From NCBI GenBank assembly GCA_022508325.1, contig JAFLVL010000001.1:2328-66327 (forward strand): a DNA stretch of 64,000 nt, in the 5' to 3' direction. Position 1 is the stretch's first letter. Every line of letters begins with the position of its first letter. The translations under genes and the position numbers were made by a program. Below are positions 1-64,000 of the stretch, piece after piece. Source of the DNA: Clostridiales bacterium. GTDB taxonomy: Bacteria; Bacillota; Clostridia; Christensenellales; CAG-314. The notes under the pieces are model-generated. The model was not told where the DNA came from. It did no database searches and saw only the letters and a program-made list of their open reading frames with translations.

Positions 1-8
1 ACCTGCTT

Positions 9-827
9 TTAGTCAATATTTTTATTCCAAATTTCATCAATAGCATTTTTTGTTGACTCTCGCGCTGCAGTCAACGGCAGTCGCACCTCATAACTTCGAA
101 ATACGCCTTTTTTGTAAAGCATATATTTGATAGGGATAGGGCTAACCTCTCGCATTGTCAAATTCGCCAGTTTGTTAAATAAGCAATCGTCGCCACCTTC
201 CAAAACGTCCCTAGTCAACCGTGGCGCAACGTTAGACACAACGGAAATCACGCCAATAGCTCCTTTTTCAAGAAATTGTGTCAACATACCGTCATTTCCG
301 CACAGCACACTAGAGCTTTGCGCAATATTAGCGGTGTAGTCGAGGTCGCTACCTGCGTCTTTTACAAAATGAACTCTGTCTGACAGACTTTTGACAACTT
401 CAGCGTTCAACTGATATCCACAGCGGCTCGGCGCGTTGTAGAGTATCAGTGGCACGGACACGCATTTTAAAATTTCTTCAACGTGTAGACGGTATCCTTC
501 CGAGGTACACTTGCAAAAACTTGGCGGTGCAACGAGAATTCCGTCCGCGCCGAGCTTTTGCGCATTTTCCGCCTCTTGCACGGCATCGTGAGTAGAGCGC
601 CCCTCGATACCGACGTATACAGGCACATCGCCCGCCATTGCTTTGGCAATATTTATCAGCAATTTCTTTTCGCAGTCGTCGAGTAACTGCGCCTCGGCAG
701 TCGTACCCACGGCAAGCAAGGCGTCCACACTCTGTTCAAGCTGAAACGCTATCAATTTCTCGTAGCTAAGCTTGTCAATTTTGCCGTCAATGTAGGGTGT
801 GGCAAGCGCGGTAATTAACTTATTCAT
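9..827 (-). CDS. dapA: 4-hydroxy-tetrahydrodipicolinate synthase
   Basis: Track ORF 9..842. DapA/NAL aldolase-family sequence (GTTAEAQLL, GADGILVAPP, ILYNAP, VKDAGSD). GGAGG sits 7 nt upstream of the second ATG (827), so the start is placed there. It overlaps the asd stop by 8 nt, suggesting an asd-dapA operon. Confidence 0.9.
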   Translation of the reverse strand: MNKLITALATPYIDGKIDKLSYEKLIAFQLEQSVDALLAVGTTAEAQLLDDCEKKLLINIAKAMAGDVPVYVGIEGRSTHDAVQEAENAQKLGADGILVAPPSFCKCTSEGYRLHVEEILKCVSVPLILYNAPSRCGYQLNAEVVKSLSDRVHFVKDAGSDLDYTANIAQSSSVLCGNDGMLTQFLEKGAIGVISVVSNVAPRLTRDVLEGGDDCLFNKLANLTMREVSPIPIKYMLYKKGVFRSYEVRLPLTAARESTKNAIDEIWNKNID

Positions 828-1806
828 TGCAGTGGCCTCCATTGTATTTCAACGCTTCCGTCAGAATTTCCAATGCGTTGTAGCTTGCCCCGCGCAGTAA
901 ATTGTCTGCCACAACGAAGAAGTTAATTGCGTTTGCCGTTGGGTCTTTCGTAATGCGTCCCACGCCGACGTATTTGGTATTGCGGAGCATTATTGGCATG
1001 GGGTATATTCCGTTTTCGGCATCGTCAAATAGCAATACGTTGGGTGCGTTTCTGAGTAAATCTCTGATTTTAGCTAAGTTCACCTTTTCCTTCAAATGCA
1101 AATTGACGAACACTCCGTGTCCGACCGTTATGGGAATTCTGGCGCAAAAGCTGTTTACTTTAAGGCGAGGCAATCGCAGAATTTTTCGGCTTTCGTAGAC
1201 GAGCTTATGCTCCTCGTCGGTGAAGCCGTCTTCTTCGACTTTACCAATGCATGGAATCAAATTATCGTATATGGGGTGAGAAAAACACTGTAATTTGCCA
1301 TAACAGCGTTGTTGTGTCAAGTCGGTGATACCTGCTTTCCCTGCGCCGCTCACAGCCTGATAAGTCACCGCTGTCATCTTAGTCGGTTGCATTTCCATAA
1401 GGGCGTTGATTGCAATCACGACCTGAATGGTGGAACAGTTCGGATTGGCGATTAGTTTTTTGCCCTTAATCAATTCGCCGTTTATACAGGGCACAACGAG
1501 CGGCACGTCGCGATCAAGCCTGAACGCCGAGCTGTTGTCGATACAGGTGACGCCCTGACGCACGAGTTTCGGTATGTATTCTTTTGCCACGTCGTTGGTT
1601 GCCATAAATAGCGCGTAGTCAATCCCGCCGTTCAAAAGTCTTTCACAACTTTCGATAATTGTCGGTCTGTTTCGAAAAATCACGCGCGTCCCCACCGAGC
1701 TATTGCCAAAAAGCCGCACGTTGATATTCGGCAGTCTGTCTGAAAGTAGATCCACAAGTTTGTCGCCTACAAGTCCGCAAGCGCCCACGATAGCGATAGT
1801 TTTCAT
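820..1806 (-). CDS. asd: aspartate-semialdehyde dehydrogenase
   Basis: 328-aa ORF with Rossmann N-terminus MKTIAIVGACGLVG, active-site region NPNCSTIQ and SGAGKAG. Typical short Asd. Confidence 0.9.
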   Translation of the reverse strand: MKTIAIVGACGLVGDKLVDLLSDRLPNINVRLFGNSSVGTRVIFRNRPTIIESCERLLNGGIDYALFMATNDVAKEYIPKLVRQGVTCIDNSSAFRLDRDVPLVVPCINGELIKGKKLIANPNCSTIQVVIAINALMEMQPTKMTAVTYQAVSGAGKAGITDLTQQRCYGKLQCFSHPIYDNLIPCIGKVEEDGFTDEEHKLVYESRKILRLPRLKVNSFCARIPITVGHGVFVNLHLKEKVNLAKIRDLLRNAPNVLLFDDAENGIYPMPIMLRNTKYVGVGRITKDPTANAINFFVVADNLLRGASYNALEILTEALKYNGGHCNE

Positions 1807-1929
1807 AAATCTCCTTTGTATAAGTTATGAAGGTAAATATAAAAGATTTATAAATATCAAGAAAATAATTGAAATTTTCGTATGTTTTTGTTATACTGTA
1901 TATAATTCTCTTCACAAGGAAAACTGTAT

Positions 1930-2823
1930 ATGGATTACAGCAAAATCAGATTAAACAACGAACGGAACGAGCACGTCACCAAACGGCTTAACAGACTCAG
2001 CGCCTGGAAGTTTTTCCGCGTGCTTAATCGCGATAACGTCTGGCGCTTGATTGGTTTCAGCTTTTTGATGGTGTTGTGTCTCGTGCCACTTTTTGCGATG
2101 ATAGTTTTGGGCAGTATCAATTTGTCGGGTTTGGAGCAAACGTTGCCAACTCTCAACAGCTTCGGATTCTCCACGGGCGTGTGGAGCGGTGTTGCCGACT
2201 ACTATAACCATCAGGCAATGCTGAGTAGAATTCAGACTGCTTTTTTTGCCCTCAGTGCGTCGTTACTCGCAACGATAATTCTTTCAGGCGGTTTTGCTGT
2301 CATTCGCGACGCATTTTGGACGGGCAAGCTTTCCACAGTCGGTGTATTCAGAAGTATGTGGAAGGGCATCAAGGCAAATATCGTTTACGCTTTCATTTCC
2401 ACCTTGCTCATCGCGGCGTCAGTTTTCGGCATTTACGTGTTCTGTCTTTGGGCGCAACTCACTTTACCTGTTTGGGCAACGGTCATTTGCGCCATCGCCT
2501 TGTCGATTGTGGCAATGTTTTTGGGTGTATATCTGCTGATACTGTGCTCTGTTTCTGTCACGTACAAGCAGAGCGTCTTTGAGAACCTTGACGACAGCTG
2601 GCGTTTGATGTGGTTGAACATTTTGCCAAATATCGTTCACTTTTTGGTGGCGCTCCTTCCAATTCCGCTGTATTTCGTATTCCAAGGCAGCTTGTTACAA
2701 ATGATTTATTTGACGCTCATACTAATGTTCGGCGGTATGTATTTCCCCTTCGTATGGCAGACGCACATGATGAAAACGTTTGCGCTGTTTCACCCTGTTG
2801 AAGCGAAGAAAAAGAACAAATAA
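1930..2823 (+). CDS. polytopic membrane protein, YesL/DUF624-like, function unknown
   Basis: 297-aa ORF with about 6 hydrophobic helices. N-terminal region resembles DUF624 proteins from memory. Lys-rich C-terminus. Confidence 0.6.
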   Translation: MDYSKIRLNNERNEHVTKRLNRLSAWKFFRVLNRDNVWRLIGFSFLMVLCLVPLFAMIVLGSINLSGLEQTLPTLNSFGFSTGVWSGVADYYNHQAMLSRIQTAFFALSASLLATIILSGGFAVIRDAFWTGKLSTVGVFRSMWKGIKANIVYAFISTLLIAASVFGIYVFCLWAQLTLPVWATVICAIALSIVAMFLGVYLLILCSVSVTYKQSVFENLDDSWRLMWLNILPNIVHFLVALLPIPLYFVFQGSLLQMIYLTLILMFGGMYFPFVWQTHMMKTFALFHPVEAKKKNK

Positions 2824-2851
2824 CAATCAATAAGAACAAAAAAAAGTAAAC

Positions 2852-3574
2852 ATGGGTTCAAATTATTCCGTTTTAGCTAAATATTACGATAGGTTTACAC
2901 AAAATGATTGCGACTACGTAAGTTGGTCGCAATATTTGTATCGCGTGGGCAAAGATTGCGGAGCAAAAGAGGTCGTAGATATCGCCTGCGGCACAGGCAA
3001 AATGACGAAATTGCTGGTTGAACAGGGATTGAAAGCCATCGGCATAGATGATAGTGTAGAAATGTTGAACGTCGCGCGAACGAAGTGCAAGGCGGTATTC
3101 GTAAAGCAAGATATGCGCAGTCTGGAGTTGCCGCACCCTGTGGATATGGCGGTATGCGTCAACGACGGTGTAAATTATTTGAAACCAAGCGAGCTATCGG
3201 GCTTTTTCAAACGCGTATCGTCTAGTCTCAAAGCCGGCGCGCCATTCGTTTTCGACGTGTCGTCACCCTACAAATTGCAAACAGTAATAGGGAACAACGT
3301 TTTCTATCTCGACGAAGAGAAGGAGACGTTGTTGTGGAGCAATGTTCTAGCGGAAAACTGTGTAGAAATGAACCTCACGCTTTTTGTAGACGATGGCAAC
3401 GGCAAATACGTGCGTTTCGACGAACAGCATACGCAATACGTTCACACTGACGAACAAATCGTGGCGGCGTTAGAGTCCGCAGACTTCGAACTGCGCGAAA
3501 TTACCGCAGATTACGGGCAGAGTGTAGCTGAAAACTCTCTGCGTAGGTGTTACTACGCTCAAAAGACTAAATAG
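2852..3574 (+). CDS. class I SAM-dependent methyltransferase
   Basis: 240-aa ORF with SAM motif I VVDIACGTGKMT. Substrate not inferable. Confidence 0.8.
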   Translation: MGSNYSVLAKYYDRFTQNDCDYVSWSQYLYRVGKDCGAKEVVDIACGTGKMTKLLVEQGLKAIGIDDSVEMLNVARTKCKAVFVKQDMRSLELPHPVDMAVCVNDGVNYLKPSELSGFFKRVSSSLKAGAPFVFDVSSPYKLQTVIGNNVFYLDEEKETLLWSNVLAENCVEMNLTLFVDDGNGKYVRFDEQHTQYVHTDEQIVAALESADFELREITADYGQSVAENSLRRCYYAQKTK

Positions 3575-3585
3575 GCAGGTGCAAA

Positions 3586-4449
3586 ATGTCAATATTGACT
3601 AAGGCAATCATTCAAAATTCCGTCGTGGTTAGCGCGGTGGAAAGCAAAGATATAGTAAACAAAGCAATCAAACTTCACAATTTGTCGCCGATAGCCGCGG
3701 CAGCGTTGGGGCGCGCCCTCACGATGGCGGCTCTCATGGGTAAGGAGCTTAAAAACGAGCAAGATTATCTCACCGTAACCATTGACGGCGGTGGACCTCT
3801 TGGCAAAATAACCGTATGCTCTGACGGACTCGGTCACGTCAAGGGTTGTGTCGATAATCCCGTTGCTGAGACTATTTTACACGAGGACGGACGCATAGAC
3901 GTAGGTTCGGCAGTAGGGCGTGACGGACAAATCACCGTAATCAAAGATATTGGTTTGAAACAACCCTACGTCGGCACGTCTAAGATTGTCAGCGGCGAAA
4001 TTGCGTCTGACTTTGCATATTATTACGCTACAAGTGAGCAACAGCCGTGCGGCGTAACGTTGGGCGTAGGACTTGATAAGCGTCGTTGCAAGTCTGCAGG
4101 TGGCGTGTTCGTGCAGGTAATGCCGAATTGCCCAAGCGAATTGCTTTTCCAACTGGAAACGATAATGTACGCAATGGACGAGATGAGCTATCAGTTTGAC
4201 GGCAGCACGGCAAAGGAAGTTATCAACCGCTTTTTCGGTCAGCTGGAACCGGAATTTACCGAAAGCGTGGAGATTAGCTATAAATGCAACTGCGGCAAGC
4301 GAAAAATTGACCGCGTAGTGAAGGGACTCGGCAAGAACGAAGCGAACAGTATCGTCAGTGAACTGGGCAAAGTGGAGGTTTGCTGTCACTTTTGTGGCAA
4401 AAAGTACGTCTACGACCAAGAGGCTATTGACAAATTGTTTAGTAAATGA
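3586..4449 (+). CDS. hslO: redox-regulated chaperone Hsp33
   Basis: 287-aa ORF with the C-terminal zinc switch C-x-C ... C-x2-C (YKCNCG ... CCHFCGKKY) typical of Hsp33. Confidence 0.9.
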   Translation: MSILTKAIIQNSVVVSAVESKDIVNKAIKLHNLSPIAAAALGRALTMAALMGKELKNEQDYLTVTIDGGGPLGKITVCSDGLGHVKGCVDNPVAETILHEDGRIDVGSAVGRDGQITVIKDIGLKQPYVGTSKIVSGEIASDFAYYYATSEQQPCGVTLGVGLDKRRCKSAGGVFVQVMPNCPSELLFQLETIMYAMDEMSYQFDGSTAKEVINRFFGQLEPEFTESVEISYKCNCGKRKIDRVVKGLGKNEANSIVSELGKVEVCCHFCGKKYVYDQEAIDKLFSK

Positions 4450-6161
4450 CAATAGAGATTAACAACAACGTAAGAATGACAGCCGCGCTGGACAAAGTTG
4501 CAGAGGGCAAGTATTTCGATGCCCTCTGTCTTTTTGCGCGCGTAGACAGCTATGAGAGCGTTCTCAATCAAATAGGCTGTCTGTGCCACCTTCACGATAC
4601 AGGCTATGCTGTAGAGCTGTACCGCCGATTGCTAGCCAAATATTACTTTACACACAATCTTTACCGTGACCTCAGTAGGGTTAGCTCTCAAGCGGTGGAT
4701 TTACTCGGCTTTTTCGATAGCGAGCTAGATGCGGACGCATTTGACGAGAACAAAATATCGGCGGACGGGAAGTTACTTGGCGACTTTGAAATTGACGATT
4801 TCGACGATGAAGAATTTTTGGAAGAATTTGAAGAGCCGTTGCGTGAGAAGAGCTTTTGCGACATTCGCTCGTCGGAATATTTTTTCAGATTGGTGGAGCG
4901 TCTTCATGACGAGACGGAAAAAGGCAATTTGAAAAATGCGAGAACGCTAACCGACGAATTATTGGAGTTCAATTCTAATGACGAAACTGTGCTAGAGGGG
5001 CAGATGCTTTTGTGCCTTGCCGAACGCGATTTCGACAGGGGCGCAGAATATGCCGAGAGGTTTGCCGCGTTGGAACACAGTAATAGCTACCGCGGAATAG
5101 CCGTCGCTGTGGGTATTTTGTCGGCGACGAATAAGCATAATGAAACACTCAAAAATATGCTTGCACAGCTAATAGAATTTGCCGACGAAATCACCGACAG
5201 CGACTTGATAGAGTACGTGGAAATCGCCGAGAGTTGCTTTGACAACAGCGAATTAACAGGCAAGCTCGCGGAGATTTTGTATGCTCGTCACAAGGACGTC
5301 GGATGCGAGGCATTGCGGAGCTGTACGCGCATATTTTGCAATATGGGGTGGAAAAAACAGGCTAAGGGCGCTGTTTTGACACTATTGAATGCCGTTCCTT
5401 GGGATAGCTACGCGGCTGTTTTACTCCGATATATTGACAGCGACATTAACGTCAAATTAGACAAGTCATTCAGCAACTTAACTTTGTTGCGCCACCTTGA
5501 CGTGCCGACACAGCTTGCAGTTATTTCCGAGTATCGTCTGATACAACGTATAGAGAACGAAATGGCCGGCGGTGAAGAGTGTATTTTGCATACCGACGAC
5601 TATAATTTACTGCACTGTATCGCCAACGTTTGCAAAACGCATGTGTACCGTGGCAATTCGGAAAAATTCGTCAACGACGCGACGGTGCTGGCAACTATTC
5701 TTTTCTCTTTCATGCCCGAAAACGCGGGAGAATTCTATGACTTTGCCAAGCAACAGCTCTGTTCGTTTATGCCGGAGCCGCCTGTGCAAAAAGATATTTT
5801 ACTGCGACTAATCAAACTCGGCTATTGCGACAGACTCCTAATCAGCGCAAATAAGACTTACTATTCTCTGGACCTATCGAAAGTGACGGTTTTTGACGAG
5901 GCTTTTCTGGACGCCTTGTCTCTGTGCGCAGTTTTGAGGAAGGTTGACGCGCGTCGCCTGCAACGCAATTACCTAAAAATTAAAGAAATAGCAGACGTGA
6001 AGGAAGTATATGACGATGGCGACGCCAGATACAGCCTCACGCATAAACTGGCATATTGCCTGCTCGCCGTCACCTACAAAGATTTTGCTAAAAGCCAAAT
6101 TGCCGAATACTTTGGCGAAGGTGACGACGCGTTGTACCTGGATTATCTTTCGCGTATCTAA
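4446..6161 (+). CDS. hypothetical protein (helical-repeat-like, acidic tract)
   Basis: 571-aa ORF whose start overlaps the hslO stop (ATGA). No family recognised. Contains acidic run DFEIDDFDDEEFLEEFEE. Confidence 0.7.
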   Translation: MTIEINNNVRMTAALDKVAEGKYFDALCLFARVDSYESVLNQIGCLCHLHDTGYAVELYRRLLAKYYFTHNLYRDLSRVSSQAVDLLGFFDSELDADAFDENKISADGKLLGDFEIDDFDDEEFLEEFEEPLREKSFCDIRSSEYFFRLVERLHDETEKGNLKNARTLTDELLEFNSNDETVLEGQMLLCLAERDFDRGAEYAERFAALEHSNSYRGIAVAVGILSATNKHNETLKNMLAQLIEFADEITDSDLIEYVEIAESCFDNSELTGKLAEILYARHKDVGCEALRSCTRIFCNMGWKKQAKGAVLTLLNAVPWDSYAAVLLRYIDSDINVKLDKSFSNLTLLRHLDVPTQLAVISEYRLIQRIENEMAGGEECILHTDDYNLLHCIANVCKTHVYRGNSEKFVNDATVLATILFSFMPENAGEFYDFAKQQLCSFMPEPPVQKDILLRLIKLGYCDRLLISANKTYYSLDLSKVTVFDEAFLDALSLCAVLRKVDARRLQRNYLKIKEIADVKEVYDDGDARYSLTHKLAYCLLAVTYKDFAKSQIAEYFGEGDDALYLDYLSRI

Positions 6162-6200
6162 AGGCTCTAAATAACTTTACAAGCTCAAGACATTCAAATT

Positions 6201-7232
6201 TCACAAGCCTTTCGTATTGCTTCGTACTCCCTCCCTTACACAGGGAGGGCATTTTGTTGCCTTGCCAATCTTCTTTTTACTGATTTGTTTTACTGTTGTG
6301 AAAACAAATATCAACGCGCCCATTACGCTGACAAGCAGATAGCCGACTTTGACTGCGAAATCGAACCCGAACATGGAGAAAGCCAGCGCAAATCCGAACG
6401 TTATCGCGCAACACAAGGTTTTGTCGGGGATAACGCTATACAAATACTGCGCGATAGGGTAGGCGTTTGCAATTATTCCTGTGACTGCCGATATTAGTAG
6501 CGTCACCAACGCGAATCCAAGCAAAAATACGTTGGTTATTCCGCCAATCGTGGGCATTGCGGCGTTAAATTTGCACGTTGGCAGAACCATCAGCATCAAC
6601 GCAGTCAAAATTACCGACGACAGCAGTGTAGAGATTAAATTTTCTTTTTTCGAGCTGTCAACTGCCAGCTTTGTGACCACGCCGAGCGACATTGTGAGGG
6701 AGAATAGAGCGTAGAGTATGGGTTGATAGAGCGGCACTTGCAAATCTTCTACGTAGTCGCCTTTGCGCGTAGCAAATAATACCGCTATCAGCGCGATAGC
6801 CATCAAAACGGCAACGACATTTGCGACTTTTAATGCCGACATACCTTTATTGAGAAGTAACGATGCAATCAACGCCGCAAAAAATGCATAAAGCGGCAGT
6901 TTCGACCCAAGATTGAAAATGCTACCTAGACATTGCTCAACCCCTGCGAGCACTGTCACAATGCACACGAATGAGCACAGCGCAATCAAAGTGTCGAATA
7001 GCGTAGGGTGTCTCCACAGGCTTACGTTCAGACTGTGAACGTCGTCGCAGCGGTGTTTGCGGCAGTATTCCCGTACTGCGAAATTCACAACGAAAAACAC
7101 GACGCAAAATATTATTGCGTTGAATCTGTTTCCGAAAAATACTTGCGCCTCTTTACCGCTGATAAATCCCACGCCTACACAGCATCCGACCGTCACCGCC
7201 ACGTCGCACGCTAGCTGCAATATTTTTTTCAT
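6201..7232 (-). CDS. YkvI-family membrane transporter-like protein
   Basis: 343-aa polytopic ORF. N-terminal GVGFISGKEAQVFF resembles the YkvI-family GAGFASGQE motif. Confidence 0.65.
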   Translation of the reverse strand: MKKILQLACDVAVTVGCCVGVGFISGKEAQVFFGNRFNAIIFCVVFFVVNFAVREYCRKHRCDDVHSLNVSLWRHPTLFDTLIALCSFVCIVTVLAGVEQCLGSIFNLGSKLPLYAFFAALIASLLLNKGMSALKVANVVAVLMAIALIAVLFATRKGDYVEDLQVPLYQPILYALFSLTMSLGVVTKLAVDSSKKENLISTLLSSVILTALMLMVLPTCKFNAAMPTIGGITNVFLLGFALVTLLISAVTGIIANAYPIAQYLYSVIPDKTLCCAITFGFALAFSMFGFDFAVKVGYLLVSVMGALIFVFTTVKQISKKKIGKATKCPPCVREGVRSNTKGL

Positions 7233-7353
7233 ATTTCTTTCTATTGCGCTTACAATAAAATTATGAATAATATGTGATTTATTTTCATACGCTCGGGCAG
7301 TTAACGAGGCAGTTCATTTGCACTGAGTTTATTTGCTTTAAATCAAAATAAAG

Positions 7354-7422
7354 CCGCAAAGTTAGGGCGTGTACCTAACCTTTGCGACCTTGTGGGTATC
7401 ATGGGTAACTCCCAAGTCCGAC
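7354..7422 (-). repeat. conserved core shared with 27313..27433 (39 nt identical plus a 27-nt related block)
   Basis: The reverse complement of 7354..7392 equals 27395..27433 exactly. It contains the hairpin GCAAAGGTTAGG/CCTAACTTTGC followed by a T-rich tract on the minus strand. Confidence 0.8.
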
Positions 7423-7447
7423 TTCATTAGAGCCATTTTCTTATGTC

Positions 7448-7524
7448 GGCTCGGGTGTTCGGATTGGCGACATCGTGCAACGCTAGGCGCCAATTCGAAT
7501 ACCCGAGCCGAGTGTGTTCGGATA
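7448..7524 (-). repeat. nested-hairpin intergenic repeat, copy F plus abutting partial arm
   Basis: Reverse complement reads GGCTCGGGTATTCG-AATTGGCG..CGCCAATC-CGAACACCCGAGCC. An extra arm at 7510..7524 directly abuts the permease stop codon (7525..7527). Confidence 0.8.
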
Positions 7525-8325
7525 TTAAAATTTTTTTACGACTATTTTCTCCAGAATTGAAACAATCGCGTACATTACTCCCGCAAGCACGCACAGCACA
7601 ATCGTGCAGGTCATCACCAGGTCCAGTCTGAACACCTGTGAGCCGTAGACGAGCAGATATCCTAGTCCTTCTTTTGACACAAGGTACTCGCCCATGATTG
7701 AGCCTATCCACGCCATGCCGACGTTAATTTTCAGCGTTGCCATAAGTGTCGGCACGTTCGCGGGCGCTACAAGCTTTGTGAATATTTGAAATCTGTTCGC
7801 CCGCATTGAGCGTAACAGCAGAGCTTTTTCTTTGTCCGTTTCCAGAAAGCCGTTGAGTATAGTGATGGTGGTGATGACTACTGAGATAAGCACCGCCATG
7901 GTAATTATCGACGCTTTGCCTGTGCCTGCCCAGATGATGATTATCGGACCTAGGGCAATCTTTGGCAGACTGTTCAGCACAACCACGTACGGTTCAAAGA
8001 CGTCCTTTAGGAAGTTATTCCACCACAGTATCACGGCAATCAAATACCCTAGCACAGTTCCTATGACAAATCCTGCCAGCGTCTCTAGAGTAGAGACTGC
8101 GGCGTGGTGCCACAGCGTACCGTTGCCAATCAGCTCGATTAGTGTATTCCAAATTCTCGACGGACTACTTGTAATAAAACTGTCAATCCACTCCAATTGC
8201 GCGGCTAATTCCCATAAGGCAAGCGCGACAATCAAAACGCCGATTTGCGTCACGTGTACCAGAATTTTTCGTGTCTTTTGTGCTCGTAAAAAGAGCAAAT
8301 GCTCTCGTGTAAAGGTGTTTTTCAT
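7525..8325 (-). CDS. ABC transporter permease (NitT/TauT family)
   Basis: 266-aa ORF with 6 TM and a conserved permease loop region (LLRSMRANRFQIFTKLVAPANVP). Overlaps the upstream ATPase gene. Confidence 0.85.
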   Translation of the reverse strand: MKNTFTREHLLFLRAQKTRKILVHVTQIGVLIVALALWELAAQLEWIDSFITSSPSRIWNTLIELIGNGTLWHHAAVSTLETLAGFVIGTVLGYLIAVILWWNNFLKDVFEPYVVVLNSLPKIALGPIIIIWAGTGKASIITMAVLISVVITTITILNGFLETDKEKALLLRSMRANRFQIFTKLVAPANVPTLMATLKINVGMAWIGSIMGEYLVSKEGLGYLLVYGSQVFRLDLVMTCTIVLCVLAGVMYAIVSILEKIVVKKF

Positions 8326-9068
8326 GTGTTTTCTCCGTGCAGATATTTGTGTAACAGCTCAAACTGCTTGGAAAATGACGGATCTTGACGGCGTAAAAGG
8401 GGCGTTTCGATGTCGGCTAGCCCTGTTTCGTGAATTGTGAGCACGGTAGATGGGCGGTTGGTCAACACGACGATTCTGTCCGCAAGAGAAATTGCCTCGG
8501 ATATGTCGTGAGTGACGAGTAGCGCCGTTTTATGCTCTGACTTGATTATCGAATACACGTCGTCGCACACTTCCAGCCTTGTCTGAAAGTCCAAAGCCGA
8601 GAAAGGCTCGTCAAGTAGCAGTAGGTCGGGATTGGTTGCAAGAGTGCGAATCAGCGCCGCTCGTTGCCGCATTCCGCCGGAAATTTCCTGAGGGTAGTGC
8701 CGACGGAATTCCCACAGCCCGTATTTTTTGAGCAATTCATCTGCGTAGGCTTTTGTCTCAGAATTGTATTTATGCATTATCTCCAAGCCGAGATAAACGT
8801 TTTTCTCAATCGTACGCCATTCAAAAAGCTGGTCGCGTTGCAGCATGTAACCGACGGCATTGTCGTTTGCTGTAACAATACGCCCGCCTGTCGGTTCAAT
8901 CAGTCTGCATATTAGCGACAGTATCGTAGTCTTGCCACAGCCCGACGGTCCGATAATCGCCACAAACTCTCCTTCTTGAACGTCGAAGGAGAGGTGCGAT
9001 ACCGCAGTCGTCTGTTGCGTCTTTGAGTAAAAAACTTTTGATACGTCTTGTAGTTCAAGTATTGTCAT
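8322..9068 (-). CDS. ABC transporter ATP-binding protein (NitT/TauT family)
   Basis: Walker A GPSGCGKTT, signature ISGGMRQRAALIR, Walker B LLLLDEPFSALD. Confidence 0.9.
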   Translation of the reverse strand: MTILELQDVSKVFYSKTQQTTAVSHLSFDVQEGEFVAIIGPSGCGKTTILSLICRLIEPTGGRIVTANDNAVGYMLQRDQLFEWRTIEKNVYLGLEIMHKYNSETKAYADELLKKYGLWEFRRHYPQEISGGMRQRAALIRTLATNPDLLLLDEPFSALDFQTRLEVCDDVYSIIKSEHKTALLVTHDISEAISLADRIVVLTNRPSTVLTIHETGLADIETPLLRRQDPSFSKQFELLHKYLHGENT

Positions 9069-9125
9069 CGGTTAGTACTCCTGCTCGCAAAATGAGGCTT
9101 TTTCTCACCCCATGTCGCGTTTTAG

Positions 9126-10112
9126 TTAAATTTTGTTAGCTATTGTATTGTCAACAATGGTGTCGTAATCAACGCGCTTGCTCAGCTCGCCTGCATTCTC
9201 CATAATGTCTTGCATACGGTTGAACGCGTCCTTATTTGTCACGGGCGTTGTCATCCAAGTGTCAAATTTTTGGTAGTTGGAGATTGCCGAAGTAATGAGG
9301 TCAAGCGTCGTGCCGTCAAAGTATTTTTGTACCAGCTTTGCGCACTCTTCTGCCGTGTGACTCATGGCGTATTCCGTGCCCTTCCACACAGCTCGTAGGA
9401 ACTTTTCCACCTTGTCTGGGTGCTTAGACATAAAGTCTGCCGTTGCCGAGTAGCAAGTGTAGGGAATCTCGCCGCTGTCCATACCGATAGCCGAGAGAAT
9501 GTAGCCCTTACCTTCCTTGACAACCTGACTTGCCGCAGGTTCAAACAGAGGCACGTAGTCGCCTGTTCCGCCTGTGAACGCAGGACCCAACGCGCCGAAT
9601 TCGATAGAGTAATCCATTGTAATATTGTTGCCGTTGGTGTAGCCTTTGTTGTTCAAGACGTATTGCAGAATCATTGCGGGAGTACCGCCTTTGCGGCCCA
9701 TCAGCACCGTGCTGCCGTTGATGTTCGAGTAGTCGAAGTTCTCGACAGGTGCGCGACCTACCAAAAAGCTACCGTCGCGCTTGGTCAACTGCGCAATAAC
9801 CTTCGGAAAGTCCTTTTTGCCTTGTAAGTATACGTAAATATTTGCCTCACAGCCCATGAGTCCTATGTCAGCCTCACCTGTCAACAGTGCCGTCATAACA
9901 TTGTCTGCGCCGCCGCCGTTGGTGACTTCTACCTCAATTCCTTCCTCTTCGAAATAACCCAACGCCATAGCAAGATATTGCGGCGTGTAGAACAAGCTGT
10001 GAGTAACTTCGTTTAGACGTATTACGTTTTCGTTTCTATTACAAGCGGCAATGCCCACAGCGAGCGTCGCCACAAGCAATATTGCCAAAACAACTGTAAA
10101 TATTTTTTTCAA
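9126..10112 (-). CDS. ABC substrate-binding lipoprotein (NMT1/THI5- or SsuA-like)
   Basis: 328-aa ORF with signal peptide and lipobox (LAVGIAAC). It is the first gene of a three-gene transporter operon. Confidence 0.8.
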   Translation of the reverse strand: MKKIFTVVLAILLVATLAVGIAACNRNENVIRLNEVTHSLFYTPQYLAMALGYFEEEGIEVEVTNGGGADNVMTALLTGEADIGLMGCEANIYVYLQGKKDFPKVIAQLTKRDGSFLVGRAPVENFDYSNINGSTVLMGRKGGTPAMILQYVLNNKGYTNGNNITMDYSIEFGALGPAFTGGTGDYVPLFEPAASQVVKEGKGYILSAIGMDSGEIPYTCYSATADFMSKHPDKVEKFLRAVWKGTEYAMSHTAEECAKLVQKYFDGTTLDLITSAISNYQKFDTWMTTPVTNKDAFNRMQDIMENAGELSKRVDYDTIVDNTIANKI

Positions 10113-10188
10113 ATTAATCCTCCTAATAGTGTTAAAGCTTCAAATGCCTTATTGCATACTACTATTTTCCTTTAAAAAATGTTAATCT

Positions 10189-10298
10189 GCTCGGGTATTC
10201 GCCTGAAAAAAGGCTTCGACACGCAAAGGACGAAGGGCGCGTGTCTCCAGAAAATTTTCAGTCGAACACCCTCGCCTCTGTAGGAAGTCACCTCTAAA
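10189..10298 (+). repeat. nested-hairpin intergenic repeat, copy A
   Basis: GCTCGGGTATTCG-CCTGAAAA...TTTTCAG-TCGAACACCCTCGCC, followed by the conserved 3' flank TCTGTAGGAAGTCACCTCTAA. Confidence 0.8.
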
Positions 10299-10326
10299 AA
10301 AGCCGTCCATAAACACGGCTATATGC

Positions 10327-10355
10327 TTGCAAAATTGCCTATTCTGTACTAAAAT
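10327..10355 (+). promoter_or_regulatory. sigma-A-type promoter for valS
   Basis: TTGCAA (10327-32), 17-nt spacer, TAAAAT (10350-55). SD GTGAGGA lies before the ATG at 10400. Confidence 0.6.
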
Positions 10356-10399
10356 GATTAATACAAATAAACTGTTTTATCTTGTGAGGACAAACAAAT

Positions 10400-13012
10400 A
10401 TGCTAGACAAAACCTATCAACCGTCAACGTTTGAGAGCAAACTGTACGAAAATTGGATGAAAAAGGGCTATTTTACCCCCAAGGCTGAGATTGGCAAGCC
10501 ATATTTTTCATTGGTTTCGCCTCCTCCCAACATTACCGGGCAGTTGCACCTCGGACACGGACTTGATAATGCCATAATGGATACGCTCGTACGCTTCAAG
10601 CGTATGCAAGGCTACAACACTCTTTGGCTACCTGGCACCGACCACGCCAGCATTGCGACGGAAGTCAAAATCGTTGAGGCGTTGAAGGCAGAGGGCATCG
10701 ACAAACGCGAATTGGGTAGAGAAGGTTTCCTCGTGCGCGCATGGCAATGGAAGGAAAAATACGGTGGTAGAATCGTCGAACAGCTCAAAAAGCTGGGCAG
10801 TAGCTGTGACTGGTCTCGCCTTGCCTTCACAATGGACGAACAATGCAGTCTCGCCGTTCGCAAACAATTCGTGTCAATGTACAAAAAGGGGTTGATTTAT
10901 CGCGGTAGCCGCATAATTAACTGGTGCCCTGTGTGCAGAACGGCATTGTCCGACGCAGAAGTAGAGTATGCCGAACAGGACGGCTTTTTCTGGCATTACG
11001 GCTATACGACGCCCGATGGCAGTACAACCGTGACCTTTGCAACCACTCGACCCGAGACCATGCTCGGCGACACGGCAGTTGCAGTCAATCCCAACGACCC
11101 GCGTTACACGCACTTGGTTGGCAAAACGGTAGTAGTCCCATTCGTCAACCGTGAAATACCTGTCATCGCCGACGAATACGTTGATATGGAATTCGGCACA
11201 GGTGTTGTCAAAATCACCCCGGCGCACGATCCCAACGACTTCGAAGTGGGGGTTCGCCACAATCTGCCTGTCATTCGCGTAATGAACGACGACGGTACGA
11301 TGAACGAAAACGCAGGCGAATTTGCAGGACTTGACCGTTACGAGGCTAGGAAACGCATAGTTGCAAAGCTCAAAGAAATGGGCATTTTGCAAAAGGTAGA
11401 GCCGCACAAGCACAACGTCGGCAGTTGCTATCGCTGTCACACGACGGTAGAGCCGATAGTATCAAAGCAATGGTTTGTCAAAATGCAACCTTTGGCAGAG
11501 CCGGCAATCGAGGCTGTGAAGAACGGCGACGTCACCTTCCACCCCGAACGCTTTGAAAAGACCTACTTTAATTGGATGGAGAATATTCGCGATTGGTGCA
11601 TTTCCCGTCAACTGTGGTGGGGACACCGCATTCCGGTGTGGTATTGCGACGACTGCGGCGCGGAAATTTGCGAAGAAGACGACCCAACCGTCTGTCCCAA
11701 CTGCGGCAGTCACCATATTCACCAAGACGAGGACGTCCTCGACACTTGGTTTAGTTCTGCGCTTTGGCCATTCTCGACGCTTGGCTACTGCACGGACAGC
11801 GACGACTTCAAGGCATTCTTCCCAACGACCGTGCTTTCATGTGGCTACGACATAATATTCTTCTGGGTTGCACGCATGATATTCAGCTCTCTGTACGCAA
11901 CGGGCAAACCACCGTTCCACGATGTGTTGATGCACGGTATAGTGCGCGACGAGCAAGGGCGCAAGATGAGCAAATCTCTCGGCAACGGCGTTGACCCTGT
12001 GGAATTTATCGACCAATACGGCGCAGATACATTGCGTTTTGCATTGATTAACGGCGTAGCCAACGGTTCGGACATTCGTTTCTCGCCCGACAAAATCGAA
12101 GGCACGCGCAATTTCATGAATAAAATATGGAATGCAAGCCGATTCGTGCTGATGAACGTCGAGGGCAAAAAGCTCGTTGACGTCAAAAAGTGCTCGCTAT
12201 CCCTTGCCGACAAGTGGATTCTGACTAAGCTCAACGACACGGTAAAGCAAGTCACCGAGCTTATGGAGAAATTCGAGTTGGGTATGGCTGCGCAATGCTT
12301 GTACGACTTTGTTTGGAGCGAATTCTGCGATTGGTATATCGAATTTACCAAGCCTGTGCTTTATGGCACGGACGAAGAGGCGCGTTTGACGACTCTGTCG
12401 GTATTGAACTACGTTTTGGATCAGATTTTGAAGCTACTGCACCCATTCGTCCCCTTCATTACAGAAAAGATTTATCAGGAAATGCCGTCTCACCGTGGCA
12501 GTATAATGACGAAAAAGTTCCCGAAGGTTGTGAAGCGCTTGAACTTCAAGCAAGATTGCGAGTTGGTAGAGGAGCTGAAAGAGCTTGTTTCGAAAATTCG
12601 CAACATTCGTTCGGAATACGGCGTCGTACCCTCCAAGCGTATTCGCCTCTACATTGTGGCAAACGACGAGCGTATTAAGGAATGTAGCGTATACCTCGCC
12701 AAACTTTGCGGACTGGAAGAAGTGGTGTTCGAACACGCCCCCGCGGCAGAAAAGACCGTCAAAGCAGTGACTACTGCCGCAACCTGCGAAGTGCCACTTG
12801 GCGACCTTGTAGACAAAGATAAGGAAATCGAGCGGCTCAATAAAGAATTGGAAAACGTCAACAACGAGATTATTCGCGCAGAAGGCAAGCTGAACAATCA
12901 GGGATTTTTGGCAAAGGCGCCCGCCCAACTAGTCGAAGCGGAAAAGGCAAAACTGGCGAAATTCCGTGAACTGAAAGCACAACTCGACGCCCGCCTCGCC
13001 GAACTCGCCTAG
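10400..13012 (+). CDS. valS: valine--tRNA ligase
   Basis: 870-aa ORF with HIGH region PNITGQLHLGH, KMSKS motif and a C-terminal coiled coil. Confidence 0.98.
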   Translation: MLDKTYQPSTFESKLYENWMKKGYFTPKAEIGKPYFSLVSPPPNITGQLHLGHGLDNAIMDTLVRFKRMQGYNTLWLPGTDHASIATEVKIVEALKAEGIDKRELGREGFLVRAWQWKEKYGGRIVEQLKKLGSSCDWSRLAFTMDEQCSLAVRKQFVSMYKKGLIYRGSRIINWCPVCRTALSDAEVEYAEQDGFFWHYGYTTPDGSTTVTFATTRPETMLGDTAVAVNPNDPRYTHLVGKTVVVPFVNREIPVIADEYVDMEFGTGVVKITPAHDPNDFEVGVRHNLPVIRVMNDDGTMNENAGEFAGLDRYEARKRIVAKLKEMGILQKVEPHKHNVGSCYRCHTTVEPIVSKQWFVKMQPLAEPAIEAVKNGDVTFHPERFEKTYFNWMENIRDWCISRQLWWGHRIPVWYCDDCGAEICEEDDPTVCPNCGSHHIHQDEDVLDTWFSSALWPFSTLGYCTDSDDFKAFFPTTVLSCGYDIIFFWVARMIFSSLYATGKPPFHDVLMHGIVRDEQGRKMSKSLGNGVDPVEFIDQYGADTLRFALINGVANGSDIRFSPDKIEGTRNFMNKIWNASRFVLMNVEGKKLVDVKKCSLSLADKWILTKLNDTVKQVTELMEKFELGMAAQCLYDFVWSEFCDWYIEFTKPVLYGTDEEARLTTLSVLNYVLDQILKLLHPFVPFITEKIYQEMPSHRGSIMTKKFPKVVKRLNFKQDCELVEELKELVSKIRNIRSEYGVVPSKRIRLYIVANDERIKECSVYLAKLCGLEEVVFEHAPAAEKTVKAVTTAATCEVPLGDLVDKDKEIERLNKELENVNNEIIRAEGKLNNQGFLAKAPAQLVEAEKAKLAKFRELKAQLDARLAELA

Positions 13013-13087
13013 TCGGTGATATAACAGGTAAATAAAGCGGCAATTTGGCTAAAATGACTGCAATTATGCCATAATTTGCCAAATTGC

Positions 13088-13111
13088 AGAATACTATTTC
13101 AGACATAATAT
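13088..13111. repeat. copy P1 of the ACTATTTCAGACATAGTAT palindrome (3' arm degenerate)
   Basis: AGAATACTATTTCAGACATAATAT. One substitution in the 19-nt core. Confidence 0.7.
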
Positions 13112-13296
13112 ATAATAGTTGAATAAAAGCCTAAAAAAGAGTGCACACTCACTACAACGAGCGCGCACTTTTTTTTGAGTTTGTACATAGTCTAAAAACA
13201 GAGCAATTGGTCTTTATATTTGGGCTTGTTGCTTGAACGTCAACGGTGGAAGTGTCGCGCCTCAGCTAGAAGTTGAGTAAATAAGGAGCGCGAACC

Positions 13297-13641
13297 GTGA
13301 TTAAACGAGGAGAAATTTATTACGCTGATCTCAATCCTGTTGTGGGCAGCGAACAGGGAGGCATACGCCCGATAATAGTATTGCAAAACGACGTAGGAAA
13401 CAAGTACAGTCCAACCGTGATTGCCGCCGCTACTACGTCCCGACTTACCAAAGCCAAATTGCCTACGCATATCGAGTTGACCAGGGAAAACACGCCCATG
13501 CCAAAAGACTCGGTAGTGCTGTTAGAGCAAATCCGCACGATAGACAAAAGTAGAATTAAAGAAAAAATTGGCGAGCTTCCGCCCGACGTTATGCAACAAA
13601 TAAACGACGCATTGCTTGTTAGCCTTGGCTTTTACTCTTAA
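13297..13641 (+). CDS. mazF: MazF/EndoA (PemK-family) endoribonuclease toxin
   Basis: 114-aa ORF, GTG start with GGAG 9 nt upstream. Closely resembles B. subtilis EndoA along its whole length (ADLNPVVGSEQGGIRP, LPTHIEL, LLEQIRTIDK). Confidence 0.9.
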   Translation: MIKRGEIYYADLNPVVGSEQGGIRPIIVLQNDVGNKYSPTVIAAATTSRLTKAKLPTHIELTRENTPMPKDSVVLLEQIRTIDKSRIKEKIGELPPDVMQQINDALLVSLGFYS

Positions 13642-13660
13642 TGGAGCCAAGGCTTTTTTG
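13621..13660 (+). terminator. intrinsic terminator after mazF
   Basis: Perfect 10-bp stem AGCCTTGGCT/AGCCAAGGCT followed by TTTTTT. The 5' arm lies in the last codons of mazF. Confidence 0.8.
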
Positions 13661-13785
13661 CGCAAAAATTTTCGGGAAATCGCCAAAATTTGCGTAAACT
13701 GAAATGCTTTTTGACCGCTTGATAATTGACACAGTTAATTAAAAATAGTAGAATATTATTTAATTAACATAAGAAGGTACTCGAT

Positions 13786-15330
13786 ATGACTAATTTACTG
13801 TGCGAAACTGTCTGGCGCGATATGCGCTTCGGCTTTGGCACTGCGGACAACGGACACCCCGCGCTGTTCTTGTTCGATCTGCCAATCTATGTGTACGCGC
13901 TGTGTATCGTCACAGGTATGTGCTTGGCAGTTCTCATTGCGGGATTGTATTTCAAAAAGCGTGGCTACGACCCCTACGATATAGCGATATACGCACTGGT
14001 AATCATTCCGATAGGCGTTCTGGGCGCGCGTGCTTACGTTTACGTATTCCCTTGGTCGGGACACTCTGCCAACTGGTCGACGTACTTCGAGTTCCGTAGT
14101 GGCGGCTTGGGTATTTACGGTGGTGTAATAATGGGCTATGTTGCCGCATTCGTGCTGGCAAAAATCAAAAAACAAGATTTCCGCATTGTCACAGACAGCA
14201 TTATGCCCGGAGTTTTGATTGCGCAGAGTATCGGTCGTTGGGGCAACTTCGCCAACCAAGAGGCGTTCGGCAACCTGATTACGCGTAGCTACGACGAACT
14301 GGCGCACGCAAGCAGCGGTATATTCGCCCGCTTCAACGGTTACGCCGTCTGGATTGGTCGGTTGGGCGCAAGTCCCACCGGCGGTTGGTATCAGGCAACC
14401 TTCTTTTACGAAAGTGTGTGTACGTTCATCGGATTTCTTATCTGTGTACTTGTTCTTACTCGTAGCAAGCGCTACAAGCTCGGTTGGTGCACGGCGTTCT
14501 ACGGCATTTACTACGGTATCGTCCGTTTGATAATCGAAGGATTCCGCACGGACAGCCTGTTTTTGTGGATCGGAACGCGCCAAACAGACATCAAAATTTC
14601 CCAGCTCGTCTCGATTTTTGCGATAGTGTTGGGATTGTGGACGCTGACCAAAATCTACCGCCGAGAATTGCACGCTTTGTACAAAAAATTGTTCAAAAAC
14701 GACCTCGACGAAATGGCAAAATCGCGTTGGATTTTGTTGGCGCTGTCAATAGTCCTTTTGGGCGTAGGCGTAACAATGTTTGCTCTCGGTGGAGAAAGCA
14801 AATTCATTATCGGCTTTTTCGCAACGGTTCTCGCGGTCTATTCGGCGCTCGGCGTGTGGTCGCTCTTTGACAGAATGAAGTTGTATTGCAAAGATTGCTC
14901 CGAATGTCACGTACCTGCAGAACTTTGGCAGACGGCAAGACAGAAGCATTTTGTAGCAACCGTATGTTATTCGGTGGCAATAGCTTTGCTCATCGGCTTT
15001 GGATTGTTCAGCCTTATCAAATGGGGTATAATTGACGACGTTCCCAACGGTACGGTGTTGATGGTTGTATGCTTTGCGGTGGCAATAGCGATTACAATTT
15101 GGAGATTCCTGCCCGAATACAAGGCCTTCGTAGCGTCGCCTAAGGACGGCGAAACAGGCGCAATAAAGGTCACTTGCAGCTGTGGCGCAACTCATGAAGT
15201 CAAGCTCAACAAGTTTCTACTGTTCGTATTCCCGCCCAAAACCTATCTCGATTACGGCGTGGAACACTTGAAACCGTGGGTAGACCCCGAAAAGCAGAAT
15301 AAACAAAAGAAAAAGAATAAAACCGTGTAA
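13786..15330 (+). CDS. lgt: prolipoprotein diacylglyceryl transferase with about 215-aa C-terminal 4-TM extension
   Basis: Lgt signature GIYGGVIMG ... GRWGNFANQEAFG in the first about 295 aa. The extension carries C-x2-C-x2-C and C-x-C clusters. Confidence 0.85.
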   Translation: MTNLLCETVWRDMRFGFGTADNGHPALFLFDLPIYVYALCIVTGMCLAVLIAGLYFKKRGYDPYDIAIYALVIIPIGVLGARAYVYVFPWSGHSANWSTYFEFRSGGLGIYGGVIMGYVAAFVLAKIKKQDFRIVTDSIMPGVLIAQSIGRWGNFANQEAFGNLITRSYDELAHASSGIFARFNGYAVWIGRLGASPTGGWYQATFFYESVCTFIGFLICVLVLTRSKRYKLGWCTAFYGIYYGIVRLIIEGFRTDSLFLWIGTRQTDIKISQLVSIFAIVLGLWTLTKIYRRELHALYKKLFKNDLDEMAKSRWILLALSIVLLGVGVTMFALGGESKFIIGFFATVLAVYSALGVWSLFDRMKLYCKDCSECHVPAELWQTARQKHFVATVCYSVAIALLIGFGLFSLIKWGIIDDVPNGTVLMVVCFAVAIAITIWRFLPEYKAFVASPKDGETGAIKVTCSCGATHEVKLNKFLLFVFPPKTYLDYGVEHLKPWVDPEKQNKQKKKNKTV

Positions 15331-15347
15331 AAGGCGCAACTGTCTAC

Positions 15348-15431
15348 GGCTCGGGTAATTCGCCTGGTGACTTAGGTGCTTCGCAATGCGCCCCAGTCGA
15401 ACACTCTCGCCTGTATAAGTGCTACCTCTAA
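15348..15431 (+). repeat. nested-hairpin intergenic repeat, copy B
   Basis: GGCTCGGGTAATTCG-CCTGG...CCAG-TCGAACACTCTCGCC plus flank TGTATAAGTGCTACCTCTAAC. Confidence 0.8.
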
Positions 15432-15452
15432 CATAGTTACATAGGGAAAAAT

Positions 15453-16934
15453 ATGAGAAATCTTACTTTACTGACAGACTTTTACGAATTAACGATGATG
15501 TATGGCTACTTTCTTCAGGGCAAGACGGACGAAGTGGCAACCTTTGACCTCTTTTTCCGTCCGTTTGACGAAAGTAACTTTTGCATAGCCGCAGGACTGG
15601 AACAAGCGATAGAGTACGTCGAAAACCTGCATTTCAGCGACGACGATATAGACTATCTGCGTAGCACAAAGGCATTCAACGAGGACTTTTTGAATTTCCT
15701 CAAGGATTTTAAGTTCACAGGCACTATACGCGCAATACCCGAAGGCACGGTCGTGTTTCCCTACGAGCCATTGATGATTATGACTGCGCCGATATGTCAG
15801 GCGCAACTGGTCGAGGCGGCGTTACTCAATATTATCAATTTCCAGACGCTTATAGCTACAAAGGCGCGTAGGGTCTGCCACGCGGCAACTCCTGCGTCGG
15901 TACTTGAATTCGGACTAAGACGCGCGCAAGGACCCGACGCGGCTATATACGGAGCAAGGGCGGCAGTTATCGGCGGATGCAGTTCTACAAGCAACGTCTT
16001 GTGCGCGCAAATGTTCGATATGCCTCCAAAGGGCACTCACGCCCACAGTTGGGTGATGTCTTTTCCTACGGAGCTGGACGCTTTCATGGCTTACGCCGAC
16101 ACCTATCCGGACAATTGCCTGTTGCTCGTAGATACCTACGACACGTTGGGCAGCGGTGTACCTAACGCTATCAAAGTCTTCGATTACCTGAAGGCGAAAG
16201 GACACAAGCCTATCGGTATTCGCCTAGACAGCGGCGACCTAGCCTATCTTTCCAAGCAGGCGCGCGTAATGCTTGACGAAGCGGGACATACCGATTGCAA
16301 AATCTTTGCCAGCTCGGATATTGACGAGTACGTGCTTGAATCGTTGAAGCAGCAAGACGCCAAGATTGACATATACGGCGTCGGCACGAAGATGATAACA
16401 AGCAACAACACTCCAAGTCTCGGCGGAGTGTACAAGCTATGCAATATTTCGTCAAATGGCGTGGAAACTCCAAAGATGAAGATATCCGACAATCCCATAA
16501 AGATGACCAACCCCGGAATCAAAACCGTGTTCAGATTGTTCGGACGGGATACCAATAAGGCTATTGCCGACGTGATATGCCTTGTCGGCGAAACAATCGA
16601 CGACACCAAGCCACTTACGATAACGCACCCTGTGGAGCGTTGGAAGACCAAAGAAGTAGTGAACTTTTACGCGAAAGAACTTTACGACACCGTGATGGTG
16701 GACGGCAAGCGGACGTACAAAAGCAAGAGCGTTTATCAACTCCAAAAGGACTGCCAAGCTAGCCTTGACGGATTCTGGGATGAGTACAAGCGCCTTTCAA
16801 ATCCGCATGACTACAAGGTGGATTTGTCTGACAACCTGTACGCGCTCAAACAACGACTAATCTTGAATGAGCGTAAGGGGAAAGGCAATGAAGTTCAAAA
16901 AGGTTCTTCGCGGGTACGACCCAAAAGAAGTTAA
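15453..16934 (+). CDS. pncB: nicotinate phosphoribosyltransferase
   Basis: 493-aa ORF with NAPRTase N-terminus LTDFYELTMM and conserved GTHAHSWV. Confidence 0.9.
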   Translation: MRNLTLLTDFYELTMMYGYFLQGKTDEVATFDLFFRPFDESNFCIAAGLEQAIEYVENLHFSDDDIDYLRSTKAFNEDFLNFLKDFKFTGTIRAIPEGTVVFPYEPLMIMTAPICQAQLVEAALLNIINFQTLIATKARRVCHAATPASVLEFGLRRAQGPDAAIYGARAAVIGGCSSTSNVLCAQMFDMPPKGTHAHSWVMSFPTELDAFMAYADTYPDNCLLLVDTYDTLGSGVPNAIKVFDYLKAKGHKPIGIRLDSGDLAYLSKQARVMLDEAGHTDCKIFASSDIDEYVLESLKQQDAKIDIYGVGTKMITSNNTPSLGGVYKLCNISSNGVETPKMKISDNPIKMTNPGIKTVFRLFGRDTNKAIADVICLVGETIDDTKPLTITHPVERWKTKEVVNFYAKELYDTVMVDGKRTYKSKSVYQLQKDCQASLDGFWDEYKRLSNPHDYKVDLSDNLYALKQRLILNERKGKGNEVQKGSSRVRPKRS

Positions 16935-17463
16935 CAAATTCCTGACGGAAACAGCGGCAAAAGAGCAGGAAATTCGCGTATCGCAGAAGGAGCGTATCGC
17001 GGAGCTAACTGAGGAAAACAGAGCTTTGAGAAAGCTGGTTCGGCAGTATCACGCCGACGAGCAAGCTATTTCAAACTCGTTGATTGCGTCGCAAAATCTC
17101 GCGCAGGAAGTGAGGCATGACGCCGACAAGTATTCCGAATTCGTTCTGACACGCGCCAAGATTTTTTGCGCAAGCTGGCGCGCGTACTCGCGAACGCTTG
17201 TTGCTGCGCTATCTGACGATGAGGTGCGCGAGCTAAATTTGTTGCAACGCAAAATTGAGAATCTTATCAGCGCCTACGAGGGCAAAGAAGCTCTTGCAGA
17301 GGTGGTAGCGGCAGCAGCCAATCCGGACAAAAAACACGGTTTTTCTAACCCCATATCAAAAATTGAGGACGCCGGCGAGCAAATAATTGACCTCAATGAG
17401 CTCACCAATCCCACCCAATCTTTAGAAGAAATCTGCGCCGAATTAGGAATAATTAAGAAGTAA
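16888..17463 (+). CDS. DivIVA-domain protein
   Basis: MKFKKVLRGYDPKEVNKFL matches the DivIVA N-terminal motif, followed by a coiled coil. AAGGGGA lies upstream of the ATG at 16888. Overlaps the pncB 3' end. Confidence 0.75.
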   Translation: MKFKKVLRGYDPKEVNKFLTETAAKEQEIRVSQKERIAELTEENRALRKLVRQYHADEQAISNSLIASQNLAQEVRHDADKYSEFVLTRAKIFCASWRAYSRTLVAALSDDEVRELNLLQRKIENLISAYEGKEALAEVVAAAANPDKKHGFSNPISKIEDAGEQIIDLNELTNPTQSLEEICAELGIIKK

Positions 17464-17474
17464 TCGAAAAAAAT

Positions 17475-17527
17475 GCTCCCCTTAGCAAGGGGAGCTGTCA
17501 TCGCAAGATGACTGAGGGAATTGTAAT
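17475..17527 (+). other. two-hairpin conserved motif, copy 1 (candidate structured RNA)
   Basis: P1 is GCTCCCCTT/AAGGGGAGC. P2 is GTCATC-GCAA-GATGAC. Conserved tail is CTGAGGGAATTGTAAT. The second copy is at 42885..42938. Confidence 0.45.
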
Positions 17528-17532
17528 ATAAC

Positions 17533-18405
17533 TTGATTTTTATGTGGAACACAGTACTTGACGCATTAGTCGACAGCTTAATAGCCGCGCCGTTTCTGTT
17601 GGCAATCTATCTCTTAATTGAGTTTTTGGAACGCAACGAACGCGCAAAGCAAAAGACAGTCAAGCTCCTGAACGGTCGTCTTGCGCCATTGGTTGCAGGC
17701 GGCGTAGGGCTTGTTCCGCAATGCGGTTTTTCGGTGATGGCTACCGACCTGTACTGTCAGAACTATCTCAGAATGGGCACGCTGATTGCTTTTTTCGTGG
17801 CAACAAGCGACGAGGCTTTACCGATTCTATTGACCAATAAGAATACCGTTGGCGTCGTATGGATTGTGCTCCTAGTCAAGGTAGTGTACGCTGTCGCGCT
17901 CGGCTATCTCATCAATTTACTCGACCGCAGACACCTTGCAACGGACTACGAGCTGAAAGACGACGAGGGCTGTTGCCATCACGAAATCAGCGAGCACACG
18001 GACAGAAAGTTTTGGAACTTCGTTAAGCACCCGCTTTTGCACACACTCAAAATATTCGTCTATATCTTCGTTGTAAACGCAATTTTCGGGCTGATACTGT
18101 ATTTCGCCGAACAGCCGATTTTAGATTTCTGCGCGAGTATCGGTTTTGCGCAAAGCTTCATAACGTCTGCAATCGGACTGTTGCCCAACTGTGCTAGCAG
18201 CGTAATAATCTCCGGTATGTATGCCGACGGCATTATCACTCTGCCCGCAATGCTGGCAGGACTCGTCACCAATAGCGGCATAGCTTTGGCTATACTTTTC
18301 AAAGAGCGCAAGCAATGGAAGAGAAACCTGTTGATACTGGCAATAATGTATCTTGCAGGCGTCGTTTTGGGCGTATCAGCCTACTTTGTAATGACAGTAA
18401 TTTAA
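17533..18405 (+). CDS. polytopic permease, ArsP_2/putative metal-transporter-like
   Basis: 290-aa membrane ORF with QCGFS and PNCASS motifs that I associate with the ArsP_2 predicted-permease family. The start is uncertain (TTG 17533 or ATG 17542). Confidence 0.6.
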   Translation: MIFMWNTVLDALVDSLIAAPFLLAIYLLIEFLERNERAKQKTVKLLNGRLAPLVAGGVGLVPQCGFSVMATDLYCQNYLRMGTLIAFFVATSDEALPILLTNKNTVGVVWIVLLVKVVYAVALGYLINLLDRRHLATDYELKDDEGCCHHEISEHTDRKFWNFVKHPLLHTLKIFVYIFVVNAIFGLILYFAEQPILDFCASIGFAQSFITSAIGLLPNCASSVIISGMYADGIITLPAMLAGLVTNSGIALAILFKERKQWKRNLLILAIMYLAGVVLGVSAYFVMTVI

Positions 18406-18432
18406 AAGGACGCGTTAGCGTCCTTCTTTATT
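18406..18432. terminator. terminator between convergent genes
   Basis: AAGGACGC-GTTA-GCGTCCTT followed by CTTTATT. Confidence 0.7.
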
Positions 18433-18440
18433 ACATAATA

Positions 18441-19049
18441 TTACTCAAGCTTTACGCCAATCATTTCCTCAATTTCTTTAAGGCGTTTAATCAAGCGCAT
18501 TTTGTTGGTGAAAACGACGCCACCGTCTTTGCGCTTTATGATAAGTATCGTTGCGATTGCCGCGCATATTGCGAAAACAATGCAGTAGCATACCAAAAGT
18601 ACAATTCCTCCGACGTTGGTGAATTCGTATTTTCCACCTAGCAGACTCGACACAGGGACTGTAATTTTGAATGGGTTCTCAATTACGATAGCATTGCGTA
18701 TGTCGTCAAGCCAAATCACGTTTTGACGACGATTATTCTCGTCGTTGATAACCTTACCGTAGCCGTAATCTCCAAATTCTGTGTATACTTCTTTAGTGTT
18801 TTTGTCATAGGTTGTCAACTTGTATCTGCCATCGTCGAGCAGAACCAGTTTTATTGAACAATTGACGTCTCCCATTGAAGAATACATCTGTTTAACCTTT
18901 AAGGAATATGTGGTGTTGGTGCTAAAAGGTCTTGCCACCAGTCCGATTATCGCTCCAAGCAGTATCACGCCAATCAAAATCACGCAAATTGCCGCGATAA
19001 TGTACGAATTGTTCAGTTTGTTAAAAAATTCCTTGATTTTTTCTTTCAT
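18441..19049 (-). CDS. hypothetical two-TM membrane protein
   Basis: 202-aa ORF with N- and C-terminal hydrophobic helices. No family recognised. Confidence 0.6.
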   Translation of the reverse strand: MKEKIKEFFNKLNNSYIIAAICVILIGVILLGAIIGLVARPFSTNTTYSLKVKQMYSSMGDVNCSIKLVLLDDGRYKLTTYDKNTKEVYTEFGDYGYGKVINDENNRRQNVIWLDDIRNAIVIENPFKITVPVSSLLGGKYEFTNVGGIVLLVCYCIVFAICAAIATILIIKRKDGGVVFTNKMRLIKRLKEIEEMIGVKLE

Positions 19050-19083
19050 AGTATACGCCTCATATTACTGCATTTTATGTAAG

Positions 19084-19743
19084 TCATTGCGAGCACGCTT
19101 GCCCACAAAAGTCCAGTAGCGACAAATCCGCGCCAACGAAAGTGTCGATAATTTTGTCGGCTTTGTCGGTGAAGTGGGTTTGATAGCCAATACAATGCAT
19201 CTTGGCGTTTTTTGCTGCTAATATGCCGTTTATCGAGTCCTCGAATACCACGCAATCGCTAGGTTTGACGCCTAGTTTTTCGGCGGCAAGCAATAGCATA
19301 TCGGGGTTAGGCTTCAACGGTAAATTCGACTGTCCGTCGATAAACGCGTCAAACAGCTCAAAAATGCCAAAGTCTTTCGCAATCTTTTCGCTGGATTTGC
19401 TAGAAGATACCACCGCGCATTTCAGTCCGTGGGACTTGCAGAGCCTAACAAATTCAGTTGCGCCGGCGATTACGTCCTTTGAAGAAAGCTCGCTGAATAC
19501 CGTCGCGTACGTTTCATCGCGCAGACGCGAGCACTTGTCAAAGTCCTCTTGCGTCATCGTCTTGCCTGCCTTTTCAAATAGGTAAGAAATAATTTGTTTT
19601 CTTCCTGTACTTTTGAAGGGCGCGTACTCCTCGTATGTGAATTCTACGCCAACGAAATCGGCAACCATTTCAAAACTGCGGTGGTGGTATTTTTCACTGT
19701 CCACCAACACGCCGTCAAAGTCAAAAATACACGCTTTTACCAT
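19084..19743 (-). CDS. HAD-IA hydrolase (beta-phosphoglucomutase-like)
   Basis: DFDGVLVDSE motif I, plus S/T and K..GDS-like motifs. Confidence 0.85.
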   Translation of the reverse strand: MVKACIFDFDGVLVDSEKYHHRSFEMVADFVGVEFTYEEYAPFKSTGRKQIISYLFEKAGKTMTQEDFDKCSRLRDETYATVFSELSSKDVIAGATEFVRLCKSHGLKCAVVSSSKSSEKIAKDFGIFELFDAFIDGQSNLPLKPNPDMLLLAAEKLGVKPSDCVVFEDSINGILAAKNAKMHCIGYQTHFTDKADKIIDTFVGADLSLLDFCGQACSQ

Positions 19744-19881
19744 ACTGTTGCCCCTCCTGTTAAGTCTTTTCTAATGTCGCTCTTTGTGCATCTTTGTGTC
19801 CTTTCATTATACCAGTTATGCCCGCCTTGTCAACTGTTTGTCCGCCGCAGGCGAACGTTGCGCTGTAGCCGAGACTTTCTA

Positions 19882-19910
19882 TTGACATTAAATAAGAATT
19901 ATGTTATAAT
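19882..19910 (+). promoter_or_regulatory. consensus sigma-A promoter of the ABC-F leader
   Basis: TTGACA (19882-87), 17-nt spacer, TATAAT (19905-10). Confidence 0.75.
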
Positions 19911-19942
19911 TATCATATCTCCAACAAAAAGGCGGTGAAAAG

Positions 19943-20177
19943 ATGAGAAATATTTCTTGCAAATAATTGAATTTTGCAGATTTTCCCTTTAAGGGGAGTA
20001 GTCTGCCCTGTTGCAAGAAAGTTTTATCGTCTTTATCACGAATTTCAATGAGCATCGACAGTAAGTCAAGTGCATTTCTTTAATGTGGCATCTGTTGGAC
20101 GCTGTTTTCAGAAGAAGTCGCATTTATGCCGTATGCCCGCATTAGTCGCAAGAACTTTCTTGCGGCTATTATTTTTT
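19943..20177 (+). promoter_or_regulatory. transcription attenuator (uORF, anti-antiterminator, antiterminator, terminator)
   Basis: uORF MRNISCK at 19943-19966, preceded by GGCGGTGA. TTTCTTGCAA (19953-62) pairs with TTGCAAGAAA (20011-20). GCAAGAAAGTT (20013-23) pairs with AACTTTCTTGC (20153-63). The terminator is CGCAAGA/TCTTGCG (20147-64) plus a T-run to 20177. Confidence 0.7.
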
Positions 20178-20197
20178 GTTTAGGAGAGAATAAACGT

Positions 20198-21664
20198 ATG
20201 TCAATAATAAAAGTAGAGAATCTGACCTTTTCCCATCTAGGTAGCTACGACAACGTATTTGAAAACGTCAGTTTTACAATCGATACAGAATGGAAGTTGG
20301 GTTTCGTAGGCAGAAACGGCAGAGGCAAAACGACCTTTCTCAATTTACTGCTTGGCAAGTATCCGTATCAAGGCAAAATTATCAGCTCTGTGCAGTTCGA
20401 CTATTTTCCTTACGAGGTAAAGGACGAAGGTATGTTGACGCTAGAAGTGTTGGAGCAAATTTGCCCGACAGCGCAGGAGTGGCAGTTTTATAAGGAATTC
20501 AACAGTTTGGAGGTAGACGCAGCAGAGGTTTTGCACCGTCCGTTTGGAACACTGTCTAAGGGTGAGCAGACCAAGGCTCTACTCATTGCGCTGTTTTTGA
20601 ACGAGGGGCATTTCTTGCTGATAGACGAGCCAACCAATCATCTTGATTTGCAAGCCAGACAAGTGGTGTCGCGCTATTTGCAGAGCAAAAAGGGGTTTGT
20701 ACTCGTATCACACGATAGACAGTTTTTGGACGGCTGTGTCGATCACGTGCTGTCGCTCAATCGCGCAAACATAGAGGTGCAAAAGGGTAATTTTTCTTCA
20801 TTCATGACTAACTTTGAAAACCAGCAAAAATTCGAGCAAACACAGAACGCGCGTCTGCAAGGCGAAATTGAAAATTTGCGCCAAGCGGCAGTACGTACGG
20901 CAGGTTGGTCTGACAGAATAGAAAAGACTAAAAAAGGCGTATTCGACAGTGGATACGTAGGTCACAAGTCTGCCAAAATGATGAAACGCGCAAAAGCCAT
21001 CGAATACAGACAGGAGAAAGCAATAGAGCAAAAATCACAACTGCTCAAAAATACCGAAGTAGTTGAGTCTCTGAAAATTCATCCAATAAACTATTGGGCG
21101 GAAACGTTGGTCAGATTGGAAAACGTCGCCGTCAGCTTCGACGGCAAGGTAGTATGCAGAGATATTTCTTTTGATATTAAGCGCGGCGAACGAGTTGCGT
21201 TGAGTGGCAAAAACGGATGTGGAAAAAGTAGTATTATAAAGCTAATTTTGCAACTTTTCTCACCCCATGTCGGAAAAATTCATATTGGGAGCGGTTTAAA
21301 AATATCGTACGTGTCGCAAGATACGTCGTGGCTAAACGGCAAACTCAAAGACTTTGCAAGCGCAAACGGTATAGACGAAAGTCTGTTTTTGGCGATACTG
21401 CGCAAGCTGGATTTTTCGCGCGAGCAATTCGACAAAGACGTGAAGGACTTCTCGGCAGGGCAAAAGAAAAAGGTGCTCATTGCCAAAAGTCTTTGCGAAC
21501 AAGCGCACCTGTACATTTGGGACGAGCCGCTCAATTACATTGACGTCTATTCTCGAATGCAGATAGAACAGCTACTCTGTGAATTTAAGCCAACGATGCT
21601 GTTTGTTGAACACGACGGCGCTTTCCGCGACTTGATTGCAACGAAAGTAATCGAATTAAAGTAA
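20198..21664 (+). CDS. Lsa-family ABC-F ribosomal protection ATPase
   Basis: Two ABC domains (GRNGRGKTT, GKNGCGKSS) with an inter-domain linker. Collinear similarity to Lsa(A) as I recall it. Start placed at ATG 20198 (GGAGAG SD), because the track start 20126 would read through the terminator. Confidence 0.85.
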   Translation: MSIIKVENLTFSHLGSYDNVFENVSFTIDTEWKLGFVGRNGRGKTTFLNLLLGKYPYQGKIISSVQFDYFPYEVKDEGMLTLEVLEQICPTAQEWQFYKEFNSLEVDAAEVLHRPFGTLSKGEQTKALLIALFLNEGHFLLIDEPTNHLDLQARQVVSRYLQSKKGFVLVSHDRQFLDGCVDHVLSLNRANIEVQKGNFSSFMTNFENQQKFEQTQNARLQGEIENLRQAAVRTAGWSDRIEKTKKGVFDSGYVGHKSAKMMKRAKAIEYRQEKAIEQKSQLLKNTEVVESLKIHPINYWAETLVRLENVAVSFDGKVVCRDISFDIKRGERVALSGKNGCGKSSIIKLILQLFSPHVGKIHIGSGLKISYVSQDTSWLNGKLKDFASANGIDESLFLAILRKLDFSREQFDKDVKDFSAGQKKKVLIAKSLCEQAHLYIWDEPLNYIDVYSRMQIEQLLCEFKPTMLFVEHDGAFRDLIATKVIELK

Positions 21665-21671
21665 CAAAATT

Positions 21672-21705
21672 AAGGAGCGACCGAAACGTCGCTCCTTATT
21701 TCGAT
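21672..21705. terminator. bidirectional terminator (ABC-F / groEL convergent)
   Basis: Perfect 10-bp stem AAGGAGCGAC/GTCGCTCCTT with T-rich flanks on both strands. Confidence 0.75.
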
Positions 21706-21742
21706 TATGCGGTTGAACTGCTATAAATTCACTAATTATTTT

Positions 21743-23368
<1,626 letters not shown>

Positions 23369-23373
23369 TCACC

Positions 23374-23661
23374 TCACTCCTCTACTATTGCTAAAATGTC
23401 GCTTTGCTTGATGACGGTAACTTCTTCACCGTCAATTTTGAACGCGCTGCCCGCATACTTGCTGTACAGCACCTTGTCGCCTACGGATACGACCATTTTG
23501 ATTTCCTTTCCGTCCACGACGCCACCTTCGCCGACAGCGACGACTACTGCAATTTCCTGCTTTTCCTGCGCGGCAGTGGGAAGAAAGATTCCACCGACGG
23601 TCTGCTCCTTTTCTTTCGGTTGCTTGACTACAACCTTGTCAAAAAGCGGTTTAAGTTTCAT
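23374..23661 (-). CDS. groES: co-chaperonin GroES
   Basis: 95-aa ORF immediately upstream of groEL. Confidence 0.97.
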   Translation of the reverse strand: MKLKPLFDKVVVKQPKEKEQTVGGIFLPTAAQEKQEIAVVVAVGEGGVVDGKEIKMVVSVGDKVLYSKYAGSAFKIDGEEVTVIKQSDILAIVEE

Positions 23662-23697
23662 ATTTCACGCCTCCAAAAACTATTATTTCCAAATTTT

Positions 23698-23724
23698 TTA
23701 GCAGTCAAACCTTTCGACTGCTAA
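23698..23724 (-). promoter_or_regulatory. CIRCE operator (HrcA binding site)
   Basis: TTAGCAGTC-N9-GACTGCTAA, compared with consensus TTAGCACTC-N9-GAGTGCTAA. Located 4 nt downstream of the -10. Confidence 0.85.
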
Positions 23725-23728
23725 TTAC

Positions 23729-23756
23729 ATTATACTACGGATTTGGCAAAAGTCAA
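23729..23756 (-). promoter_or_regulatory. groESL promoter
   Basis: On the minus strand: TTGACT, 16-nt spacer, TATAAT. Confidence 0.7.
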
Positions 23757-23859
23757 GATAATTACTTGCTATTTTAGCAAATTTTTTGGCGAAATCTATT
23801 GGTTTTTTGCACGGAATATGTTAAAATATATATAAAATAGTATACAAGGAGAAAAAAAT

Positions 23860-24654
23860 ATGTCTTTTTTGGAAAAAGAACTGTTTAGTATGGGCGAATT
23901 CGCAGTACCTATGTACCTGATACTTTTGGCAGTTGCAGTACTGTTGATTTTAGTACTTATTATTGTTTGCGCATCACTTTCTGCCAAGTTGAAGAAGTCG
24001 AGAAAACAATCTAAAGCTGTTGCAGTTGCAGAAAACACGCCAGAGCGAACATCAACCGAACCGGCACCCGCAACGGTAGCGGAAGAACCGCAACCCGAAC
24101 CTCAGCCCGAGCCGCAACCCGAACCGGTGGAGGAGCCCATCGTTGAGGAGCCTGTAGAGGAACCTGTCGTTGAGGAAGAAGTTGAAGAGAAACCTGCAAA
24201 GAAGACTGCGACTACGAAGAAGTCCACAACGACAACAAGCAAGTCTACCTCTGCTAAATCTTCGACCGCTAAGTCCTCAACTACAAAGTCTACTACTGCA
24301 AAATCCTCGTCAAACAAGACTGAAAGCAAGCCCGCCGAGAAAAAATCTACGTCAACGGCGAAAACTTCTACGTCTTCAAATGCAAAATCCACATCTACAA
24401 AGTCGACAACTACCAAGGCAGCGGCAACCACAGCCAAGACAGAAGAGCCCGCAAAGGACGAGAGCAAGGTTTACCACATTTCCAAACACGACAGTGGCAA
24501 GTGGCAGGTTAAACTTGGCAAGGGCGCAAAAGCGTTGAAGCTGTTTGACACGCAGGCAGAAGCTATTGCATTTGCAAAAGAAAAGGCAAATAATCAAGAA
24601 GGTAGCATAGTAATCCACAAAGTTGACGGCAAAATCCGCAAGCAAAATTATTAG
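23860..24654 (+). CDS. membrane-anchored low-complexity protein with C-terminal DUF2188-like domain
   Basis: N-terminal TM helix, a (E/P/Q/V)-rich tract including EPQPEPQPEPQPEP, an S/T/K-rich tract, and the C-terminal domain YHISKHDSGKWQVKLGKGAKALKLFDTQAEAIAFAK. Confidence 0.7.
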   Translation: MSFLEKELFSMGEFAVPMYLILLAVAVLLILVLIIVCASLSAKLKKSRKQSKAVAVAENTPERTSTEPAPATVAEEPQPEPQPEPQPEPVEEPIVEEPVEEPVVEEEVEEKPAKKTATTKKSTTTTSKSTSAKSSTAKSSTTKSTTAKSSSNKTESKPAEKKSTSTAKTSTSSNAKSTSTKSTTTKAAATTAKTEEPAKDESKVYHISKHDSGKWQVKLGKGAKALKLFDTQAEAIAFAKEKANNQEGSIVIHKVDGKIRKQNY

Positions 24655-24662
24655 AATAAGCT

Positions 24663-25118
24663 ATGAACAAATGGGATAAAAGATTTATGGAGCTGACCGT
24701 GCAGGTCGCCACTTGGTCCAGCTGTTTCAAGGAAGATCGCCAAGTCGGCGCAGTAATCGTCAAAAATAAGCGAATACTGTCTACCGGCTATAACGGCGCG
24801 CCTGAAGGAGTGACAAGCTGTAAGGAAAAGGGCGTATGTATGCGTCTAACACAAGGTATACCTAGCGGCACACAGCTGGAAAAGTGCTATTCGGTTCACG
24901 CCGAACAGAACGCCATAGTGTCGGCGGCTCGTTTGGGCGTAAGTCTCGAAGGCGCGACTCTCTATTGCACTCATCAGCCCTGTGTAATTTGCGCGAAACT
25001 AATCGTCAACGCAGGCATCAAGCGAGTGGTGTATAAAGACGGTTATCCTGACCAGTTTGCCGTCGAAGTGCTCCACGAAGCCAACGTAGAGCTCGACCGC
25101 TATGACGACTTGACTTAG
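24663..25118 (+). CDS. comEB: dCMP deaminase
   Basis: Zinc motifs HAEQNA and PCVICA. 151 aa. Confidence 0.9.
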   Translation: MNKWDKRFMELTVQVATWSSCFKEDRQVGAVIVKNKRILSTGYNGAPEGVTSCKEKGVCMRLTQGIPSGTQLEKCYSVHAEQNAIVSAARLGVSLEGATLYCTHQPCVICAKLIVNAGIKRVVYKDGYPDQFAVEVLHEANVELDRYDDLT

Positions 25119-25143
25119 GCTTTCCTGAATTTTATTTTTCTGT

Positions 25144-25180
25144 AAAAAAGGACTTGTCAATATCGACAGGTCCTTTATAA
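25144..25180. terminator. bidirectional terminator (comEB / ddh convergent)
   Basis: A-run, AGGACTTGTC-loop-GACAGGTCCT (one G.U), then a T-rich tail. Confidence 0.65.
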
Positions 25181-25183
25181 TTG

Positions 25184-26077
25184 CTAAATTAACGCTTTGC
25201 TTGCCAAATATCTCAATGGTATATCGAATACGTCCAATGCGCCTCTGTATCCGTCGGCTTTCAACTGCGGCACGGCTTTGGCGTAGTGCAGCATAATTTT
25301 CGCGGTGTAATCTGCATTGCAGTCAAGATTTACTTCGGCGCGCGTCGAGAAGCCTTCTCCAAAAGTTACTACTTGCCCGCGGTGCTCCGTTTTTTGTTTT
25401 AGGCGGGCGATTTCCGACGGCTCACAGAATACAACCTGCGTATCGTAGCCCTCGAAGTAGTTTGGCATGTTCATAATTTCTGCTTTCAAACGTTTTTCGT
25501 CCGTTTTGTCGCAAGCAACGTAGCATAAGCGGTCGTGCAGTTTGCTCCCATCGACTGTTCCCGCGCGAATCAGTTCGATGGCGTTATCTTTGGGCTTGGT
25601 GAACTGTACCGCATCGATAACTCCGTCAAGTGTTCGAATGGCGTTGCTGTGTCCCTGTGAGACACCTTCGCCCCACAGCGTCGCGCAAGCGTCCGCCCCT
25701 ACGGAAAACACTCCGCGTATTAGGCTCAAAAGCCCGGGGTCCCAGCCTGTAGATATAATGGAAATTTTGTCAGACTTTTCGGCGTTTAAGCGCGCCTTAT
25801 ATTCTCCGATTTTAGCATGCGTGTCGAAGCTATCCACCGTGTCAAGATGCTTGAAAAATTCGGCATACTGCAAAATATCGCCGTAGCTACCGAGAGCCAG
25901 CAGTGCTACGTTGCAGTCGTCGTATTTGTCGACGTCTTCAAGCGGACGGCACTTCACGTGGTCGAGCGTCCGTCGCGAATAGATTGCCACAAGCTCTAAC
26001 TCGCTCTGTTTTGCTATTTCTTTTTCCAAACTTTTGCCTAGGTTGCCGTAACCGATAATTGATAGTTTCAAACTCAT
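25184..26077 (-). CDS. ddh: meso-diaminopimelate D-dehydrogenase
   Basis: N-terminus SIIGYGNLGK with overall Ddh-like sequence. Start placed at the internal ATG giving MSLKLSIIGYG. Confidence 0.8.
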   Translation of the reverse strand: MSLKLSIIGYGNLGKSLEKEIAKQSELELVAIYSRRTLDHVKCRPLEDVDKYDDCNVALLALGSYGDILQYAEFFKHLDTVDSFDTHAKIGEYKARLNAEKSDKISIISTGWDPGLLSLIRGVFSVGADACATLWGEGVSQGHSNAIRTLDGVIDAVQFTKPKDNAIELIRAGTVDGSKLHDRLCYVACDKTDEKRLKAEIMNMPNYFEGYDTQVVFCEPSEIARLKQKTEHRGQVVTFGEGFSTRAEVNLDCNADYTAKIMLHYAKAVPQLKADGYRGALDVFDIPLRYLASKALI

Positions 26078-26274
26078 TTTTATACCCCATACATGCATTC
26101 TATGCACACATAGAACAAAAAATTATCACTAAGCCGTTGTTCGTTGCCAATCCTTTCGTAACGGCTTGTAAACTTTTTGAAAATTTCACAAAAAAATTGT
26201 TGCATACGCTTTATTTTTTTTTCAAGATATAGTATTATAAACATAGTATATTTACATGACGCAGGAGACGTAAG

Positions 26275-27114
26275 ATGCTGGATTTTATTAAGCATTTAAT
26301 TGAGGCAGACGTAGGGACGCTTGTCGCGCGCGCTGTTCTGGTTGTATTATTTGCAACACTCTATTTTTTGCTGTTTGTTTTTGCCAAGAAACGCAATTTA
26401 CTACCGTACACGTATATGGTCGTGTGCGTTATCGTCGCGCTGTTTGCGCTGTCATTTTTCGTTCAGGCTTCCGAGCTGGCGTTCTACGTCTATTTCGCAT
26501 TGATAATCCTCGTCGTTTTGGCGTTGATACTTTTCAGTCAGGACATCAACCGCAGTCTGTTCCGTCTGTCTATCAGTCGTTCTCTTTTTAAGGAAAATGC
26601 GACTGCGCATTATGGCACGGAGGAGCTGAAACACTCGGTGGATGAGATTGTAAAAGCCTGCCTGCGTCTCAGCAAAACGGATACAGGCGCGCTGATAATC
26701 ATTGCCGACCACCTGTCCGACACCATACTCGACAGCGGTATCAAGGTCAACGCAGAAATCACGGCAGAATTACTAGAGACTCTTTTCTTCCCCAAGACGG
26801 CTTTGCACGACGGCGCCGTGGTTATCAGCGCCAACAAAGTGGTGGCGGCAGGTTGCTATCTGCCCCTGACACAGGCGACCAACCTACCGCGTGAATTCGG
26901 CACTCGTCACCGCGCGGCAATCGGTGTGGCGACGGCATTTCCGGACCTTACGGCAATAGTCGTCAGCGAAGAGACAGGTATCATTTCCGCAATGCACGAC
27001 ACCAAGATCAAGCGCTATCTCGGCGCTCAACAATTACAAGAAATTCTAATGTGCGCGATGGGGCTCTCGGACGACAGCGCCGAAGATACTATTTGGGGAG
27101 GACAAGGCAAATGA
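26275..27114 (+). CDS. cdaA: diadenylate cyclase CdaA
   Basis: Three N-terminal TM helices plus a DAC domain (ALHDGAVVI, GTRHRAAIG). Confidence 0.9.
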   Translation: MLDFIKHLIEADVGTLVARAVLVVLFATLYFLLFVFAKKRNLLPYTYMVVCVIVALFALSFFVQASELAFYVYFALIILVVLALILFSQDINRSLFRLSISRSLFKENATAHYGTEELKHSVDEIVKACLRLSKTDTGALIIIADHLSDTILDSGIKVNAEITAELLETLFFPKTALHDGAVVISANKVVAAGCYLPLTQATNLPREFGTRHRAAIGVATAFPDLTAIVVSEETGIISAMHDTKIKRYLGAQQLQEILMCAMGLSDDSAEDTIWGGQGK

Positions 27115-27239
27115 AAAAGAAGAATACAATGACCTTTGGGCAAAGACTCTCCTACTTTTTCAGGCATTATTTTCTTTTGCTGTTGTTGGCGCTCGGTTGC
27201 TCGATTCTGACAGTGTTGCTTATTGCGTTCTGCGCATAA
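27111..27239 (+). CDS. 42-aa single-TM ORF in the cdaR position (possible remnant)
   Basis: ATGA overlap with the cdaA stop. Basic N-terminus followed by one TM helix. It ends 3 nt before repeat DR1. Confidence 0.35.
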   Translation: MKKKNTMTFGQRLSYFFRHYFLLLLLALGCSILTVLLIAFCA

Positions 27240-27242
27240 TTC

Positions 27243-27487
27243 CGACCACACGCGAGGTGTGGCTTGAACGCAGTCGCTAACGCTTTGTGCTAGCAAGCCT
27301 AATTCCACCTCGGTCGGATTTGGGAGTTGCCCATGACACATGGGCGAATTATTAAAAGCTTTCGCCGGGGAGTAGCATTCCCCGGCATCCCCCGCAAGGT
27401 CGCAAAGGTTAGGTACACGCCCTAACTTTGCGGAAGTTTAGTTTGAACTTTACGACCACACGCGAGGTGTGGCTTGAACGCAGTCGC
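27243..27487 (+). repeat. composite repeat locus: two perfect 35-nt direct repeats flanking a 175-nt element
   Basis: CGACCACACGCGAGGTGTGGCTTGAACGCAGTCGC occurs at 27243-77 and 27453-87. The interior contains the core shared with 7354-7422. Confidence 0.85.
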
Positions 27488-27508
27488 CTACATGTAAAGA
27501 TTACCTCT

Positions 27509-27540
27509 AAAAAAGCCTTTTCTTGCAATAGGCTTTTTTT
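27509..27540. terminator. bidirectional terminator
   Basis: AAAAAAGCCT-loop-AGGCTTTTTTT. Confidence 0.7.
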
Positions 27541-27583
27541 ATTTGTTTGTAAAACTTTTCCGTGATTTCGCGTAAATTAAAGC

Positions 27584-28651
27584 ATGATTACGGCGAAATT
27601 TGGCGGAACGTCCATTACGGCGCGCAACCTCTATCACCTAAAAGAAATAATTACGCCCTTTCACAACTGCGTGGTCGTGAGCGCTGTCGGCAAGGAGCAT
27701 TTTGCCGATACCAAAACGACGGATTTGCTCCGAGAGTATTTTGTGACGCAATCGGAAGGGGTATGGCAACAAATTGGAGATAAATATCGGCTGCTAGTGG
27801 AAGTCAACGGCATAAAAACCGACGTTGAGGAGCTTTTGCGTGACGCCAAGAGCCGCGCGTTGGCTTTCGATATGCCTTACTGCGCTTCGCTCGGAGAGGA
27901 GCTGTCGGCAAAAATCGTTGCAAAATACCTAAACGCGAAATACGTCGAGGCAGAGCAAGTCGTGCGCTTCAAAAAGGGCAAGCTTCAAATGCGACAGACC
28001 TATGCCAATGCGCGAAAAGCTTTCCACGGCGTAAATTTGGGCGTTATAGGCGGATTTTACGGCGGCAAAGACGGTGGAAGAGAAACTTTTTCACGCGGAG
28101 GAAGTGACGTCACGGGCGCAATTCTTGCGGCGGCGCTGAATAGCTCCCTTTACGAAAACTGGACGGACGTCAACGGCGTATGTGTGGCAAATCCCTCGCG
28201 AGTGCATGGCGTAGACACGATTGAGAGTATGAGCTATGACGAAATGTTGCTTTTGTCCAAGTCGGGAGCGGAAGTGTTGCACCCCGATGCCGTCGCCCCA
28301 GTAGAAAAGAAGGGAATACCCATCAAAATCGGAAATTTTTTGAATCCATTCGGCAACAGCACGCTCATCAGTCATTGTCCGTCGCAAAGCAAACTACTGT
28401 CAATTGCGGAAAAACGCCTTGGCGACAAGGTTGTGACGACGGTTCTGCACACCTACGCGCAATGGCAGATAGCGGCAGTTGTCTCGGAATTTTTGCGTTC
28501 ACACAGTCATACGGTTAACTTTTTTGACAGGAGCGCAGAGGTCAGTCAACTCTGCGTGTATGACGTAGAGTTCCAACCGAGTATTGCGCGGCTGACAACA
28601 GACGTTTCTATTCTCAATTCGCTGTATGCTGTGTTGTCGTCAAAATTTTAA
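27584..28651 (+). CDS. aspartate kinase (short form)
   Basis: KFGGTS N-terminus and FSRGGSDVTGAILAAAL. 355 aa. Confidence 0.8.
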   Translation: MITAKFGGTSITARNLYHLKEIITPFHNCVVVSAVGKEHFADTKTTDLLREYFVTQSEGVWQQIGDKYRLLVEVNGIKTDVEELLRDAKSRALAFDMPYCASLGEELSAKIVAKYLNAKYVEAEQVVRFKKGKLQMRQTYANARKAFHGVNLGVIGGFYGGKDGGRETFSRGGSDVTGAILAAALNSSLYENWTDVNGVCVANPSRVHGVDTIESMSYDEMLLLSKSGAEVLHPDAVAPVEKKGIPIKIGNFLNPFGNSTLISHCPSQSKLLSIAEKRLGDKVVTTVLHTYAQWQIAAVVSEFLRSHSHTVNFFDRSAEVSQLCVYDVEFQPSIARLTTDVSILNSLYAVLSSKF

Positions 28652-28728
28652 GTTTGGCTTGCTTGGGTTGACTTATTCTCTTGTATACTATACAATTATA
28701 GAAAGATACCCCAAACAAGGTGCAAATT

Positions 28729-29904
28729 ATGAGGATTTTGGTTATCGGCGGCGGTATGGCAGGTTTGACATATGCAATCGTTGCCGCAAAAAACGGACAC
28801 AACGTCACTTTGGCAGAGCGCAACAGTCGCGTTGGCAAAAAAATTGCCATGACAGGCAACGGCAAGTGTAATATCGGCAACGTCAAGGCAGACGCCGCTT
28901 GTTACAACAAAAGTGCAATAGTCAAGAGTGTTTTGGACGAAATAAGCGTCAACGAATATCGCAGATTTTTGACTAGCTGTGGCATATACACGTATAGCGA
29001 CCCAGACGGCAGAATGTACCCATTGACGGACAACGCCAACAGCGTGGTGGACTGCCTGCGGCACCAATTTTACAAATTCGGTGGCAGAACTTTGGTTGAC
29101 TGCGAGGTTACGAATTACGTCAAGGTGGGCGACAAATATCACGTGACACTCGGCGCGGAGAAGCAGATTTTTGACAGAATCGTGCTTGCCTGCGGCAACA
29201 AAAGCCAGTCCGATCCGCTGAATATCTTCTTTCTCGTGCCGGCGGACGCCTTTACGCCGACTGCGCCATCGCTCGTACCTGTCAAGATTCACAATATGGA
29301 CGGTGCTCTCAACGGTCTCAGGGCAAGAGCCGACGTGTCTTTATATGACGGTATAGTTTTACTCGGCAAGGAGAGTGGTGAGATACAGTTCAAGGATTAC
29401 GGCTTGTCGGGAATATGTGTATTCAATCTGTCGGCAATCATTGCAAGGCGAGAAATTCAGCGCAAGCAAACCAATTATAAATTCGTCGTGGACGCCGTAC
29501 CCTACATCAAAATCTGGGATTTGGAAGAAATTCTGTATAATCGTCTGAAAGCGGGAGAGCAGAAGGAACTCTTTTACGGAATACTCCACAACAAACTAGC
29601 CGAGCACGTCATAAAGAAGTGCAAGGACGTAACCAACGCCTCGGAGCTTGCCTACACGGCGAAAAATTTGCCTTTTGAATTTGACCGTCTGTTGGATTGG
29701 ACGAAAAGCCAAGTTACAGCCGGTGGCATAGACGAACGGTACGTGGATATGAAATCGTTACAGCTCAAAAATGGTGTAGTGGCTCTCGGCGAAATACTCA
29801 ACGTAGACGGCGTATGCGGCGGCAATAATTTGTACTTCGCAGCGGCGTCAGCTCTGTACACCTTTACCAAAGAACAGCGCGAAAATGCCTATTCATTGAC
29901 GTGA
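28729..29904 (+). CDS. HI0933/BaiN-family FAD-dependent oxidoreductase
   Basis: MRILVIGGGMAGL dinucleotide fold and GKKIAMTGNGKCN. ATG 28729 is preferred over the track GTG 28720. Confidence 0.8.
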   Translation: MRILVIGGGMAGLTYAIVAAKNGHNVTLAERNSRVGKKIAMTGNGKCNIGNVKADAACYNKSAIVKSVLDEISVNEYRRFLTSCGIYTYSDPDGRMYPLTDNANSVVDCLRHQFYKFGGRTLVDCEVTNYVKVGDKYHVTLGAEKQIFDRIVLACGNKSQSDPLNIFFLVPADAFTPTAPSLVPVKIHNMDGALNGLRARADVSLYDGIVLLGKESGEIQFKDYGLSGICVFNLSAIIARREIQRKQTNYKFVVDAVPYIKIWDLEEILYNRLKAGEQKELFYGILHNKLAEHVIKKCKDVTNASELAYTAKNLPFEFDRLLDWTKSQVTAGGIDERYVDMKSLQLKNGVVALGEILNVDGVCGGNNLYFAAASALYTFTKEQRENAYSLT

Positions 29905-29990
29905 GGCTCGGGTATTCGTCTTGGGGTTTAGGTGCTATCGCAATGCGCCCCGCCAAACACCCTCGCCTCTATAAGATTTTATCTATAAGA
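29905..29990 (+). repeat. nested-hairpin intergenic repeat, copy C
   Basis: Starts at the first base after the TGA stop (29902-04). GGCTCGGGTATTCG...CAAACACCCTCGCC. Confidence 0.8.
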
Positions 29991-30041
29991 TAGCTTTGTG
30001 AAGATATTGCCACTTGACCATTCCACAAATCAGATAACTGT

Positions 30042-30069
30042 GTAATACTATTTCAGACATAGTATTCTA
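30042..30069. repeat. copy P2 of the palindrome
   Basis: GTAATACTATTTCAGACATAGTATTCTA. Centre is 30 nt upstream of ATG 30085. Confidence 0.75.
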
Positions 30070-30084
30070 AAAAATAACATTTAT

Positions 30085-31665
30085 ATGTCATTTTACATTA
30101 CAAAACCTATCAAAATTGCGCTTGGAGAGGATGTAAATATATCAAACGCCAAAATCGCAAAATTCTTGCGACTACGCGAAAAAGATATAAAAAGCGTACG
30201 CCTTCACAAGCAGAGTATTGACGCGCGCAACAAAAGCGATGTTCATTTCGTATGCTCTTACGTGCTGGAAAGTGACAAAATTCCCCTCAACGCTTCACCA
30301 TATTCAGAGCCAACAGACGTCTTGACGAGTGTTCAGCGTCAAGGCATACGCAAGAAGTGTCTAGTGGTGGGCGCTGGCCCTGCGGGGCTGTTTTGCGCAT
30401 TGTATTTGTGCAAAGTCGGGATCTCGGTTACGGTTATTGAACGCGGTTCGGACGTTGACAAGCGCTCGCAGACTGTCAAAAAATTTTTTGACGGCGGCGA
30501 GTTTGACGAAAAGTGCAATGTCCAATTCGGCTTGGGTGGCGCGGGTACATTTTCCGACGGCAAGCTTACTACAGGCATTTCTTCCCCTTTGACCTATACC
30601 GTCTTTCAACAGCTTTTTCGCTCGGGCGCACCGCAAGATATTCTCACCTCGTCATTACCTCACGTCGGCACGGACAAGCTCACTACGGTAGTTGCGAATC
30701 TGCGCGACGAGATAATCGAAAACGGCGGTGAATTCTTGTTTGACAGGACTGTCGAGGACTTTTTGACGGAAAAGTGCAGAATTATCGGTGTTAAACTCGA
30801 CGACGGCACTACTCTTTACGCAGACTTTGTCGCTTTAGCTTGCGGTCACAGCGCGAGAAATACTTTTTATAAGTTAGCGGACTTGGGCGCGGAAATAACC
30901 TTCAAACCATTTGCCGTAGGTCTTAGAATCGAGCACCCACGTGAATTCATTAACACAGCGCAGTACGGTACGATTGCAGTCACCCACAGAGATTTGCCCG
31001 CCGCAAGTTACAAGCTTGTCCACAACGGCGCAACGCACAGTTGTTACAGCTTTTGCATGTGTCCCGGCGGTGTCGTGGTGGCTGCCAATTCCGAGAATGG
31101 TACCGTCGTTGTCAACGGTATGAGCAATTACAACCGCGACGCGGCAAACAGCAACAGCGCGTTGGTCGTCAACGTCACCGCCGAGGACGTAAACGAATAC
31201 GGTTTCGGTAACGACGCTTTTGCTGGCGTCAGGTTTCAGCAGTATTTGGAAAAGCAGGCGTATAAGCTTTCCGACGGCAACTATCGCGCGCCCTCGCAAA
31301 ACGTCACGGATTTCCTCGCCAATCGCCCGACTAAAAGTTTCGACCTTTCGCCAAGCTATCCGCGAGGAGTTACACCCGTTAATCTTCGCAATTTATTGCC
31401 TCAAACCATATCCGGTACGCTAGCAGAAGGGCTATACGAATTTGACAGAAAAATCAAAGGCTTTGGCGCAAGCGGCGTACTGACAGCGGTGGAGAGCAGA
31501 ACCTCCGCACCTGTTAAAATCTTGCGAAACGAGCTGTTTCAGAGTAATATTGAAGGCTTGTTCCCCATTGGGGAAGGCGCGGGCTACGCGGGCGGCATAG
31601 TGTCGTCGGCAGTAGACGGACTACGCGTGGCGCAAGCAATCATACGGCTCGGGCATTCGTGTTGA
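30085..31665 (+). CDS. FAD-dependent dehydrogenase (COG2509-like)
   Basis: 526-aa ORF with VVGAGPAGLF dinucleotide motif. N-terminal region resembles uncharacterised FAD-dependent dehydrogenases. Confidence 0.75.
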   Translation: MSFYITKPIKIALGEDVNISNAKIAKFLRLREKDIKSVRLHKQSIDARNKSDVHFVCSYVLESDKIPLNASPYSEPTDVLTSVQRQGIRKKCLVVGAGPAGLFCALYLCKVGISVTVIERGSDVDKRSQTVKKFFDGGEFDEKCNVQFGLGGAGTFSDGKLTTGISSPLTYTVFQQLFRSGAPQDILTSSLPHVGTDKLTTVVANLRDEIIENGGEFLFDRTVEDFLTEKCRIIGVKLDDGTTLYADFVALACGHSARNTFYKLADLGAEITFKPFAVGLRIEHPREFINTAQYGTIAVTHRDLPAASYKLVHNGATHSCYSFCMCPGGVVVAANSENGTVVVNGMSNYNRDAANSNSALVVNVTAEDVNEYGFGNDAFAGVRFQQYLEKQAYKLSDGNYRAPSQNVTDFLANRPTKSFDLSPSYPRGVTPVNLRNLLPQTISGTLAEGLYEFDRKIKGFGASGVLTAVESRTSAPVKILRNELFQSNIEGLFPIGEGAGYAGGIVSSAVDGLRVAQAIIRLGHSC

Positions 31666-31794
31666 CGCCTAACGTTTCACGCTCGCTTGAAAACCCTTCG
31701 CCAAAGGTGAAATGTCGTCAATCCGAACACCCTCGCACGCTCTCGAAGGGCACTCGTGCTTGTTGCAGACTGTTTTGTGTCCTGACACACTCGC
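31646..31794 (+). repeat. nested-hairpin repeat copy D (full copy plus 3' half of a second)
   Basis: The 5' arm GGCTCGGGCATTCG encodes the last 6 codons and the stop of the upstream gene. The second partial copy at 31741-31794 resembles the copy E 3' half. Confidence 0.8.
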
Positions 31795-31817
31795 CACCAT
31801 ATAATGTTAGCAGAATA

Positions 31818-31858
31818 CAAAAAAGAACCTGTTAAATTAACACAGGTTCTTTTAGTTT
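31818..31858. terminator. bidirectional terminator
   Basis: A-run, AGAACCTGT-loop-ACAGGTTCT, then a T-run. Confidence 0.75.
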
Positions 31859-31871
31859 ATATTGTCAACGG

Positions 31872-34800
31872 TTAGATTGCGTTGAGCAGTTCGGTGATGA
31901 AGTCGGCAAGCGGCATATCTTTCCAAGCGTATAGGTGGTCGTTCTTTGTTTGCTCTTCATCTTCGGAATAATTTGCGTGTGTGTGTTCCCAATATTGTTT
32001 GGCTGTTGCGCTATTATTCGCAGCAATATAAGTGAAGTATCCCGCCAGCGTGCACTCGTGAATAACTTTCTCAGAGGACAACAAACTTCCTTCGCCTTCG
32101 CATTTGTGGTCGTCGGTCCTGCAGAAAATGATTGCTAACTTGTACTCATCTTCTTCGCTCATATCTTTAATCATTCCGCTGTCCATCAAATCGCCTATGG
32201 TGAGACCTGCCAATATTCCGTCCAGCTCTCCACTCGCCAAGCCGTCCAGCGTCAGGTTAGACATTTTGCTATCCAAGCCTTTGACAACTGAACCGTTATT
32301 ATCGTACCAAATAAAGCCAAAACAGCTGTCGTCGTGGGCTTGCTTGCCGCAAATGAGTTCACCGTCACCGTAGCAACTCTCATTGTGTATGTGGTGAGTA
32401 GTGTCCTTGCAATTTAGTTGCGCGTTGAAATACTTGTTCTTGTGCCAATCCCAAAGGTAGTAGGTCACGTCATTGTTGTTGTCGACACCCTGATATACGT
32501 TAGTTGTACCTTCGAGCGGTATTAGCTCGACGTCGTCGGCTTTTTCCTCACGGTGGTAGCCCATAGCCGTACCTACGTATAATTCGTTGAGTTCATTTGA
32601 CAGATCGCCTATTCTCACGTCGGCAAGTTCGGCTAGCATTGCGTTGTCGCCAAGATTGTCGATTACGTCGCCAAGTTTGGTGTCGTTGACGATAGTTCTC
32701 AGCGTACTGTCGTTAAGGTCGACGAATTGTACGCTTGCCAGTCTGCCCATTACGCCTGTAACAAGACAAATTTCGTCGTGGGTGTGCCCGCCATTACCTT
32801 CTTCGTCAGGTTCACTCTCTTCAAGTCCGCAACTGTACCAATTGTAGCCATAACAGCCGGCATTGTGCGTATGCTGAGCCAGCTCACAGTTTTCGCCGTA
32901 GTTACAGCTCGTGCCGTGCTCGTGCTCGTCCTTTGTGCAGTCGAATTGCGCTAGATACCACTTGTCGCCCTCTTGACGAATAAAGGTGCCGTCACTAGTA
33001 TTTTCCTTAATTCCGTCAATGCCTGTATCAACATAATCTTTGTCGTTTGTAACAACCTTGCGGCTGTATGCGAGAAAATCGCCCAAATACATGCTGTCAA
33101 TCGCGCCTTCCAGTTTGCCAATAGGCGTGTTTTCGATAGCTTTGAGTGAATCGGGCACACTGTCGCCCATGACGTCTTTCAACGTGAAGGACAGGATCGT
33201 ATCGTTCAAGTCGTCCAATTCGGAGACCTTCTCGTTTGCTAGCTTGCCCATCATACCGATCGCAATACAATCGTCAACGTGTTCATGGTCGGTAGTGCTG
33301 TCGCAACTGTACCAAACAAAGCCGTAGCAGGCAACGTCGTGTGTATGCGGATTAATTGCGCAATCTTCACCGTCATTACAGCTCTCGCCATGCTCGTGTT
33401 CGTCCTTTGTGCAGTCGAATTGCGTCAAATACCACTTGCCGCCGTCCAGACGAATAAATGCGCCGCTTGTCTTGTGTTGCATTACGCTGTCAATGCCTGT
33501 CTCGTCGTAATCGTCATTCAACTCGACCTCTTGACGGTGGTATTCTAAGAAGTCGCCGAGATACATTCCTTCAATAGCGTCGTTCAAATCTTTAATTTGC
33601 GTATCTTGAATGCTCTTGAGCATCTCAGGTACGTCTTCGCCCATGACATCTCTCAAGGTGAAGGACATAACCGTTTCGTCCAAACCGTTCAGGTTAGAGA
33701 CCGTCTCATTGGCGAGCTTGCCCATCATGCCTTCGACAATCGAGCAGTCGCCAACGCCGTGACTGTGGTCTTCGCCTTCCACTTTGCAGTCATACCAAGC
33801 GAATACGTAGCAATCTGCATCGTGAACGTGTTCAGAGTCCTCCTCGGTACAAATCAACTTGCCTTCGTACCAATGTGTCTTATCTGTCGAAAGTGCAATA
33901 GTGCCTTTTTCCAGTATTAGCAGGTAATAAATGACGTCGTCGTCCTCGTCGGAGTCTTTCAGTTCTACGATTTTTTCTTCGTCCACGTACTCCAACCCGT
34001 CGATCGGCTTGCGAACGTACTCCAAGAAATCACCGAGGTACATGCTCTTAATTGCTTCGTCGAGGTTGCCGATTTTGGTATTGCCAAGACTTCTTAGCAT
34101 ACTCGGAATATTGGATTCGCCCAGTACGTCCAGTAAAGTCAGGTTCAAAATGGTGTTGTCGATGTCGAGAAGTCCGCCAACGGTGGTGCTGGACAGCGCC
34201 GCCTTGATACCCTCGCTGGGTATCGTACAATCTTCGTCCTCGTACCATATGAAACGGTAGCAACTCGCCGTGTGGTGCTCTGCAAGTTCACAGATTAATT
34301 GGTCGTCTTGATAGCAGTCCGCGCTGTGTTTATGTTCTGTTTCTTCGCAATCAAATTCTGCTAGATACCAGTTGTCGCCGTCCTTTCTTATAACGACGTC
34401 GCCGTTTGTCATTACGTCGTCAATTCCGTCAATAACTTCGAAAGCGTCCAATTCGGTAATTTGCTTGCGCACGAATCCGAAGAACGTGCCCAAATAAATC
34501 TGGTCAATGCCGTCGCTCATCAGCTCGCGTAGCGTCATGTCCTTCAAATTGCCGAAAATGCCGCTTGTATCCTGTCCGTCGAGAATCTCGTGCAGTTTCA
34601 CGTCCATCAACCTGTCAACCAGCGCGTCGGCGTTGCCGCTAGTCAGTTCGCCGATGGTAGAATCGGCAATAGCGGTGTAAAGTCCGCTTGCGCGGTTGTA
34701 GTGTACGCCGTCTTTAATCATATCTTCGTCGGTATTCTCCAACGCCGCGTCTTGCGAATACCAAATAAAGCCGAAGCAGTTCACGTCGTGCGTGTGCTCG

Positions 34801-35897
34801 GACAGACCGCAGGAATAGTTGCCGTCTGCGTCAGGTTCGCCACATTTCTCTACGTGCGCGTGCTCTGTGTACGCGCAGGTCATTCTCGCATCGTAATACT
34901 CGTATTCCCCCTCTTCAATTGCGGGCAGAACGAGGAGGAACTTTTCTTGCTCTCCCTCGACATAGCTCAAAACGGCTCTGTCGCCCTCTTCGTCGAGATA
35001 TTTTTCGGAAAATCCTTCTGTATCACTTTCTTTCAGCTCATTGCGTTGATAACCGAGCAAATCGCCCAAATATACGGCGTTGAGCATATCGTCGGGGTTG
35101 ACGCTGCCGTTATCGTCAATCAAATCGGACAAGGTGTGGCTTCTGAAAATTGCGTTGAGAATTGCGCTATCGTCGCCCAACAATTCTTTCATTTTGAGCA
35201 GTCCCATCGCTTCAAATGCGCCGCCTACCTTAAATTGCAACAAAATATTGCCACCAAACGCGCCCAAAAGCTTGCCAATGCTGGACTGTCCGAACGCCCA
35301 CATAATAGCATTGTCGTCCAATCGATCTCGCGGGAAGATACCGGGCAAAATATCGGAAAGCAATACCAAGTCGAAGACGTACGCGAAGCCTTTATCGCCG
35401 TCGTAAAGCTCCGCCATATTATGTACGGACAGTTTCTCAAGCATTTCTTTTGAAAATAGCCCTTCGCCGTTCTCGTCCTGACTGAACATATTGATAAAGG
35501 AGAAAAATGCGCTGACCTTCACCTGTTGCGCAGCGGATCCCGAGTCGCCGCCCAAAAATTCAAAAATGGGAATTTCGAGAACGTCCTGTGGCACCTCTTT
35601 GCCGCCAAAAAGCTCGTTAGGATTGATATTGTAATGCTCGCAAAATTGCCCTAGCGTAAAGTAGAGCCCATTCTCGTCCGTTATGCCCACCTTTTGCTTA
35701 TACAGGTCGGCAATAGATTTGTACATATCATATAGCGACATATCTGCAAGGTCACCGAGGAATTTGTCGCTGTCGGGGTATATATCGCTAGGGTGAACGA
35801 CGGTAACGGTAATGTATATGGCAAGACCGAGCGCGCCGAATACGAACACGATGCCTATTAAAAATCCCAAGAAAAATGCTAAAATTCTTCTTCCCAT
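31872..35897 (-). CDS. giant membrane-anchored Cys/His-repeat protein, family unknown
   Basis: 1,341 codons from ATG 35897 (GAGG upstream). One N-terminal TM helix and six degenerate modules. See findings. Confidence 0.85.
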   Translation of the reverse strand: MGRRILAFFLGFLIGIVFVFGALGLAIYITVTVVHPSDIYPDSDKFLGDLADMSLYDMYKSIADLYKQKVGITDENGLYFTLGQFCEHYNINPNELFGGKEVPQDVLEIPIFEFLGGDSGSAAQQVKVSAFFSFINMFSQDENGEGLFSKEMLEKLSVHNMAELYDGDKGFAYVFDLVLLSDILPGIFPRDRLDDNAIMWAFGQSSIGKLLGAFGGNILLQFKVGGAFEAMGLLKMKELLGDDSAILNAIFRSHTLSDLIDDNGSVNPDDMLNAVYLGDLLGYQRNELKESDTEGFSEKYLDEEGDRAVLSYVEGEQEKFLLVLPAIEEGEYEYYDARMTCAYTEHAHVEKCGEPDADGNYSCGLSEHTHDVNCFGFIWYSQDAALENTDEDMIKDGVHYNRASGLYTAIADSTIGELTSGNADALVDRLMDVKLHEILDGQDTSGIFGNLKDMTLRELMSDGIDQIYLGTFFGFVRKQITELDAFEVIDGIDDVMTNGDVVIRKDGDNWYLAEFDCEETEHKHSADCYQDDQLICELAEHHTASCYRFIWYEDEDCTIPSEGIKAALSSTTVGGLLDIDNTILNLTLLDVLGESNIPSMLRSLGNTKIGNLDEAIKSMYLGDFLEYVRKPIDGLEYVDEEKIVELKDSDEDDDVIYYLLILEKGTIALSTDKTHWYEGKLICTEEDSEHVHDADCYVFAWYDCKVEGEDHSHGVGDCSIVEGMMGKLANETVSNLNGLDETVMSFTLRDVMGEDVPEMLKSIQDTQIKDLNDAIEGMYLGDFLEYHRQEVELNDDYDETGIDSVMQHKTSGAFIRLDGGKWYLTQFDCTKDEHEHGESCNDGEDCAINPHTHDVACYGFVWYSCDSTTDHEHVDDCIAIGMMGKLANEKVSELDDLNDTILSFTLKDVMGDSVPDSLKAIENTPIGKLEGAIDSMYLGDFLAYSRKVVTNDKDYVDTGIDGIKENTSDGTFIRQEGDKWYLAQFDCTKDEHEHGTSCNYGENCELAQHTHNAGCYGYNWYSCGLEESEPDEEGNGGHTHDEICLVTGVMGRLASVQFVDLNDSTLRTIVNDTKLGDVIDNLGDNAMLAELADVRIGDLSNELNELYVGTAMGYHREEKADDVELIPLEGTTNVYQGVDNNNDVTYYLWDWHKNKYFNAQLNCKDTTHHIHNESCYGDGELICGKQAHDDSCFGFIWYDNNGSVVKGLDSKMSNLTLDGLASGELDGILAGLTIGDLMDSGMIKDMSEEDEYKLAIIFCRTDDHKCEGEGSLLSSEKVIHECTLAGYFTYIAANNSATAKQYWEHTHANYSEDEEQTKNDHLYAWKDMPLADFITELLNAI
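32301..35072 (-). repeat. six degenerate in-frame tandem modules (about 150-190 codons each) inside the giant gene
   Basis: YLGDF-type motif recurs at DNA 35072, 34496, 34040, 33563, 33089 and 32579. Modules 4 and 5 are 84/142 identical in my ungapped hand alignment. Confidence 0.8.
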
Positions 35898-35907
35898 ACC
35901 AATACCT

Positions 35908-36675
35908 CTATTGCAAATCCCGTCTCTTGGGGTAAAAGCTGTCAAAAATCATATTGTCAAAACAGTCGTGTAGCTCGTCGTACTGCTTTTGGCTCTTCAC
36001 CGTCCAACAAATAATGGGTATCTTTTTGCCAAAACGCGCGACGGCTTTGTTGGTTTTCAAAGTGGTGGCGTCGTATGCGATGAATTGACTGCCGTTCCAC
36101 TTACATAGTATCAGTTTAGACAGTAGCCAGCGCTTGAACGCCGAAAATCCTGTGTTTTCGAAGGAAAAGGAAAGTTGACCGCGAATAACCTCCGGAGCGT
36201 GAACCTTGAACCAGCGCACAATAAAAGGGTTGAACGACTCTATGCAGTAGTTGCCCTTGTAATTTTTTAGAGCAGTGTACACCTTTTGTTCAACCTCGCC
36301 GATATTCTCGTGTGTCTTGATCTCCACAACGAGATTGACGCCGTCAGCCGCCTGCAAAAATTCCTCAAACGTCGGTATTCGGCAGTCGGTATCAAGCAAA
36401 CGCAACGCACGCAGCTCCTCAAAGGTATAGTCGCAGAGCTTTCCGACTGCTCCGGTCATGCGTTTCAATGTGTCGTCGTGAAAGACCACCAAAACGCCGT
36501 CCTTACTCATCTGAACGTCCGTCTCGATTCCGAAACCGTTCTTCACTGCCAATTCAAATGCGGGCAGCGAATTTTCGGGAATTCCTTTGGCATTGTCGAA
36601 AAAACCTCTATGCGCTATGTAGACGTCCGTCAACCATTTGTATTCTTGTCTAATCACTGTTAGCTCCTTACCCAA
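35908..36675 (-). CDS. glycerophosphodiester phosphodiesterase (GDPD)
   Basis: IAHRG..ENS..AF and ETDVQMSKDGVLVVFHDDTL motifs. No signal peptide. Confidence 0.85.
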   Translation of the reverse strand: MGKELTVIRQEYKWLTDVYIAHRGFFDNAKGIPENSLPAFELAVKNGFGIETDVQMSKDGVLVVFHDDTLKRMTGAVGKLCDYTFEELRALRLLDTDCRIPTFEEFLQAADGVNLVVEIKTHENIGEVEQKVYTALKNYKGNYCIESFNPFIVRWFKVHAPEVIRGQLSFSFENTGFSAFKRWLLSKLILCKWNGSQFIAYDATTLKTNKAVARFGKKIPIICWTVKSQKQYDELHDCFDNMIFDSFYPKRRDLQ

Positions 36676-36757
36676 TAGCGTGTATGCAAATGCGACTATG
36701 TACAGATTATCTCAAAATACATTATATAATAAACATACTAAAAATGCAATATCTTCC

Positions 36758-36786
36758 TAGACAAATATAGCAAATTAAGATATAAT
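36758..36786 (+). promoter_or_regulatory. lepA promoter placing the TSS at the start codon
   Basis: TAGACA, 17-nt spacer, TATAAT (36781-86). Only AGAAAC lies before ATG 36793 and there is no SD. Confidence 0.55.
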
Positions 36787-36792
36787 AGAAAC

Positions 36793-38592
36793 ATGTCACA
36801 GCAAAACACACGAAATTTTTGTATAATTGCCCATATCGACCACGGCAAAAGCACGCTTGCCGACCGTCTTATGGAATACACAGGACAGGTCGCTAAGCGC
36901 GATCTCGAAGCGCAAATGCTCGACTCGATGGATATCGAACGCGAGCGCGGCATAACCATTAAGCTTGCACCTGTCAAAATGAAGTACGTCAAGGGCGGCG
37001 TAGAATATACGTTGAACCTAATCGATACCCCGGGTCACGTGGACTTTAATTACGAGGTTTCACGTTCTCTTGCGGCGTGCGAGGGGGCGTTGCTCGTCGT
37101 GGACGCGTCGCAGGGCGTCGAGGCGCAGACTTTGGCAAATTGCTACTTGGCTCTCGAGAACGACCTGGAAATAATCCCCGTGATCAACAAAATCGACCTT
37201 CCCTCGGCAGATATCGAGGGCGCAAAACGCGAGATTGAGGACGCAATCGGTCTTGACGCGTCAAAAGCCCCGCTCGTATCTGCAAAAGAGGGTGTAAATA
37301 TCAAGGACGTACTGGACGCAGTGGTTGAAATTGTTCCTCCCCCAAGCGGCGACGAGACTAAACCGTTGAAAGCGTTGATTTTTGACTGCCAATACGACAA
37401 CTACAAAGGCGTTATTATCTTCACGCGCATAGTGGACGGTCAAGTTTCCGTAGGCACAACGATAAAAATGTTTGAAACCAAGGACAAAACCTTTGACGTG
37501 ACGGAAGTAGGCATTTTTGCGCCTGCCATGCGTCCTGTTGAGAGCTTGAAAGCCGGTGACGTAGGCTACATTTGCGCAAGTATCAAGACGGTATCGGACA
37601 CCAAGGTCGGTGATACCATTACCGACGCGAAAAACCCGTGCGGCGAGCCTCTGAAGGGCTATAAAGAAGTAAAACCTATGGTCTTTTGCGGAATTTTCCC
37701 CGCGGACGGCAGTAAATACAACGATTTGAAGGACGCACTCGAGAAATTGAAGCTCAACGACGCATCGTTGACGTATGAACCCGACACTTCGGTTGCTTTG
37801 GGCTTCGGTTTCCGTTGCGGATTTTTGGGATTACTCCACATGGAGATAATTCAGGAGCGTTTGGAGCGCGAATTTGACCTTGACCTCGTGACTACGGCGC
37901 CTAGCGTAGTGTATAAGGTGTTTACTACGCAGGGCGAAGTGTTGATGATAGACAACCCCACCAAATTGCCACCTGTGACGTCCATTGAGCATATCGAAGA
38001 ACCGATAGTGAAAGCGGAATTGTTCTCGCCCAAAGAGTACGTCGGCGACGTGATGGGACTATGTCAAGATAAGCGCGGCGTATTCGTGGATATGACCTAT
38101 CTCGACACGCGCAGAGTAAAAATAACCTACGACATTCCGCTAAATGAGATAATTTACAACTTTTTCGACACGTTGAAGTCACGCACGCGCGGATACGCCA
38201 GCCTGGACTATGAATTGAAGGGCTTTACGCCGGGTAAGCTAGTGCGCATGGATATGCTGTTGAACGGCGAAGTGTGTGACGCTCTGTCAATTATTGTCAA
38301 CGAGGAACGCGCCTACGCCCGCGGCAGACAAATGGCGGAGAAATTGAAAGAAGCAATCCCTCGCCAAATGTTTGAGATTCCCATTCAGGCGGCTATCGGC
38401 AACAAAATCATCGCCCGCGAGACGGTAAAGGCGCTTAGAAAAGACGTTCTTGCAAAGTGCTACGGCGGCGATATTACCCGCAAAAAGAAACTGCTTGAGA
38501 AGCAAAAAGAGGGTAAAAAGCGTATGCGCCAGGTCGGCTCCGTCAGCGTACCCAGTGAAGCGTTCATGTCAATACTAAAAATCGATGATTAA
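36793..38592 (+). CDS. lepA: elongation factor 4
   Basis: [16 protein letters not shown]. 599 aa. Confidence 0.97.
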
Positions 38593-39703
38593 ACAAAAGT
38601 ATTCGATTTACGTTCATATCCCATTTTGTAAAGCGCGGTGCGGTTACTGCGCTTTTTCATCATGCACGGATTTCGGACTCGTAGAGCGGTATTTTGAGAG
38701 GCTATTTGAAGAAATAGAGTACTACGGCGACAAAAAACCTGAAATATATACGGTATATATAGGTGGCGGAACACCCTCGTCGGTCGATAAGAACCTATTG
38801 AACGACCTATTCGATAAACTACGTGTCAATTTTGACCTGTCAAAGGTGGTGGAAGTCACCGTCGAATGTAATCCCGAGAGTGCGACGGAGGAATTGCTGC
38901 GTTGCTTGAAGGCAAACGGCGTAAACCGTTTGAGTTTCGGTCTGCAAAGCGTCAATGACGCCACTTTGAAGCGCATAGGGCGACTGCACGATTTCAAACA
39001 GTTTGAAAAAGCCCTGAAATTAGCGCGTCAGCTAGGCTTTGAGAATATCAACGCCGATTTGATAGTAGGTCTGCCCGAAACCAAAGAAGAATTTTATCGC
39101 TCGGTAGAAGTGGTTGGCGGCTTTAACTTACAACATGTAAGTATTTACGCCTTGGAATTGCACGAGGGAACGCCATTATACAATCTGTGTAAGGCAGAGT
39201 ATCATTTTGACGACGACGAAATGGCTGATATGTACGACAAAGCCTGTGAGATACTGTTCAAATGCGGCTTAGAACGCTATGAAATCTCTAATTTCGCGAG
39301 AAAAGGACAGGAAAGCAAACACAATCTCAACTATTGGCAGGAAGGTCGTTACTTTGCATTTGGCGCAAGCGCAAGCGGTTTTGTCGGCGACGTCCGCTAT
39401 ACAAATCCGTATGAGATAAAGCAATATCTGTCTACTCCTGTCAAGCTCTTGCATAACGATTGTGAGAAGCTGACTGGTGGGGAACAGGCCAACGAATTCG
39501 TTATGCTCGGTTTGAGACTGATGGACGGAGTGTCGCTAGAGGAATTTGAAGCGAGATACAGCGTTGACTTTTTCGTTTTCTTCCCAAATGCCCGAAAACT
39601 TGTAGAGCTCGGTCTTTTACGCATAGATAGCGGTCGTGTAACCGTACCGCCCGACAAGCTCTACGTTGTAAACTCAATTCTCGTCGAACTTCTGATAATC
39701 TAG
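38585..39703 (+). CDS. hemW: radical SAM heme chaperone HemW-like
   Basis: [10 protein letters not shown] (CxxxCxxC). Standard position after lepA. 8-nt overlap. Confidence 0.85.
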
Positions 39704-39732
39704 TTCTACTATGTCAAAAATTGGGCTTTTAC

Positions 39733-39759
39733 AGAATACTATTTCACACATAGTATTCT
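39733..39759. repeat. copy P3 of the palindrome (perfect 10-bp arms)
   Basis: AGAATACTAT-TTCACAC-ATAGTATTCT. Confidence 0.8.
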
Positions 39760-39808
39760 AAAATAGCTCAAAATTTGATTAAAATACCCATTTGCATGGT
39801 GCAGAGGC

Positions 39809-39837
39809 TTGCAAATCTGCTTAAACTCTGTTATAAT
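39809..39837 (+). promoter_or_regulatory. promoter of the LysR-family gene
   Basis: TTGCAA, 17-nt spacer, TATAAT. Confidence 0.6.
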
Positions 39838-39898
39838 TACATAAGTAAATTTTATTGCAAATTATTTTTTGACAAAGTTTACCTATATAAGGTGTACA

Positions 39899-40804
39899 AT
39901 GAAGCTATTGCAAATGAGGTATTTTCAGACGGTCTGTCGGTATGGCAGTATCACCAAGGCGGCGGAGGAGTTATTCGTCAGTCAGCCTACCATATCTTTT
40001 TGTCTGAAAGAGCTTGAGGAGGAATTTGGCGTAAAACTATTTCATCGCAGACACAACCGTTTGCAGTTGACGGTAGAAGGTCAGTTTTTCCTCGATAAGG
40101 TGAATTACATTTTGCAAGCGGTGGATTCTTTGTCTACGCAGATGAAGGACATGGGAAACAATCACAATCACGTAAAGATTGCCGTACCTGCAATGATTTC
40201 CACTTTTCTATTTCCGCGAATGTTCAACGCCTACACCGAGATGTACCCCCAGGTTGAACTGGAGATGTTGGAAACCGGCAGCTTGCAGGCACGCAAGCTC
40301 GTTGACGCCAACTCCGTTGACCTAGGCATCACAATTCTAGACAATTTCGTTTCCGATAGCTACAACGTGCTCCCTCTCGTGTCTACCGAATTGGTATTTT
40401 GCGTGAGCAAACGGCATCCGTTGGCGGGCAGAGACCGCATTTCTTTTAAGGAATTGGCAGACGAGCGCATAATTTTGTTCAAGGCGGACAGCTATCAGAA
40501 TATTTTCATTAAGCGCGCCTTTTCCGAGGTGGGCGTCGACCCAAAAATTCTGTTGTACTCCTCCCAGCTGTACACAATCAAGGAGTTTTTGTCTTATGGC
40601 ACGGCGGGCGCGTTCTTGTATAGACAAGTCGCCGAGATGGACAAAGATCTCGTATGCATACCGCTTGACCAGGCGATAATTCAAGAAATCGTACTGATTT
40701 GGTCCAAGAGTAGCAGTTTATATTCCGATTCGGAGAACTTCATTCAATTCGTAAAACAATTTCATTACAATAATCAGGAGGCAAAAAATGAATATTTGGC
40801 ATGA
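39899..40804 (+). CDS. LysR-family transcriptional regulator
   Basis: [33 protein letters not shown] is an LTTR wHTH. Start placed at the internal ATG. Confidence 0.9.
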
Positions 40805-41324
40805 TATAGCTCGTAACAGAATAAGCTCAAACGACTTTTACGCAGTAATCGAGATTACAAAAGGCAGCAAAATGAAATACGAGCTTGACAAAGAGACAGG
40901 TCTGCTCGTACTCGACAGAATTTTGTACACGTCCACCCATTACCCCGCAAACTACGGCTTTATTCCCCGTACACTTGCCGAGGACGGCGACCCCATGGAC
41001 GTATTGGTACTTTGCTCCGAACCGCTTTTGGCGCATAGCCTCGTCAGATGCTACCCAATCGGCGTAATCATCATGAACGACAACGGTTCAATGGACGAGA
41101 AGATTATCGCAATTCCGTATACCGATCCCAACTACAACACGTACAAGTCCATCAACGACCTACCCTCGCACATCTTCGAAGAAATGCAGCATTTCTTCAC
41201 CGTGTACAAAGAGTTGGAGAACAAACCGACGTCGGTATCGGAAGTACACGACCTTGATGTCGCCAAGTCCATAGTGCAGAAGTCCATTGACAGTTATATA
41301 AAGAATATTTTGTCAAAACGTTAA
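40788..41324 (+). CDS. ppa: inorganic pyrophosphatase (family I)
   Basis: YPANYGFIP and [10 protein letters not shown]. Confidence 0.92.
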
Positions 41325-41328
41325 AGAA

Positions 41329-41364
41329 AACCTGCAAGGTGATGCGCCTTGCAGGTTATTTTAT
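41329..41364. terminator. bidirectional terminator (ppa / rtcB convergent)
   Basis: Perfect 11-bp stem AACCTGCAAGG/CCTTGCAGGTT, then ATTTTATT. Confidence 0.8.
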
Positions 41365-41432
41365 TGATTGTAGTAGCTTTTCGCAATTTACCGTGCCGAA
41401 ATTACGTTTTGTTTGCTGTTTTTGTTTCATTT

Positions 41433-42629
41433 TTATTTTGTATTATTTTCGCTTGCCTTGAAGTTGTACAGGGGCTTGACGTTTTCTTCGATTTCCACAG
41501 TGTCACCAATGTTGTCGATAATAGACTGCATGGGCTTGTACGCCATCGGCGATTCGTCGATAGTGGACTGCCCAACCGACGTTGAGAATATACCTTGCAT
41601 AGACTCTGCAAATTCTTCAATGCTAATCAGTTGCTTTGCCTCGCCCCTGCTCATGAGACGTCCCGCGCCGTGGGGAGCGGAGTAGTTCCATTCCGGATTG
41701 CCTTTACCTACGCAAATCAGCGCGCCGTCGCGCATATTCATAGGAATAATCAGTCGTTCGCCCTTTTGCGCCGATACTGCGCCTTTTCTCAATATCATAT
41801 TTTCCGTGTCAAGGTAGTTGTGAATTGTGGTGAAGCCATGCGACATAGTGAGCCCACATTCTGTCAGTATCGTTTCGGTTATCGCCTTTCTGTTGAGAAC
41901 GGCGAATTGCTGTACGATTTTCATATCGTGGACGTAGTCGTCGAATAGCTGCCCCTCGCAGTAAGCAAGGTCTTGGGGGATTCGCGCCCCGCCGAAGCGT
42001 TTCAGCTCATGTTCTATTTCCTTTTCTCTACCTTGAAGTTTAAGCTGAAGTACCAGCATTTCCGCCGCCCTCTTGTTGAGGTCTGAGAAAGCCGCCTTTT
42101 GATAGTATCTTGCGACTTCGGTGCCGAGATGTCGGCTGCCCGAGTGCACGACGAGTAGTAGTTGACCGTTCTCGGCTTTGTCCACCTCGATGAAGTGGTT
42201 TCCGCCGCCCAACGTTCCCAGCGACATTTTAGCGTATTCGGTGTCAACGCGATTAGCGCACCTGAGGCTCTTCAAATCAATTTGTTTGAAGTAGCTATGC
42301 GCTCTCTGTCTCACTGCCATGCCGGAGGGAACGTAATTTCTGATTACGTTGTCGAGCTTGCCGAAGTCGATTTCGCGCTCGTTCAAGTAGGTTACTTCCA
42401 TTCCGCAGCCGATATCTACGCCTACGAGATTCGGGATAATTTTGTCGCCGACAGTCATAGTCGTGCCAATGGTACAGCCTGCGCCTGCGTGAACGTCTGG
42501 CATCAGACGAATTTTCTGACCTTGAGACATGGGCTGATTGAGTATTTCGATAATCTGCGAAATGCTCTCTTGGTCGATTATATCGGTGTAAACGTACGCC
42601 ATGTTGTATTTTCCACGTAATTCTATCAT
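41433..42629 (-). CDS. rtcB: RNA-splicing ligase RtcB
   Basis: GGGNHFIE and HSGSRHLG motifs. Start placed at ATG 42629, preceded by GGAGG. Confidence 0.92.
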   Translation of the reverse strand: MIELRGKYNMAYVYTDIIDQESISQIIEILNQPMSQGQKIRLMPDVHAGAGCTIGTTMTVGDKIIPNLVGVDIGCGMEVTYLNEREIDFGKLDNVIRNYVPSGMAVRQRAHSYFKQIDLKSLRCANRVDTEYAKMSLGTLGGGNHFIEVDKAENGQLLLVVHSGSRHLGTEVARYYQKAAFSDLNKRAAEMLVLQLKLQGREKEIEHELKRFGGARIPQDLAYCEGQLFDDYVHDMKIVQQFAVLNRKAITETILTECGLTMSHGFTTIHNYLDTENMILRKGAVSAQKGERLIIPMNMRDGALICVGKGNPEWNYSAPHGAGRLMSRGEAKQLISIEEFAESMQGIFSTSVGQSTIDESPMAYKPMQSIIDNIGDTVEIEENVKPLYNFKASENNTK

Positions 42630-42708
42630 GTTCGTTCCTCCTTTTCCGACCAAACGCGCGTTGGTCTTATATTTGATGTTTTTTAGTTTTGGCATGGTAA
42701 ATTGCAAT

Positions 42709-42731
42709 AAAAAAACAGGTCTGTGACCTGT
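42709..42731 (-). terminator. intrinsic terminator about 80 nt upstream of rtcB
   Basis: Minus strand reads ACAGGTC-ACA-GACCTGT followed by seven T. Confidence 0.65.
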
Positions 42732-42805
42732 AGCTAAGCGAGAAAGCGTTTATGTTGCTAAATTTTGCGCGACGCTCCTTTCGCCGCCTACTACATCATA
42801 TCTAT

Positions 42806-42833
42806 ATCATATCATATTCGCCCAGCTTGTCAA
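42806..42833 (-). promoter_or_regulatory. minus-strand promoter upstream of that terminator
   Basis: Minus strand reads TTGACA (42833-28), 16-nt spacer, TATGAT (42811-06). Confidence 0.45.
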
Positions 42834-42884
42834 ATGTTTTTCGCTTATTGGTTAATAAAAATGCGATGAGCGGCAACATAAAAG

Positions 42885-42938
42885 GCTTCTCTGTGCAAGG
42901 GGAGCTATCGCCAAAGGCGACTGAGGGACTGTCGTAAT
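42885..42938 (+). other. two-hairpin conserved motif, copy 2
   Basis: P1 is GCTTCTCT/AGGGGAGC (two G.U). P2 is TCGCC-AAA-GGCGA. Tail is CTGAGGGACTGTCGTAAT. Confidence 0.45.
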
Positions 42939-42979
42939 CTAATAATATTTTATTTATACAATAATCTACGCGCAGAATC

Positions 42980-43008
42980 TTGCAATAATATAAAATATTT
43001 GTTAGAAT
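42980..43008 (+). promoter_or_regulatory. rarA promoter placing the TSS at the start codon
   Basis: TTGCAA, 17-nt spacer, TAGAAT (43003-08). Then AGTATC and ATG 43015, with no SD. Confidence 0.55.
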
Positions 43009-43014
43009 AGTATC

Positions 43015-44391
43015 ATGGCACAATATGAACAAAATTCAATATTCAATGAAGAAAGGACTCTAAATATTCCACTCGCCGAGAGAATGAGACCCAAGGTGCT
43101 GTCGGAGTTTATCGGGCAGAGTCACATCATATACGACGGGTCTCTGCTTTGTCGCGCAATCAAGGCGGACAGGCTGGGCAGCTGTATTTTTTGGGGCGCG
43201 CCGGGCACAGGCAAAACGTCCCTTGCCAACGTGATTGCCAACACGACAGGCAGTCACTTTGAAAAGTTGAACGCCGTAAGTAGCGGTGTCGCCGACGCCA
43301 AGAAAATCATCGACGAGGCAACTCGCCGCTTCAACGCCTACGGACAGAAGACCTATCTCTTGCTCGACGAATGTCACCGTTGGAACAAGGCGCAGAGCGA
43401 CTGCATGTTGCCCGCTATCGAAAAGGGCGTGATTACCCTTATCGGCTCGACGACGGAGAATCCCTACGTCGCAATGACTCGTGCAATAGTTTCACGGTGC
43501 CGCGTTTTCGAATTCTTACCCCTCAATAAAGACGACATAAAGAAGGGCTTGACACAGGCGCTTGAGCGTGACGTGGTTCTTTCGCGTCGCAAGATTATTC
43601 TGGACGACGACGCTCTGGAATACATCGCGGAGACTGCCGCGGGCGACTTGCGTAGCGCGTACAACGCCTTGGAACTTGCAGTTATGACCACCGATATGGA
43701 CGAAGACGGCAGTGTGCGCGTCACCAAGCTAATTGCTTCGCAATCCATGCAGAAAAAAGCGTTATCCGTCGACACAGGCATGTATTACGACATGATTAGC
43801 GCGTTTATCAAGAGTATGCGCGGCAGTGACCCCAACGCGGCGATGTTTTGGTTCGAGAGGCTATTGGAAGCAGGCACCGACCCGTTACTTCTGGCAAGAA
43901 GAATTGTGATTCACGCTTCCGAAGACGTCGGTCTTGCCGACCCAATGGCGCTGGTGGTTGCAACGTCAGCGTTGACGGCCTTTCAAAATATAGGACTTCC
44001 CGAAGGGCGCATACCTCTTACTGAGGCAATTCTGTATATTTGCAACTGTCCGAAGTCCAATTCAGTAGTCACTACGCTTGACGCTGCGACGGCATCTGCC
44101 AAGAATAACCCAACTGCGCGCGTACCGAGCTATCTTATGGATATGAATTTCCCGAGAGGTACGGAAGAGCTAGACGCTCCTGCCTACAAATACCCGCACA
44201 ATTACGGCGGATGGGTTGAGCAACAATATCTGCCCAACGACGTAAAGGACGAGGTATATTACACGCCGACAGGCAACGGTCAAGACGTAGGTTGTCGCCA
44301 ACTCCGAAAAGGAAAGTTCAACGTTCCCGAAGGTCAGGAGGCAGGTTGCCCTATGCAGAAAAAATTAGGAATTAAGGTGAAAAATGATTAG
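43015..44391 (+). CDS. rarA: replication-associated recombination protein A (AAA+)
   Basis: GAPGTGKTSLA, LLDECHRWNK and the MgsA C-terminal domain. Confidence 0.93.
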   Translation: MAQYEQNSIFNEERTLNIPLAERMRPKVLSEFIGQSHIIYDGSLLCRAIKADRLGSCIFWGAPGTGKTSLANVIANTTGSHFEKLNAVSSGVADAKKIIDEATRRFNAYGQKTYLLLDECHRWNKAQSDCMLPAIEKGVITLIGSTTENPYVAMTRAIVSRCRVFEFLPLNKDDIKKGLTQALERDVVLSRRKIILDDDALEYIAETAAGDLRSAYNALELAVMTTDMDEDGSVRVTKLIASQSMQKKALSVDTGMYYDMISAFIKSMRGSDPNAAMFWFERLLEAGTDPLLLARRIVIHASEDVGLADPMALVVATSALTAFQNIGLPEGRIPLTEAILYICNCPKSNSVVTTLDAATASAKNNPTARVPSYLMDMNFPRGTEELDAPAYKYPHNYGGWVEQQYLPNDVKDEVYYTPTGNGQDVGCRQLRKGKFNVPEGQEAGCPMQKKLGIKVKND

Positions 44392-45115
44392 ACTTTACAA
44401 TGTTTTAAAATCGTATGGAAAATCATCAAATTTGGCGGTAGATAATCTCTCTTTGGAGATAAAAGAAGGGGAAATTTTCGGCTTTTTGGGGCCGAACGGC
44501 GCAGGCAAATCCACGACGATCAAGATGATTACGGGAATTTTGACGCCAACAAGCGGAACTATTGAGGTGGACGGCGTGAATATTGCCGACAATCCGATAG
44601 CCGCAAAGTCGCGTATAGGATTCGTGCCCGACAACCACGAAATATACGAGACCTTGAAGGGCAACGAATATCTCAACTTTATAGGAACAATGTACGGCGT
44701 TTCTGCAAGCGATTTGAAAACGCGAGTGGAAGAATATTCGCGGTTGTTTGCCATGACTGATGCTTTGCCCAAAATGATTGGTTCCTATTCCCACGGAATG
44801 AGGCAAAAGCTTTTGATTATTGCCGCGCTCATTCATCACCCGAAGGTGTGGGTATTGGACGAACCCATGACAGGACTTGACCCGCAATCGGCGTTTCAGC
44901 TGAAACAGCTTATGAGAAAATACGCCGACGCGGGCAATACCGTGTTTTTCAGCTCTCACGTCATTGACGTGGTGGAGAAGGTGTGCGACCGCATTGCTAT
45001 TATCAATCACGGCAAACTCGTCGCCGTCGATACGTTGGAAAATATTCGCAAGCAAAACTCAGAGTCTCTTGAGAACCTGTTCTTGTCAATCACTTCGGAC
45101 GGTGAGCCGCAATGA
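44384..45115 (+). CDS. ABC transporter ATP-binding protein
   Basis: GPNGAGKST and VWVLDEPMTGLD. Confidence 0.9.
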   Translation: MIRLYNVLKSYGKSSNLAVDNLSLEIKEGEIFGFLGPNGAGKSTTIKMITGILTPTSGTIEVDGVNIADNPIAAKSRIGFVPDNHEIYETLKGNEYLNFIGTMYGVSASDLKTRVEEYSRLFAMTDALPKMIGSYSHGMRQKLLIIAALIHHPKVWVLDEPMTGLDPQSAFQLKQLMRKYADAGNTVFFSSHVIDVVEKVCDRIAIINHGKLVAVDTLENIRKQNSESLENLFLSITSDGEPQ

Positions 45116-46839
45116 AAAGATATTTTGCGTTAGTCAAACTGTTATTTACACAGCAATACAAACTACGCCCAAAGTCTGACGAGCGAAGCAGCAAGAAAAA
45201 GCGCGTAGGTACTGTTATTGCGTTAATTGCTCTAGCTCTGTGCTTTGCACCGACGGTAATCTCCATTGCCGTAGCTATCTACTATCTCGGGCGGCTGTCG
45301 GAAGGAAATGTGTACGTGGCGGGCTTCTTGGCGCTCATGTGTCAGGGGCTGGTATTAATGTTTGGATTGCATACCGTTATATCAAATGTTTTCGTGGTGA
45401 AGGATGCCGACAAGCTCTTGTATCTGCCTGTGCGAGTACATACGATATTTTTAGCAAAGCTGACGGTGGCGTATCTCAACGAGGTCATCACAACTGCGTT
45501 TGTGTCTCTCATTCTGCTATTGCCATTCGGCATAGGCGCGGGCGCATCGTTCGGTTACTACTTAATGCTACTGGTAGCTATTGCGACGATACCCATTCTG
45601 CCGTTATTCGTCGGTTGTATACTTGCTATGCCATTCTCAGCGCTCATTGCAAGGCTAGGCAAAAGTAGCGCAGTCAAGACGATTTTGCGCATTGGACTCT
45701 ACGTGCTGATAATGGCAGTGTATATGTACGCAATGTACAGCTTCGGATTCTATACAAGCACGCCCAATGGCAATTTGATGGACGACCCCGAGTTGTTTAT
45801 CAGCAATATTTTGAATGACTTCGTCGCTCGCCTTCAATCCTTCGTACCGTATTTACACCCGAATTACATGTTGGTAAGTTCTATGCTTGCGAAGACGTTT
45901 ATCGGTTGGCTCGGGTATTTTGCTGCTGCGATAGGCGAATGCACGGCGTTGTTCGCTATCATTGCGCTCGTGTCGTTGCCATTCTACCGTCGAATGCTAT
46001 CGACTTCTACCGAAGGCTACGGCGCAACTCGTCACAAAGCAAAGCCCGAACAATTCAGGGCAAGCAACAAGGGAGTAGTGAAGGAGTTAATCCTGACAGA
46101 CTTCAAGCGGGTTGCCCGAGACGGTCAGCTGGGTTTTCAATCCTTTGCAGGCATAGTAATGCTACCGCTAATCGTTTTGATATTTTATTTCATTATGGGG
46201 CAGTCGACGGCAGAGGAAGCATCATTTTTGGAGTTTGTTGCGGTAGATCCACTGTATCAGGTAGTAGCGCCGCTAATTATATTGGCGTATATGACTTTAC
46301 TCGGCGCGGGAACAAACGTACTGGGATTGTATCCGATATCAAGAGAGAACAAGACCATATCAATGCTCAAAAGTATCCCTGTGCCGTTTAGCAAAATCCT
46401 ACTAGCTAAGGTTCTATTTGCAACTGCGGTTATGCTGACATGCGATACGCTGACTTGCTTGCTCATCGTTTTGCTGTTGGGTGTCAAGTGGTATTGCGGT
46501 ATCGCAATGCTCATTACTATGGCATTGGTGTGCTTTGGTGCAATGTGTGTAACTACGCTACTCGACCTCAAAGATCCCAAGTTCGGTTGGACGAATTTCA
46601 ACCAAAGCCTCAAAAACGCTAAAAACAGTTGGTTGGCAATGCTTATCGGTTTGCTAGCAACAGTTGGAGTAGCGGTTGTTGCGGTATGGTTTGTTATCTG
46701 GTACGTCGTTATGCCTGCGTGGTACGTAATGCTACTTATGTGGCTGTGTATCTTTGCACTGGCTGTAGGCTTTGCGGTGGTGGCGTACAAGGTTATGGTG
46801 GGTAAGTCGCAAAAGTACTTTGACCAAATAGAGGCGTAA
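45112..46839 (+). CDS. large polytopic ABC exporter membrane component (ABC-2/ABC_export-like)
   Basis: 575-aa ORF with more than 10 hydrophobic helices. Translationally coupled to the ATPase (ATGA). Confidence 0.7.
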   Translation: MKRYFALVKLLFTQQYKLRPKSDERSSKKKRVGTVIALIALALCFAPTVISIAVAIYYLGRLSEGNVYVAGFLALMCQGLVLMFGLHTVISNVFVVKDADKLLYLPVRVHTIFLAKLTVAYLNEVITTAFVSLILLLPFGIGAGASFGYYLMLLVAIATIPILPLFVGCILAMPFSALIARLGKSSAVKTILRIGLYVLIMAVYMYAMYSFGFYTSTPNGNLMDDPELFISNILNDFVARLQSFVPYLHPNYMLVSSMLAKTFIGWLGYFAAAIGECTALFAIIALVSLPFYRRMLSTSTEGYGATRHKAKPEQFRASNKGVVKELILTDFKRVARDGQLGFQSFAGIVMLPLIVLIFYFIMGQSTAEEASFLEFVAVDPLYQVVAPLIILAYMTLLGAGTNVLGLYPISRENKTISMLKSIPVPFSKILLAKVLFATAVMLTCDTLTCLLIVLLLGVKWYCGIAMLITMALVCFGAMCVTTLLDLKDPKFGWTNFNQSLKNAKNSWLAMLIGLLATVGVAVVAVWFVIWYVVMPAWYVMLLMWLCIFALAVGFAVVAYKVMVGKSQKYFDQIEA

Positions 46840-46883
46840 GACAATAATTGTAAAAATCAATCTCACAAAAAGGGGAAAGTAAT

Positions 46884-48092
46884 ATGAAAAAGAACGTATT
46901 AGACGTGCTACGTGAGCGCGGATTTGTAAAACAGACGGTATTTGAAGACGAGTTGTATGAAATGCTGGGTAAGGAAAGCGTAACTTTCTATACAGGCTAC
47001 GATCCAACTGCGGACAGCTTGACGGCAGGGCACTTTGTGACACTTATGGCAATGGCGCACATGCAACGCGCAGGACATCGCCCGATAATTTTGATAGGCG
47101 GCGGCACGGGCATGGTTGGTGACCCTAGCGGAAGAACCGATATGCGGTCTATGATGAGTAAAGAAACGGTGCAGCACAACGTGGAGTGCTTCAAAAAGCA
47201 AATGGCGCGTTTTATCGATGTGTCCGACGGCAAGGCGATATTCGTTAACAACGCCGATTGGCTGTGGAATCTCAACTATATCGACTTTTTGCGTGAAATC
47301 GGCACGTGCTTTTCCGTCAATCAGATGCTGACGGCAGAGTGCTTCAAACAAAGATTGGAGAAAGGACTGAGCTTCCTTGAATTCAACTATATGCTCATGC
47401 AGGGATACGACTTCCTCGTGCTCAATCGCAAATATAATTGCGTTCTGCAAGCAGGCGGAGACGACCAATGGAGCAATATGCTCGCCGGCGCAGACTTGAT
47501 ACGCAGAAAAGAGGGCAAGAAGGCATACGCATTGACGTACACGCTTTTGACAACCTCCGACGGCAGAAAGATGGGCAAAACCGCCAAGGGCGCTGTCTGG
47601 TTAGACCCGAATAAAACAACGCCTTTTGAGTTTTTCCAATATTGGCGCAACGTTGAGGACGACCGTGTAGAGCTGTGCTTGAAACTGTTGACGTTTGTGG
47701 AGCTGGACGAGATAAAGGCATTGACGGCGCACAACGACGAGCGTATGAACGCGGCAAAGGAACGCCTGGCTTACGAAGTTACTGCAATAGTGCACGGCAA
47801 AGAAGTCGCCGACGAAGTGTTGAAGCAGGTTCGCGCGTCTTTCTCGCAGGACGTTGACAATATGCCTTTGGTGGAGATAGAGCAACCGACTAACATCATC
47901 GACATTCTAGTAAAGTGCGGACAGTGCAAGTCCAACGGCGAGGCAAGACGTCTAGTTGAAGGTGGCGGCGTGTCTGTAAACGACGAAAAGATAAGTTCGC
48001 CGTCTTGGACGCTACCGAGTACGGCTCTTGAAAAGGGCGAGTTTGTGCTGCACAAGGGCAAAAAAGTGCATTTGAGAGTTGTAATCAAGTGA
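46884..48092 (+). CDS. tyrS: tyrosine--tRNA ligase
   Basis: GYDPTADSLTAGH (HIGH-like), KMGKT (KMSKS) and a C-terminal S4 domain. Confidence 0.95.
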   Translation: MKKNVLDVLRERGFVKQTVFEDELYEMLGKESVTFYTGYDPTADSLTAGHFVTLMAMAHMQRAGHRPIILIGGGTGMVGDPSGRTDMRSMMSKETVQHNVECFKKQMARFIDVSDGKAIFVNNADWLWNLNYIDFLREIGTCFSVNQMLTAECFKQRLEKGLSFLEFNYMLMQGYDFLVLNRKYNCVLQAGGDDQWSNMLAGADLIRRKEGKKAYALTYTLLTTSDGRKMGKTAKGAVWLDPNKTTPFEFFQYWRNVEDDRVELCLKLLTFVELDEIKALTAHNDERMNAAKERLAYEVTAIVHGKEVADEVLKQVRASFSQDVDNMPLVEIEQPTNIIDILVKCGQCKSNGEARRLVEGGGVSVNDEKISSPSWTLPSTALEKGEFVLHKGKKVHLRVVIK

Positions 48093-48712
48093 AAGAATAT
48101 ACAACAATAGCAAATATTGAGACGGTTGCGGAAATCGTGATTGAAAAGTCGCGGTTCATTGCGTCTGCCGTGCACGTCGATAGCGTCGAAGAAGCCGTCG
48201 AGTTTGTCAACGGAAAGCGTAAGCAGTATTTTGACGCAACGCATAATTGTTACGCGTACGCGGTGGGCGATAGGGTGAAATTCTCCGATGACGGCGAGCC
48301 ACAGGGCACGGCGGGTATGCCTATTTACGAATGCATCAAGAACAATGGTCTTGACCGCCTATGTGTGGTTGTGACACGCTATTTCGGCGGAATCAAGCTG
48401 GGCGCAGGCGGACTTGTTCGGGCGTATAGCGGCAGTTGCGCGGAGGTTTTGAAGCAATGCGAGAAGCTGGCCATGACCGACTGCACACGCGCGGAAGTGG
48501 TGATAGAGTATTCGCTCTTGAAGCCGCTGCGCAAGGCGCTTTTGCCATACGCCCACGAAGAAAGTGTCGAATACGGCGATAAAGTGTGTATAGTATTCCT
48601 GTTTCCTACGGCTTCATTAACTACTATTTCAGACATAGTATCGCAAACTACGCTTGGAAAGGGCAAATTTGCCGCTAAAGAACAAATTTTAAGCCCATTT
48701 TCTGTTGGTTAG
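48089..48712 (+). CDS. yigZ: YigZ/IMPACT-family protein
   Basis: HNCYAY and RYFGGIKLGAGGLVRAY. Confidence 0.85.
   Translation: MKEYTTIANIETVAEIVIEKSRFIASAVHVDSVEEAVEFVNGKRKQYFDATHNCYAYAVGDRVKFSDDGEPQGTAGMPIYECIKNNGLDRLCVVVTRYFGGIKLGAGGLVRAYSGSCAEVLKQCEKLAMTDCTRAEVVIEYSLLKPLRKALLPYAHEESVEYGDKVCIVFLFPTASLTTISDIVSQTTLGKGKFAAKEQILSPFSVG
48621..48642. repeat. copy P4 of the palindrome, inside the yigZ 3' coding region
   Basis: CTACTATTTCAGACATAGTATC. The 19-nt core is identical to P2. Confidence 0.75.
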
Positions 48713-48763
48713 GCGGTCGCTGCTGATGATTACTTTTTAAAAAATAAAAAAGGAACTGTAAAA

Positions 48764-49414
48764 GTGTCAAAAGTACAATTAAAGGGCGCGAATTTACTCG
48801 CGCCGTTGCCTGTGTTGATGGTAACCGTTGGCAATATGGAAAATGCAAATATAATCACGGTAGCTTGGACGGGTACAATCAATTCCGTCCCGCCGCGCGT
48901 ATACGTATCCATTCGTCACGACAGATATTCCTACGATATATTGAAAGCGGGCGGCGAATTCGTTTTGAATTTCACGACGGACAAGCTGTTGCCTGTGTGT
49001 GACTATTGCGGCATACGCAGCGGCAGAGATATGGACAAATTTGCCGAAATGAAGTTGACGAAATTGCAGGCTAATACCGTTGCCGCGCCGTTGATTGCAG
49101 AAAGTCCCATAAACGTTGAATGTAGGGTGTTTGACGTACTTACCCTCGGTTCGCACGATATGTTTCTTGCTGACGTACTGGCTGTGGACGTGGACGAGGA
49201 GTACCTTGACGAAAAGGGTGGCATAGACTATGCCAAAGCGCATCTTGTCAGCTATCAGCATGGCGGCTATTACGCTACGGGCAAGCAACTGGGGCGGTTT
49301 GGCTTTGCCGCGCAGAAGAAGTACATTGCAAATTACGGCAAAGGCACGGACGCGACGGCCACAGGTGTGCCGCTTGCAAAACGCAAACCGACTAAGAAAA
49401 ATAAAACAAAATGA
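48764..49414 (+). CDS. flavin reductase-like domain protein
   Basis: 216-aa ORF with GTG start and a Flavin_Reduct-like N-terminal two thirds. Lys-rich tail. Confidence 0.75.
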   Translation: MSKVQLKGANLLAPLPVLMVTVGNMENANIITVAWTGTINSVPPRVYVSIRHDRYSYDILKAGGEFVLNFTTDKLLPVCDYCGIRSGRDMDKFAEMKLTKLQANTVAAPLIAESPINVECRVFDVLTLGSHDMFLADVLAVDVDEEYLDEKGGIDYAKAHLVSYQHGGYYATGKQLGRFGFAAQKKYIANYGKGTDATATGVPLAKRKPTKKNKTK

Positions 49415-49447
49415 ATTTTTTCTCTATTTGATAATAAATCGGGGTAA

Positions 49448-51676
49448 ATGGTGAATTTACAAAAATTGAACGACGCGCAAATAAAAGCCGTAACTGCCCC
49501 CTTAGCTCCAACGTTGGTGCTGGCAGGAGCGGGTAGCGGCAAAACGCGCGTATTGACCAACAGAATACTCTATCTTGTGCAGGAATGTGGCGTAAGTCCG
49601 TCGGAAATACTTGCAATCACTTTCACCAACAAGGCAGCCAACGAAATGAAACGCAGGCTGTTCGATTTCGACTGTCATGCGGAATACATGCACATATCTA
49701 CGATTCACTCTTTTTGCGCTACGGTATTGCGCCTTGAAGCCAAGACGTTAAATCGCGGCAGTAACTTCTCCATCTACGACGAGGACGAGAAAAAGAGCGT
49801 ACTCAAAAAAATTGTCAAGGGCATATTTGATGACGGCGATATGAAAATGGTGGACGGCTTTTGCGACAGCATTTCCGATATCAAAAACAATGCGCCGGAG
49901 TTGCTGGACGGCGACATCGCCGAGCTTGCCGCAACCGACGAATATTTGCAAGAACAGCTTGACAAGCTTTCAGCTGTTACGGAATGTGTGGACAATGAAG
50001 AGCTACTAAAGGTAATTTGTGAATACAGTGACAAAATGGCGGAAAACAACGCCATGGACTTTGACGATTTGTTGTATTATACGCACAAATTGTTCACTAG
50101 CTTTCCCGAAGTTTTAGACAAGTACCGTGACAGGTTCAAGTTTGTCTTAATCGACGAATTTCAAGACACAAACAAGGTTCAGTATCAGATTTTCAAGCTG
50201 TTGGGCGAAAAGCACCGCAACATTTTCGTAGTGGGTGACGACGACCAGTCCATTTACAGTTGGCGCGGCGCGGACGCGTACAATTTGCAGAAATTCCAAC
50301 GCGATTTCCCCGACTGTAACGTGTACAAGTTAGAGCAAAACTACCGCTCGACAAAGCGTATATTGGAGGTTGCCAACGCGCTCATCGCTCCAAATACTAA
50401 CCGTTTTGACAAGGTGTTGTGGACTGACAACGAGGAAGGTTTGAAGGTCCAACTCTTTTCCGCGTATAGCGAACAGGACGAGGCGTATTTCGTGTGTGAG
50501 CAGATAAAAAATCTTCGCTACCTCAACCCCGACTACAAGCTGAAGGATTTCGCCATTCTCATGCGTATCAACGCTTTGTCGCGTAGCTTTGAACAGCAGT
50601 TTGCCCGCAACAGAATACCGTACAAGGTATTTGGCGGTTTCAAGTTCTTCGAGCGTAGAGAAATTAAAGACGTTTTAGCCTATCTTAAACTTATTCACAA
50701 CCCTTACGACAACGAGGCGTTTATTCGCGCTTTGAACGTCCCGAAAAAACGCGGAATAGGTGATACCTCTATAGCTAAGCTCAACGCGCTATCGGTGGAA
50801 TACGGCTTGCCATTGATTGACGTCGTTTCCGACGAACGCAATTTGGACATATTCAACTCGACAACTCGCGCAAAGCTACTTGACTTTTATAAGTTGGTCA
50901 CAGAGTTAACAGAGCTGTCGAAAAATAACAACGTCAGCGTTTTCGTGCATTTAATGCTTGACATTTTGCAGTTCAGGCAAGCTCTGATAGACGCGGGAGA
51001 CGAGGATAGAGCGGCAAATATTGACGAATTTGAAGAATCTGTCATTGACTTTCAACAGACCGATCCATTAGCCAATTTGTCCGACTATTTGCAGGCGGTT
51101 AGTTTGTCATCGGACATTGACGAGGCAAATAACGGCGATTACGTGACAATTGCGACAATTCACGCCGTCAAAGGTTTGGAATTCAAGGTAGTATTCGTAG
51201 TAGGACTGGAGGATGGACTGTTTCCCCTGTCGCGTTCTACCTACGAGTTGGAATCCCTACAAGAGGAACGCCGCCTAATGTATGTAGCCGCAACTCGGGC
51301 GGAAAAGCGTCTGTATCTCACGCGCGCAACCTCGCGATTCGTCTGGGGACAGCGCAAGAATACTCTTGCGAGCAAGTATTTCAACGAAGTTCAGAAGCTG
51401 TATACTCCAGAACGCAAGCCCGCGAGCGAAAGGGATTTATCTAATAATGAATTTTTGGATAAACTCATACAAAAAGAACCTACGCCACGTCCCGCGCCCA
51501 ATCAAGGCAAGAGTGACGGTGACCTCAAGGCGTATCGAGTGGGGCAGATGGTGGAACATGCAAGCTTCGGCAAAGGCATAATTTTGATGATAAACCGCGA
51601 CGTAGCCGACGTCGTGTTCGAGTCGGTGGGCAAAAAGTCACTCAATTTGAAGTTCGCTCCGCTGAAAATTATCTAG
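49448..51676 (+). CDS. pcrA: ATP-dependent DNA helicase PcrA
   Basis: AGAGSGKT, DEFQDTN and UvrD helicase motifs. 742 aa. Confidence 0.95.
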   Translation: MVNLQKLNDAQIKAVTAPLAPTLVLAGAGSGKTRVLTNRILYLVQECGVSPSEILAITFTNKAANEMKRRLFDFDCHAEYMHISTIHSFCATVLRLEAKTLNRGSNFSIYDEDEKKSVLKKIVKGIFDDGDMKMVDGFCDSISDIKNNAPELLDGDIAELAATDEYLQEQLDKLSAVTECVDNEELLKVICEYSDKMAENNAMDFDDLLYYTHKLFTSFPEVLDKYRDRFKFVLIDEFQDTNKVQYQIFKLLGEKHRNIFVVGDDDQSIYSWRGADAYNLQKFQRDFPDCNVYKLEQNYRSTKRILEVANALIAPNTNRFDKVLWTDNEEGLKVQLFSAYSEQDEAYFVCEQIKNLRYLNPDYKLKDFAILMRINALSRSFEQQFARNRIPYKVFGGFKFFERREIKDVLAYLKLIHNPYDNEAFIRALNVPKKRGIGDTSIAKLNALSVEYGLPLIDVVSDERNLDIFNSTTRAKLLDFYKLVTELTELSKNNNVSVFVHLMLDILQFRQALIDAGDEDRAANIDEFEESVIDFQQTDPLANLSDYLQAVSLSSDIDEANNGDYVTIATIHAVKGLEFKVVFVVGLEDGLFPLSRSTYELESLQEERRLMYVAATRAEKRLYLTRATSRFVWGQRKNTLASKYFNEVQKLYTPERKPASERDLSNNEFLDKLIQKEPTPRPAPNQGKSDGDLKAYRVGQMVEHASFGKGIILMINRDVADVVFESVGKKSLNLKFAPLKII

Positions 51677-51763
51677 GCATCGGGCATTCCGCACAAAACG
51701 GCTTCACGTCGCAAAGGACGAAGGGCGCTAGTTGCAGATTGTTTTGTAGCGGAACACCCTCGC
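51677..51763 (+). repeat. nested-hairpin intergenic repeat, copy E
   Basis: Starts at the first base after the pcrA TAG. GCATCGGGCATTC-CGCACAAAAC...GTTTTGTAGCG-GAACACCCTCGC. Confidence 0.8.
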
Positions 51764-51817
51764 TTATGTAGTGTAGGTTGGTAGAGAATATAAAGTTGAA
51801 CCTTTTTAGGAGTGTAA

Positions 51818-53788
<1,971 letters not shown>

Positions 53789-53841
53789 TTCGCAACTGCC
53801 AATAAAGTGAAATTAACCGTCTATCAATACCTTGAAAATAA

Positions 53842-53870
53842 TTGAAATAAATTATTATTTATGCTAAAAT
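53842..53870 (+). promoter_or_regulatory. promoter of the yicC-gmk-rpoZ block
   Basis: TTGAAA, 17-nt spacer, (TGC)TAAAAT. Confidence 0.6.
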
Positions 53871-53900
53871 ATAAATTTGTAGAAAGCGTTTAGGTGAACT

Positions 53901-54779
53901 ATGAAAAGCATGACAGGCTACGGCAAAGCGACGGTCAAGCGCGATAGCCGTGAATTAACAATAGAAATGAAGAGTGTCAATCACAGATTTTTGGACGTTT
54001 CGCTGAAAATTCCACGCGCCTTTATTGAATACGAGGACGTGATTAGGAGCGGACTTGCCAAAGGGCTTTCTCGCGGTCACGTAGACGTTTTTCTTAACTA
54101 CACGCTGGTTGGCGATACCGACAAGACTGTTGCGGTGGATTTGTCACTCGCCAAAGGCTACGTCGAAAGTGCTCGCGCACTTCAAGCGGCGTTTCCCGAA
54201 TTGCACTTCGACTTCAATATCAACGCACTTATGCGCTCTAACGAAGTGCTGACTTTGAAACAAACTGAAGAGGACGGCGAAGTCATTCGCGAAATGTTAG
54301 CCGAAGCGGTGGCTGCGGCTGTAAACGCATTGAACACTATGCGCGAAGTAGAAGGCAATGCGTTGAGAGCTGATATTCTCGGCAAAATCGACAATCTGGA
54401 AAAGATGCTTTCGAAGGTGAAAGAGTACGCGCCACTCGTTGCCGAACAGTACAGAGAAAAACTTCGTACGCGAGTTGCCGAAGCTCTTGGCAGTGTTCAG
54501 CTTGACGAAGCGAAGATTGTCAATGAAGTGTGCTTCTTCGCTGACAAATCATGTATAGACGAAGAAATTACTCGTCTGACCAGCCATATCGCGAGGGCAA
54601 GAGAAATCTTATCAACAGACGAGCCCGTAGGAAGGAAGTTGGATTTTTTGGTGCAGGAATTTAACCGCGAAACCAATACGATTTGCTCTAAATCCAGCTA
54701 TCTGGACTTAACCAACGTCGCATTAGAGATGAAAAACGAGATTGAAAAAATCCGTGAACAAATACAAAACTTAGAATAA
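53901..54779 (+). CDS. yicC: YicC-family stress-induced protein
   Basis: MKSMTGYG N-terminus. 292 aa. Confidence 0.9.
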   Translation: MKSMTGYGKATVKRDSRELTIEMKSVNHRFLDVSLKIPRAFIEYEDVIRSGLAKGLSRGHVDVFLNYTLVGDTDKTVAVDLSLAKGYVESARALQAAFPELHFDFNINALMRSNEVLTLKQTEEDGEVIREMLAEAVAAAVNALNTMREVEGNALRADILGKIDNLEKMLSKVKEYAPLVAEQYREKLRTRVAEALGSVQLDEAKIVNEVCFFADKSCIDEEITRLTSHIARAREILSTDEPVGRKLDFLVQEFNRETNTICSKSSYLDLTNVALEMKNEIEKIREQIQNLE

Positions 54780-54800
54780 ACTTTACTTTCAGAGGTATTT

Positions 54801-55370
54801 ATGGAAGAACATAAAATGGGTAAACTCATTATCATCTCCGGTCCGAGCGGAGCAGGCAAGGGTACGATTTGCGCGGAGCTTATGCGCCTTATGCCCGACC
54901 TTGTGCTTTCCTGCTCGGTTACTACGCGTTCGCCGCGTCCAAACGAGCGTAAGGATCGCAGTTATTTCTTTGTGTCGGAAGAAACCTTCCTTGAAATGGT
55001 GCGCAAGAATGAATTGTTGGAATACGACCAACACTTCGAGAACTACTACGGCACGCCCAAGAAATTCGTCGTTGATATGTTGAACTACGGCAAGGACGTA
55101 ATTCTTGAAATCGACGTAAAGGGCGCGTTACAAGTAAAGTTAAACTATCCGGACAGTATTTTGTTTTTCATCGAAGCGCCAAGCGAACAGGCGCTGTACG
55201 AAAGGCTAATTAAGCGCGGTTCGGAGAGCGAAGAAAAAATTAAGATTCGTATGGCAAGAAACAAATTGGAGCTTGCGCAACGCGATAAGTACGACTATTG
55301 CATTATGAACGACGACCTCGATAGAGCAGTTGCTGAAATTATTGATATTTTGAAAGAAAGGAGAAAGTAA
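54801..55370 (+). CDS. gmk: guanylate kinase
   Basis: GPSGAGKGT. Confidence 0.95.
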   Translation: MEEHKMGKLIIISGPSGAGKGTICAELMRLMPDLVLSCSVTTRSPRPNERKDRSYFFVSEETFLEMVRKNELLEYDQHFENYYGTPKKFVVDMLNYGKDVILEIDVKGALQVKLNYPDSILFFIEAPSEQALYERLIKRGSESEEKIKIRMARNKLELAQRDKYDYCIMNDDLDRAVAEIIDILKERRK

Positions 55371-55372
55371 AC

Positions 55373-55558
55373 ATGATTACGAAACCCCCTATTGACGAAT
55401 TGACGGAAAAGGCTGGCGACAAATACGCTTTGTGCTGTGTAATTGCTAAGCGCGCAAAGGAGCTTAACAATAGCTCCGAGCTTCCCCAGAACTTCAAGCC
55501 TATCTCCTACGCGGCAGGAGAGTTTGACGACGGCATTACCGAAATCAACAGAAAATAA
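55373..55558 (+). CDS. rpoZ: RNA polymerase omega subunit
   Basis: 61-aa ORF with KYALCCVIAKRAKEL. Conserved position after gmk. Confidence 0.85.
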   Translation: MITKPPIDELTEKAGDKYALCCVIAKRAKELNNSSELPQNFKPISYAAGEFDDGITEINRK

Positions 55559-55618
55559 GGCTTTGTAAAACCATAAGAGGTTGTCTTACAAACCCTTGTT
55601 GCAGAGGACGACAATAAC

Positions 55619-56800
55619 ATGTTGAAATTGCAGGGCAAAAACATTGTAATAGGAATAACCGGTGGCATAGCCGTATATAAGGTTTGCCAAGTGGTTCGCG
55701 GCTTCAAAAAGCTAGGCGCAAACGTCGACGTCATCATGACGAAAAATTCGACGCAATTTGTCGCGCCTTTGACCTTTGAGACGCTATCGGGTCGTCCTGT
55801 CGTTCACGATATGTTCAAACGTAAGACCGAATGGGAAGTTGAACATATTTCTTTGGCGAAAAAGGCAGACATATTCCTCGTTTGTCCCGCAACTGCTAAT
55901 ATTGTTGGAAAATATGCCAACGGTATCGCCGACGATATGCTGTCAACGACGCTCATGGCAACGACTGCGCCAGTGGTAATCTGCCCTGCAATGAACACTA
56001 ATATGTACAAGAGTGTATCGTTTAACAAAAATCTGGATACGCTTGTGTCTCGAGGTGTTCACGTTGTAAAGGCGGAGAGCGGTTTTCTTGCCTGCGGCGA
56101 CACAGGCGACGGACGTATGGCAGACCCAGATATAATCGTCGACTGCTGTGTCAAACTCCTGTGCCCAGTAGAGGATTTGCAAGGCAAGCGCGTGCTTGTG
56201 ACCTGCGGAGCAACCATTGAGAAATTGGACGACGCAAGATATATCACCAATTTTTCCAGCGGCAAGATGGGGGCGGCAATTGTATCCGCGGCGTTAAACC
56301 GTGGTGCAGACGTTACCGTATTGCTTGCTCGCCACACTGCGGAAATCGACGCAAGAGCAAAGATTGTGAACGTCGAAACGACTGAACAAATGTACAATCG
56401 CGCAGTGGAGCTTGCGAGCGAGCATGATATTTACGTACTTGCGGGCGCGCCGTGCGACTATCGTCCCGAGAAGTTCTACGAAAGTAAAATCAAGTCGGAA
56501 GAGTTGACAGTAAGGTTTATTAAAAATCCCGACATTGCCGAGAAGATTGGTTCAATTAAGGGTGACAAATTTTTGTGCATATTCTCTGCCGAAACGGATG
56601 ACGGCGTGAACAACGCAAGAAAAAAACTATTGAAAAAACACGCCGATTTGGCGGTATTAAACGATGTCAAGCATAATGACGTATTTGGCAGTGACACTAA
56701 CGTCGTTTCGCTTGTCACCGCTGACAGCGTCGCGGACTACCCTGAAATGAGTAAGCTTGACGTTGCCGATTTAATTTTAGACAGGGCTATTAACAAATGA
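55619..56800 (+). CDS. coaBC: bifunctional phosphopantothenoylcysteine decarboxylase/synthetase
   Basis: GITGGIAVYK flavoprotein N-terminus plus a CoaB C-terminal half. Confidence 0.93.
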   Translation: MLKLQGKNIVIGITGGIAVYKVCQVVRGFKKLGANVDVIMTKNSTQFVAPLTFETLSGRPVVHDMFKRKTEWEVEHISLAKKADIFLVCPATANIVGKYANGIADDMLSTTLMATTAPVVICPAMNTNMYKSVSFNKNLDTLVSRGVHVVKAESGFLACGDTGDGRMADPDIIVDCCVKLLCPVEDLQGKRVLVTCGATIEKLDDARYITNFSSGKMGAAIVSAALNRGADVTVLLARHTAEIDARAKIVNVETTEQMYNRAVELASEHDIYVLAGAPCDYRPEKFYESKIKSEELTVRFIKNPDIAEKIGSIKGDKFLCIFSAETDDGVNNARKKLLKKHADLAVLNDVKHNDVFGSDTNVVSLVTADSVADYPEMSKLDVADLILDRAINK

Positions 56801-58995
56801 TTTATTCGGTCATCGTGGACATTTCCGCAAGCGAAGTGGATAGAATATTCGACTACAAGGGCGAGGGCTACAAGGTTGGCACTCGCGTTTTGGTTGATTT
56901 TGCCCACAGAAAAACCGAAGGATATATCGTTTCCGTCAAGGAAACTACCGACTACGACCCGAGCAAAATAAAAGAGATAATTCATCCTCTCGACGACTTT
57001 GAGGCAATTTCAAAAGATCTGCTCGAGCTTGGGGAGTTCATGCGGCGCGAGTATCACCTGCGCTGGGTGGACGTATTGCGGCTGTTTATTCCCGCAGAAA
57101 TGCGTGGCAATAGGGTAAAGGTGCTGTCAAAAAAACAGATTTGTTTGGCTACAAACGACAGTTTGGACGTGATACTTAGTTCACTGAAACCCAACGCCAC
57201 GTTGCAGAGGGATTTGGTGACTTTTTTATATCTCAACGGTGCAACGCTTGCCGAGACGCTTAACAACGAATTTAGTTATGCGACGGTTAAGGCGCTAGTA
57301 AGTAAAGGAATACTGGAAGAACATGAAATCGTAATACGTCGCACGCCCTACAAGGATTTGAAGGTCGCTTCGGCAGACAAAAAGGTCCTTCTTGACTTTC
57401 AACAACGCGCGGTAGACACCGTTTTGTCCGACAGAAAAGGTAAGTATCTTCTTCACGGCGTCACAGGCAGTGGCAAAACGGAAGTGTACCTGACAATTAT
57501 GGAACAAATCGTCGCCGAAGGTAAAACTTGCATTATGCTTGTGCCGGAAATATCTTTGACGCCCAGTATGCTGCGCCAACTACGCGAACGGTTTGGCGAT
57601 ACGGTGGCGTTAATGCACAGCGGGTTGTCTATTGGCGAGCGTTACGACGAGTGGTTGCGGTTGAAAAACGGCGAAGCGCAAATTGCCGTCGGTGCTCGAA
57701 GCGCGGTATTTGCGCCATTGCAAAATATTGGCGCAATTATCATCGACGAGGAGCACGACAGCAGTTACATATCCGACTTTAATCCGCGCTACAACACGGC
57801 AGAAGTGGCAAATTTCCGTGCGGAACAGAACGGCGCCTTGCTGCTGCTGGGGTCTGCTACGCCCAATCTAGGCAGTTATTACGCGGCAAAACAGGGCAAA
57901 CTGAAGCTTATAGAAATGCCACAGCGCATCAATCAAAAGCCGTTGCCCAAGGTTGAAATTGTCGACATGTCGCTAGAGACTCGCAGGGGCAACAGAGGTG
58001 TATTCTCCAACGTTCTCAAGCAAAGGCTTGCCGAGACTTTAGAAAAGGGCAATCAGGCAATGCTGTTCCTCAACCGTCGCGGGTATTCGTCGTTTCTCAT
58101 GTGCACGAAGTGCGGCTACGTCGCCAAGTGCGCAGACTGCGACGTAAGTCTGACCGTTCATCGCGAAGATAATATGCTCAAATGCCATTATTGCGGCAAG
58201 CATTACTACATGCTTAATAAATGCCCCGAATGTCACGAGAGCAGTTTCAGAATGGGCAAAATCGGCACGCAACAGGTGGTTCAGCTTTTGAATGAAATGT
58301 TTCCCAACGTTACAGTGCTGAGAATGGATGCCGATACGACGCAGACAAAGGAAAGTCACGCGAAGATTCTCGAAGCTTTCCGCAAGGGTGAAGCGCAAAT
58401 ACTCGTTGGTACGCAGATGATAGCTAAGGGACACGACTTCCCCAAGGTCACTCTAGTTGGCATTTTGGACGGCGATCAAAGCCTTCATCACTCCGACTAT
58501 TTGGCGACGGAGCGAACCTTTCAGCTTATCACGCAGGTAGCGGGACGTAGTGGGCGCAATGAGGACACGGGAACCGTGGTGTTGCAGACCTACACTCCAA
58601 CGCATTATTGCTTACAGCTTGCGGCTAAGCAAGATTACCTTGGTTTTTACAAGAGAGAAATCAGTCTAAGGGAAGCATCGGCATTTCCGCCGTTTGCTGA
58701 GATTGTACGAATTCTCTACCAGGGCGAAAAGGAGAATGATTGCATAGACGAGTTGACCGAACACTACGCCGAGCTGTCAAATCTCAAAGGCGAATATTCG
58801 GCTAGCTTTTACTATATGGACAAGATGCGTTGCCCCTTGAAACGCGCAGAAAAGAAATACCGTTTTCAGATTTTGTTGAAGCTCAATAAGGACGCTTTGG
58901 AAGAGGTGTTACCTAGAATTCACAGCATCTGCGACGACAAAAAACGCAGTAGTGTGCAGGTGTTTGTAGAACGCAATCCGCAAAGCTTATCATAG
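56797..58995 (+). CDS. priA: primosomal protein N'
   Basis: GVTGSGKTEVY, DEEHD and a Cys-rich zinc region. Confidence 0.95.
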   Translation: MIYSVIVDISASEVDRIFDYKGEGYKVGTRVLVDFAHRKTEGYIVSVKETTDYDPSKIKEIIHPLDDFEAISKDLLELGEFMRREYHLRWVDVLRLFIPAEMRGNRVKVLSKKQICLATNDSLDVILSSLKPNATLQRDLVTFLYLNGATLAETLNNEFSYATVKALVSKGILEEHEIVIRRTPYKDLKVASADKKVLLDFQQRAVDTVLSDRKGKYLLHGVTGSGKTEVYLTIMEQIVAEGKTCIMLVPEISLTPSMLRQLRERFGDTVALMHSGLSIGERYDEWLRLKNGEAQIAVGARSAVFAPLQNIGAIIIDEEHDSSYISDFNPRYNTAEVANFRAEQNGALLLLGSATPNLGSYYAAKQGKLKLIEMPQRINQKPLPKVEIVDMSLETRRGNRGVFSNVLKQRLAETLEKGNQAMLFLNRRGYSSFLMCTKCGYVAKCADCDVSLTVHREDNMLKCHYCGKHYYMLNKCPECHESSFRMGKIGTQQVVQLLNEMFPNVTVLRMDADTTQTKESHAKILEAFRKGEAQILVGTQMIAKGHDFPKVTLVGILDGDQSLHHSDYLATERTFQLITQVAGRSGRNEDTGTVVLQTYTPTHYCLQLAAKQDYLGFYKREISLREASAFPPFAEIVRILYQGEKENDCIDELTEHYAELSNLKGEYSASFYYMDKMRCPLKRAEKKYRFQILLKLNKDALEEVLPRIHSICDDKKRSSVQVFVERNPQSLS

Positions 58996-59002
58996 GTGAA
59001 TT

Positions 59003-59461
59003 ATGGCAAGAAGAAACATTTTAAAAATGGGCGACCCGCTTTTGAGAAAAATAAGCAGGCCTGTAGAAAAGTTTGACGAGAAATTACACGTGTTATTGGA
59101 CGACATGATCGAAACGCTGCATTCTGTCGGTGGCTTGGGACTTGCCGCGCCGCAAGTCGGAGTGCTTAAACGCGTCTGCATTGTCGAATATGACGACGAA
59201 CTGTATGAACTCGTCAATCCTGTATTGGTCAAAAGCTCGGGCAAGTGTGTAGACAACGAAGGTTGCTTATCTGTTGTCGGTTTTCGCGGTTTGGTGGAAC
59301 GCCCCGAAAAGATTGTCGTAGAGTACTTTGACCGCAATGGCAAAAAACATACCCAACGCGCAGAGGGCTATTTTGCGCGCGTATTTTTGCACGAAATGGA
59401 TCATCTCGACGGTATTCTGTTTGCCGACAAAATGATTAAAAAATTGAGAGAAGACGAGTAA
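59003..59461 (+). CDS. def: peptide deformylase
   Basis: EGCLS and HEMDH. Confidence 0.95.
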   Translation: MARRNILKMGDPLLRKISRPVEKFDEKLHVLLDDMIETLHSVGGLGLAAPQVGVLKRVCIVEYDDELYELVNPVLVKSSGKCVDNEGCLSVVGFRGLVERPEKIVVEYFDRNGKKHTQRAEGYFARVFLHEMDHLDGILFADKMIKKLREDE

Positions 59462-59465
59462 CATA

Positions 59466-60389
59466 ATGAAGGTAGTATTTTTGGGTACGCCCGATTTCGG
59501 CGTGCCTGCTTTAAAAAAGATAATGGAAAGTCACCAAGTTGTCGGTGTTGTTTGTCAGCCCGACAAGGTTGGCGCGCGCGGAAAGGTGGAGTTCTCGGCA
59601 GTGAAAAAATTCGCTTTGGAACACGGTTTACCGTTGTTCCAATTTGAAAAAATTTCTCGTGACGGCGTAAATTGTCTCAAAAGCCTTGCGCCCGACATAA
59701 TGGTAACTGCCGCGTATGGACAAATACTGTCGCAGGAAGTTATCGACATTGCCCCTCACGGAATCATTAACATCCACGGTTCGTTACTGCCCAAGCTTCG
59801 CGGCGCCGCGCCTATTCAGTACGCGGTACTGTTGGGACTAAACAAAACAGGTATAACCATCTTGAACACCGTGCGTAAGGTTGACGCGGGCGAAATCATT
59901 TTGCAGAAAAAGCTTGATGTGTTACCATATGAGACTAACGGCGAGTTGTTTGAACGCATGTCGCAACTCGGCGCGGACGCAGTAGTCGAGGCATTACACC
60001 TTATAGAAACAGGCAAAGCCGTCTACACGCCGCAAGTGGAAGAGGATGCGACCTTTTGCAGTAAAATTACTGCCGAGCAGGAACGTATTGACTGGAGTAA
60101 GCCTAGTGGCGAGATTATCAATTTGGTTCGCGCACTTAATCCTTCCCCCGCCGCTTGGACTGAGGTAGATGGAAAGAGACTCAAAGTCTATGCTTTGCGC
60201 CCGAGTGAAAAGGATTACCAAGGAGTCGCAGGTGAGGTTGTCGAGTGCGGTAAGAAGACACTTTCAATAATGTGCGGCGACGGCAAGGCGGTGAACGTTA
60301 TCGAATTACAGGCAGAGAATGCGCGCAAAATGGACATAGTTAGCTTCTTAAACGGCAGAAAAATTGCCATTCACGCGGTGTTGAAATAA
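59466..60389 (+). CDS. fmt: methionyl-tRNA formyltransferase
   Basis: MKVVFLGTPDF and HGSLLP. Confidence 0.95.
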   Translation: MKVVFLGTPDFGVPALKKIMESHQVVGVVCQPDKVGARGKVEFSAVKKFALEHGLPLFQFEKISRDGVNCLKSLAPDIMVTAAYGQILSQEVIDIAPHGIINIHGSLLPKLRGAAPIQYAVLLGLNKTGITILNTVRKVDAGEIILQKKLDVLPYETNGELFERMSQLGADAVVEALHLIETGKAVYTPQVEEDATFCSKITAEQERIDWSKPSGEIINLVRALNPSPAAWTEVDGKRLKVYALRPSEKDYQGVAGEVVECGKKTLSIMCGDGKAVNVIELQAENARKMDIVSFLNGRKIAIHAVLK

Positions 60390-61663
60390 TGAATACCGCA
60401 TTTCTGAAAAGCTTTGAGACGCTGTCGCAGGTTTACTCGGAAAAGGCGTTCTCAACTTTTGCGCTCAATAGAGCTCTCAACGCGTGTAAGCAACAGGACA
60501 AGGCGTTGATAACAAAAATCGTCTACGGCGTACTCGACAATGATATTAAATTGGATTACATAATATCTCGTCACGTCAAAAAAATGCCCAAAGGCGAGAC
60601 TCTGATATTTCTTAAAATCGGCGTGTATTGCCTGATGGATTTGTCTTTGCCCGTCTATACGGTGGTCAATGACGTAGCGGAGCTTGCCAAGCTATCGGGC
60701 GACAAGCGAATAGTTGGTTTCGTCAATGCCACCCTTAAAAACATTGCGGCAAATATTAAAGACTTTGACGCCTATCCGCAAGACCCTATTTCTCGGTTGT
60801 CAGTCGAGTATTCATACCCCGAGTGGGCGCTAAAAAAACTAATCAAAGACTATGGCTTAGAGGTTGCGACAAAGATTATTTCAACTCGCCTCGACAGCCG
60901 AACGACTGTGAGATTTCACGAAAAAACCGACGCCGACATCATAAGTAAAAAATATGGCGTAAATTCTGAACGGACGGTATTCGACGACGCGTTTTATCTA
61001 AAAGGCGCATTGCCGAGCAACAGTAGCGATTACACACCGCAAAGTTTGTCCTCTATGGCGATTGCAAGAATTTGCAGCAATTTGCTATCGGGTGTTGGCA
61101 GTTTTCTTGACTGTTGCGCAGCTCCCGGCGGCAAGTCAGTATACGTCAAACAGTTGCGTCCCAACCTTAAGGTGACGTCCTGTGACGTGCATGCGCACCG
61201 TGTGGGACTGATCGAGAGCTACGCCAACCGCATGGATGTAAAGCTTGAAACTCGCTGTCAGGATATGACTGAGTATTTGGCGGAATTTGAACAGGCTTTT
61301 GACATGGTGTTAATCGACGCGCCGTGTAGTGGCTTTGGCGTGCTTGATACTCGACCGGATATTAAACTTTTCAGGCAGAGCTTGGATATTTCGGAGCTAA
61401 TGAAGTTGCAATATGCAATTCTCTGTAACTGTTGCAATTACGTGAAGGTTGGCGGTCATCTCGTCTACTCAACGTGTACAGTATTCGACAATGAGAACGG
61501 TCAGAATATTCGTAAGTTTCTGAAGGAACACGAAAACTTTACTTACGGCAAAATAGCGTTGCCGCAATTCGAGCAAGCAGACGGCAAGGCGTACTATCAG
61601 TTTTTGCCGTACAAGGACGGCGTACAGGGTTTTTTCGTAGCCGTCATCATGAGGACGAAATAA
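60389..61663 (+). CDS. rsmB: 16S rRNA m5C967 methyltransferase
   Basis: NusB-like N-terminus, CAAPGGKS and DAPCSG. Confidence 0.9.
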   Translation: MNTAFLKSFETLSQVYSEKAFSTFALNRALNACKQQDKALITKIVYGVLDNDIKLDYIISRHVKKMPKGETLIFLKIGVYCLMDLSLPVYTVVNDVAELAKLSGDKRIVGFVNATLKNIAANIKDFDAYPQDPISRLSVEYSYPEWALKKLIKDYGLEVATKIISTRLDSRTTVRFHEKTDADIISKKYGVNSERTVFDDAFYLKGALPSNSSDYTPQSLSSMAIARICSNLLSGVGSFLDCCAAPGGKSVYVKQLRPNLKVTSCDVHAHRVGLIESYANRMDVKLETRCQDMTEYLAEFEQAFDMVLIDAPCSGFGVLDTRPDIKLFRQSLDISELMKLQYAILCNCCNYVKVGGHLVYSTCTVFDNENGQNIRKFLKEHENFTYGKIALPQFEQADGKAYYQFLPYKDGVQGFFVAVIMRTK

Positions 61664-62709
61664 TGGTACTTTTGCAGGATTTAACGCTATCTGAGTTAAA
61701 TCAATATTTGACGGAAAACTACGGCGTAAAGCCGTTTGTTGGCAAGCAAATATATCAATGGCTCACCAAGTCGGTGGATTTTGACGGTATGACTAATGTT
61801 CCCAAAGCGTTACGCGAGCAGTTGAAACAGAATTGCGTCGCCGTATCGTGCAAAATCATTCAAACGCTGACCTCGGCGCTGGACGGTACGCAAAAGTTTT
61901 TGTTTGAACTTCACGACGGCAACGTAATAGAGGGCGTGCTGATGAAATATAAGTACGGCAATACCTTGTGTGTATCCAGTCAGGTTGGTTGCCGCATGGG
62001 TTGCAAGTTCTGCGCAAGCACTCTCGGCGGGCTTGTACGCAATCTGTCCGCTGGAGAGATTCTGGGGCAGGTGCTCGCCGTCAACGCTCTCGGAAACGGT
62101 AAAGAACGGTACGTCACAAATATCGTTCTGATGGGAAGCGGTGAACCGCTTGACAACTTTGATAACGTGGTGAAATTCTTGCAGTTGGTGAGCGACGTCG
62201 ACGGTATAAACGTATCCGAACGCAATATTTCGCTGTCGACTTGCGGAGTAGTTCCAAAAATTCGCGCTTTAGCTGATATGGGGTTTTCTCTCAATTTGAC
62301 GTTGAGCCTCCACAACGCCGACAACGACGAACGTAAGCAGATTATGCCCATTTCCAACGCATATTCCGTTGAGGAGGCGGTATCCGCTTGCCGCTATTAT
62401 TTTCAAAAGACAGGCAGACGCGTGATAATCGAGTACACGCTCATAGACAAACAAAACGACAGCTACGCTCACGCTTTGAAATTAGCGTCATTGCTTAGTG
62501 ATATGTCGGTTCACGTCAATGTGATTGCTCTAAATCCTGTGAAAGAAACAGGTTTAAAGGGCACGAGCGAAAGCAATTTGAAAAAATTCATCGGGAATTT
62601 GGAGAAACTGGGAGTATCTGCAACGCGCCGTCGCACGATGGGGCAAGACATTGAGGGCGCGTGCGGGCAACTGCGTAGACGCTATTTGGAAGGTGGCAAT
62701 GGCAACTAA
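61663..62709 (+). CDS. rlmN: 23S rRNA/tRNA m2A methyltransferase (radical SAM)
   Basis: CRMGCKFCAS. Confidence 0.95.
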   Translation: MVLLQDLTLSELNQYLTENYGVKPFVGKQIYQWLTKSVDFDGMTNVPKALREQLKQNCVAVSCKIIQTLTSALDGTQKFLFELHDGNVIEGVLMKYKYGNTLCVSSQVGCRMGCKFCASTLGGLVRNLSAGEILGQVLAVNALGNGKERYVTNIVLMGSGEPLDNFDNVVKFLQLVSDVDGINVSERNISLSTCGVVPKIRALADMGFSLNLTLSLHNADNDERKQIMPISNAYSVEEAVSACRYYFQKTGRRVIIEYTLIDKQNDSYAHALKLASLLSDMSVHVNVIALNPVKETGLKGTSESNLKKFIGNLEKLGVSATRRRTMGQDIEGACGQLRRRYLEGGNGN

Positions 62710-63577
62710 ATTAGGTATTGTAGTTAAATCTGTCGGAGGAGTATTTACGGTGCGCGGCGATGACGGAAATAAATACGTCTGTTTTGCGCCAAAAAAATTG
62801 CGCTACAACGATTTGGATTTAGTAGTTGGCGACAGAATCAAATTTGATGACATTAAGCGAGGCAAAGGCGTCGTCAACGAGATAATCCCTCGAAAAAACA
62901 AACTTACGCGACCTGAAATTGCCAACGTCGACGTCTGTTTTATCGTTCTTGCCTGTGAACCGCAACCAGATTTGTACCTCTGCGATAAATTACTTATTAA
63001 CTGCTTTCAAGAAAAAATCGAGCCGATAATCGTCGTCAATAAAATGGATGTTTCCGCGAATGCTGCGGAGCAAGTCAAGCAAAATTATGCCTCCGTTACA
63101 GACATAATTTGTGTATCAGCTCTTGATAACGCCAGTGTTATGCAATTGACAAATTATCTGAAAGACGGCAAAGTCGCTTGCTTTGCGGGACAGTCGGCAG
63201 TGGGCAAAACGTCCATACTCAACGCATTATTGCCGAATTTTAACGGTGCAACGGGCGGACTTTCCGCTAAATCGGGGCGCGGTATGCATACAACGAGGCA
63301 CAGCGAATTGCATGCAGTTGGAGATGGCTATATCGTAGATACCTGCGGCTTCTCCCTATGCGATTTCAAGGGTATTCGTTCGGACGAGCTGCGATTGTAT
63401 CTCGACGATTTTGTCGAACTTTCCCACGGTTGCAAATTTACCTCTTGCACACACACCGTCGAACCCGACTGCGCTGTGAAGCTTGCGGTTGAACAGGGGC
63501 GGCTGTGCAATGCGCGTTACGAGCGTTATTTAGAAGAATATAGAGAGCTAGTTGAGATAGAAAAAAAACAGTATTGA
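62699..63577 (+). CDS. rsgA: ribosome small-subunit-dependent GTPase A
   Basis: NKMD and GQSAVGKTS (circularly permuted GTPase), plus a C-terminal Zn knuckle. ATG 62699 has a GGTGG SD. Confidence 0.92.
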   Translation: MATKLGIVVKSVGGVFTVRGDDGNKYVCFAPKKLRYNDLDLVVGDRIKFDDIKRGKGVVNEIIPRKNKLTRPEIANVDVCFIVLACEPQPDLYLCDKLLINCFQEKIEPIIVVNKMDVSANAAEQVKQNYASVTDIICVSALDNASVMQLTNYLKDGKVACFAGQSAVGKTSILNALLPNFNGATGGLSAKSGRGMHTTRHSELHAVGDGYIVDTCGFSLCDFKGIRSDELRLYLDDFVELSHGCKFTSCTHTVEPDCAVKLAVEQGRLCNARYERYLEEYRELVEIEKKQY

Positions 63578-63586
63578 GAGGTTGTT

Positions 63587-64000
63587 ATGAGAAAAATATT
63601 TGTGAGTCCGTCCATACTTACGGCAGATTTTGCTCGGTTGGAACAGGAATGTAAGGCACTCGAGAAGAGCGGGGCAGATTGGATTCATTGCGACGTCATG
63701 GACGGCAATTTTGTGCCTAATTTGACCTTCGGTATGCCTGTTGTTAAGAGTATTCGCAAGTGCGTCGTGTTGCCGTTGGACGTTCATTTGATGATTGACC
63801 GACCCGAAAGGTACGTTGCGCAATTTGCCGAAGCGGGCGCAAATCTCATAACCATTCACGCCGAAGCTACCGACGACGTGGCGGGCTGCTTGAAACTCAT
63901 TCGTAGCTGTGGCAAGCAGGCTGGCATCTCCTTGAAGCCCAATACCCCCGTCGAGGTTTTAGAGCAATATCGCGGACTGTTCGATATGATTTTGATTATG
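63587..64000 (+). CDS. rpe: ribulose-phosphate 3-epimerase (3'-truncated by window end)
   Basis: My own translation gives MRKIFVSPSILTADFARL...HCDVMDGNFVPNLTFG. Not in the ORF track because it runs off the window. Confidence 0.9.
   Translation, partial: MRKIFVSPSILTADFARLEQECKALEKSGADWIHCDVMDGNFVPNLTFGMPVVKSIRKCVVLPLDVHLMIDRPERYVAQFAEAGANLITIHAEATDDVAGCLKLIRSCGKQAGISLKPNTPVEVLEQYRGLFDMILIM

Follow-up and report, generated by a model that had tools for sequence, protein, structure and literature searches.

A family of hairpin-forming repeats in sense orientation behind stop codons in a narrow clade of uncultured gut Clostridia

The short intergenic repeats described here constitute a new, previously undescribed family of a narrow clade of uncultured gut Clostridia. 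The copies stand in sense orientation at the 3' ends of genes, at the stop codon or a few codons away from it and ahead of the terminator or the following cistron, and comparison between relatives identifies them as lineage-restricted, polymorphic insertions. They are probably non-autonomous mobile repeats that form hairpins and are confined to one lineage, comparable in kind to REP/BIME, MITE, BOX and MIRU elements; a strand-specific enzyme acting in trans would catalyse their spread. Much is known about REP, MITE and BOX-type repeats in Proteobacteria and streptococci, and very little in uncultured gut Clostridia.

The starting point was an initial annotation of the window, i.e. the whole 64-kb stretch of DNA analysed here. 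It listed six loci, all of which exist where it had placed them, and proposed that they were either REP/MITE-like elements or a structured 3'-UTR RNA family; the first of these readings is upheld by the lineage-restricted insertions, the filled and empty orthologous sites, the lack of an adjacent transposase and the lack of an Rfam match. Strict co-orientation with the upstream gene, stop-codon abutment, tandem or nested arrays and the separateness of a second repeat family were not part of that annotation.

Architecture of the repeat unit

The unit is composed of four parts: a short head (GGC or GTCGC), a foot, a long stem that is variable but paired, and a 3' tail. The foot, TCGGGYATTC...GAACACCCTCGC, is paired and forms the hairpin base common to the copies, around inner stems that vary. 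Its arms are an imperfect 11/14 inverted repeat, as initially annotated (13/14 in copy F), and nearly all copies keep the same three mismatches, namely a TC/TC internal loop and one A.C. From the outside inwards, the fold runs through GGC/GCC outer pairs, the TC/TC loop, GGG/CCC, the A.C, UUC(G)/(C)GAA and the variable inner stem, and the innermost part of each fold is one of a few alternative interiors. These nested hairpins measure 62-91 nt from arm end to arm end, to which the tail adds 15-55 nt. In the 64-kb window, the 5' arm motif has 14 matches with at most three mismatches versus 3.9 expected, and the 3' arm motif 14 versus 4.8 expected; none of 100 shuffled sequences reached the observed count for either arm.

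Outside the foot, which is itself subterminal, the heads (GGC, GCA or GTCGC(R)) and the tails form no inverted repeat. The tail ACCTCTAA recurs in copies, and the corresponding 3' flank reported initially is real. Rare variants of the foot are still paired, such as GGTATTGG/CCAATACC in copy G and CATATGTCC/GGACATA in locus L016, and the single-stranded flanks TCG...CTCGC do not change when the foot covaries. Several unpaired motifs of the interiors (GGCTTC, GTTGCAGATT and CCTAG..ATGT) are kept across distant MAGs, which hints at a constraint beyond mobility. Folding z-scores of the sense strand are modest in most copies. The possibility that the units are coding sequences was rejected, as their length differences are not multiples of three and their interiors are unrelated.

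Copies in the window

The window holds six full copies, A to F, as well as several half copies, and a seventh full copy is found just outside (Table 1). The ends initially assigned to the elements were mostly right, except that the first base of copy A is the T at 10188 and that the 5' arm of copy B has an extra A. The inner stem pairs had been listed correctly. The interior subfamilies proposed at the time hold as well: copies A and E have 34 nt in common at 85% identity, and TTAGGTGCT..CGCAATGCGCC is common to B and C. The inverted ends of copy F are near-perfect over 24 nt. As for the partial arms that had been noted, that at 7510-7524 is indeed a partial 3' arm and that at 31741-31794 corresponds to a 3' half unit; the match at 7291-7303 is weak.

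A supposed variant of the repeat at 27243/27453 turned out to be a separate hairpin repeat, hereafter family 2, which shares only the 3' tail ...ACCTC-TAA with the main family. In its composite form, GTCGC-punctuated hairpins lie between two 38-nt units, and the ACCTC tail is as in the main family.

Table 1. Coordinates of the repeats (positions in the window, except for copy G)
Feature	Position	Strand	Remarks
Copy A	10186-10294	+	type I-like interior; 5' arm 10188-10201, 3' arm 10263-10276, tail TCTGTAGGAAGTCACCTC; nhmmer E=2e-15
Copy A, flanks	TAA 10183-10185 and TAA 10295-10297	+	divergent spacer upstream of valS
Copy B	15331-15428	+	between lgt and pncB; leader 15331-15347
Copy B, arms	5' 15348-15362, 3' 15398-15411	+	one extra A in 5' arm; tail end ACCTC, then TAA 15429-15431
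Copy C	29905-29983	+	core 29905-29967, tail TCTATAAGATTTTATC; directly after TGA stop of HI0933-like gene
Copy D	31646-31736	+	type II; extra hairpin inserted in apical loop
Solo 3' half unit, type I	31753-31797	+	GTTGCAGACTGTTTTG..GACACACTCGCC, just after D; nhmmer E=1.5e-5
Copy E	51677-51806	+	type I; core 51677-51763, tail to 51806; nhmmer E=1e-22
Copy E, flanks	TAG 51674-51676 (pcrA stop) and TAG 51807-51809	+	second TAG followed by GAGTG and ligA start
Copy F	7430-7524	-	type II, nearly perfect palindrome; core 7509-7448, tail 7447-7430; fold z=-5.5
Copy F, leader and flanks	leader 7524-7510; TAA 7527-7525 and 7429-7427	-	leader is a partial 3' arm
Copy G	L129 16386-16476		seventh full copy; same contig, 4 kb past window end
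Family 2 composite	27240-27507	+	two 38-nt hairpin units, 27240-27277 and 27450-27487, 97% identical
Family 2 composite, flanks	TAA 27237-27239 and TAA 27508-27510	+	first TAA is the stop of a 42-codon ORF; second followed by terminator
Family 2 segment	7290-7426	-	adjoins copy F; 98% identical over 43 nt to 27391-27433

Position and polarity relative to genes

The distance to stop codons was examined for same-strand ORFs of at least 100 codons at 38 independent sites. At 22 of them, a co-oriented ORF stops at most 25 nt before TCGGG, and 19 of these sites have a gap of 3-9 nt, so that only 0-5 nt separate the stop from the head. No ORF of the opposite strand stops within 30 nt of the 3' arm at any of the 38 sites. 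Copy F, on the minus strand among minus-strand genes, stands behind its own upstream gene, and so does each of two oppositely oriented arrays in L011; polarity therefore follows transcription and not replication. Three sites (A, L003 and L012) are in divergent promoters. This strict polarity is unusual and, together with the position, is the most distinctive feature of the family.

Stop-like triplets are present on both sides of copies A, B, E, F and G, of the unit at 27240 and of the copy in L039, the two triplets being identical in five cases and TAG/TGA in two. What follows the second triplet is apparently the original downstream sequence: TAA and an AAAAG-terminator for copy A and the 27240 unit, with a TGA version for copy G, TAG and GAGTG...ATG for copy E, and TGA and AAGAAT for L039. 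At its end, the insert provides the next gene with a Shine-Dalgarno-like sequence at a distance of 8-11 nt from the start codon, AGGAG in front of ligA and AAGGA in L039, which would explain that insertion into tight operon junctions is tolerated.

Intrinsic terminators stand after the units and not within them, and the units must therefore be transcribed inside host mRNAs. The initial guess of a 3' placement thus proved sound, as the copies are inside transcription units, past stop codons and ahead of terminators. The units are not terminators themselves, since the sense strand has no U-tract after the hairpin and copy E is located inside the pcrA-ligA operon.

Filled and empty orthologous sites

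Several sites are filled in some genomes and empty in others, with insertion boundaries that are deduced from diverged relatives only. The pcrA-ligA spacer has 147 nt in the window, where it contains copy E, versus 14, 14, 11 and 10 nt in L039, L040, L041 and L044, respectively, with LigA identities of 85-90%. In L043 (93% LigA identity), a different insert of 268 nt, belonging to family 2, occupies the same junction. Between tyrS and the next gene, there is a GTGA stop/start overlap in the window and in L041, versus a 125-nt insert with a copy in L039, which reads ...AAG TAG / AGGCTCGCG... / TGAAAGAAT. Similarly, the stop of lgt and the start of pncB overlap as ATAATG or GTGATG in L126-L128 (90-93% PncB identity), and the two genes are spaced by 122 nt, holding copy B, in the window. 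The C-terminus encoded by lgt is ...NKTV* in the window versus ...KKAEEK* in L126-L128, and the insertion point of copy B is 9-10 nt inside the old reading frame. Given the lgt/pncB overlap in these relatives, copy B represents an insertion that also altered the lgt C-terminus. Copy D replaced the last codons of its host gene (...AQAIIRLGHSC* versus ...AMAIASGS* in L003), the upstream ORF running 17 nt into the head and using a TGA inside the element as its stop. For copy C, the orthologous spacer in L003 is without the element.

Site A is filled at one point, after TGT(T/G)AA, in the window, L126 and L127, with three different interiors; the presence of different interiors at one locus in three relatives amounts to interior swapping. 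In L125, the site is empty and a valS T-box leader is found there instead (RF00230, 85.5 bits); valS of the window has no T-box leader. The retention of site A in three lineages could mean that it has a function.

The filled and empty sites at the essential operon junctions pcrA-ligA, tyrS and lgt-pncB provide a clean case with dated gains. They also illustrate how small repeats remodel gene ends, by altering C-termini, uncoupling overlapping cistrons and replacing the valS T-box leader.

Tandem arrays and nested modules

Arrays of a single orientation take up long spacers in the Lapin MAGs. Some have one head followed by several 3' modules, with a period of 115 in L018 and 184 in L030, and others are mixtures of related modules. 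They run head-to-tail, and inverted pairs are found only where the flanking genes diverge, as in L011. The punctuation GTCGCTCG stands before several different 5' feet, and a type I copy in L025 has a 70-nt module nested in its apical hairpin. Many half units are present in which the foot hairpin cannot form, so some of the growth must have occurred by tandem duplication and not by transposition. A composite of ~230 nt is identical or near-identical in L008, in L009 and twice in L011; because such composites recur nearly unchanged within single MAGs, duplication is recent. Arrays and nesting are selfish-repeat behaviour, involving tandem duplication and mutual insertion.

Two resemblances were followed up and dismissed. 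The GTCGC heads and some ATTGTTTGAAAC tails look like the ends of type I CRISPR repeats, but the 'spacers' of such putative arrays are themselves repeated (period 115 or 184). A nested module in L025 and L011 (CTTGATGAG...CTGAGGGG) is hammerhead-like, but its core does not fit and Rfam gave no match on L011.

Occurrence of the family

We scanned one genome per species, for 185,579 species, with the pattern TCGGGYATTC-N36-66-AACACCCTCGC. Of the 37 loci found, six are single chance matches in high-GC genomes. The remaining 31 belong to some nine MAGs of uncultured Clostridia, namely 'Clostridiales HAN102/HAN103', 'Lapin' bins from rabbit and a low-GC MAG that is wrongly labelled Corallococcus. 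The names of LigA and PncB relatives include Corallococcus sp. CAG:1435 and Candidatus Fimimonas, which are placed in Myxococcota by NCBI. The presence of spo0A and a Firmicutes operon order indicate that these relatives are Clostridia by gene content. The family is absent from 80 metagenome loci, 1.05 Mb in total, that come from relatives whose PncB identity is 55-81%, and two patterns gave no match in viral contigs.

The initial annotation had not recognised a named family, and Rfam agrees: there is no match in the window at the gathering score, none on the repeats at E<=5 in four repeat-rich loci, and no repeat match at E<=1 in the segment 7200-10420 of the window. A full-text literature search found no description of this family, the sequence strings matching only primers by coincidence, and keyword searches on MITEs at stop codons in Clostridia returned nothing relevant.

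Covariation of the inner stems and strand preference

Covariation of the inner stems had been proposed from a handful of copies and was confirmed on a set of 23 non-redundant copies from all subfamilies. The two halves of a copy pair with a mean of -9.1 kcal/mol, versus -4.0 kcal/mol when the 3' halves are taken from other copies. The own 3' half is the best of the 23 partners in 15 cases, and none of 20,000 permutations reached the observed mean. RNAalifold predicted 25 pairs from a MAFFT alignment of 20 type I copies, with compensatory changes in eight of them versus 4.0+-1.0 in column shuffles (0/500). In these 20 copies, the share of paired cells is 94%, versus 36-59% when the partners are slid. 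Processes at the DNA level can also keep a palindrome complementary, and covariation alone does not point to RNA.

The strand antisense to the genes gives the better fold in 37 of 39 copies, with a mean of -37.0 versus -31.2 kcal/mol (Wilcoxon p=1.4e-7). On that strand, the A.C mismatch becomes a G.T(U) wobble and TC/TC becomes tandem GA/AG. G.U exceptions are about as frequent as A.C exceptions in the variable stems. Both the better antisense fold and the parity of G.U and A.C exceptions argue against selection on a sense RNA fold. The strand bias would fit if an imperfect hairpin is recognised on only one of the DNA strands, or if the bottom strand is the element's 'own' strand.

Relation to known repeat systems

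The REP/BIME/REPIN-RAYT elements of Proteobacteria resemble the present repeats in several respects. Both are high-copy intergenic imperfect palindromes with conserved unpaired nucleotides at the hairpin base, their stems differ between families, they are co-transcribed, and different types can be found at one locus in related genomes. REPs are also found less than 20 bp from where the upstream ORF ends, and the stop codon of that ORF can be part of the REP (PMC3733652), two traits that recur here, the second one occasionally. In contrast with REPs sensu stricto, which are single palindromes of 20-40 bp, the present elements are nested hairpins of 60-100 nt, and they lack a 5' GTAG and a regular CGTC tag: some tails do contain GTAG, but 5-8 nt past the 3' side of the hairpin instead of at the 5' foot, and CGTC is present only through overlap, in the GTCGCGTCGGG subset. 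Unlike REP/BIME elements, they never form inverted dimers, have one polarity and carry a long 3' tail. Their host is a Clostridia lineage, and no RAYT is found in ~0.2 Mb of gene tables.

As for the PATEs of IS200/IS605 and the HUH Y1 systems, they have in common with our elements hairpins that are imperfect, subterminal and (here presumably) recognised by their shape, ends that are asymmetric and lack true terminal inverted repeats, and strand-specific insertion with a fixed polarity beside a short sequence. They differ by having separate hairpins at the left and right ends, whereas our elements have one long hairpin, and no TnpA was detected in the loci examined. BOX elements of Streptococcus pneumoniae are likewise modular, with end modules that pair and an interior module variable in type and number; they are also intergenic and co-transcribed, fold stably and have no known transposase. 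Their sequence is unrelated, however, and neither strict stop-codon abutment nor a single polarity has been reported for them. Mycobacterial MIRUs are said to be units of 40-100 nt between cistrons in operons, in one orientation relative to transcription; their ends reportedly overlap or abut the flanking stop and start codons, and they reportedly form tandem arrays of variable copy number. The unit size, intercistronic place, single orientation, stop abutment and tandem arrays are shared with the present family, but MIRUs are not known to form hairpins and are considered to be translated mini-ORFs, and both sequence and host are unrelated. Since the size, the tags and the inverted dimers of REPs sensu stricto and the defining features of integron attC sites are lacking and Rfam gave no match, we assign the repeats to the small non-autonomous repeats already known from bacteria, as a new family among them.

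Alternative explanations

The elements might have their primary role at the RNA level, as structured 3'-UTR or intercistronic modules kept for their action on host mRNAs. They could block 3' exonucleases, provide binding sites for RNases or proteins, or stall ribosomes at termination, as has been reported for REPs near stop codons in E. coli. Such a role would agree with the invariable co-orientation with the upstream gene, between its stop codon and the terminator or next cistron, with the compensatory changes in the stems, with the unpaired interior motifs conserved across MAGs and with the upkeep of site A in three relatives. We nevertheless regard it as unlikely, because the antisense strand folds better in all but two of the 39 copies, the conserved mismatches turn into G.U and tandem GA only on that strand, sense z-scores are mostly modest, and the variable stems tolerate G.U and A.C to about the same extent. 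Moreover, close relatives have the same essential operon junctions without the element, degenerate half units and jumbled arrays are common, and Rfam stays silent even at E<=5. Another origin to consider is that of classical cut-and-paste MITEs, i.e. deletion derivatives of DDE insertion sequences with terminal inverted repeats and a TA or TAA/TAG duplication. The conserved imperfect inverted ends, the variable interiors shared by subfamilies, the near-perfect ends of copy F and the stop-like triplets on either side of several copies would all be accounted for. However, a 22:0 polarity relative to genes is not expected of a symmetric transpososome, and the outermost ends, with their GGC/GTCGC heads and unrelated tails of 20-55 nt, are not inverted repeats. 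The conservation of the same three arm mismatches, the frequent succession of several 3' modules after one head and the absence of a parent IS with matching ends from the loci examined add to making this origin very unlikely.

The possibility that the repeats are substrates of a tyrosine recombinase, similar to integron attC or other site-specific recombination sites, with the foot as recombination box and the interior as variable terminal structure, seems extremely remote. Like attC sites, they are imperfect palindromes of 60-100 nt with conserved ends, fixed unpaired bases and a variable centre; they stand right after stop codons in one orientation, their bottom strand folds better, and one locus can have different interiors. 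In contrast with attC sites, their arms do not contain the RYYYAAC/GTTRRRY core sites (the R and L boxes), their neighbours are core housekeeping genes in conserved synteny and not cassettes, presence or absence concerns the repeat alone and not an ORF with its repeat, and no integrase domain was found in gene tables or Pfam scans. Finally, a strand-specific system might home to stop codons in sense orientation, through a HUH-type enzyme acting on the exposed non-template strand or through an RNA-mediated step, an idea that we consider rather unlikely. If so, the head of the element would bring a stop triplet and its tail a Shine-Dalgarno sequence, so that even overlapping cistrons could survive insertion; the foot would serve as docking or cleavage site, and the interior hairpin modules would be exchangeable at a fixed locus.

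Proposed mobilisation and probable consequences for the host genes

Under the preferred explanation of non-autonomous mobile repeats, a HUH/Y1-type enzyme is, we infer, the best analogy for mobilisation. By comparison with HUH/Y1 transposases of the IS200/IS605-RAYT type, the enzyme would read the single-stranded TCG...CTCGC flanks and the shape of the stem, not its sequence. The insertion target would be a stop-like triplet (TAA, TAG or TGA), which would explain both the position and the fixed polarity. It is tempting to imagine that insertion takes place into the non-template strand, which may become single-stranded immediately behind the stop codon, at the point of ribosome release from the transcript. 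With the Shine-Dalgarno-like sequence that the insert carries, operon expression can survive. Strict polarity and stop-codon abutment constrain the insertion mechanism, and an enzyme that recognises stop codons or the shape of a one-strand hairpin would, if real, be a useful addition to the field of HUH/ssDNA transposition.

In agreement with the initial annotation, Pfam identifies no transposase domain in the 30 ORFs of the window, and Pfam gene tables of ~0.2 Mb of related loci list no transposase, RAYT or integrase. A blastp search of ~0.23 Mb of family-bearing loci with an IS608 TnpA query, a weak test, gave no match. A DUF559 endonuclease was considered as a partner and set aside: it occurs among the repeats in only two of 31 loci, and no link to repeats came up in a literature search. 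The genes that flank the copies are housekeeping genes; argS, spo0A, mgtE, TetR and similar genes are found among the neighbours, with no common partner gene.

Being co-transcribed, and as in the case of REPs (PMC3733652), the copies probably affect mRNA 3' ends or the translation of neighbouring genes as a side effect, and an RNA role of the elements is possible. In practical terms, the repeats break metagenome assemblies of these lineages, and they offer a ready marker for strain typing.

Repeats and the valS leader

At valS, the window and two relatives (L126 and L127) have no T-box leader; instead, copy A, the hairpin-repeat copy upstream of this gene, is found there together with a simple promoter-like site. 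In contrast, the close relative L125 has kept a T-box at valS (RF00230, 85.5 bits, E=3e-19), and the repeat is absent there. The tail of copy A is directly adjoined by a terminator-like hairpin on the minus strand, upstream of which there is no minus-strand gene.

Repeat family 2, distinct from the main family, is built of hairpins punctuated by GTCGC (CCACACGCGAGGTGTGG; CGCAAAGGTTAGGTACACGCCCTAACTTTGCG). It occupies the pcrA-ligA junction of L043, in opposite orientation, whereas the window has copy E of the main family at the same site. As for the tails of Lapin-type units in L007, L017 and L026 (e.g. L026 about 290-320), from rabbit-gut MAGs, they read ...GGCATTGTTTGAAAC-TTA-GTCGC... and are reminiscent of type I-C CRISPR repeats, which start with GTCGC and end with ATTGAAAC. 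This likeness is probably coincidental, and we rejected a CRISPR identity for the Lapin-type arrays, which are not CRISPR arrays. Type I units, one interior subfamily, can hold within their apical hairpin a nested module, GGC.CCACTTGATGAGCAAGGGGAGCTG-hairpin-CTGAGGGGTTTGA. A hammerhead ribozyme was considered for this module and discarded, as the likeness is superficial, the core does not fit and Rfam gives no match.

Coordinates of the features in the window and in loci (L numbers) from related uncultured Clostridia MAGs
Feature	Location	Strand	Remark
valS upstream region	window 10113-10399; L125 1484-1713		compared
Terminator-like hairpin	window 10301-10320	-	AGCCGTGTTTATGGACGGCTTTTTT; with T-run
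Promoter-like sites near copy A	window 10497-10470, 10427-10400	-	
Repeat family 2	window 27240-27507 (+), 7290-7426 (-); L043 2035-2302		
Nested module	L025 about 935-865; L011 about 960-890; L002 about 900-830	-	~70 nt
DUF559 genes	L025 151-516, 2299-2652 (-); L035 297-662 (+)		n=3, small
Palindrome AATACTATTTCAGACATAGTATTCT	window 13092-13120, 26230-26258, 30046-30074, 39737-39765, 48622-48650; L003 about 3385-3410		
ORF with internal repeats	window 31872-35945	-	1357 aa; repeats of about 470-530 nt
lgt-pncB junction	L125 9668-10000		333-nt partial duplication, called as 91-aa ORF

Further genes, motifs and duplications

On two Lapin MAG contigs, three genes for DUF559 proteins (Vsr-like PD-(D/E)xK endonucleases) are embedded among the repeats; the window harbours no copy. 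As the 83% nucleotide identity of one pair spans both gene and flanks in non-syntenic contexts, the DUF559 gene may be mobile and selfish.

A recurrent palindrome, AATACTATTTCAGACATAGTATTCT, precedes several start codons at 30-45 nt and is kept 5' of an orthologous FAD-dependent gene in one Lapin MAG. This motif resembles a regulon's operator or promoter element.

Among the relatives of the Clostridia lineage studied here, Candidatus Fimimonas and 'Corallococcus sp. CAG:1435' are assigned to Myxococcota by NCBI taxonomy, a placement contradicted by a GC content of about 47%, the presence of spo0A and a Firmicutes operon order.

Further repeats and duplications were also found. In the 1357-aa ORF, which has no Pfam domain, segments 32828-33038 and 33302-33512 are 73% identical, and shorter repeats occur at 32305, 32836, 33310 and 34759. 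Another ORF (23860-24654) contains 15-nt periodic repeats at 24234-24432 and ends with a DUF2188 domain. At the L125 lgt-pncB junction, the 5' end of pncB and the 3' end of lgt are partially duplicated.
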